Origin: a virus
Taxonomy: Duplodnaviria; Heunggongvirae; Uroviricota; Caudoviricetes
IMG/VR virus record: IMGVR_UViG_2778261086_000003
Location: 1 to 13,716 of that record
Length of the DNA: 13,716 nucleotides
Reading direction: 5' to 3' (one strand)
The notes beneath the pieces are model-generated. The model was not told the origin of the DNA, searched no databases, and worked only from the letters and a program-made list of their open reading frames with translations. Position 1 is the first letter of the stretch. Each line of letters opens with the position of its first letter. Positions 1-13,716 of this stretch are shown here, piece after piece. The position numbers and the translations under genes were made by a program.

Positions 1-867
1 TCAAAGGGGAGGTTCTGGTAGTTGCATCCAGTCGGTTACATTGCGACTCTGTGTTTCGAAAAATTCATCACCATTGCGGACAATATCGAAAAACTCTCCG
101 TCCCGATATTGCGCATAAAGAACGAATGCGCCATCACATAAAATAATTACGTGCTGATTATCATCAGGCATTCGCTCACTACAGCTTATCCAACCATCCG
201 GAGTTACCGGAACTTGCGGAATGGCTGTCTGCTCTCGAACGTCATTAGGCGCTATAGGTTCTGCTGCCAACTGACTGGCATATTTGTTAATGGTAACGAT
301 AAGCTCTTGCTCGGCCTCATCCAGACAATCACCGATACCTCGCCTGTCACCGTCAAAATCATCGAAATCGGCACGAATCTTGGCAACCTCCCGGATTGCG
401 GACAACACCTCACTAGGAATTACCGGATAGTTGGTTGACGTTTCCGCGATTTCCCGAAAATTATTGGTTGACGAATTCTTGTTTTCCCGAAAGTTTCCGG
501 ACTGAAGCATGGCGGCGCGGCAGGAGTTCCAGCCTCTCACCTCTGCAATAGCGGCAACAGCATCGACCGCGTACATTTTAAGAGGGTTAGGCATTGGTTT
601 TTCTTCAGGTACTACTGGCACTGGAGGGGTGGCATAAACAGGAATAACGTCCGATTGATCTTTATTACTTTCATCCGTCAAAGCCCAGAATAATTTCCCG
701 GCCGGATGTTTGAAAATATAAGCAACTGGATCTGCTTCCAGCGATGCCAGTGCAATTCGTGCCAGTTCTTCCGCTTCTTCTGCTGGCAGTACAACGTTGC
801 TACCAGGTCCGTATGTTTCGCGCCACTGCTTGATTGTAAGTAGTCGCTCTTTGGTAATAGTGGTCAT
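1..867 (-). CDS. DUF551-domain phage protein (288 aa)
   Basis: Complete ORF ending with a stop at 1-3. The C-terminal segment (MPDDNQHVIILCDGAFVLYAQYRDGEFFDIV...) resembles the DUF551 domain common in early-left regions of lambdoid prophages. Its start overlaps the stop of the upstream HNH gene by 4 nt. Family assigned from memory. Confidence 0.65.
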   Translation of the reverse strand: MTTITKERLLTIKQWRETYGPGSNVVLPAEEAEELARIALASLEADPVAYIFKHPAGKLFWALTDESNKDQSDVIPVYATPPVPVVPEEKPMPNPLKMYAVDAVAAIAEVRGWNSCRAAMLQSGNFRENKNSSTNNFREIAETSTNYPVIPSEVLSAIREVAKIRADFDDFDGDRRGIGDCLDEAEQELIVTINKYASQLAAEPIAPNDVREQTAIPQVPVTPDGWISCSERMPDDNQHVIILCDGAFVLYAQYRDGEFFDIVRNGDEFFETQSRNVTDWMQLPEPPL

Positions 868-1229
868 ACCGTAGCCCCTTCTTGATATTTTTCAAACCAG
901 AACACAACCGGGTCAGATTTCATTTCAACCAATCCCATACGAACCAGCGCTTTGCCTTTCCCGGATGCAAGGAATTCACGACGACCATCACTGATAATTC
1001 GCCGATAATCTTCCAGGCTACTGCAATGCTTGTGCAGATTGCATGGGTGGCATGCCGGAACCATGTTGGATATATCGTCACGTTCCTGGTGAAGCATATT
1101 TCCATCAAAACGAATGACCGGTTTTACATGGTCTGCATGCCACTTTTCGCCAAGTTCACAGCCGCAATAAGCACAGCGACCGCCAAACTTCATGCGCAAT
1201 TCTGCACGTTGTTTTTTCGTCAGTGCCAT
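864..1229 (-). CDS. HNH endonuclease (122 aa)
   Basis: Start placed at the internal ATG (1229-1227), preceded by GGAG and lying immediately after the upstream gene's stop (1231-1233); the longer ORF-track start at 1391 would overlap the Ead-like gene. Protein carries an HNH-type motif: CAYCGC...HADHVKP...CHPCNLHKH. Confidence 0.75.
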   Translation of the reverse strand: MALTKKQRAELRMKFGGRCAYCGCELGEKWHADHVKPVIRFDGNMLHQERDDISNMVPACHPCNLHKHCSSLEDYRRIISDGRREFLASGKGKALVRMGLVEMKSDPVVFWFEKYQEGATV

Positions 1230-1230
1230 T

Positions 1231-1920
1231 TCACTCTCCTTTGATGCGAATGCCAGCGGAGCGCTCGGCTTCACTTTGTTCCCAAAACCACTTGTGAAGC
1301 GCCATAAGCTTTTCGTCAATCGGTGCATATTTGCGATTAAAGTAGGCCTGAGCATCTTTCTCAGATTTGTCCGGCAATTCGCCAGGGCCAAACAGTGTGT
1401 TATAAATCCATGCCAGTCCGCTTTTAGCGTCGCCAGTTGCCTGCCATTCGATAATCGCAGCCTGCATGACCAGAATGTTTTTCCCGATTAACAGGTCCAG
1501 TTCTTTGAACCGGTTGCGGATGTATGCATTCTCGCTTTGTAATTTTGCGTTGCGCTTCTCTGCGGCTTCCAGCTCAACACGCAGCTTCCCTACCGTTAGC
1601 GCAATTTCCTCGTTCTCCTGGTCGCGGCGTTTGATGTATTGCTGTTTTCTTTCCAGCTCATCCAGCAGCGCCAAGACGGTAGCGGGATTGGCTGCGGCGA
1701 TGAATTCAGCATTGGCCTGCTGTTCCATTTGGAAATCTTCATCGAAACCGCTTTCTGGATGTGCTCCTTCAATTCTGCAAATAGGAATATATCCAGCAAC
1801 TTCACGATGAATTAGCGCATCATCACCATCAAATCGGCTCTCTCCATATTCGAGCGACCACTCACCACACGTTGCTTTTTCTGCCTTGGCCCGCAGTGCC
1901 TGAGAGTTAATTTCGCTCAC
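1231..1920 (-). CDS. Ead/Ea22-like phage early protein (229 aa), coiled-coil rich
   Basis: 229-aa ORF with a GTG start at 1920 that overlaps the TraR-like stop (GTGA). Central region is charged and heptad-like (ELERKQQYIKRRDQENEEIALTVGKLRVELEAAEKRNAKLQ). Composition and position match Ead/Ea22-family proteins of lambdoid phages. Confidence 0.6.
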   Translation of the reverse strand: MSEINSQALRAKAEKATCGEWSLEYGESRFDGDDALIHREVAGYIPICRIEGAHPESGFDEDFQMEQQANAEFIAAANPATVLALLDELERKQQYIKRRDQENEEIALTVGKLRVELEAAEKRNAKLQSENAYIRNRFKELDLLIGKNILVMQAAIIEWQATGDAKSGLAWIYNTLFGPGELPDKSEKDAQAYFNRKYAPIDEKLMALHKWFWEQSEAERSAGIRIKGE

Positions 1921-2138
1921 TTCGAACCTCTCTGTTTACTGATAAGCTCCAGATCTTCCTGGCAACTTGCACAAGTCCGACAACCCTGAACGGCCAGGCG
2001 TCTTCGCTCATCTATGGGATCGCCACACTCACAACAATGAGTGGCAGATATAGCCTGGTGGTTCAGGCGGCGCATTTTTATTGCTGTGTTGCGCTGTAAT
2101 TCTTCAATTTCTGATGCTGAATCAATGATGTCTGCCAT
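1917..2138 (-). CDS. TraR/DksA-family C4 zinc-finger protein (73 aa, lambda Orf73-like)
   Basis: 73 aa with a C-x2-C...C-x2-C arrangement (CCECGDPIDERRRLAVQGCRTCASCQ) typical of TraR/DksA C4 zinc fingers. Same size and position as the TraR homologue of phage lambda (Orf73). Confidence 0.8.
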   Translation of the reverse strand: MADIIDSASEIEELQRNTAIKMRRLNHQAISATHCCECGDPIDERRRLAVQGCRTCASCQEDLELISKQRGSK

Positions 2139-2144
2139 CTTTCA

Positions 2145-2234
2145 TTAATCCCTGAATTGTTGGTTAATACGCTTGAGGGTGAATGCGAATAATAAAAAAG
2201 GAGCCTGTAGCTCCATGATGATTTTGTTTTTCAT
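2145..2234 (-). CDS. candidate micro-ORF, 29 aa (MKNKIIMELQAPFLLFAFTLKRINQQFRD)
   Basis: Not in the ORF track (below its length cut-off). ATG lies 2 nt after the stop of the upstream 71-aa gene; its TAA lies 6 nt before the TraR-like ATG. It exactly fills the only gap in a tightly coupled operon. Speculative. Confidence 0.25.
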   Translation of the reverse strand: MKNKIIMELQAPFLLFAFTLKRINQQFRD

Positions 2235-2236
2235 GC

Positions 2237-2452
2237 TCACCGTTCCTTAAAGACGCCGTTTAACATGCCGATCGCCAGGCTTAAATGAGTCGGTGTGAAT
2301 CCCATCAGCGTTACCGTTTCGCGGTGCTTCTTCAGTACGCTACGGCAAATGTCATCGACGTTTTTATCCGGAAACTGCTGTCTGGCTTTTTTGATTTCAG
2401 AATTAGCCTGACGGGCAATACTGCGAAGGGCGTTTTCTTGCTGAGGTGTCAT
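2237..2452 (-). CDS. hypothetical phage protein (71 aa from ATG at 2452; alternative 93-aa form from 2518)
   Basis: ORF 2237-2518. I prefer the internal ATG at 2452 because it forms an ATGA overlap with the stop of the 27-aa micro-ORF upstream. No family recognised. Confidence 0.5.
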   Translation of the reverse strand: MTPQQENALRSIARQANSEIKKARQQFPDKNVDDICRSVLKKHRETVTLMGFTPTHLSLAIGMLNGVFKER

Positions 2453-2532
2453 TGAACAAGTCCCATGTCGGCAAGCATAAGCACACAGAATATGAAGCCC
2501 GCTGCCAGAAAAATGCATTCAGTGGTTGTCAT
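2449..2532 (-). CDS. candidate micro-ORF, 27-aa hydrophobic peptide (MTTTECIFLAAGFIFCVLMLADMGLVQ)
   Basis: Hand-translated from the minus strand. Its ATG overlaps the stop of the 63-aa gene (ATGA, 2532-2529) and its TGA overlaps the ATG at 2452 (ATGA). One predicted transmembrane helix. Not in the ORF track. Confidence 0.3.
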   Translation of the reverse strand: MTTTECIFLAAGFIFCVLMLADMGLVQ

Positions 2533-2720
2533 ACCTGGTCTCTCTCATCTGCTTCTGCTTTCGCCACCATCATTTCCAGCTTTTGTGAAAGGGATGCGGC
2601 TAACGTATGAAATTCTTCGTCTGTTTCTACTGGTATTGGCACAAACCTGACTCCAATTTGAGCGAGGCTATGTGCCATCTCAATGCTCGTTCTTAACTCA
2701 ACAGGAGATGCTTTGTGCAT
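2529..2720 (-). CDS. hypothetical small phage protein (63 aa)
   Basis: First ORF of the leftward gene chain, acidic C-terminus (AKAEADERDQV). No confident family assignment. Confidence 0.5.
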   Translation of the reverse strand: MHKASPVELRTSIEMAHSLAQIGVRFVPIPVETDEEFHTLAASLSQKLEMMVAKAEADERDQV

Positions 2721-3046
2721 ACAGCTCCCCGTTTATTATTTATCTCCTCAGCCAGCCGCTGTGCTTTCAGGGGATTTCGGGTAACAGAAAGGCCGGGAAA
2801 TACCCAGCCTCGCTTTGTAACGGAGTAGACGAAAGTGATCGCGCCTATGAAACCAAGGACCTGGTTGATGTCGTAACCGGCGAAATCACTACTATCCAGT
2901 CGTTACGCCATACCTCCGATCTTGATACCGGAGAGATGTATGTCTTCCTGTGTAAGGTTGAAGCCTGGGCGATGAATATTGGCTGCCACCTGACTATTCC
3001 ACAGAGCTGCGAGTTTCAGCTGCTGCGCGACAAGCAGGAGGCGTAA
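2672..3046 (+). CDS. hypothetical protein, possibly the 3' remnant of a nin-region gene
   Basis: Reading frame ends at a TAA (3044-3046) that overlaps the ninE ATG. It has no convincing ATG with a ribosome-binding site, and its 5' end overlaps the divergent 63-aa gene. May be a truncated remnant left by a deletion. Confidence 0.3.
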   Translation: MPSQCSFLTQQEMLCAYSSPFIIYLLSQPLCFQGISGNRKAGKYPASLCNGVDESDRAYETKDLVDVVTGEITTIQSLRHTSDLDTGEMYVFLCKVEAWAMNIGCHLTIPQSCEFQLLRDKQEA

Positions 3047-3216
3047 TGGCTACACCGCTTATTCGTGTCATGAACGGACACATCTACAGAGTACCAAATC
3101 GTCGTAAGCGTAAACCTGAGCTGAAGCCATCCGAAATACCAACACTGCTCGGATATACCGCCAGCCTGGTTGATAAAAAATGGTTGCGACTGGCAGCAAG
3201 GAGGAGTCATGGCTGA
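3046..3216 (+). CDS. ninE: NinE protein (56 aa)
   Basis: Hand translation [56 protein letters not shown] matches the NinE family. AGGAGG lies 6 nt upstream; the stop overlaps the ybcO start region. Confidence 0.85.
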   Translation: MATPLIRVMNGHIYRVPNRRKRKPELKPSEIPTLLGYTASLVDKKWLRLAARRSHG

Positions 3217-3499
3217 TTTGAGAAAAGCAGCGCGTGGTCGGGAATGCCAGGTAAGAATCCCTGGCGTATGTAATGGCAACCCTGAAACGTCTGTACTGGC
3301 ACATATCCGGCTGACTGGATTGTGCGGCACCGGTACGAAACCGCCAGACCTGATTGCCACCATTGCATGTTCTGCCTGCCACGACGAAATCGACCGCCGC
3401 ACGCATTTTGTTGACGCTGGATATGCAAAAGAATGCGCGCTGGAAGGTATGGCGAGAACACAGGTTATCTGGCTGAAAGAGGGGGTTATTAAGGCGTGA
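3209..3499 (+). CDS. ybcO: YbcO-family nin-region protein (putative Zn-binding nuclease, 96 aa)
   Basis: [37 protein letters not shown]... with GGAGG at 3201-3205. Conserved Cys/His pattern. Sits in the ninE-ybcO-rusA order seen in DLP12-type prophages. Confidence 0.85.
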
Positions 3500-3858
3500 A
3501 TACCTACAGCATCACATTACCCTGGCCTCCGAGCAATAATCGCTATTACCGCCATAATCGCGGGCGCACGCACGTCAGCGCAGAGGGGCAGGCATACCGC
3601 GATAACGTCGCCCGAATCATTAAAAACGCAATGCTGGATATCGGCCTGGCTATGCCTGTGAAAATCCGCATTGAGTGCCACATGCCGGATCGCCGTCGCC
3701 GTGACCTGGATAATCTGCAAAAAGCCGCTTTTGACGCACTCACTAAAGCAGGTTTCTGGCTGGATGATGCTCAGGTCGTTGATTACCGCGTTGTGAAGAT
3801 GCCTGTTACCAAAGGTGGGAGGCTGGAACTGACCATCACCGAAATGGGGAATGAATGA
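3496..3858 (+). CDS. rusA: RusA Holliday-junction resolvase (120 aa)
   Basis: GTG start overlapping the ybcO stop (GTGA). Sequence [28 protein letters not shown]...[10 protein letters not shown] is recognisable as RusA. Confidence 0.9.
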
Positions 3859-3995
3859 TGTTTGAGTTTTATATGGCAGAACTTCTTCGCCACCGCTGGG
3901 GGCATCTGCGCTTATATCGTTTCCCCGGTTCTGTTTTGACCGATTACCGAATACTGAAGAATTACGCCAAAACCCTGACAGGAGCAGGAGTATGA
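3855..3995 (+). CDS. ylcG: YlcG small protein (46 aa)
   Basis: Hand-translated: [50 protein letters not shown] overlap with the rusA stop. Lies between rusA and Q as in DLP12. Confidence 0.75.
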
Positions 3996-4080
3996 AGTCA
4001 GAGATAACAATCAACTAATACTGTTTTGTTGATTTTTGCTTGTAATTGGCGTTCTGGTCTGATTTTTGTGGAGTAAGTTG

Positions 4081-4458
4081 ATGCGTGATATTCAGATGGT
4101 TCTTGAGCGTTGGGGAGCGTGGGCGGCTAATAATCATGAAGATGTGACCTGGTCGTCCATTGCCGCCGGTTTTAAGGGATTAATTACTTCAAAAGTAAAA
4201 TCTCGCCCGCAATGTTGTGACGATGACGCGATGATTATTTGCGGGTGCATGGCCCGTCTGAAAAAGAACAACAGCGATTTGCATGATTTATTGGTGGACT
4301 ATTATGTCGGCGGCATGACTTTTATGGCGCTTGCACGTAAGCATGGGCGATCTGATTGTTGGGTTGGCAGGATGCTCCAGAAAGCTGAGGGCGTAGTGGA
4401 GGGTATGCTGATGGTGTTGGATCTCCGATTGGAGATGGATGCTGATTGTTCGAAATAA
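4081..4458 (+). CDS. quuD: late-gene antiterminator Q (QuuD-like, 125 aa)
   Basis: ATG at 4081 preceded by GGAG (4070-4073); the ORF-track start at 4066 is a TTG extension. [24 protein letters not shown]... resembles DLP12/phage-82-type Q. Followed by a terminator, as expected for the pR'/tR' arrangement. Confidence 0.8.
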
Positions 4459-4558
4459 TTAAAGGAAAAGTTGCTGTCTGATTGTCATTAGTCTAACATT
4501 TTAAATGTTGGAATCGCAACGTAGTTATTATCATATAACAGCTTGTTTCCTGATTTAG
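4459..4558 (+). promoter_or_regulatory. putative late promoter and Q-utilisation region
   Basis: Position only: in lambdoid phages pR' and qut lie between Q and tR'. Weak -35/-10 candidates (TTGCTG...TAACAT) but no confident match. Confidence 0.3.
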
Positions 4559-4585
4559 CCAGCCTCCCCAAAGGCTGGTTTTTTT
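4559..4585 (+). terminator. rho-independent terminator (tR'-like)
   Basis: Stem CCAGCCT (4559-4565), loop CCCCAA, stem AGGCTGG (4572-4578), then TTTTTTT (4579-4585). Plus-strand only; the reverse read has no U-tract. Confidence 0.65.
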
Positions 4586-4613
4586 CTAATAAGTATTATT
4601 TCGGGTAGGGATT

Positions 4614-5138
4614 TTATTGTTTAACCCATAATAATTCATTGACATTGAATCCCAACTTTTGAGCGGTTCGCACATAGTCTGCTTTTACTTTATCTGGAAT
4701 AGTTGGGGTCCTTGCCAGAATCCATAGGTATTCTCTGTTCGGACCACTGACAAGAGCATACTTATACTCATCATCCAGTTTGATTACATTATAGCCACCA
4801 TAGAAGGGGCCAAAAAACGAAACCTTCAATGCTGCAGTTTTAGTATCTCCAGTAAAGTATGCTTTACCTTCGCTCTCGCTCCATTTATTTTTCGTTGGAT
4901 CGTATCCACGGTTAAGTACACGAATCCCTCCGTCGTTCCGTTTTCCATAAGTAGCGCTGACCTGTTCCAGATCACGTTCGAACCGGTTCTCGAGGCGAGC
5001 TATTTCATACCATTTTCCGAGGTAGCGGTTGGCGTCAAAATTTGTAATCGGCTGCACACCTTTAGGTGGTGTCGGGGCCTTACATGCTATAAGAGTGAAA
5101 GAGAGTGCAATGCCAGTCAACACAGGCCATAACTTCAT
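4614..5138 (-). CDS. Blc-family bacterial lipocalin, outer-membrane lipoprotein (174 aa)
   Basis: Signal peptide with lipobox (LIAC), then lipocalin signatures (NFDANRYLGKWYEIARLENRFE...YLWILARTP). Homologous to but distinct from chromosomal Blc. Lower GC than flanking phage genes and antisense to late transcription. Confidence 0.85.
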   Translation of the reverse strand: MKLWPVLTGIALSFTLIACKAPTPPKGVQPITNFDANRYLGKWYEIARLENRFERDLEQVSATYGKRNDGGIRVLNRGYDPTKNKWSESEGKAYFTGDTKTAALKVSFFGPFYGGYNVIKLDDEYKYALVSGPNREYLWILARTPTIPDKVKADYVRTAQKLGFNVNELLWVKQ

Positions 5139-5330
5139 AATAAATCCTGTACTTTTGATAGTTGAGAGTAAGTATGAAAGATAGATGATTACGACCGATC
5201 ACTTAAAGAACTTTCATACTATATTAGGAATAGTCCATAACAGAAAAATTGTCAGTGATGACGCCAGAAAGGCAATTTATTCCGTGCACTACACAGTTTA
5301 TGTGTTAATGAATTAGTCAAGGGGGAGAAT

Positions 5331-6290
5331 ATGATAAAAAAACCTGTGATTGGAATCAGCGGTTGTTTGGCCGGTTCTGCTGTTCGTTTTGATGGTGGTC
5401 ACAAAAGAGCTGACTTTTTAATGGACAAATTAGTGGAATGGGTAACATTCAGACCAGTATGTCCGGAAATGGCTATAGGGCTGCCAGTTCCGCGTCCTGC
5501 TCTACGTCTTGTGCGCTCGACGCAAGGAAATATACGGATGTGTTTCAGCCACGACCAGAATGAGGATGTGACAGAGAGAATGACAGAGTTTAGTCGTTCT
5601 TATATGGACAAATTAAAGGATGTATCGGGGTTTGTGGTTTGTGCTAAATCTCCCAGCTGTGGCATGGAGCGCGTGCGTGTCTATGATGAAAATGGTAATC
5701 GAGGTCGTAAAGATGGAGTGGGACTATTTACGAGTACTTTGATGGAAAAGTTTTCCTGGCTACCGGTTGAAGAGGATGGGCGATTACATGATCCAGTGCT
5801 TCGTGAGAATTTTGTTGAAAGAGTTTTTGCTTTGCATGAGCTCAATCACCTTTACAAGGAGAAATTATCAAGAAGAGAGTTATTAGCTTTTCATAGTCGT
5901 TATAAGCTTCAGTTGTTGGCGCATAGTCAGGCAGGCTATAAAGATATGGGACCATTTGTGGCTGCAATACACGAGTGGGCGGACCTTGAATCATACTTTG
6001 AGGTGTATCGTGATAATCTGATGGCGATTCTCAGAAAACCAGCATCACGTAAAAATCACACGAATGTGCTGATGCATATACAGGGGTATTTTAGTAATTA
6101 CTTAAGTACACGCCAGCGTAAAGAGTTGAGCGAGGTTATACTTAACTATCGCTTTGGCACATTGCCTCTTCTTGCGCCGTTGACTCTGCTGAAGCATTAT
6201 CTGGGTGAGTATCCTAATGATTACTTGCTTACACAGAATTACTTCGATCCCTATCCGGACGAACTGGCTCTAAGACTGATGGTAAATTAA
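5331..6290 (+). CDS. DUF523-DUF1722 fusion protein (RudS/TudS-like putative thionucleoside desulfidase, 319 aa)
   Basis: N-terminus has the DUF523-type Cys pattern (GISGCLAG, PVCPE, CAKSPSCGM), consistent with a [4Fe-4S] TudS-like fold. The C-terminal ~150 aa resemble the DUF1722 (YbgA-like) domain. GGAG 4 nt before the ATG. Domain call from memory, not HMM-verified. Confidence 0.65.
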   Translation: MIKKPVIGISGCLAGSAVRFDGGHKRADFLMDKLVEWVTFRPVCPEMAIGLPVPRPALRLVRSTQGNIRMCFSHDQNEDVTERMTEFSRSYMDKLKDVSGFVVCAKSPSCGMERVRVYDENGNRGRKDGVGLFTSTLMEKFSWLPVEEDGRLHDPVLRENFVERVFALHELNHLYKEKLSRRELLAFHSRYKLQLLAHSQAGYKDMGPFVAAIHEWADLESYFEVYRDNLMAILRKPASRKNHTNVLMHIQGYFSNYLSTRQRKELSEVILNYRFGTLPLLAPLTLLKHYLGEYPNDYLLTQNYFDPYPDELALRLMVN

Positions 6291-6641
6291 TTGTATGCGA
6301 TATCATCCAAAAGGATGAGTTCCTGCATGCAGGATATTTACAATCGTAAAAACTACACTATGATACCCAGAGTGTCAGTTTGTATAAAAACTCTGTTTAC
6401 GCTGAAGAAACAATTGAGATGCAACTTAAAGTTGGTAAACATGCCAGTCAAAATATATAATATTATGATTCCACGCAGCTATATATAATATAACAGATTG
6501 GTTTAATAATTTGTCTTTGTGAGTTAAATACATAATTTTATACTTGTGATGCAATGAAATTTTCCTTATTGTTGAACTGGCGAATATTGATTTTCCACCT
6601 ATACTTACCTGGTGTAACCCCAATGATATCAGGTGGATAAT

Positions 6642-7373
6642 ATGCCATACATATGTTCTATCATTTTGGTGTTGAACTCGTTTGATGTCCGAATTGGTAA
6701 AGAAGATATTTTGTTTAAAAAAGGAAGTGCTGTTCTCATTGATTACAATTTAAAAGATTTTTTTTCATCAAATATAGATCATGTAATGATCGTAGATGTT
6801 GAAGAGAAAACAGTTAATGATTTCTTTAAAAGCAACACACTCTCACCTTTTTCTGTAAGAAGGTTTTATCCGGCATACTTGATGGTGGAATGTGAAGATT
6901 TTTCATTGTTAAAGAACTTGATTGCATGCTTGAATTGTGATGGCAGAACTGTGGATTTTGTTAGAAATCAAATATCACTTGCATGTCTTGCTATCTTATC
7001 TTCAGAGAAAATAGTGCAAAGTTTTTTATTTGGATGTCTTAATAGTTTAGGAAGTAAAGTTAAGGCTATTATTCACACGGATATATCTGCAGCATGGAGA
7101 CTTTGTGATATATCTTCAAGACTGTATCTGAGTGAAAGTCTGTTAAAAAGAAAATTAAAGCACGAAGGCTTATCATTTAGTAAGTTAATTCTTGAAGAGC
7201 GAATGGTGATGGCGGAAAGGTTATTAAGCTACAATTTATATTCTGTTGGAAAAGTTGCTGAGATATGCGGTTATGAAAACACGTCATATTTTGTAAGTGT
7301 TTTCAGAAGATATTTTGGTGTTCCTCCCCATCAATATTCATCAAGATTTTTTTTAGAAAAAGACATGATGTAA
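6642..7373 (+). CDS. AraC/XylS-family transcriptional regulator (243 aa)
   Basis: C-terminal AraC-type HTH region (LLKRKLKHEGLSFSKLILEERMVMAERLL...VGKVAEICGYENTSYFVSVFRRYFGVPPHQY). ATG at 6642 with AGGTGG 5 nt upstream; the ORF-track start at 6633 is a GTG extension. Very AT-rich gene and leader. Confidence 0.75.
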   Translation: MPYICSIILVLNSFDVRIGKEDILFKKGSAVLIDYNLKDFFSSNIDHVMIVDVEEKTVNDFFKSNTLSPFSVRRFYPAYLMVECEDFSLLKNLIACLNCDGRTVDFVRNQISLACLAILSSEKIVQSFLFGCLNSLGSKVKAIIHTDISAAWRLCDISSRLYLSESLLKRKLKHEGLSFSKLILEERMVMAERLLSYNLYSVGKVAEICGYENTSYFVSVFRRYFGVPPHQYSSRFFLEKDMM

Positions 7374-7434
7374 CGTGATGCGTTTTAATGATTTTGTAAT
7401 TTTCGTATTTGATAATTGTATGATGCTTTCAGCT

Positions 7435-7466
7435 ACGCCAGAATAATCGCTGGCGTTTTTCTTTTT
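7435..7466 (+). terminator. rho-independent terminator downstream of the AraC gene
   Basis: Stem CGCCAG (7436-7441), loop AATAATCG, stem CTGGCG (7450-7455), then TTTTTCTTTTT. Confidence 0.55.
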
Positions 7467-7561
7467 GAATAGATGTTCAAGCCTTACGCTAATGTAACTT
7501 CTATACCTTTCCTCTTCGTTCCGAACCGTGTACACCATCCGTTATTTGCGGAGGTGAGGCT

Positions 7562-7777
7562 ATGAAATCTATGGATAAGTTAACAACGGGCATTGCCTAC
7601 GGTACCTCCGCAGGCAGTGCTGGCTACTGGTTTTTACAGCTGCTCGATAAAGTCACGCCCTCACAGTGGGCAGCAATAGGTGTATTGGGTAGTCTGGTAT
7701 TTGGCCTGCTGACGTACCTGACAAACCTTTATTTCAAGATTAAAGAAGATAAGCGCAAGGCTGCGAGAGGTGAATAA
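7562..7777 (+). CDS. essD: class II holin (phage 21 S21-like pinholin, 71 aa)
   Basis: [26 protein letters not shown]...; two transmembrane segments; dual-start motif Met1-Lys-Ser-Met4. GGAGGTGAGG ribosome-binding site. Stop overlaps the endolysin ATG (TAATG). Symbol follows DLP12 naming. Confidence 0.85.
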
Positions 7778-8274
7778 TGCCTCCATCATTACGAAAAGCC
7801 GTTGCTGCGGCTATTGGTGGCGGGGCTATTGCTATAGCATCTGTGTTAATCACTGGCCCAAGTGGTAACGATGGTCTGGAAGGCGTCAGCTACATACCAT
7901 ATAAAGATATCGTTGGTGTATGGACTGTATGTTACGGGCATACCGGAAAAGACATTATGCTCGGTAAAACGTATACCGAAGCAGAATGCAAAGCCCTCCT
8001 GAATAAAGACCTTGCCACTGTCGCCAGACAAATTAACCCGTACATCAAAGTCGATATACCGGAAACAACGCGCGGCGCTCTTTACTCGTTCGTTTACAAC
8101 GTTGGTGCTGGAAATTTCAGAACATCGACGCTTCTTCGCAAAATAAACCAGGGCGATATCAAAGGCGCATGTGATCAGCTACGGCGCTGGACATACGCTG
8201 GCGGTAAGCAATGGAAAGGGCTGATGACTCGCCGTGAGATTGAGCGTGAAGTCTGTTTGTGGGGGCAACAATGA
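7777..8274 (+). CDS. rrrD: SAR endolysin (phage 21 R21-like lysozyme, 165 aa)
   Basis: N-terminal Gly/Ala-rich weakly hydrophobic SAR segment ([20 protein letters not shown]), then a T4-lysozyme-like catalytic core. Stop overlaps the next ATG (ATGA). Symbol follows DLP12 naming. Confidence 0.9.
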
Positions 8275-8503
8275 GTAGAGTAACCGCGATTATGGTTCGA
8301 AATGGGATGTTATCCGTGAACGTGTGCTCAAGCGTGACAAAGGACTGTGTCAGTTATGTCTGCGTGGTGGTGTGGTGCGTGAGGCGAAAACCGTTGACCA
8401 CATCATCCCTAAAGCACATGGCGGCACTGATGCCGACAGCAATCTGCAGAGCCTGTGCTGGCCGTGTCATAAGGCGAAGACGGCCCGTGAACGGCTGAAG
8501 TAA
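8271..8503 (+). pseudogene. Rz (spanin) start fused to the 3' fragment of an HNH endonuclease gene
   Basis: ATG at 8271 encodes MSRVTAI, identical to the first seven residues of lambda-type Rz, then diverges. A different frame (from ~8279, after an in-frame TAG at 8276-8278, to TAA 8501-8503) encodes SNRDYGSKWDVIRERVLKRDKGLCQLC...DHIIPKAHGGTDADSNLQSLCWPCHKAKTARERLK, an HNH C-terminus with no start codon. Confidence 0.6.
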
Positions 8504-8628
8504 GAACCAGTTCCCACTGCCAGAGGGGAGGGGCGGGTCAAATCCCTGTGACCTGACGTCTTCCGGACTGCCCGCCCCATCGTTTTTTTATACCCGCGAA
8601 AAATGAAATTTAACCAGGAGTGCCGCAT
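8504..8628. other. putative cos / packaging-site region
   Basis: Non-coding, GC-rich, with an imperfect inverted repeat (GGGGCGGG ... CCCGCCCC) and a T-tract, located between the HNH fragment and the small terminase gene, the usual cos position in HK97-like modules. Cleavage site not identifiable by eye. Confidence 0.3.
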
Positions 8629-9123
8629 ATGGCTGGAACGGCGGGGCGTTCCGGGCGTCGCCCCAAGCCAACGGCGCGCAAGGCGCTGGCCGGAAACCCC
8701 GGCAAGCGAGCCCTGAACAAAGATGAACCTGTTTTTACGCCCATCAAAGGTGTTGAGCCACCGGAGTGGTTCGCTGAAGAAGATCTCCCTCTCGCCACGA
8801 TCATGTGGCAACTGACAACCAAAGAACTCTGCGGTCAGGGCCTGCTGTGCGTGACTGACCTCGCGGTGCTTGAGCGGTGGTGCGTGGCCTATGAGTTCTG
8901 GCGACGTGCCGTGAAAAATATTGCCAGACAGGGCAACACCATCACCGGTGCAATGGGCGGCATGGTCAAAAATCCGGAGCTGACCGCCAAAAAAGAACAG
9001 GAGTCCGAGATGAGCAGCACGGGGGCAATGCTCGGACTCGACCCCAGCAGCCGTCAGCGTCTGATTGGCCTGGCGGGGCAGAAGAAAACCACTAACCCGT
9101 TTCTGAAAATCATCGAATCATGA
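8629..9123 (+). CDS. terminase small subunit (P27/HK97 gp1-like, 164 aa)
   Basis: ATG at 8629 with AGGAG 9 nt upstream; the ORF-track start at 8620 is a GTG extension. Basic N-terminus ([27 protein letters not shown]). Stop overlaps the large terminase ATG (ATGA). Confidence 0.8.
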
Positions 9124-9938
9124 GCCGGAAATCTTACCCCAACGTAAATGCTGCCAATCAGTATGCCCGGGATGTCGTGCGCGGAAAGATTGTGGCCTGC
9201 CAGTTTGTGATTCAGGCCTGCCAGCGCCATCTTGATGACCTGATGGAGGAAAAAAGTAAGTCGTTTCGTTACCGCTTCGACAAGGACCTGGCTGAACGGG
9301 CCGCGAAATTTATTCAGCTGTTGCCGCACACCAAGGGTGAGTGGGCATTTAAGAGGATGCCCATCACGCTGGAGCCGTGGCAGCTCTTTGTGATCTGCTG
9401 CGCGTTTGGCTGGGTCAATAAAGGCTCCCGGCTGCGCCGCTTCTGTGAGGTGTATACCGAAATCCCCCGTAAGAACGGCAAATCGGCAATCTCTGCCGGT
9501 GTCGCCCTGTATTGTTTTGCCTGTGATAACGAGTTTGGCGCGGAAGTGTATTCCGGTGCCACGACAGAGAAACAGGCGTGGGAAGTCTTTCGCCCGGCGC
9601 GACTGATGTGTAAACGCACACCCATGCTGACGGAAGCGTTCGGGATTGAGGTTAACGCCTCAAACATGAACCGTCCGGAGGATGGCGCGCGGTTTGAACC
9701 GCTGATCGGCAACCCCGGTGATGGTTCATCACCCCACTGTGCGGTGGTGGATGAATATCACGAGCACGCCACCGATGCGCTTTATACCACGATGCTTACC
9801 GGGATGGGGGCGCGACGTCAGCCACTGATGTGGGCCATCACCACCGCCGGGTACAACATTGAGGGGCCGTGCTACGACAAGCGGCGGGAAGTTATCGAGA
9901 TGCTCAACGGTTCGGTATCAAATCGGATGGCACGGTGA
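9120..9938 (+). pseudogene. terminase large subunit, 3'-truncated (N-terminal ATPase domain only, 272 codons)
   Basis: Walker A motif (EIPRKNGKS) and ATPase-domain sequence present. The reading frame stops after ...EMLNGSV, whereas intact large terminases are roughly twice this length. Downstream sequence switches to unrelated glycine-rich coding. Confidence 0.8.
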
Positions 9939-10600
9939 AAACGGCTCTCGAAAACCTTGGTTTGGGAGATGGCTCGGGGCGTTACAGCAAAACTGTCGTT
10001 TTTTCATCGTCGGGTTCATATACGTGGCCAGCTGACGTAAAACGAATTGACGTTATTCTGACTGCGGGGGGCGGCGGTGGCGGTGGATGTAACGCGGAGA
10101 ACGCAAATCAGACATTTTCAGGGGCTGGCGGAGGAGCCGGAGGTACTGTTTTTGCCACTATTTATGCGACAGACAACGATGCCGGGCCAGGGACCTATAC
10201 AGTGACAATTGGCAGCGGTGGTAGTGGTGCCAATGGGCCAGGGTCTGGAAATAATGGCGGTAATAGTTCGTTCATGACATTAACTGCGCTCGGCGGCCAG
10301 GGTGGGCAATGGGGCGGCGCTACAAATACCGCTGGCGGGCGCGGTGGCTCAGGCTCTGGCGGTTATAAAACTGAACAAGGCGGAGACGGTTCAGACGGAC
10401 AGGCGGGCCAGGCGCTATTAGTAGGCAATGGGGCATCGAGCTATTGGGGTGGCGGCGGCCGCGCTGGGCAACTGAGCGGTAATCCTGGAGTTTGCTCTGG
10501 CTCCGGCGGCGGGGGTGCATACGATAATAGCTATTCACACACGTCAGGACGTGGCGGGCACGGAGCTAATGGCGTGCTGGTAATTCGGGAGTTCATGTAA
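9869..10600 (+). CDS. glycine-rich tail-fibre C-terminal fragment (5' end missing; real start unknown)
   Basis: ORF of 243 codons overlapping the truncated terminase. Sequence ...[26 protein letters not shown]... followed by long GGxGG/GSG runs is characteristic of glycine-rich domains of phage tail fibres. Immediately followed by a tail fibre assembly gene. The first ~15 codons are probably terminase DNA read out of frame. Confidence 0.5.
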
Positions 10601-11005
10601 ATGAATGATATCTATGCAGTTGTTGATAATAACGTTGTTATTAATGTCATTATCTGGGACGGAATTTCTGAATGGAAACCAGAGGCTGGTAATTTAGTTC
10701 CGTTAAACGGCGATGCTGGCATCGGTTGGTCATATTCAGACGGAGTATTTACCGCGCCACCTCCCCCAGAACGCTCTCACAACGCGTTAGTTGCGGAGGC
10801 TGAGCTGCAGAAATCAGCACTACTGACCGTAGCAAATAACACAATAGCACCGCTGCAGGATGCCGTTGATTTGGAAATGGCGACAGACGATGAACAGGCG
10901 TTAATGCTGGCGTGGAAAAAATACAGGGTACTGCTGAACCGTGTTGATACCTCAGCGGCACCCGAAATAGAGTGGCCTACGCAACCGGGGGAGCGGGCCA
11001 GTTGA
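10601..11005 (+). CDS. tail fibre assembly protein (Tfa, 134 aa)
   Basis: C-terminus ...[48 protein letters not shown] matches the conserved Tfa chaperone C-terminal domain. Start is immediately after the upstream stop (TAAATG). Confidence 0.8.
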
Positions 11006-11129
11006 TATCAGGCGCAGCGTCAGCATCAACTGCTGTCACTGCGTCGATGTAGTCGAGTACCGCATTCAGCCGCGTTTTTTCATCATCAGTCAGTTTGCGG
11101 CCTGCACTTCTCCGTTGACATCTTTGTTA
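10977..11129 (-). pseudogene. decayed fragment of a second, convergent tail fibre assembly gene
   Basis: Minus-strand translation gives ...[38 protein letters not shown], sharing the TDDE...VD..AP.I.WP pattern of Tfa C-termini. No start codon in frame; upstream frames contain stops and a frameshift. Its 3' end overlaps the plus-strand tfa by about 28 bp. Confidence 0.4.
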
Positions 11130-11263
11130 TATGGTACAACTGCGCAGAGGCCTGTCTCTTCAATTGTGCCAGTTGAATACTACGATACAACGCTCGGCCT
11201 TCCTGTTTGGTGGAACATAACCACATCCACATGGAAAAGAGCTGATGGTGTAGATGTATAAAC

Positions 11264-11293
11264 TTAAAAAAGGCGCTTTTTAGCGCCTTTAAA
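11264..11293 (-). terminator. rho-independent terminator after the acyltransferase gene
   Basis: Stem AAAGGCGCT (11269-11277), loop TTTT, stem AGCGCCTTT (11282-11290). Read on the minus strand the hairpin is followed by a U-tract, directly after the acyltransferase stop at 11294-11296. Confidence 0.55.
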
Positions 11294-12415
11294 TTAAGAT
11301 ATTCTTTTAGCTATAGAATGACCTATATTTATAAACGGTTTTTCTATTACGTTATATATCAAGTAAGATAGGCTTATAGAAATTATGAGCGATGATATAT
11401 AAATGGCAAACGATCTATGTTCAGTGCTAATACCAATACTGGAACCGTAAAACTCAATAAACTGTATAACAGGAACATGAATCAGATAAAGTGAATATGA
11501 TATTCCACCAAGAGCAACAAGTGATTTATTGAATGAAATAACTTTATTATTTTCTAGAATAATAACACACAAAACAATCAGAAATGCAATATATGCAGAT
11601 CGCGTCAAACCATGTCCTTCAGACACCCCATTAAGCCAAAAAACAAACATCATTCCTAGAATGAAAACGCATAAACTATTTATAATAGAATTATTCATTC
11701 TTTTATGCCTAAGTAAAGGCATTGTCTCTGATATAATCATCCCTAAAATGAAATCATATACTATAGGATTGCCTATGAATCCTATATGAGAAAACACCCC
11801 TGTTTTTGCAATATTGAATGATTGGGCGTCAATTACTACCGAGTGGTTAAAGTAAAGAGAAATAATTGTACTTACAGCAACTAGAAAACATGATGTGATT
11901 AATACCCTGTATTTTATGCTTAATGACATGGATATTGCGAAAATAAAATAAAAATATATCTCGTACCCAAGTGACCATGAAACAATTAGCGTTCCCCACC
12001 CATAATATGGCGGTAGAGTTGAGACATCTAAAGGGATGAGAAGAAATGATTTTATAATATTATTTATAGAAAAAACACCACCCCATGATACGCCTGTGTA
12101 AATATTGTGGTAAAAAAGAAAAACATAAACGCTTAATACTATTGCGTAAACAGGATAAATTCTAAAAAATCTCTTTACAAGAAATGAGGCGGTATTTCTT
12201 AAAGATGTTTTTGTAAAGTTTTTAGTTGAGTATGATATTATAAATCCGCTTATTATAAAAAACAATTCAACTCCAAATATAGCATTCGCGGTTATCCTGT
12301 CCATGAAAGAACCAGGATCTACTTGCCCGAAAAGACCTCTATTATGACCAATAGCTACAGCAAGAGCTGCAATTCCACGAAGCGCTTCTATTCCGTATAA
12401 TTTATCTGTTTTCAT
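11294..12415 (-). CDS. acyltransferase-3 family integral membrane O-acyltransferase (Oac/OafA-like, ~373 aa)
   Basis: Multi-pass hydrophobic protein with the N-terminal acyltransferase-3 signature (LYGIEALRGIAALAVAIGH). Start placed at ATG 12415; the ORF-track start at 12418 is a TTG. Very AT-rich and adjacent to the integrase, as for O-antigen acetylase genes of Shigella phages. Confidence 0.85.
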   Translation of the reverse strand: MKTDKLYGIEALRGIAALAVAIGHNRGLFGQVDPGSFMDRITANAIFGVELFFIISGFIISYSTKNFTKTSLRNTASFLVKRFFRIYPVYAIVLSVYVFLFYHNIYTGVSWGGVFSINNIIKSFLLIPLDVSTLPPYYGWGTLIVSWSLGYEIYFYFIFAISMSLSIKYRVLITSCFLVAVSTIISLYFNHSVVIDAQSFNIAKTGVFSHIGFIGNPIVYDFILGMIISETMPLLRHKRMNNSIINSLCVFILGMMFVFWLNGVSEGHGLTRSAYIAFLIVLCVIILENNKVISFNKSLVALGGISYSLYLIHVPVIQFIEFYGSSIGISTEHRSFAIYISSLIISISLSYLIYNVIEKPFINIGHSIAKRIS

Positions 12416-12558
12416 CAAGTAATATAGTTAGTAGTTGATAAAATTGTTGCTGGAGTCTACCACCAAGAGCTTGGATGATCGACCAGTTAGCATCTCAAGC
12501 TGTATGCGTGAGACAAAAACGAGACACACAAAGCTTTGCAAGTCTTTGCGCTGTTTAC

Positions 12559-13716
12559 CTATGATACCTTCTCCTCAATCCAATCCGCCCACCACTGCAT
12601 CATTTCTCTGCGCTTATCGAGATACTGAGCATGGTTGTAAATCCCGCGCACAGATCCGCCGTTGGCATGTGCCAGTTGCACTTCAATAGCATCAGCAGGC
12701 CATTCGTGCTCGTTCATAATCGTGCTGAATTCATGCCTGAATCCGTGACCGCTTTCCAGACCTTCATAGCCGATTTGTTTGATCACAAGCAGTACAGCGT
12801 TCTCGCAAATTGGCTTCTTCTTATCGTTGCGCCCGGCAAAAACAAACTCTGATACTGGTTTGGTGATTGAACTTAGCGTAGTGAGAAGTTCAACTACCTG
12901 GTCTGACATAGGAACCACATGAATCTTGCGTCCCTTCATCACACTGGCCTCGATGGTGATAATCCTGTTTTCAAAATCGACGTTCTTCCATTGCATGGAA
13001 CGAAGCTCTTTTGTTCTTAGTGCTGTGTAGCGTAAAACTTTGGTCGCAATGAGAGATACGATACTTCCTGAAAATGTTGCAAGTGCTTTGTTGAATGCCG
13101 GGATCTGGTCGGCAGGTAAAAACGGGAAGTTCTTCTTGCGGTATCCTTTCATGGCGTCTGCAAGGTCAGGTGCCGGGTTATATTTAGCCCTTCCGGTGAC
13201 AATAGCGTAACGAAAAACCTCGCCGCATCTTCTGCGGGCTTTGTTGGCTCGCTCCATTGCACCGCGATCTTCAAATCTTCGGATTACTTCCAGCAGTTGC
13301 ATCGGCTCAATATCCTGAATTTCAAGACCGCCGATGATGGGTAAAATGTCGTCATCAAACATTTTGGCAAGTTCAGTTGCATAGCCTACTGACCAGACTT
13401 GCTTCTTGTGCTCGTACCATTCCTTGTAAATCGCACTAAATGAATTGTTGTTAGACGAAGCCTTTTTCGCCTTTACCGGATCGATGCCAACCGAGATGTC
13501 TTTCCTCGCAGTCCATGCCTTATCCCTTGCTTCCTGCAAAGTCATAAGCGGATATTTTCCGACAGTCAGGATTTTCTCCTTACCGTCAATCTTGTAGCGA
13601 AGCTGCCATACCTTTTTCCCTGATACAGGGACATAAAGGTACAGGCCATTACCATCGAGTAGGCGGTATGGTTTTTCTTTCGGCTTTGCTGCTTCAATCT
13701 GCTTAACGGTGAGCAT
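12559..13716 (-). CDS. tyrosine-type site-specific integrase (P4/CPS-53 IntS-like, 385 aa)
   Basis: Full ORF whose ATG is the last three bases of the window. C-terminal catalytic signature (HGFRHEF ... LAHANGGSVRGIYNHAQY). N-terminus MLTVKQIEAAKPKEKPYRLLDGNGLYLYVPV is typical of tRNA-associated P4-family integrases. Attachment site would lie beyond the window. Confidence 0.9.
   Translation of the reverse strand: MLTVKQIEAAKPKEKPYRLLDGNGLYLYVPVSGKKVWQLRYKIDGKEKILTVGKYPLMTLQEARDKAWTARKDISVGIDPVKAKKASSNNNSFSAIYKEWYEHKKQVWSVGYATELAKMFDDDILPIIGGLEIQDIEPMQLLEVIRRFEDRGAMERANKARRRCGEVFRYAIVTGRAKYNPAPDLADAMKGYRKKNFPFLPADQIPAFNKALATFSGSIVSLIATKVLRYTALRTKELRSMQWKNVDFENRIITIEASVMKGRKIHVVPMSDQVVELLTTLSSITKPVSEFVFAGRNDKKKPICENAVLLVIKQIGYEGLESGHGFRHEFSTIMNEHEWPADAIEVQLAHANGGSVRGIYNHAQYLDKRREMMQWWADWIEEKVS

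Follow-up and report, generated by a model that had tools for sequence, protein, structure and literature searches.

The stretch of DNA considered here, hereafter the window (13,716 nucleotides), belongs to a decaying E. coli prophage of lambdoid/SfV/e14-like type and makes up its right part, which ends in the integrase gene intS; in sibling prophages tRNA-argW lies just past this gene. The left part of the window holds early genes (DUF551, HNH, Ea22-like, RusA and the Q antiterminator), and further on come lysis genes and the genes for the small and the large terminase subunit, the latter only as a 5' fragment. Three moron-like genes are found between the Q antiterminator and the lysis genes (4614-7373), coding for a lipocalin (minus strand), a YbgA-like 2-thiouracil desulfurase/DUF1722 protein and an AraC-type regulator. 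The features of the right part, in which a fibre-tip cassette, two convergent tail-fibre assembly (tfa) genes and a piece of a tailspike gene follow one another, are listed in Table 1.

Table 1. Features of the window from the large terminase fragment to the end of the prophage
Feature	Position	Strand	Evidence and remarks
terL 5' fragment (terminase large subunit)	9120-9916	+	PF03354, E 3.6e-26; left partner of the window-specific deletion
Deletion junction terL::stf	9913-9917		Three-way sequence comparison; GGT-type microhomology
Tail-fibre gene, 3' part	9916-10600	+	Few last constant codons, then the variable glycine-rich receptor-binding part (Sv); PF21722 (Gly_rich_2), E 2.1e-19
Orphan Din-family crossover site, pixL-like	9945-9970	-	ATCTCCCAAACCAAGGTTTTCGAGAG; 25/26 identical to e14 pixL
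Intact tfa, tail-fibre assembly gene of the retained cassette	10601-11005	+	134 aa; PF02413 (Caudo_TAP), E 3.3e-32
Tail-to-tail overlap of tfa and tfa' stub	10977-11005		29 bp; centre of symmetry of the former invertible segment
tfa' pseudogene stub	10977-11118	-	Last 43 codons, in frame to ~11107
Tailspike 3' remnant	11133-11261	+	Last 42 codons and stop; matches the C-terminal 45 aa of CBA120 TSP3 (PDB 6NW9/5W6F), E 1e-11
Terminator hairpin of the acyltransferase gene	11269-11290	-	Between tailspike remnant and cargo gene, as in Sf6
Acyltransferase-3 family cargo gene	11294-12418	-	PF01757, E 9.4e-29; Oac-like by position and family only
Integrase gene intS, argW-specific type	12559-13716	-	Pfam integrase domains; prophage end

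The closest sibling of the window is the prophage of strain 2018-05-2CC (L011), relative to which the window has two extra deletions. The larger, of about 4.9 kb, lies at 9916 (window 8285-9916 corresponds to L011 8301-9932, and window 9916-13716 to L011 14842-18642) and has approximately 3 bp of microhomology at its junction, which is situated 28 bp upstream of the crossover site and at which terL now runs, out of frame, into the final third of the tail-fibre gene. The terL fragment is 94-95% identical to terL of L011 and to e14 aaaE up to 9916-9922, and its ORF continues to 9938, out of frame with stf. Missing from the window as a result of this deletion are the 3' part of terL, the portal and protease genes, tail remnants and the constant part of stf. 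An invertase-mediated origin of the junction was considered and rejected, given its distance of 28 bp from the site and the presence of nothing more than the ~3-bp microhomology. The second deletion (1.35 kb, at 8285-8293) took the end of the lysis cassette, a DUF6979 gene, a hypothetical gene and an HNH gene. Of the complete E. coli genomes, none covered at least 80% of the window.

The tail-fibre gene of the window is 5'-truncated and has no native start. In the sibling prophage L001 the same 3' part forms the end of a continuous ORF of 310 codons with a StfP-like N-terminus (L001 11753-12685). Here, and likewise in L002 and L011, PGAP annotates the fibre ORF as two features that meet at the crossover site, a 'StfP pseudogene, missing C-terminus' and a 'glycine-rich domain-containing protein', a division which is an annotation artefact brought about by the cassette boundary. 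A search of the GTDB species representatives with the glycine-rich tip returned no relative.

The convergent tfa genes and the crossover site

It had been predicted from the sequence of the window that an intact tfa gene on the plus strand and a decayed tfa-like C-terminus on the minus strand overlap tail to tail by about 28 bp, in a feature extending to 11130, and both genes have proved to be real. The plus-strand product scores 111.8 bits over positions 41-130 of the PF02413 profile, for which the gathering score is 22.1 bits, and is 38% identical to e14 TfaP and 37% identical to Mu U. In a profile search the minus-strand remnant, termed here the tfa' stub, matches positions 94-130 of 131 of the same family (E 6.1e-11, 43 bits). 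Alignment with the C-termini of e14 TfaE and TfaP and of Mu U and U', which had been proposed as a check, gave a highly significant similarity to TfaE (30 of 45 residues identical, 67%; BLASTP E 3e-18) and 45% identity to TfaP; no significant BLASTP match was obtained with Mu U or U'. The overlap has the predicted coordinates but is exactly 29 bp long, and the outer boundary at 11130 did not hold: at the DNA level the stub can be aligned with e14 tfaE, CPS-53 tfaS, SfIV gp22 and tfa' of the plasmid-prophage p13P477T-2 to ~11107-11118, and similarity to e14 tfaE fades by 11118.

The stub frame contains no ATG, GTG or TTG start that would give a product of at least 25 aa, and a stop just upstream closes it. 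Its homologue in the sibling prophages is labelled by RefSeq (PGAP) as a tail fiber assembly protein, 'incomplete; missing N-terminus'. A recent origin of the stub by local inverted duplication of the plus-strand tfa was considered and rejected, since the two share only 43% identity over 35 aa, compared with 67-76% between the stub and TfaE-type genes. An overlap of 29 bp is found in 79 convergent tfa pairs, drawn from e14, p13P477T-2, CPS-53, SfIV, the siblings and IMG/VR loci, with intact switches included.

Inverted crossover sites flanking the two genes had also been suggested as an object of search, and one site of the Gin/Cin/Pin type was found, which the original prediction did not contain and which is added here. 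At the level of its match to pixL (Table 1), 0 chance occurrences are expected. The site agrees with the published e14 inverted repeat TTGGTTTGGGAGAAGG at 15 of 16 positions (PMC12529663), has the AAACC..GGTTT core in common with Mu gix, and was aligned also with the sites of intact switches. It is located at the constant/variable (Sc/Sv) junction inside the tail-fibre gene, where homology to e14 stfP, SfIV and CPS-53 ends (9969-9972) and homology to the cassette of an intact switch in another viral contig, L194, starts (9948). Conservation of the site alone is no proof of its past use in this lineage, because it also encodes a conserved peptide.

The remaining components of a switch are missing. 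No second crossover site was detected in the window, even with 8 mismatches to pixL or pixR allowed, and a repeat search in 9000-13716 gave no convincing inverted repeat that could represent it; the siblings, too, carry a single site. That the window holds no invertase gene, as originally stated, was upheld by tblastn with PinE (best E 0.19), and the recommended search of the neighbourhood for a pin, gin or hin homologue found none annotated in up to 12 kb of flanks in the sibling prophages L001, L002 and L011. Where a switch has two fibre-tip plus chaperone cassettes tail to tail, the window has one that is complete and, in place of the other, 43 codons of tfa' with no Sv'. All matches are colinear across both site and overlap, and no inversion polymorphism was seen among them. 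With no invertase, one site, one cassette and no orientation polymorphism, the locus is today a relic and not a switch.

The tailspike remnant and the Sf6/P22-like end module

The stub directly abuts the 3' remnant of a tailspike gene, a feature that was likewise not in the original prediction. The remnant is nominally part of a TTG-started ORF of 48 aa (11115-11261; GTTAQRP...YYDTTLGLPVWWN...ADGVDV*) and resembles, at 60% identity, the C-terminal end of a tailspike of the P22 type that is encoded in the contig L121, is 587 aa long and has a Head_binding domain (PF09008); in the window the C-terminal 42 codons are all that is left of such a gene, and no head-binding domain is present. No match was found at the DNA level between the remnant and the tailspike gene of Sf6, nor was any donor tailspike found above ~75% DNA identity to 11133-11261.

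Among alleles of the module, the 48-aa ORF shows the highest diversity (0.067 per site, with a pN/pS of ~0.3), and its last 15 codons show mosaic exchange with alleles of other phages, which suggests repeated recombination at the joint between stub and tailspike. This C-terminal tailspike module is found, too, at the end of many separate ORFs of ~80-130 aa that lie just downstream of tail-fibre or tailspike genes, as in the IMG/VR loci L116, L117, L122, L125 and L128-L132 and in phage AV104 (L007 3824-4141).

Directly past the tailspike end stand a convergent O-antigen-modification gene and an argW-type integrase gene, in the order known from Sf6. The likeness to this Lederbergvirus is extensive, since tailspike end, terminator, acyltransferase and integrase share order and orientation and Sf6 also integrates at argW; the difference is that the window keeps the last 42 tailspike codons only, with a C-terminus of the CBA120 TSP3/L121 type. 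The acyltransferase shows weak similarity to Sf6 Oac (31% over 81 aa). The DNA of intS is 97.5% identical to Sf6 int and 95-97% identical to the integrase genes of HK620, CUS-3 and other Lederbergvirus-type phages.

Modules of this kind are seen in other surroundings. In L121, which is a P22-type contig, the full tailspike gene is followed by gtrB and gtrA; at 95% identity these two genes recur in the SfV-like prophage of E. coli 042 (L002), where they stand behind the same stub and tailspike tail. The 95% identity takes in gtrB/gtrA and the adjacent ybhB junction (L002 9392-12140 against L121 6161-8902), whereas the gtrC genes differ and the tailspike tails are only 73% identical. A serotype-conversion end module has here clearly moved between phage types, namely a myovirus-type prophage and a P22-type podovirus. 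In a further locus, L115, a tailspike end is followed by an intS gene 96% identical to that of the window.

Relatives of the module and its probable history

The contig L194 (IMGVR_UViG_2571042420_000006) harbours an intact switch that comprises a pin gene and a pair of inverted sites, and one of its two cassettes is the cassette of the window. Window 9948-10993 and L194 4978-6023 are 96.8% identical in DNA, the Sv parts 96% and the Tfa proteins 93% identical in amino acids. In L194 the cassette lies beside the pin gene, which is 84% identical to PinE, and is bounded by a pixR-type site and by an inverted site inside a tail-fibre gene of 504 aa on the other strand. Homology with the window sets in within the crossover site and stops at the middle of the tail-to-tail overlap, such that the inner half-site (ATCTCCCAAACCAA) moves with the cassette and the outer half follows the flank, being of pixL type in the window and of pixR type in L194. 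This is the pattern that is predicted for inversion at the centre of the site. The two loci differ in that the L194 cassette is the silent alternative, its partner being another glycine-rich tip with a tfa of only 60 aa; the overlap there is 20 bp, the exception to the 29-bp rule. A glycine-rich cassette of 61% identity is also part of an intact switch in L196. As judged from these comparisons, the presence of the same cassette in the intact switch of L194 is the line of evidence that speaks decisively for reading the window as a relic.

Relatives of the stub are widespread. Pattern scans of IMG/VR yielded 487, all confirmed by tblastn. The truncated 49-codon stub frame of the window is found in at least 17 viral contigs, which have one site and in none of which a Pin homologue was found (0/17). 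The distant relatives, 63 loci with a tfa 64-76% identical to the stub and most often 198-212 aa long, present the opposite picture, with a Pin homologue within the fetched locus in 45 of them, usually together with two inverted sites. Stub and tailspike remnant occur together in 72 of the 5,426 complete E. coli genomes and in no fewer than 17 viral contigs (~40 kb).

Collectively these findings favour the original proposal, that the convergent pair is the fossil of a lost invertible tail-fibre switch, by virtue of the retained site, the same cassette in the intact L194 switch and the lack of an invertase. The module is very probably the frozen remnant of an invertible host-range switch of the Pin/Gin/Cin type (Din family) in an e14/SfV/CPS-53-like prophage. 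The ancestral prophage would have had a serine invertase that flipped a segment of ~1.9 kb, bounded by a pair of inverted 26-bp sites that lay within the tail-fibre gene and beside the invertase gene, respectively, so joining the constant 5' part of the fibre to either of two variable 3' parts, each with its own chaperone gene; the chaperone genes would have stood tail to tail with the 29-bp overlap. Four parts appear to have survived, namely the left site, the whole cassette (9971-11005, glycine-rich tip and tfa), the overlap and the last 43 codons of tfa'.

The rest of tfa', Sv', the right site (pixR) and pin were most likely lost in one illegitimate recombination, which would have joined the middle of tfa' to the final 42 codons of a tailspike gene from an Sf6/P22-like phage and brought in the terminator, the O-antigen-modification cargo and the argW integrase. 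Because neither the donor nor the undeleted ancestor was found, replacement in a single event stays a model, and several successive events would leave the same picture. Nor was a full-length copy of the exact tfa' allele found, the nearest full-length genes being 76% identical over the stub, and the ancestral breakpoint is therefore deduced rather than observed. In its present form the module is unable to invert and circulates as a fixed unit. The later 4.9-kb deletion removed the constant part of the fibre, and therefore no host-range function is expected from the window. The orphan site may conceivably still be a substrate for Pin-family invertases of other prophages in the same cell, and so act as a landing pad for the capture or exchange of fibre-tip cassettes or for rearrangement between prophages, although we regard this as improbable.

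The mosaic nature of the locus lends itself to another history, in which this lineage never had a working switch and acquired the tip/tfa cassette with a piece of tfa' from a switch-bearing phage, through homologous recombination at the conserved junction within the fibre gene and an illegitimate join on the right-hand side. Import would be in keeping with the mosaicism of tail-fibre cassettes, with boundaries of the present cassette (the site and the overlap centre) that fall where the L194 homology ends, with the clear mosaic joint on its right side and with the allele exchange between the tailspike remnant and other phages. It is nonetheless unlikely, as close relatives of the tail module, including e14 itself, carry an intact P segment with pin. 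Even if it were correct, the stub would still be switch-derived, and the history of the feature would change but not its nature.

Patterns of variation bear on whether any of the decayed part is in use. The overlap has zero nucleotide diversity among 13 alleles of the module, which might point to a present function as an antisense or terminator element for tfa, and a translated protein of 48 aa, YodE, at the equivalent position beside tfaS in K-12 might by analogy point to a small protein made from the stub. However, the intact tfa reading frame alone constrains the overlap, no terminator-like structure was called there, the stub has no start codon and YodE is unrelated in sequence. The stub is about three times as diverse as tfa, and its pairwise differences comprise 4 synonymous and 26 non-synonymous changes, giving a pN/pS of ~2.3 from small numbers; the corresponding value for the plus-strand tfa (1.1, at a diversity of 0.008) comes from too little variation to be informative. 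A function of overlap or stub today is accordingly very unlikely. With all its copies colinear, the module behaves as a frozen one, and the faster, mostly non-synonymous change of the stub is that of a pseudogene. That the minus-strand similarity arose by chance or as a low-complexity antisense artefact of the plus-strand tfa, to which the shortness and alanine/aspartate richness of the stub and the lack of any match of the 49-aa stub in a tblastn search of the phage collection (probably owing to its low-complexity filter) might lend colour, is already refuted by the Pfam and BLASTP scores, by the tblastn-confirmed relatives in IMG/VR, by the alignment of the DNA with four other tfa' genes and by the fact that only 29 bp overlap tfa, the remainder lying downstream of it.

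As the frozen remnant of an invertible switch, the module is an ordinary by-product of prophage mosaicism and decay, with little importance past annotation, and it exemplifies the loss of a programmable host-range switch and the later spread of what was left as a fixed module. It is also a natural example of cassette modularity, in which the unit extends between the crossover point and the overlap centre, and it accounts for the partial opposite-strand tfa genes, and for the splitting of fibre genes at the crossover site, that annotation pipelines produce. Part of this is already known, in that the stub is annotated as a partial tfa in RefSeq and tfaS of K-12 CPS-53 is a parallel case. In the literature searched, no paper was found in which the module is explicitly described as a relic switch.

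Comparison with known invertible segments

The nearest characterised system is the P segment of e14 in E. coli K-12, with its order stfP-tfaP/tfaE-stfE between pixL and pixR and its invertase PinE. It belongs to the same tail-module family, with YmfQ and StfP as neighbours in the siblings of the window, and the likeness extends beyond the site, the 29-bp tfa overlap and the TfaE-like stub to a DNA identity of 69% across the overlap region. In e14, however, both cassettes, pixR and pinE are retained, whereas the window has a single cassette with a single site and, of the other tfa, 43 codons, and the fibre tip is of the glycine-rich PF21722 type in the window but of the StfP type in e14. The e14 repeats are 1797 nt apart and lie next to pinE. 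The 1797-bp segment inverts, and PinE, PinQ and PinR act on it, reportedly in trans (PMC12529663); inversions are reported in e14 only, and none for CPS-53 in E. coli genomes (PMC12529663).

CPS-53 (KplE1) of K-12 resembles the window in its argW site and in the presence of intS, cargo genes, an opposite-strand tfa pseudogene, tfa and stf, in the order intS-gtr-yodE-tfaS(pseudogene)-yfdK-yfdL, and it has a perfect pixL-type site in stf and no invertase. It differs in that its tfaS stub is 100 aa long and of the TfaE allele (~95% to e14), its cargo is gtrABS, and the flanking small ORF is yodE, with no recognisable tailspike tail. YodE, a translated 48-aa 'toxic protein' of K-12, is encoded between the cargo genes and the tfaS pseudogene (L004 5498-5800, minus strand), in a frame that is open for 101 codons; its position and relative strand are those of the tailspike-tail ORF of the window. 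No homologue of YodE was found in phages, in the PDB or in the loci of this analysis, and the notion that it is homologous to the 48-aa ORF or to tailspikes was rejected, there being no sequence match.

In SfIV the opposite tfa, gp22, is 174 aa long and is cut off by an IS element, so that with tfaS of K-12 at 100 aa there exist relics of graded extent. The SfIV gene, ORF-22 on the opposite strand, has been suggested to be an additional chaperone that might explain host range (PMC3851460). The present analysis advises caution here, as tfa ORFs on the opposite strand should not be read as extra functional chaperones.

The G segment of Mu, inverted by Gin, shares with the ancestor proposed here a constant Sc, two cassettes, each of an Sv and a chaperone gene, that meet tail to tail, and 26-bp sites whose core is AAACC..GGTTT; in Mu, by contrast, U and U' do not overlap but are separated by a gap of 28 bp. 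The C segment of P1, with its invertase Cin, follows the same switch logic as the Mu G segment. In the known Din-family systems the Fis-dependent recombinational enhancer lies within the invertase gene, and vestiges of crossover sites have also been discussed for tail-fibre genes of the P2 type.

Follow-up and report, generated by a model that had tools for sequence, protein, structure and literature searches.

The window analysed here, the whole 13,716-nucleotide stretch of viral DNA, closes on a tyrosine integrase gene (intS), and directly downstream of it on the same strand, across a spacer of 143 bp, lies a gene for a predicted membrane acyltransferase (Table 1). Positions 11294-12558 comprise the acyltransferase coding sequence and the entire int-proximal intergenic region. 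The open reading frame, on the minus strand, ends at 11294 and begins either at an ATG at 12415 or at an in-frame TTG one codon upstream (12418); we used the ATG, which is the RefSeq annotation and gives a protein of 373 amino acids. The frame is intact over all 373 codons. The GC fraction across 11250-12500 is 0.30-0.34, versus 0.47-0.58 on either side, and the coding sequence itself has 31.5% GC (23.5% at third codon positions) compared with 46.9% for the integrase gene; the figure of 31.5% is the same as that of the wzy and wzx genes of the E. coli O77 O-antigen group. A 373-codon reading frame in DNA of 31% GC, with a match to a protein family over its full length, is well past chance expectation.

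Table 1. Features of the integrase-acyltransferase locus, in window coordinates
Feature	Coordinates	Strand	Basis
Tail fibre assembly gene, convergent with the acyltransferase gene; distal edge of the cargo slot	10601..11005	+	Pfam Caudo_TAP, E=3e-32
Partial tail fibre assembly pseudogene	10977-11105	-	RefSeq annotation of identical region
48-aa ORF (gene remnant)	11115-11258	+	phrog_20787 'virion structural protein', E=8e-9
Mobile 'moron' cassette: 48 bp upstream, CDS and terminator	11239..12463	-	blastn vs Salmonella prophage
Intrinsic terminator of the acyltransferase gene	11262..11290	-	Terminator scan, RNA fold
AT3-only membrane acyltransferase CDS, 373 aa, putative O-antigen O-acetyltransferase	11294..12415	-	Pfam, PHROG, motifs, AF2 model, dN/dS
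Intergenic region from int stop to acyltransferase start, 143 bp	12416..12558	-	Promoter scan, direct reading
intS, Sf6/KplE1-type tyrosine integrase	12559..13716	-	Arm-DNA-bind_3 + Phage_int_M + Phage_integrase (Pfam)

The integrase is identical to that of phage Sf6 at 379 of 384 residues. Neither a tRNA gene nor an att core is found within the window; in a genome region of 100% identity, a tRNA-Arg gene and the att core ATGGTGTCCCCTGCAG are located ~160 bp past the window end. The prophage occupies the slot at tRNA-argW, in the order argW, attL, intS, AT3 acyltransferase gene, terminator and convergent tail fibre assembly gene. Homology of intS that is independent of the cargo stops at position 12566, 7 nt inside the 3' end of the gene (blastn against Sf6, K-12 and the loci L003 and L020). 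At the other edge, the interval 10977..11261, which separates the cassette from the tail fibre assembly gene, holds gene remnants. The E. coli prophage in the window, a Mu/SfV-type tailed phage, has undergone extensive deletion and carries a piece of terminase fused to a piece of tail fibre.

Directly 3' of the acyltransferase stop codon, a hairpin and T tract occupy 11290-11269. The hairpin has a 9-bp stem with five G-C pairs (AAAGGCGCT/AGCGCCTTT) and a 4-nt loop, and its predicted folding energy of -15.6 kcal/mol (z=-4.46) was equalled by 0 of 200 shuffled sequences. The terminator falls within the block that is conserved with the locus of a Salmonella orthologue. Upstream of the gene, 12416-12558 contains no terminator, and read-through from intS is therefore possible. 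The promoter scan of this same region gave no consensus sigma-70 promoter on the minus strand, and no Shine-Dalgarno sequence precedes the acyltransferase start. An extended -10-like candidate (TGgTAGACT) is present at 12462-12454, and the TGnTAnACT element is kept in the Salmonella orthologue (TGcTACACT); we infer that it may serve as the promoter of the acyltransferase gene. Phase variation of the Dam/OxyR type, as in gtr and oafB operons, was considered and set aside, since the 143-bp upstream region holds just one GATC.

A blastn comparison delimited a 1.2-kb block, window positions 11239-12463, that is 86% identical to a Salmonella locus (L006) in which the acyltransferase gene is at one extremity of a lambdoid prophage, with the hut operon and a tail fibre gene as neighbours, and where intS is absent. 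The cassette has features of a 'moron': its own terminator, an atypical composition and transfer as a unit between unrelated phage genomes. We also asked whether the acyltransferase had travelled together with a receptor-binding protein and rejected this, as the tail fibre beside the Salmonella orthologue is unlike both the tail fibre pieces and the 48-aa ORF of the window; on this evidence the acyltransferase gene moved alone. Comparison with the Salmonella orthologue gave a dN/dS of 0.10 at a dS of 0.56, which points to purifying selection on the gene. At least six prophages with different deletions, from which neighbouring phage genes are gone, encode the identical protein.

The protein matches the acyltransferase-3 profile PF01757 (Acyl_transf_3) over residues 7-354, covering profile positions 2-325 of 326, with E=9.3e-29 and a score of 100.9 bits against a cut-off of 31, and it matches the PHROG family phrog_3333 'O-acetyltransferase' with E=2.4e-86. 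The motifs R/K-X10-H, FFXISG, RXXR and SXXXY of AT3 proteins are essential or conserved; the histidine of the first corresponds to the essential H25 of OafA, and RXXR is essential in Oac, OafA and OafB (PMC7448272, PMC9833829). All four are recognizable here, as R13 and H24 with ten residues between them (TMH1), FFIISG at 52-57 (TMH2), RFFR at 82-85 (cytoplasmic end of TMH3) and SYSLY at 306-310 (TMH9), along with WSLGYE at 147-152. No variation was seen at H24, F52, G57, R82, R85, S306 or Y310 among 53 aligned sequences, Sf6 Oac being one of them, and R13 is at least 90% conserved in the alignments. By these sequence comparisons the protein belongs to the AT3 (PF01757) family and has kept every known essential motif.

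The AF2 model (pLDDT 92.7, pTM 0.92) is all-helical with ~10 long helices, a confident prediction of about ten transmembrane helices. The chain ends after the tenth of these, at residue 373; an 11th helix is absent, a Pfam search gave no SGNH/GDSL domain, and the TM1-TM2 loop shows no evident GG-F/Y-XGV-D motif, which is specific to fused AT3-SGNH proteins. No solved structure homologous by sequence was found, and when the PDB was searched by fold, the sole meaningful neighbours of the model were structures of human HGSNAT (Foldseek probability 1.0). That protein is a transmembrane, acetyl-CoA-dependent acetyltransferase, solved with acetyl-CoA, and the support that it lends to a presumed acyl-CoA-dependent transfer to an extracytoplasmic sugar here lies in the predicted fold; the TM-score is only ~0.4 and the identity 10-14%, and HGSNAT differs in being eukaryotic and lysosomal, in having extra domains and in catalysing N- rather than O-acetylation. 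A BFVD search returned a single unnamed 637-aa match. Among NCBIfam equivalog models of named acyltransferases, only a partial, sub-threshold match to mycobacterial SucT was obtained (67 residues, 18.7 bits, cut-off 1275). PADLOC gave no match, and we discarded a role as a defence-system member.

The first-pass annotation had described a multi-pass membrane AT3 acyltransferase placed directly downstream of the integrase in an AT-rich block with its own terminator, and the full-length PF01757 match, the intact essential residues, the ten-helix model, the 143-bp gap, the base composition and the hairpin all agree with that description. Its check on catalytic residues likewise came out in favour of the assignment, the conserved AT3 motifs being present and not missing. 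Its narrower label, 'Oac/OafA family', holds at the level of the Pfam family and not beyond it. We rejected orthology to Oac (Sf6 OacA): the alignment spans only 81 N-terminal amino acids at 31% identity (BLASTP, residues 10-88, E=2e-7), the two proteins differ in length (373 aa here, 333 aa in Sf6), and tblastn with the acyltransferase gave no match to Sf6 or any other Shigella phage at E<1e-5. Assignment to the fused AT3-SGNH type of OafA, OafB and OatA was likewise rejected, the 11th helix and SGNH domain being absent. Salmonella OafA and OafB share with the present protein the AT3 domain and the essential Arg and His, act in periplasmic modification of the O antigen and, in the case of OafB, are borne on a prophage (PMC7448272, PMC9558356); they differ in being AT3-SGNH fusions.

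At the level of the locus, the nearest analogue by sequence comparison is the int-oac region of Sf6 rather than K-12 CPS-53, because the integrases are nearly identical and Sf6, too, integrates at argW. The two loci share the tRNA-argW site and the order and orientation of attP/attL, int, ~150-bp spacer, AT3-only gene, terminator and convergent tail gene, which in Sf6 encodes the tailspike (PMC3630932), and the two acyltransferases share the R-X10-H, FFXISG, RXXR and SXXXY motifs. The differences are that DNA homology to Sf6 ends 7 nt before the int stop, that Sf6 is a P22-like podovirus whereas the carrier here is of the Mu/SfV type, and that the host O antigen is built on Man3-GlcNAc here and on Rha3-GlcNAc in the host of Sf6. 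Sf6 OacA is a 2-O-acetylase of O-antigen rhamnose that brings about serotype conversion and the group 6 antigen.

K-12 CPS-53 (KplE1) offers the same argW-intS slot, an integrase gene 96% identical in DNA, AT-rich cargo and, downstream, tail fibre assembly remnants, in the layout tfaS-yfdK/gtrS. Its cargo is gtrABS (yfdG-yfdH-yfdI), three genes that add glucose via Und-P-Glc, whereas the present locus has a single acyltransferase, presumed to use acyl-CoA. The two parallels that the first-pass annotation had drawn, to an acetylase in the int-proximal position of a Shigella phage and to gtr genes in the equivalent CPS-53 slot, are thus both found, in Sf6 oac and in gtrA/gtrB/gtrS (yfdG/H/I) at argW-intS. 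Other E. coli carry in this slot other AT3 genes or an annotated, wzy-like O-antigen polymerase. A P0010-type AT3 that is 50% identical to the present protein, also at argW-intS, had no match in complete E. coli genomes; its link to O176 comes only from neighbouring accession numbers. In strain 042 (O44), intS is missing from argW, and the gtr prophage has been reported between ybhB and ybhC (PMC10304059).

Further relatives of the protein are found in Salmonella. The same AT3 subfamily is present in the P22-like Salmonella phages SI8, Si3, SF6 and S.Inf 5-2 of group C1 hosts (47% identity) and in prophages of Salmonella O:6,14 (89% identity). In both sets the gene is flanked by int/att on one side and by a tailspike or tail fibre gene on the other, and the O antigens of the hosts are rich in mannose, as here; both differ from the present locus in phage backbone and integration site. 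The nearest phage homologues bear the automated label 'exopolysaccharide production protein ExoZ'. Without exception, relatives at 47-89% identity occupy a prophage end beside receptor-binding genes, in three different phage types. A second check named in the first-pass annotation, on genomic context, therefore also favours its reading: the relatives adjoin tail fibre or tailspike genes and not peptidoglycan or exopolysaccharide loci.

Carriers of the acyltransferase gene include the strains 2018-05-2CC, C4 and GIMC1405:EC_Lstone01. A search of 5,426 complete E. coli genomes located the gene in exactly five, each with wzy/wzx of the O77 group (O17/O44/O73/O77/O106), a gene pair that occurs in 94 of the 5,426 overall (1.7%); the hypergeometric probability of this overlap is 1.4e-9, a value that overstates independence, the carriers being partly related. 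Four of the five have gnd/wzz/his alleles that are common to all or at most 1.1% apart, and the carriers represent at least two distinct chromosomal backgrounds. The 89% orthologue is present in Salmonella serovars Carrau and Beaudesert. Carrau is O:6,14,[24] (PMC5465390, PMC8021552), and Salmonella O:6,14 and the O77 group have the same four-sugar backbone (PMC4732683). AT3 relatives at a greater distance are present in taxa with a Wzy homologous to that of the O77 group, namely Cerro (52%) and Enterobacter hormaechei (55%), co-occurrence with O type in Salmonella and Enterobacter being judged at the level of serovar or species. The distribution of the gene is thus confined to hosts with one O-antigen backbone, in a sample that is small and partly related. 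This link to host O type is new in the present analysis. A second, unrelated AT3 of 355 aa occupies the same slot in three O77-group strains and in one O125 strain; cargo and O type can thus be uncoupled, and this second gene would back specificity for the O77 backbone only partly. Published structures of the O17, O44, O73, O77 and O106 antigens are said to differ solely in glucose branches, with no O-acetyl group reported (PMC7685785, PMC10304059), and our literature search for O-acetylation of the O77-group or Salmonella Carrau O antigens found nothing in the papers that it covered.

We believe that the locus is probably a serotype-converting 'moron' cassette, in which an AT3-only O-acyltransferase acts on the O antigen and has been kept while the prophage around it decays. 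The earlier reading of the locus as an O-antigen modification module is in this way supported, if only indirectly. The group transferred would most likely be acetyl, and the acceptor most likely the ->6)Man(a1-2)Man(a1-2)Man(b1-3)GlcNAc(a1-> unit of the O17/O44/O73/O77/O106 group. The acyl donor, the acceptor sugar, expression and phenotype are inferred, and the mechanism that we propose comes from what is known of the family. The ~ten-helix protein would reside in the inner membrane and bind acetyl-CoA from the cytoplasm in a pore with R13, R82 and R85 along its wall; the acetyl group would be handed to the periplasmic face, where H24 would be the essential residue, and would esterify a hydroxyl of the undecaprenyl-linked O antigen before its ligation to lipid A-core. 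The O epitope would be expected to change, as would the adsorption of phages that depend on the O antigen.

The strongest alternative, which we nonetheless regard as unlikely, is that the enzyme acylates another envelope glycan: a capsule (group 1/4 or K), enterobacterial common antigen (ECA), colanic acid, osmoregulated periplasmic glucans (OPGs) or peptidoglycan. Phage CUS-3 carries an O-acetyltransferase of the K1 capsule. The recombination module is conserved in that phage, from K1 strain RS218 (PMC2951348), AT3 proteins are also known to acylate capsules, ECA, OPGs and peptidoglycan (PMC9558356), and the ExoZ label would fit such a role. Yet ECA, colanic acid, OPGs and peptidoglycan are made by all E. 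coli, and the gene is found in one O genotype in five cases of five. Peptidoglycan O-acetylation in Gram-negative bacteria, moreover, is normally the work of PatA/PatB and not of AT3-only proteins. The confinement of the orthologue to Salmonella serovars of the same O backbone (PMC4732683), the filling of this slot elsewhere with O-antigen genes (gtrABS, wzy-like, Sf6 oac) and the lack of any NCBIfam match to a named acyltransferase, bar the partial SucT hit, also argue against it.

A weaker case can be made that a defective prophage has left the gene behind as silent or residual cargo, with no present function for the host. The extensive deletion, with its terminase-tail fibre fusion, and the lack of a consensus promoter or Shine-Dalgarno sequence are what such a relic might show, and in KplE1, a related prophage, the intS promoter is under tight repression (PMC2951348). 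We consider this very unlikely, however, in view of an intact reading frame in AT-rich DNA with a low dN/dS at appreciable divergence from Salmonella, the retention of all essential residues, the conserved extended -10-like element and strong terminator on either side of the gene, and the identical protein in at least six independent deletion derivatives that have lost neighbouring phage genes.

Equally improbable, in our judgement, is modification of the O antigen with a non-acetyl group (e.g. succinyl or propionyl), or with a partner protein needed for the final transfer: AT3 proteins do include the succinyltransferase OpgC and longer-chain acyltransferases, the mechanism of final transfer by AT3-only proteins lacking an SGNH domain is unsettled (PMC9558356) and the lone NCBIfam match is to SucT, but that match is short and well below its cut-off, the 1.2-kb cassette holds no candidate partner gene, and the characterised phage-borne AT3 modifiers of O antigens (OacA/B/C/D and PhiV10 Oac) are all acetyltransferases that act alone when cloned (PMC9558356).

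On the reading we prefer, a backbone-specific O-acetyltransferase, the result bears on O typing. The O17/O44/O73/O77/O106 group ('O77g') has a common O-antigen gene cluster, from which its members are indistinguishable in silico, and their differences have been ascribed to prophage genes, glucosylation alone having been described (PMC7685785, PMC4732683). Attention has been drawn to the group by an outbreak of haemolytic uraemic syndrome caused by STEC O77g:H18 in France in 2025 (PMC13188871, PMC13094856). If its function is confirmed, a prophage acetyltransferase with specificity for this backbone would provide an extra marker for O77g sub-typing, a candidate cause of patterns of serological cross-reaction and a probable modifier of phage susceptibility. 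It is possible, although we put it forward tentatively and hold it to be somewhat doubtful, that the acyltransferase and its 89% Salmonella orthologue determine an unrecognised O-acetyl epitope on the Man-Man-Man-GlcNAc backbone. If so, an acetylation axis would be added to an E. coli group so far explained by prophage glucosylation only, one of the minor O factors of Salmonella group H might be due to the orthologue (Carrau and Beaudesert; Carrau 6,14,[24]), and the second AT3 of the same slot would acetylate another position, like OacA, OacB and OacD in Shigella flexneri. A module of this kind is textbook material, and the gain lies in a specific prediction of substrate and not in a new mechanism. 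More broadly, the argW-intS slot is an exchange point for genes that modify surface polysaccharides (gtrABS, several unrelated AT3 genes and a wzy-like gene), and at this locus the modification gene has been retained during decay of the prophage.

The acyltransferase-3 (AT3) gene of the window probably encodes an O-antigen O-acetyltransferase of the phage-borne, AT3-only kind, which would convert the host serotype by acting on the O77-group backbone (E. coli O17/O44/O73/O77/O106). The first-pass annotation had described an AT-rich AT3 gene beside the integrase, with its own terminator, and that observation was therefore right in all particulars: Pfam Acyl_transf_3 (PF01757) covers the protein end to end (E=9.3e-29; 100.9 bits, cut-off 31), the sliding-window GC is 0.30–0.34 in the acyltransferase block versus 0.47–0.58 on both flanks (31.5% for the CDS versus 46.9% for the integrase gene), the spacing from the integrase gene is as tabulated, and the terminator hairpin folds at −15.6 kcal/mol (z=−4.5; 0 of 200 shuffles equally stable). 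The protein, for which RefSeq chose the ATG start (373 aa), also matches PHROG phrog_3333 ‘O-acetyltransferase’ (E=2.4e-86).

Features of the acyltransferase region and of the remainder of the window
Feature	Coordinates	Strand	Remarks
Acyltransferase ORF	12418 (TTG) or 12415 (ATG) to 11294	-	ORF reading
Integrase gene	12559-13716	-	same strand as acyltransferase; ends 143 bp upstream of acyltransferase start
Terminator hairpin	11290-11269		9-bp G+C-rich stem, then T tract; directly 3' of acyltransferase stop codon
48-aa ORF	11115-11258	+	matches phrog_20787 ‘virion structural protein’
Partial tail fibre assembly pseudogene	10977-11105	-	between tail fibre assembly gene and cassette
Glycine-rich tail fibre fragment	9869-10600		fused after terminase fragment
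Terminase ATPase fragment (large subunit), 272 aa	9120-9938		runs straight into and overlaps tail fibre fragment
AraC-type HTH ORF	6633-7373		in second AT-rich block
YbgA-family gene	5331-6290		ahead of AraC-type HTH ORF
Lipocalin-family gene	4614-5138	-	ahead of AraC-type HTH ORF

The conserved or essential features set out for AT3 sugar acetyltransferases are R/K-X10-H in TMH1, FFXISG in TMH2, RXXR at TMH3, SXXXY in TMH9 and a ten-helix core (PMC7448272, PMC9833829). The window protein carries R13...H24, FFIISG (52–57), RFFR (82–85) and SYSLY (306–310), and the invariant positions of a 53-sequence alignment that takes in Sf6 Oac include H24, F52, G57, R82, R85, W147, E152, S306, Y310 and E358. 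A confident AlphaFold model built with 50 homologues as input (pLDDT 92.7, pTM 0.92) is all-helical, with approximately ten long helices. The chain ends after the tenth of these and an SGNH domain is absent, so the architecture is ‘AT3-only’, like that of Oac and unlike that of OafA/OafB. No solved structure is related to the protein by sequence; the sole meaningful fold neighbours in the PDB were cryo-EM structures of human HGSNAT (probability 1.0, TM-score only ∼0.4), a number of which contain bound acetyl-CoA or CoA; the likeness agrees with the proposed acetyl-CoA-through-the-membrane mechanism. Transfer of a non-acetyl acyl group, or dependence on a partner protein, is less likely than O-acetylation by the AT3 protein alone. 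Orthology to Oac was rejected, since BLASTP aligned only 81 N-terminal residues (31% identity), and Shigella phages were missing among the tblastn matches.

Homologues, widespread in Enterobacterales and none named beyond ‘acyltransferase’, lie in consistent genomic settings. They include a 47% relative in P22-like Salmonella phages (SI8 and others), located between int and tailspike, a 67% relative in an Enterobacter hormaechei prophage, and an 89% orthologue at the edge of a lambdoid Salmonella prophage, where it adjoins the hut operon and a tail fibre gene. Window positions 11239–12463 are 86% identical in nucleotide sequence to the Salmonella locus, and this shared span (CDS, terminator and 48 bp upstream) defines a 1.2-kb cassette. 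The receptor-binding proteins beside it are unrelated between the window and Salmonella, so that the cassette, which travels between unrelated phages, moves on its own.

The same annotation had placed gtr-type genes in the equivalent slot of K-12 CPS-53, which was borne out by the order argW–intS–yfdG(gtrA)–yfdH(gtrB)–yfdI(gtrS)–tail fibre assembly remnants. Sf6 (tailspike > terminator < oac, 333 aa < promoter < int, 385 aa < attP) is a closer analogue of the slot: the layout is exactly that of Sf6 int–oac, with a different and uncharacterised acyltransferase, and the integrases are identical at 379 of 384 positions. Sf6 integrates at argW (PMC3630932), and its recombination module is common to KplE1, HK620 and CUS-3 (PMC2951348). 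DNA homology of the window to Sf6, K-12 and other intS loci ends at 12566, 7 nt inside the int 3' end, and the cargo is therefore swapped right behind the integrase. Elsewhere in E. coli the slot holds a 371-aa AT3 protein (50% identical to the window protein), a 355-aa AT3 protein (26% identical; 4718–5785 of locus L002 from strain 300033, and also in CB209, Yu5 and 300444), a 368-aa AT3 protein beside a P22-type tailspike (‘phage head-binding domain’) in GPEC1292 (L004, 4604–5710) and, in strain KL53, a gene annotated ‘O-antigen polymerase’ (L003, 4435–5544). The argW–intS slot acts broadly as a place where cargo related to the O antigen is exchanged. The loci with the 355-aa protein share the window's first ∼130 bp downstream of int (12428–12558).

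A promoter scan found no consensus sigma-70 promoter in 12416–12558, and no Shine-Dalgarno sequence was read ahead of the acyltransferase gene; an extended −10-like element (TGgTAGACT, 12462–12454) is kept in the Salmonella cassette. The gap between intS and the acyltransferase gene holds no terminator, so read-through from intS is possible. Just past the int stop codon (12529–12550, minus strand) lie a perfect 10-bp palindrome, CAAAGCTTTG (12538–12529), and a repeated TGCAAAG motif, which is conserved among intS loci with very different cargo (alignment A1); it might serve as a binding site or act as a weak terminator of int.

Positions 10900–13716 match E. coli strain 2018-05-2CC at 100% identity; in that strain the integrase, annotated IntS, is followed ∼160 bp on by tRNA-Arg (argW), then yfdC and mlaA. 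That tRNA carries at its 3' end the att core described for KplE1/CPS-53 (PMC2951348). With tRNA and att core both just past the window end in this strain, the window stops on the attL side of a prophage at argW; searches within the window found neither. Overlap of the terminase and tail fibre fragments implies that every head and tail gene from the stretch between them is gone, and that the prophage is a deletion derivative. The fusion recurs in GCA_002486895.1 (L032), and at least five further deletion architectures retain identical acyltransferase and intS genes. Strain 2021CK-01784 has the same int–acyltransferase–tail fibre end in a prophage that looks complete and has a contractile tail of the Mu/SfV type. 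The exact 373-aa protein occurs in at least six differently deleted prophage versions, always beside intS at argW, and the E. coli and Salmonella genes differ with a dN/dS of 0.10 (dS 0.56); the gene is thus kept while the phage decays. That it is silent cargo is a less likely reading than a working acetyltransferase.

The remnants at 10977–11261 may derive from a tail fibre segment that could invert or had been exchanged, by analogy with tfaS/yfdK in K-12. A second AT-rich block (GC 0.31–0.33) occupies 6250–7500; the AraC-type, lipocalin-family and YbgA-family genes (4614–7500), which have the Q antiterminator region on one side and the lysis genes on the other, resemble a further cargo (moron) cluster.

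By sensitive blastn, the acyltransferase gene is present in exactly five of 5,426 complete E. coli genomes. The O-antigen cluster was located in each, and all five have wzy and wzx of the ‘O17/O44/O73/O77/O106 family’, against a background of 94 genomes (1.7%) with O77-group wzy; the hypergeometric chance of this is 1.4e-9, assuming an independence that is not fully met. The flanks (wca, gnd, his) of 2018-05-2CC clearly differ from those of the other carriers (∼96% identity), which are 0–1.1% apart from one another. The O-antigen cluster itself is 99.7% identical between 2018-05-2CC (L015) and the others (L016–L019), versus only ∼96% for the wca, gnd–ugd–wzz and his regions around it, which indicates horizontal transfer of the cluster between chromosomal backgrounds. 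GC is near-equal in the acyltransferase gene (31.5%), O77-group wzy (31.5%) and wzx (31.8%). Among the strains with the unrelated 355-aa protein, CB209, Yu5 and 300033 are O77-group and 300444 is O125, so cargo and O type can uncouple, for example through O-antigen switching.

Serovar names in the 89% orthologue cluster are Carrau and Beaudesert, the latter presumably likewise group H. Carrau is 6,14,[24] (PMC5465390, PMC8021552), and Salmonella serogroup O:6,14 (H) also has the O77-group backbone (PMC4732683), namely ->6)Man(a1-2)Man(a1-2)Man(b1-3)GlcNAc(a1-> (PMC7685785, PMC10304059). More distant AT3 clusters belong to serovars Montevideo/Infantis/Braenderup and Cerro. Homologues of O77-group Wzy occur in Salmonella (70%), Enterobacter hormaechei (55%, beside an ‘O17/O44/O106 family flippase’), Cerro (52%) and E. 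coli O176 (50%), the last two being 68% identical to each other. The acyltransferase clade and this Wzy clade therefore overlap in host range, their co-occurrence being verified at the level of single genomes in E. coli. Another glycan as the target is less likely than the O77-group O-antigen. Diversity in this group has been ascribed to prophage gtr genes, with only glucose branches described (PMC7685785, PMC10304059), and our literature search found no published report of O-acetylation in it. O-acetylation of the O77-group backbone is a specific, cheaply testable prediction, and the serogroup complex concerned is at present of interest to epidemiology (PMC13188871, PMC13248637).
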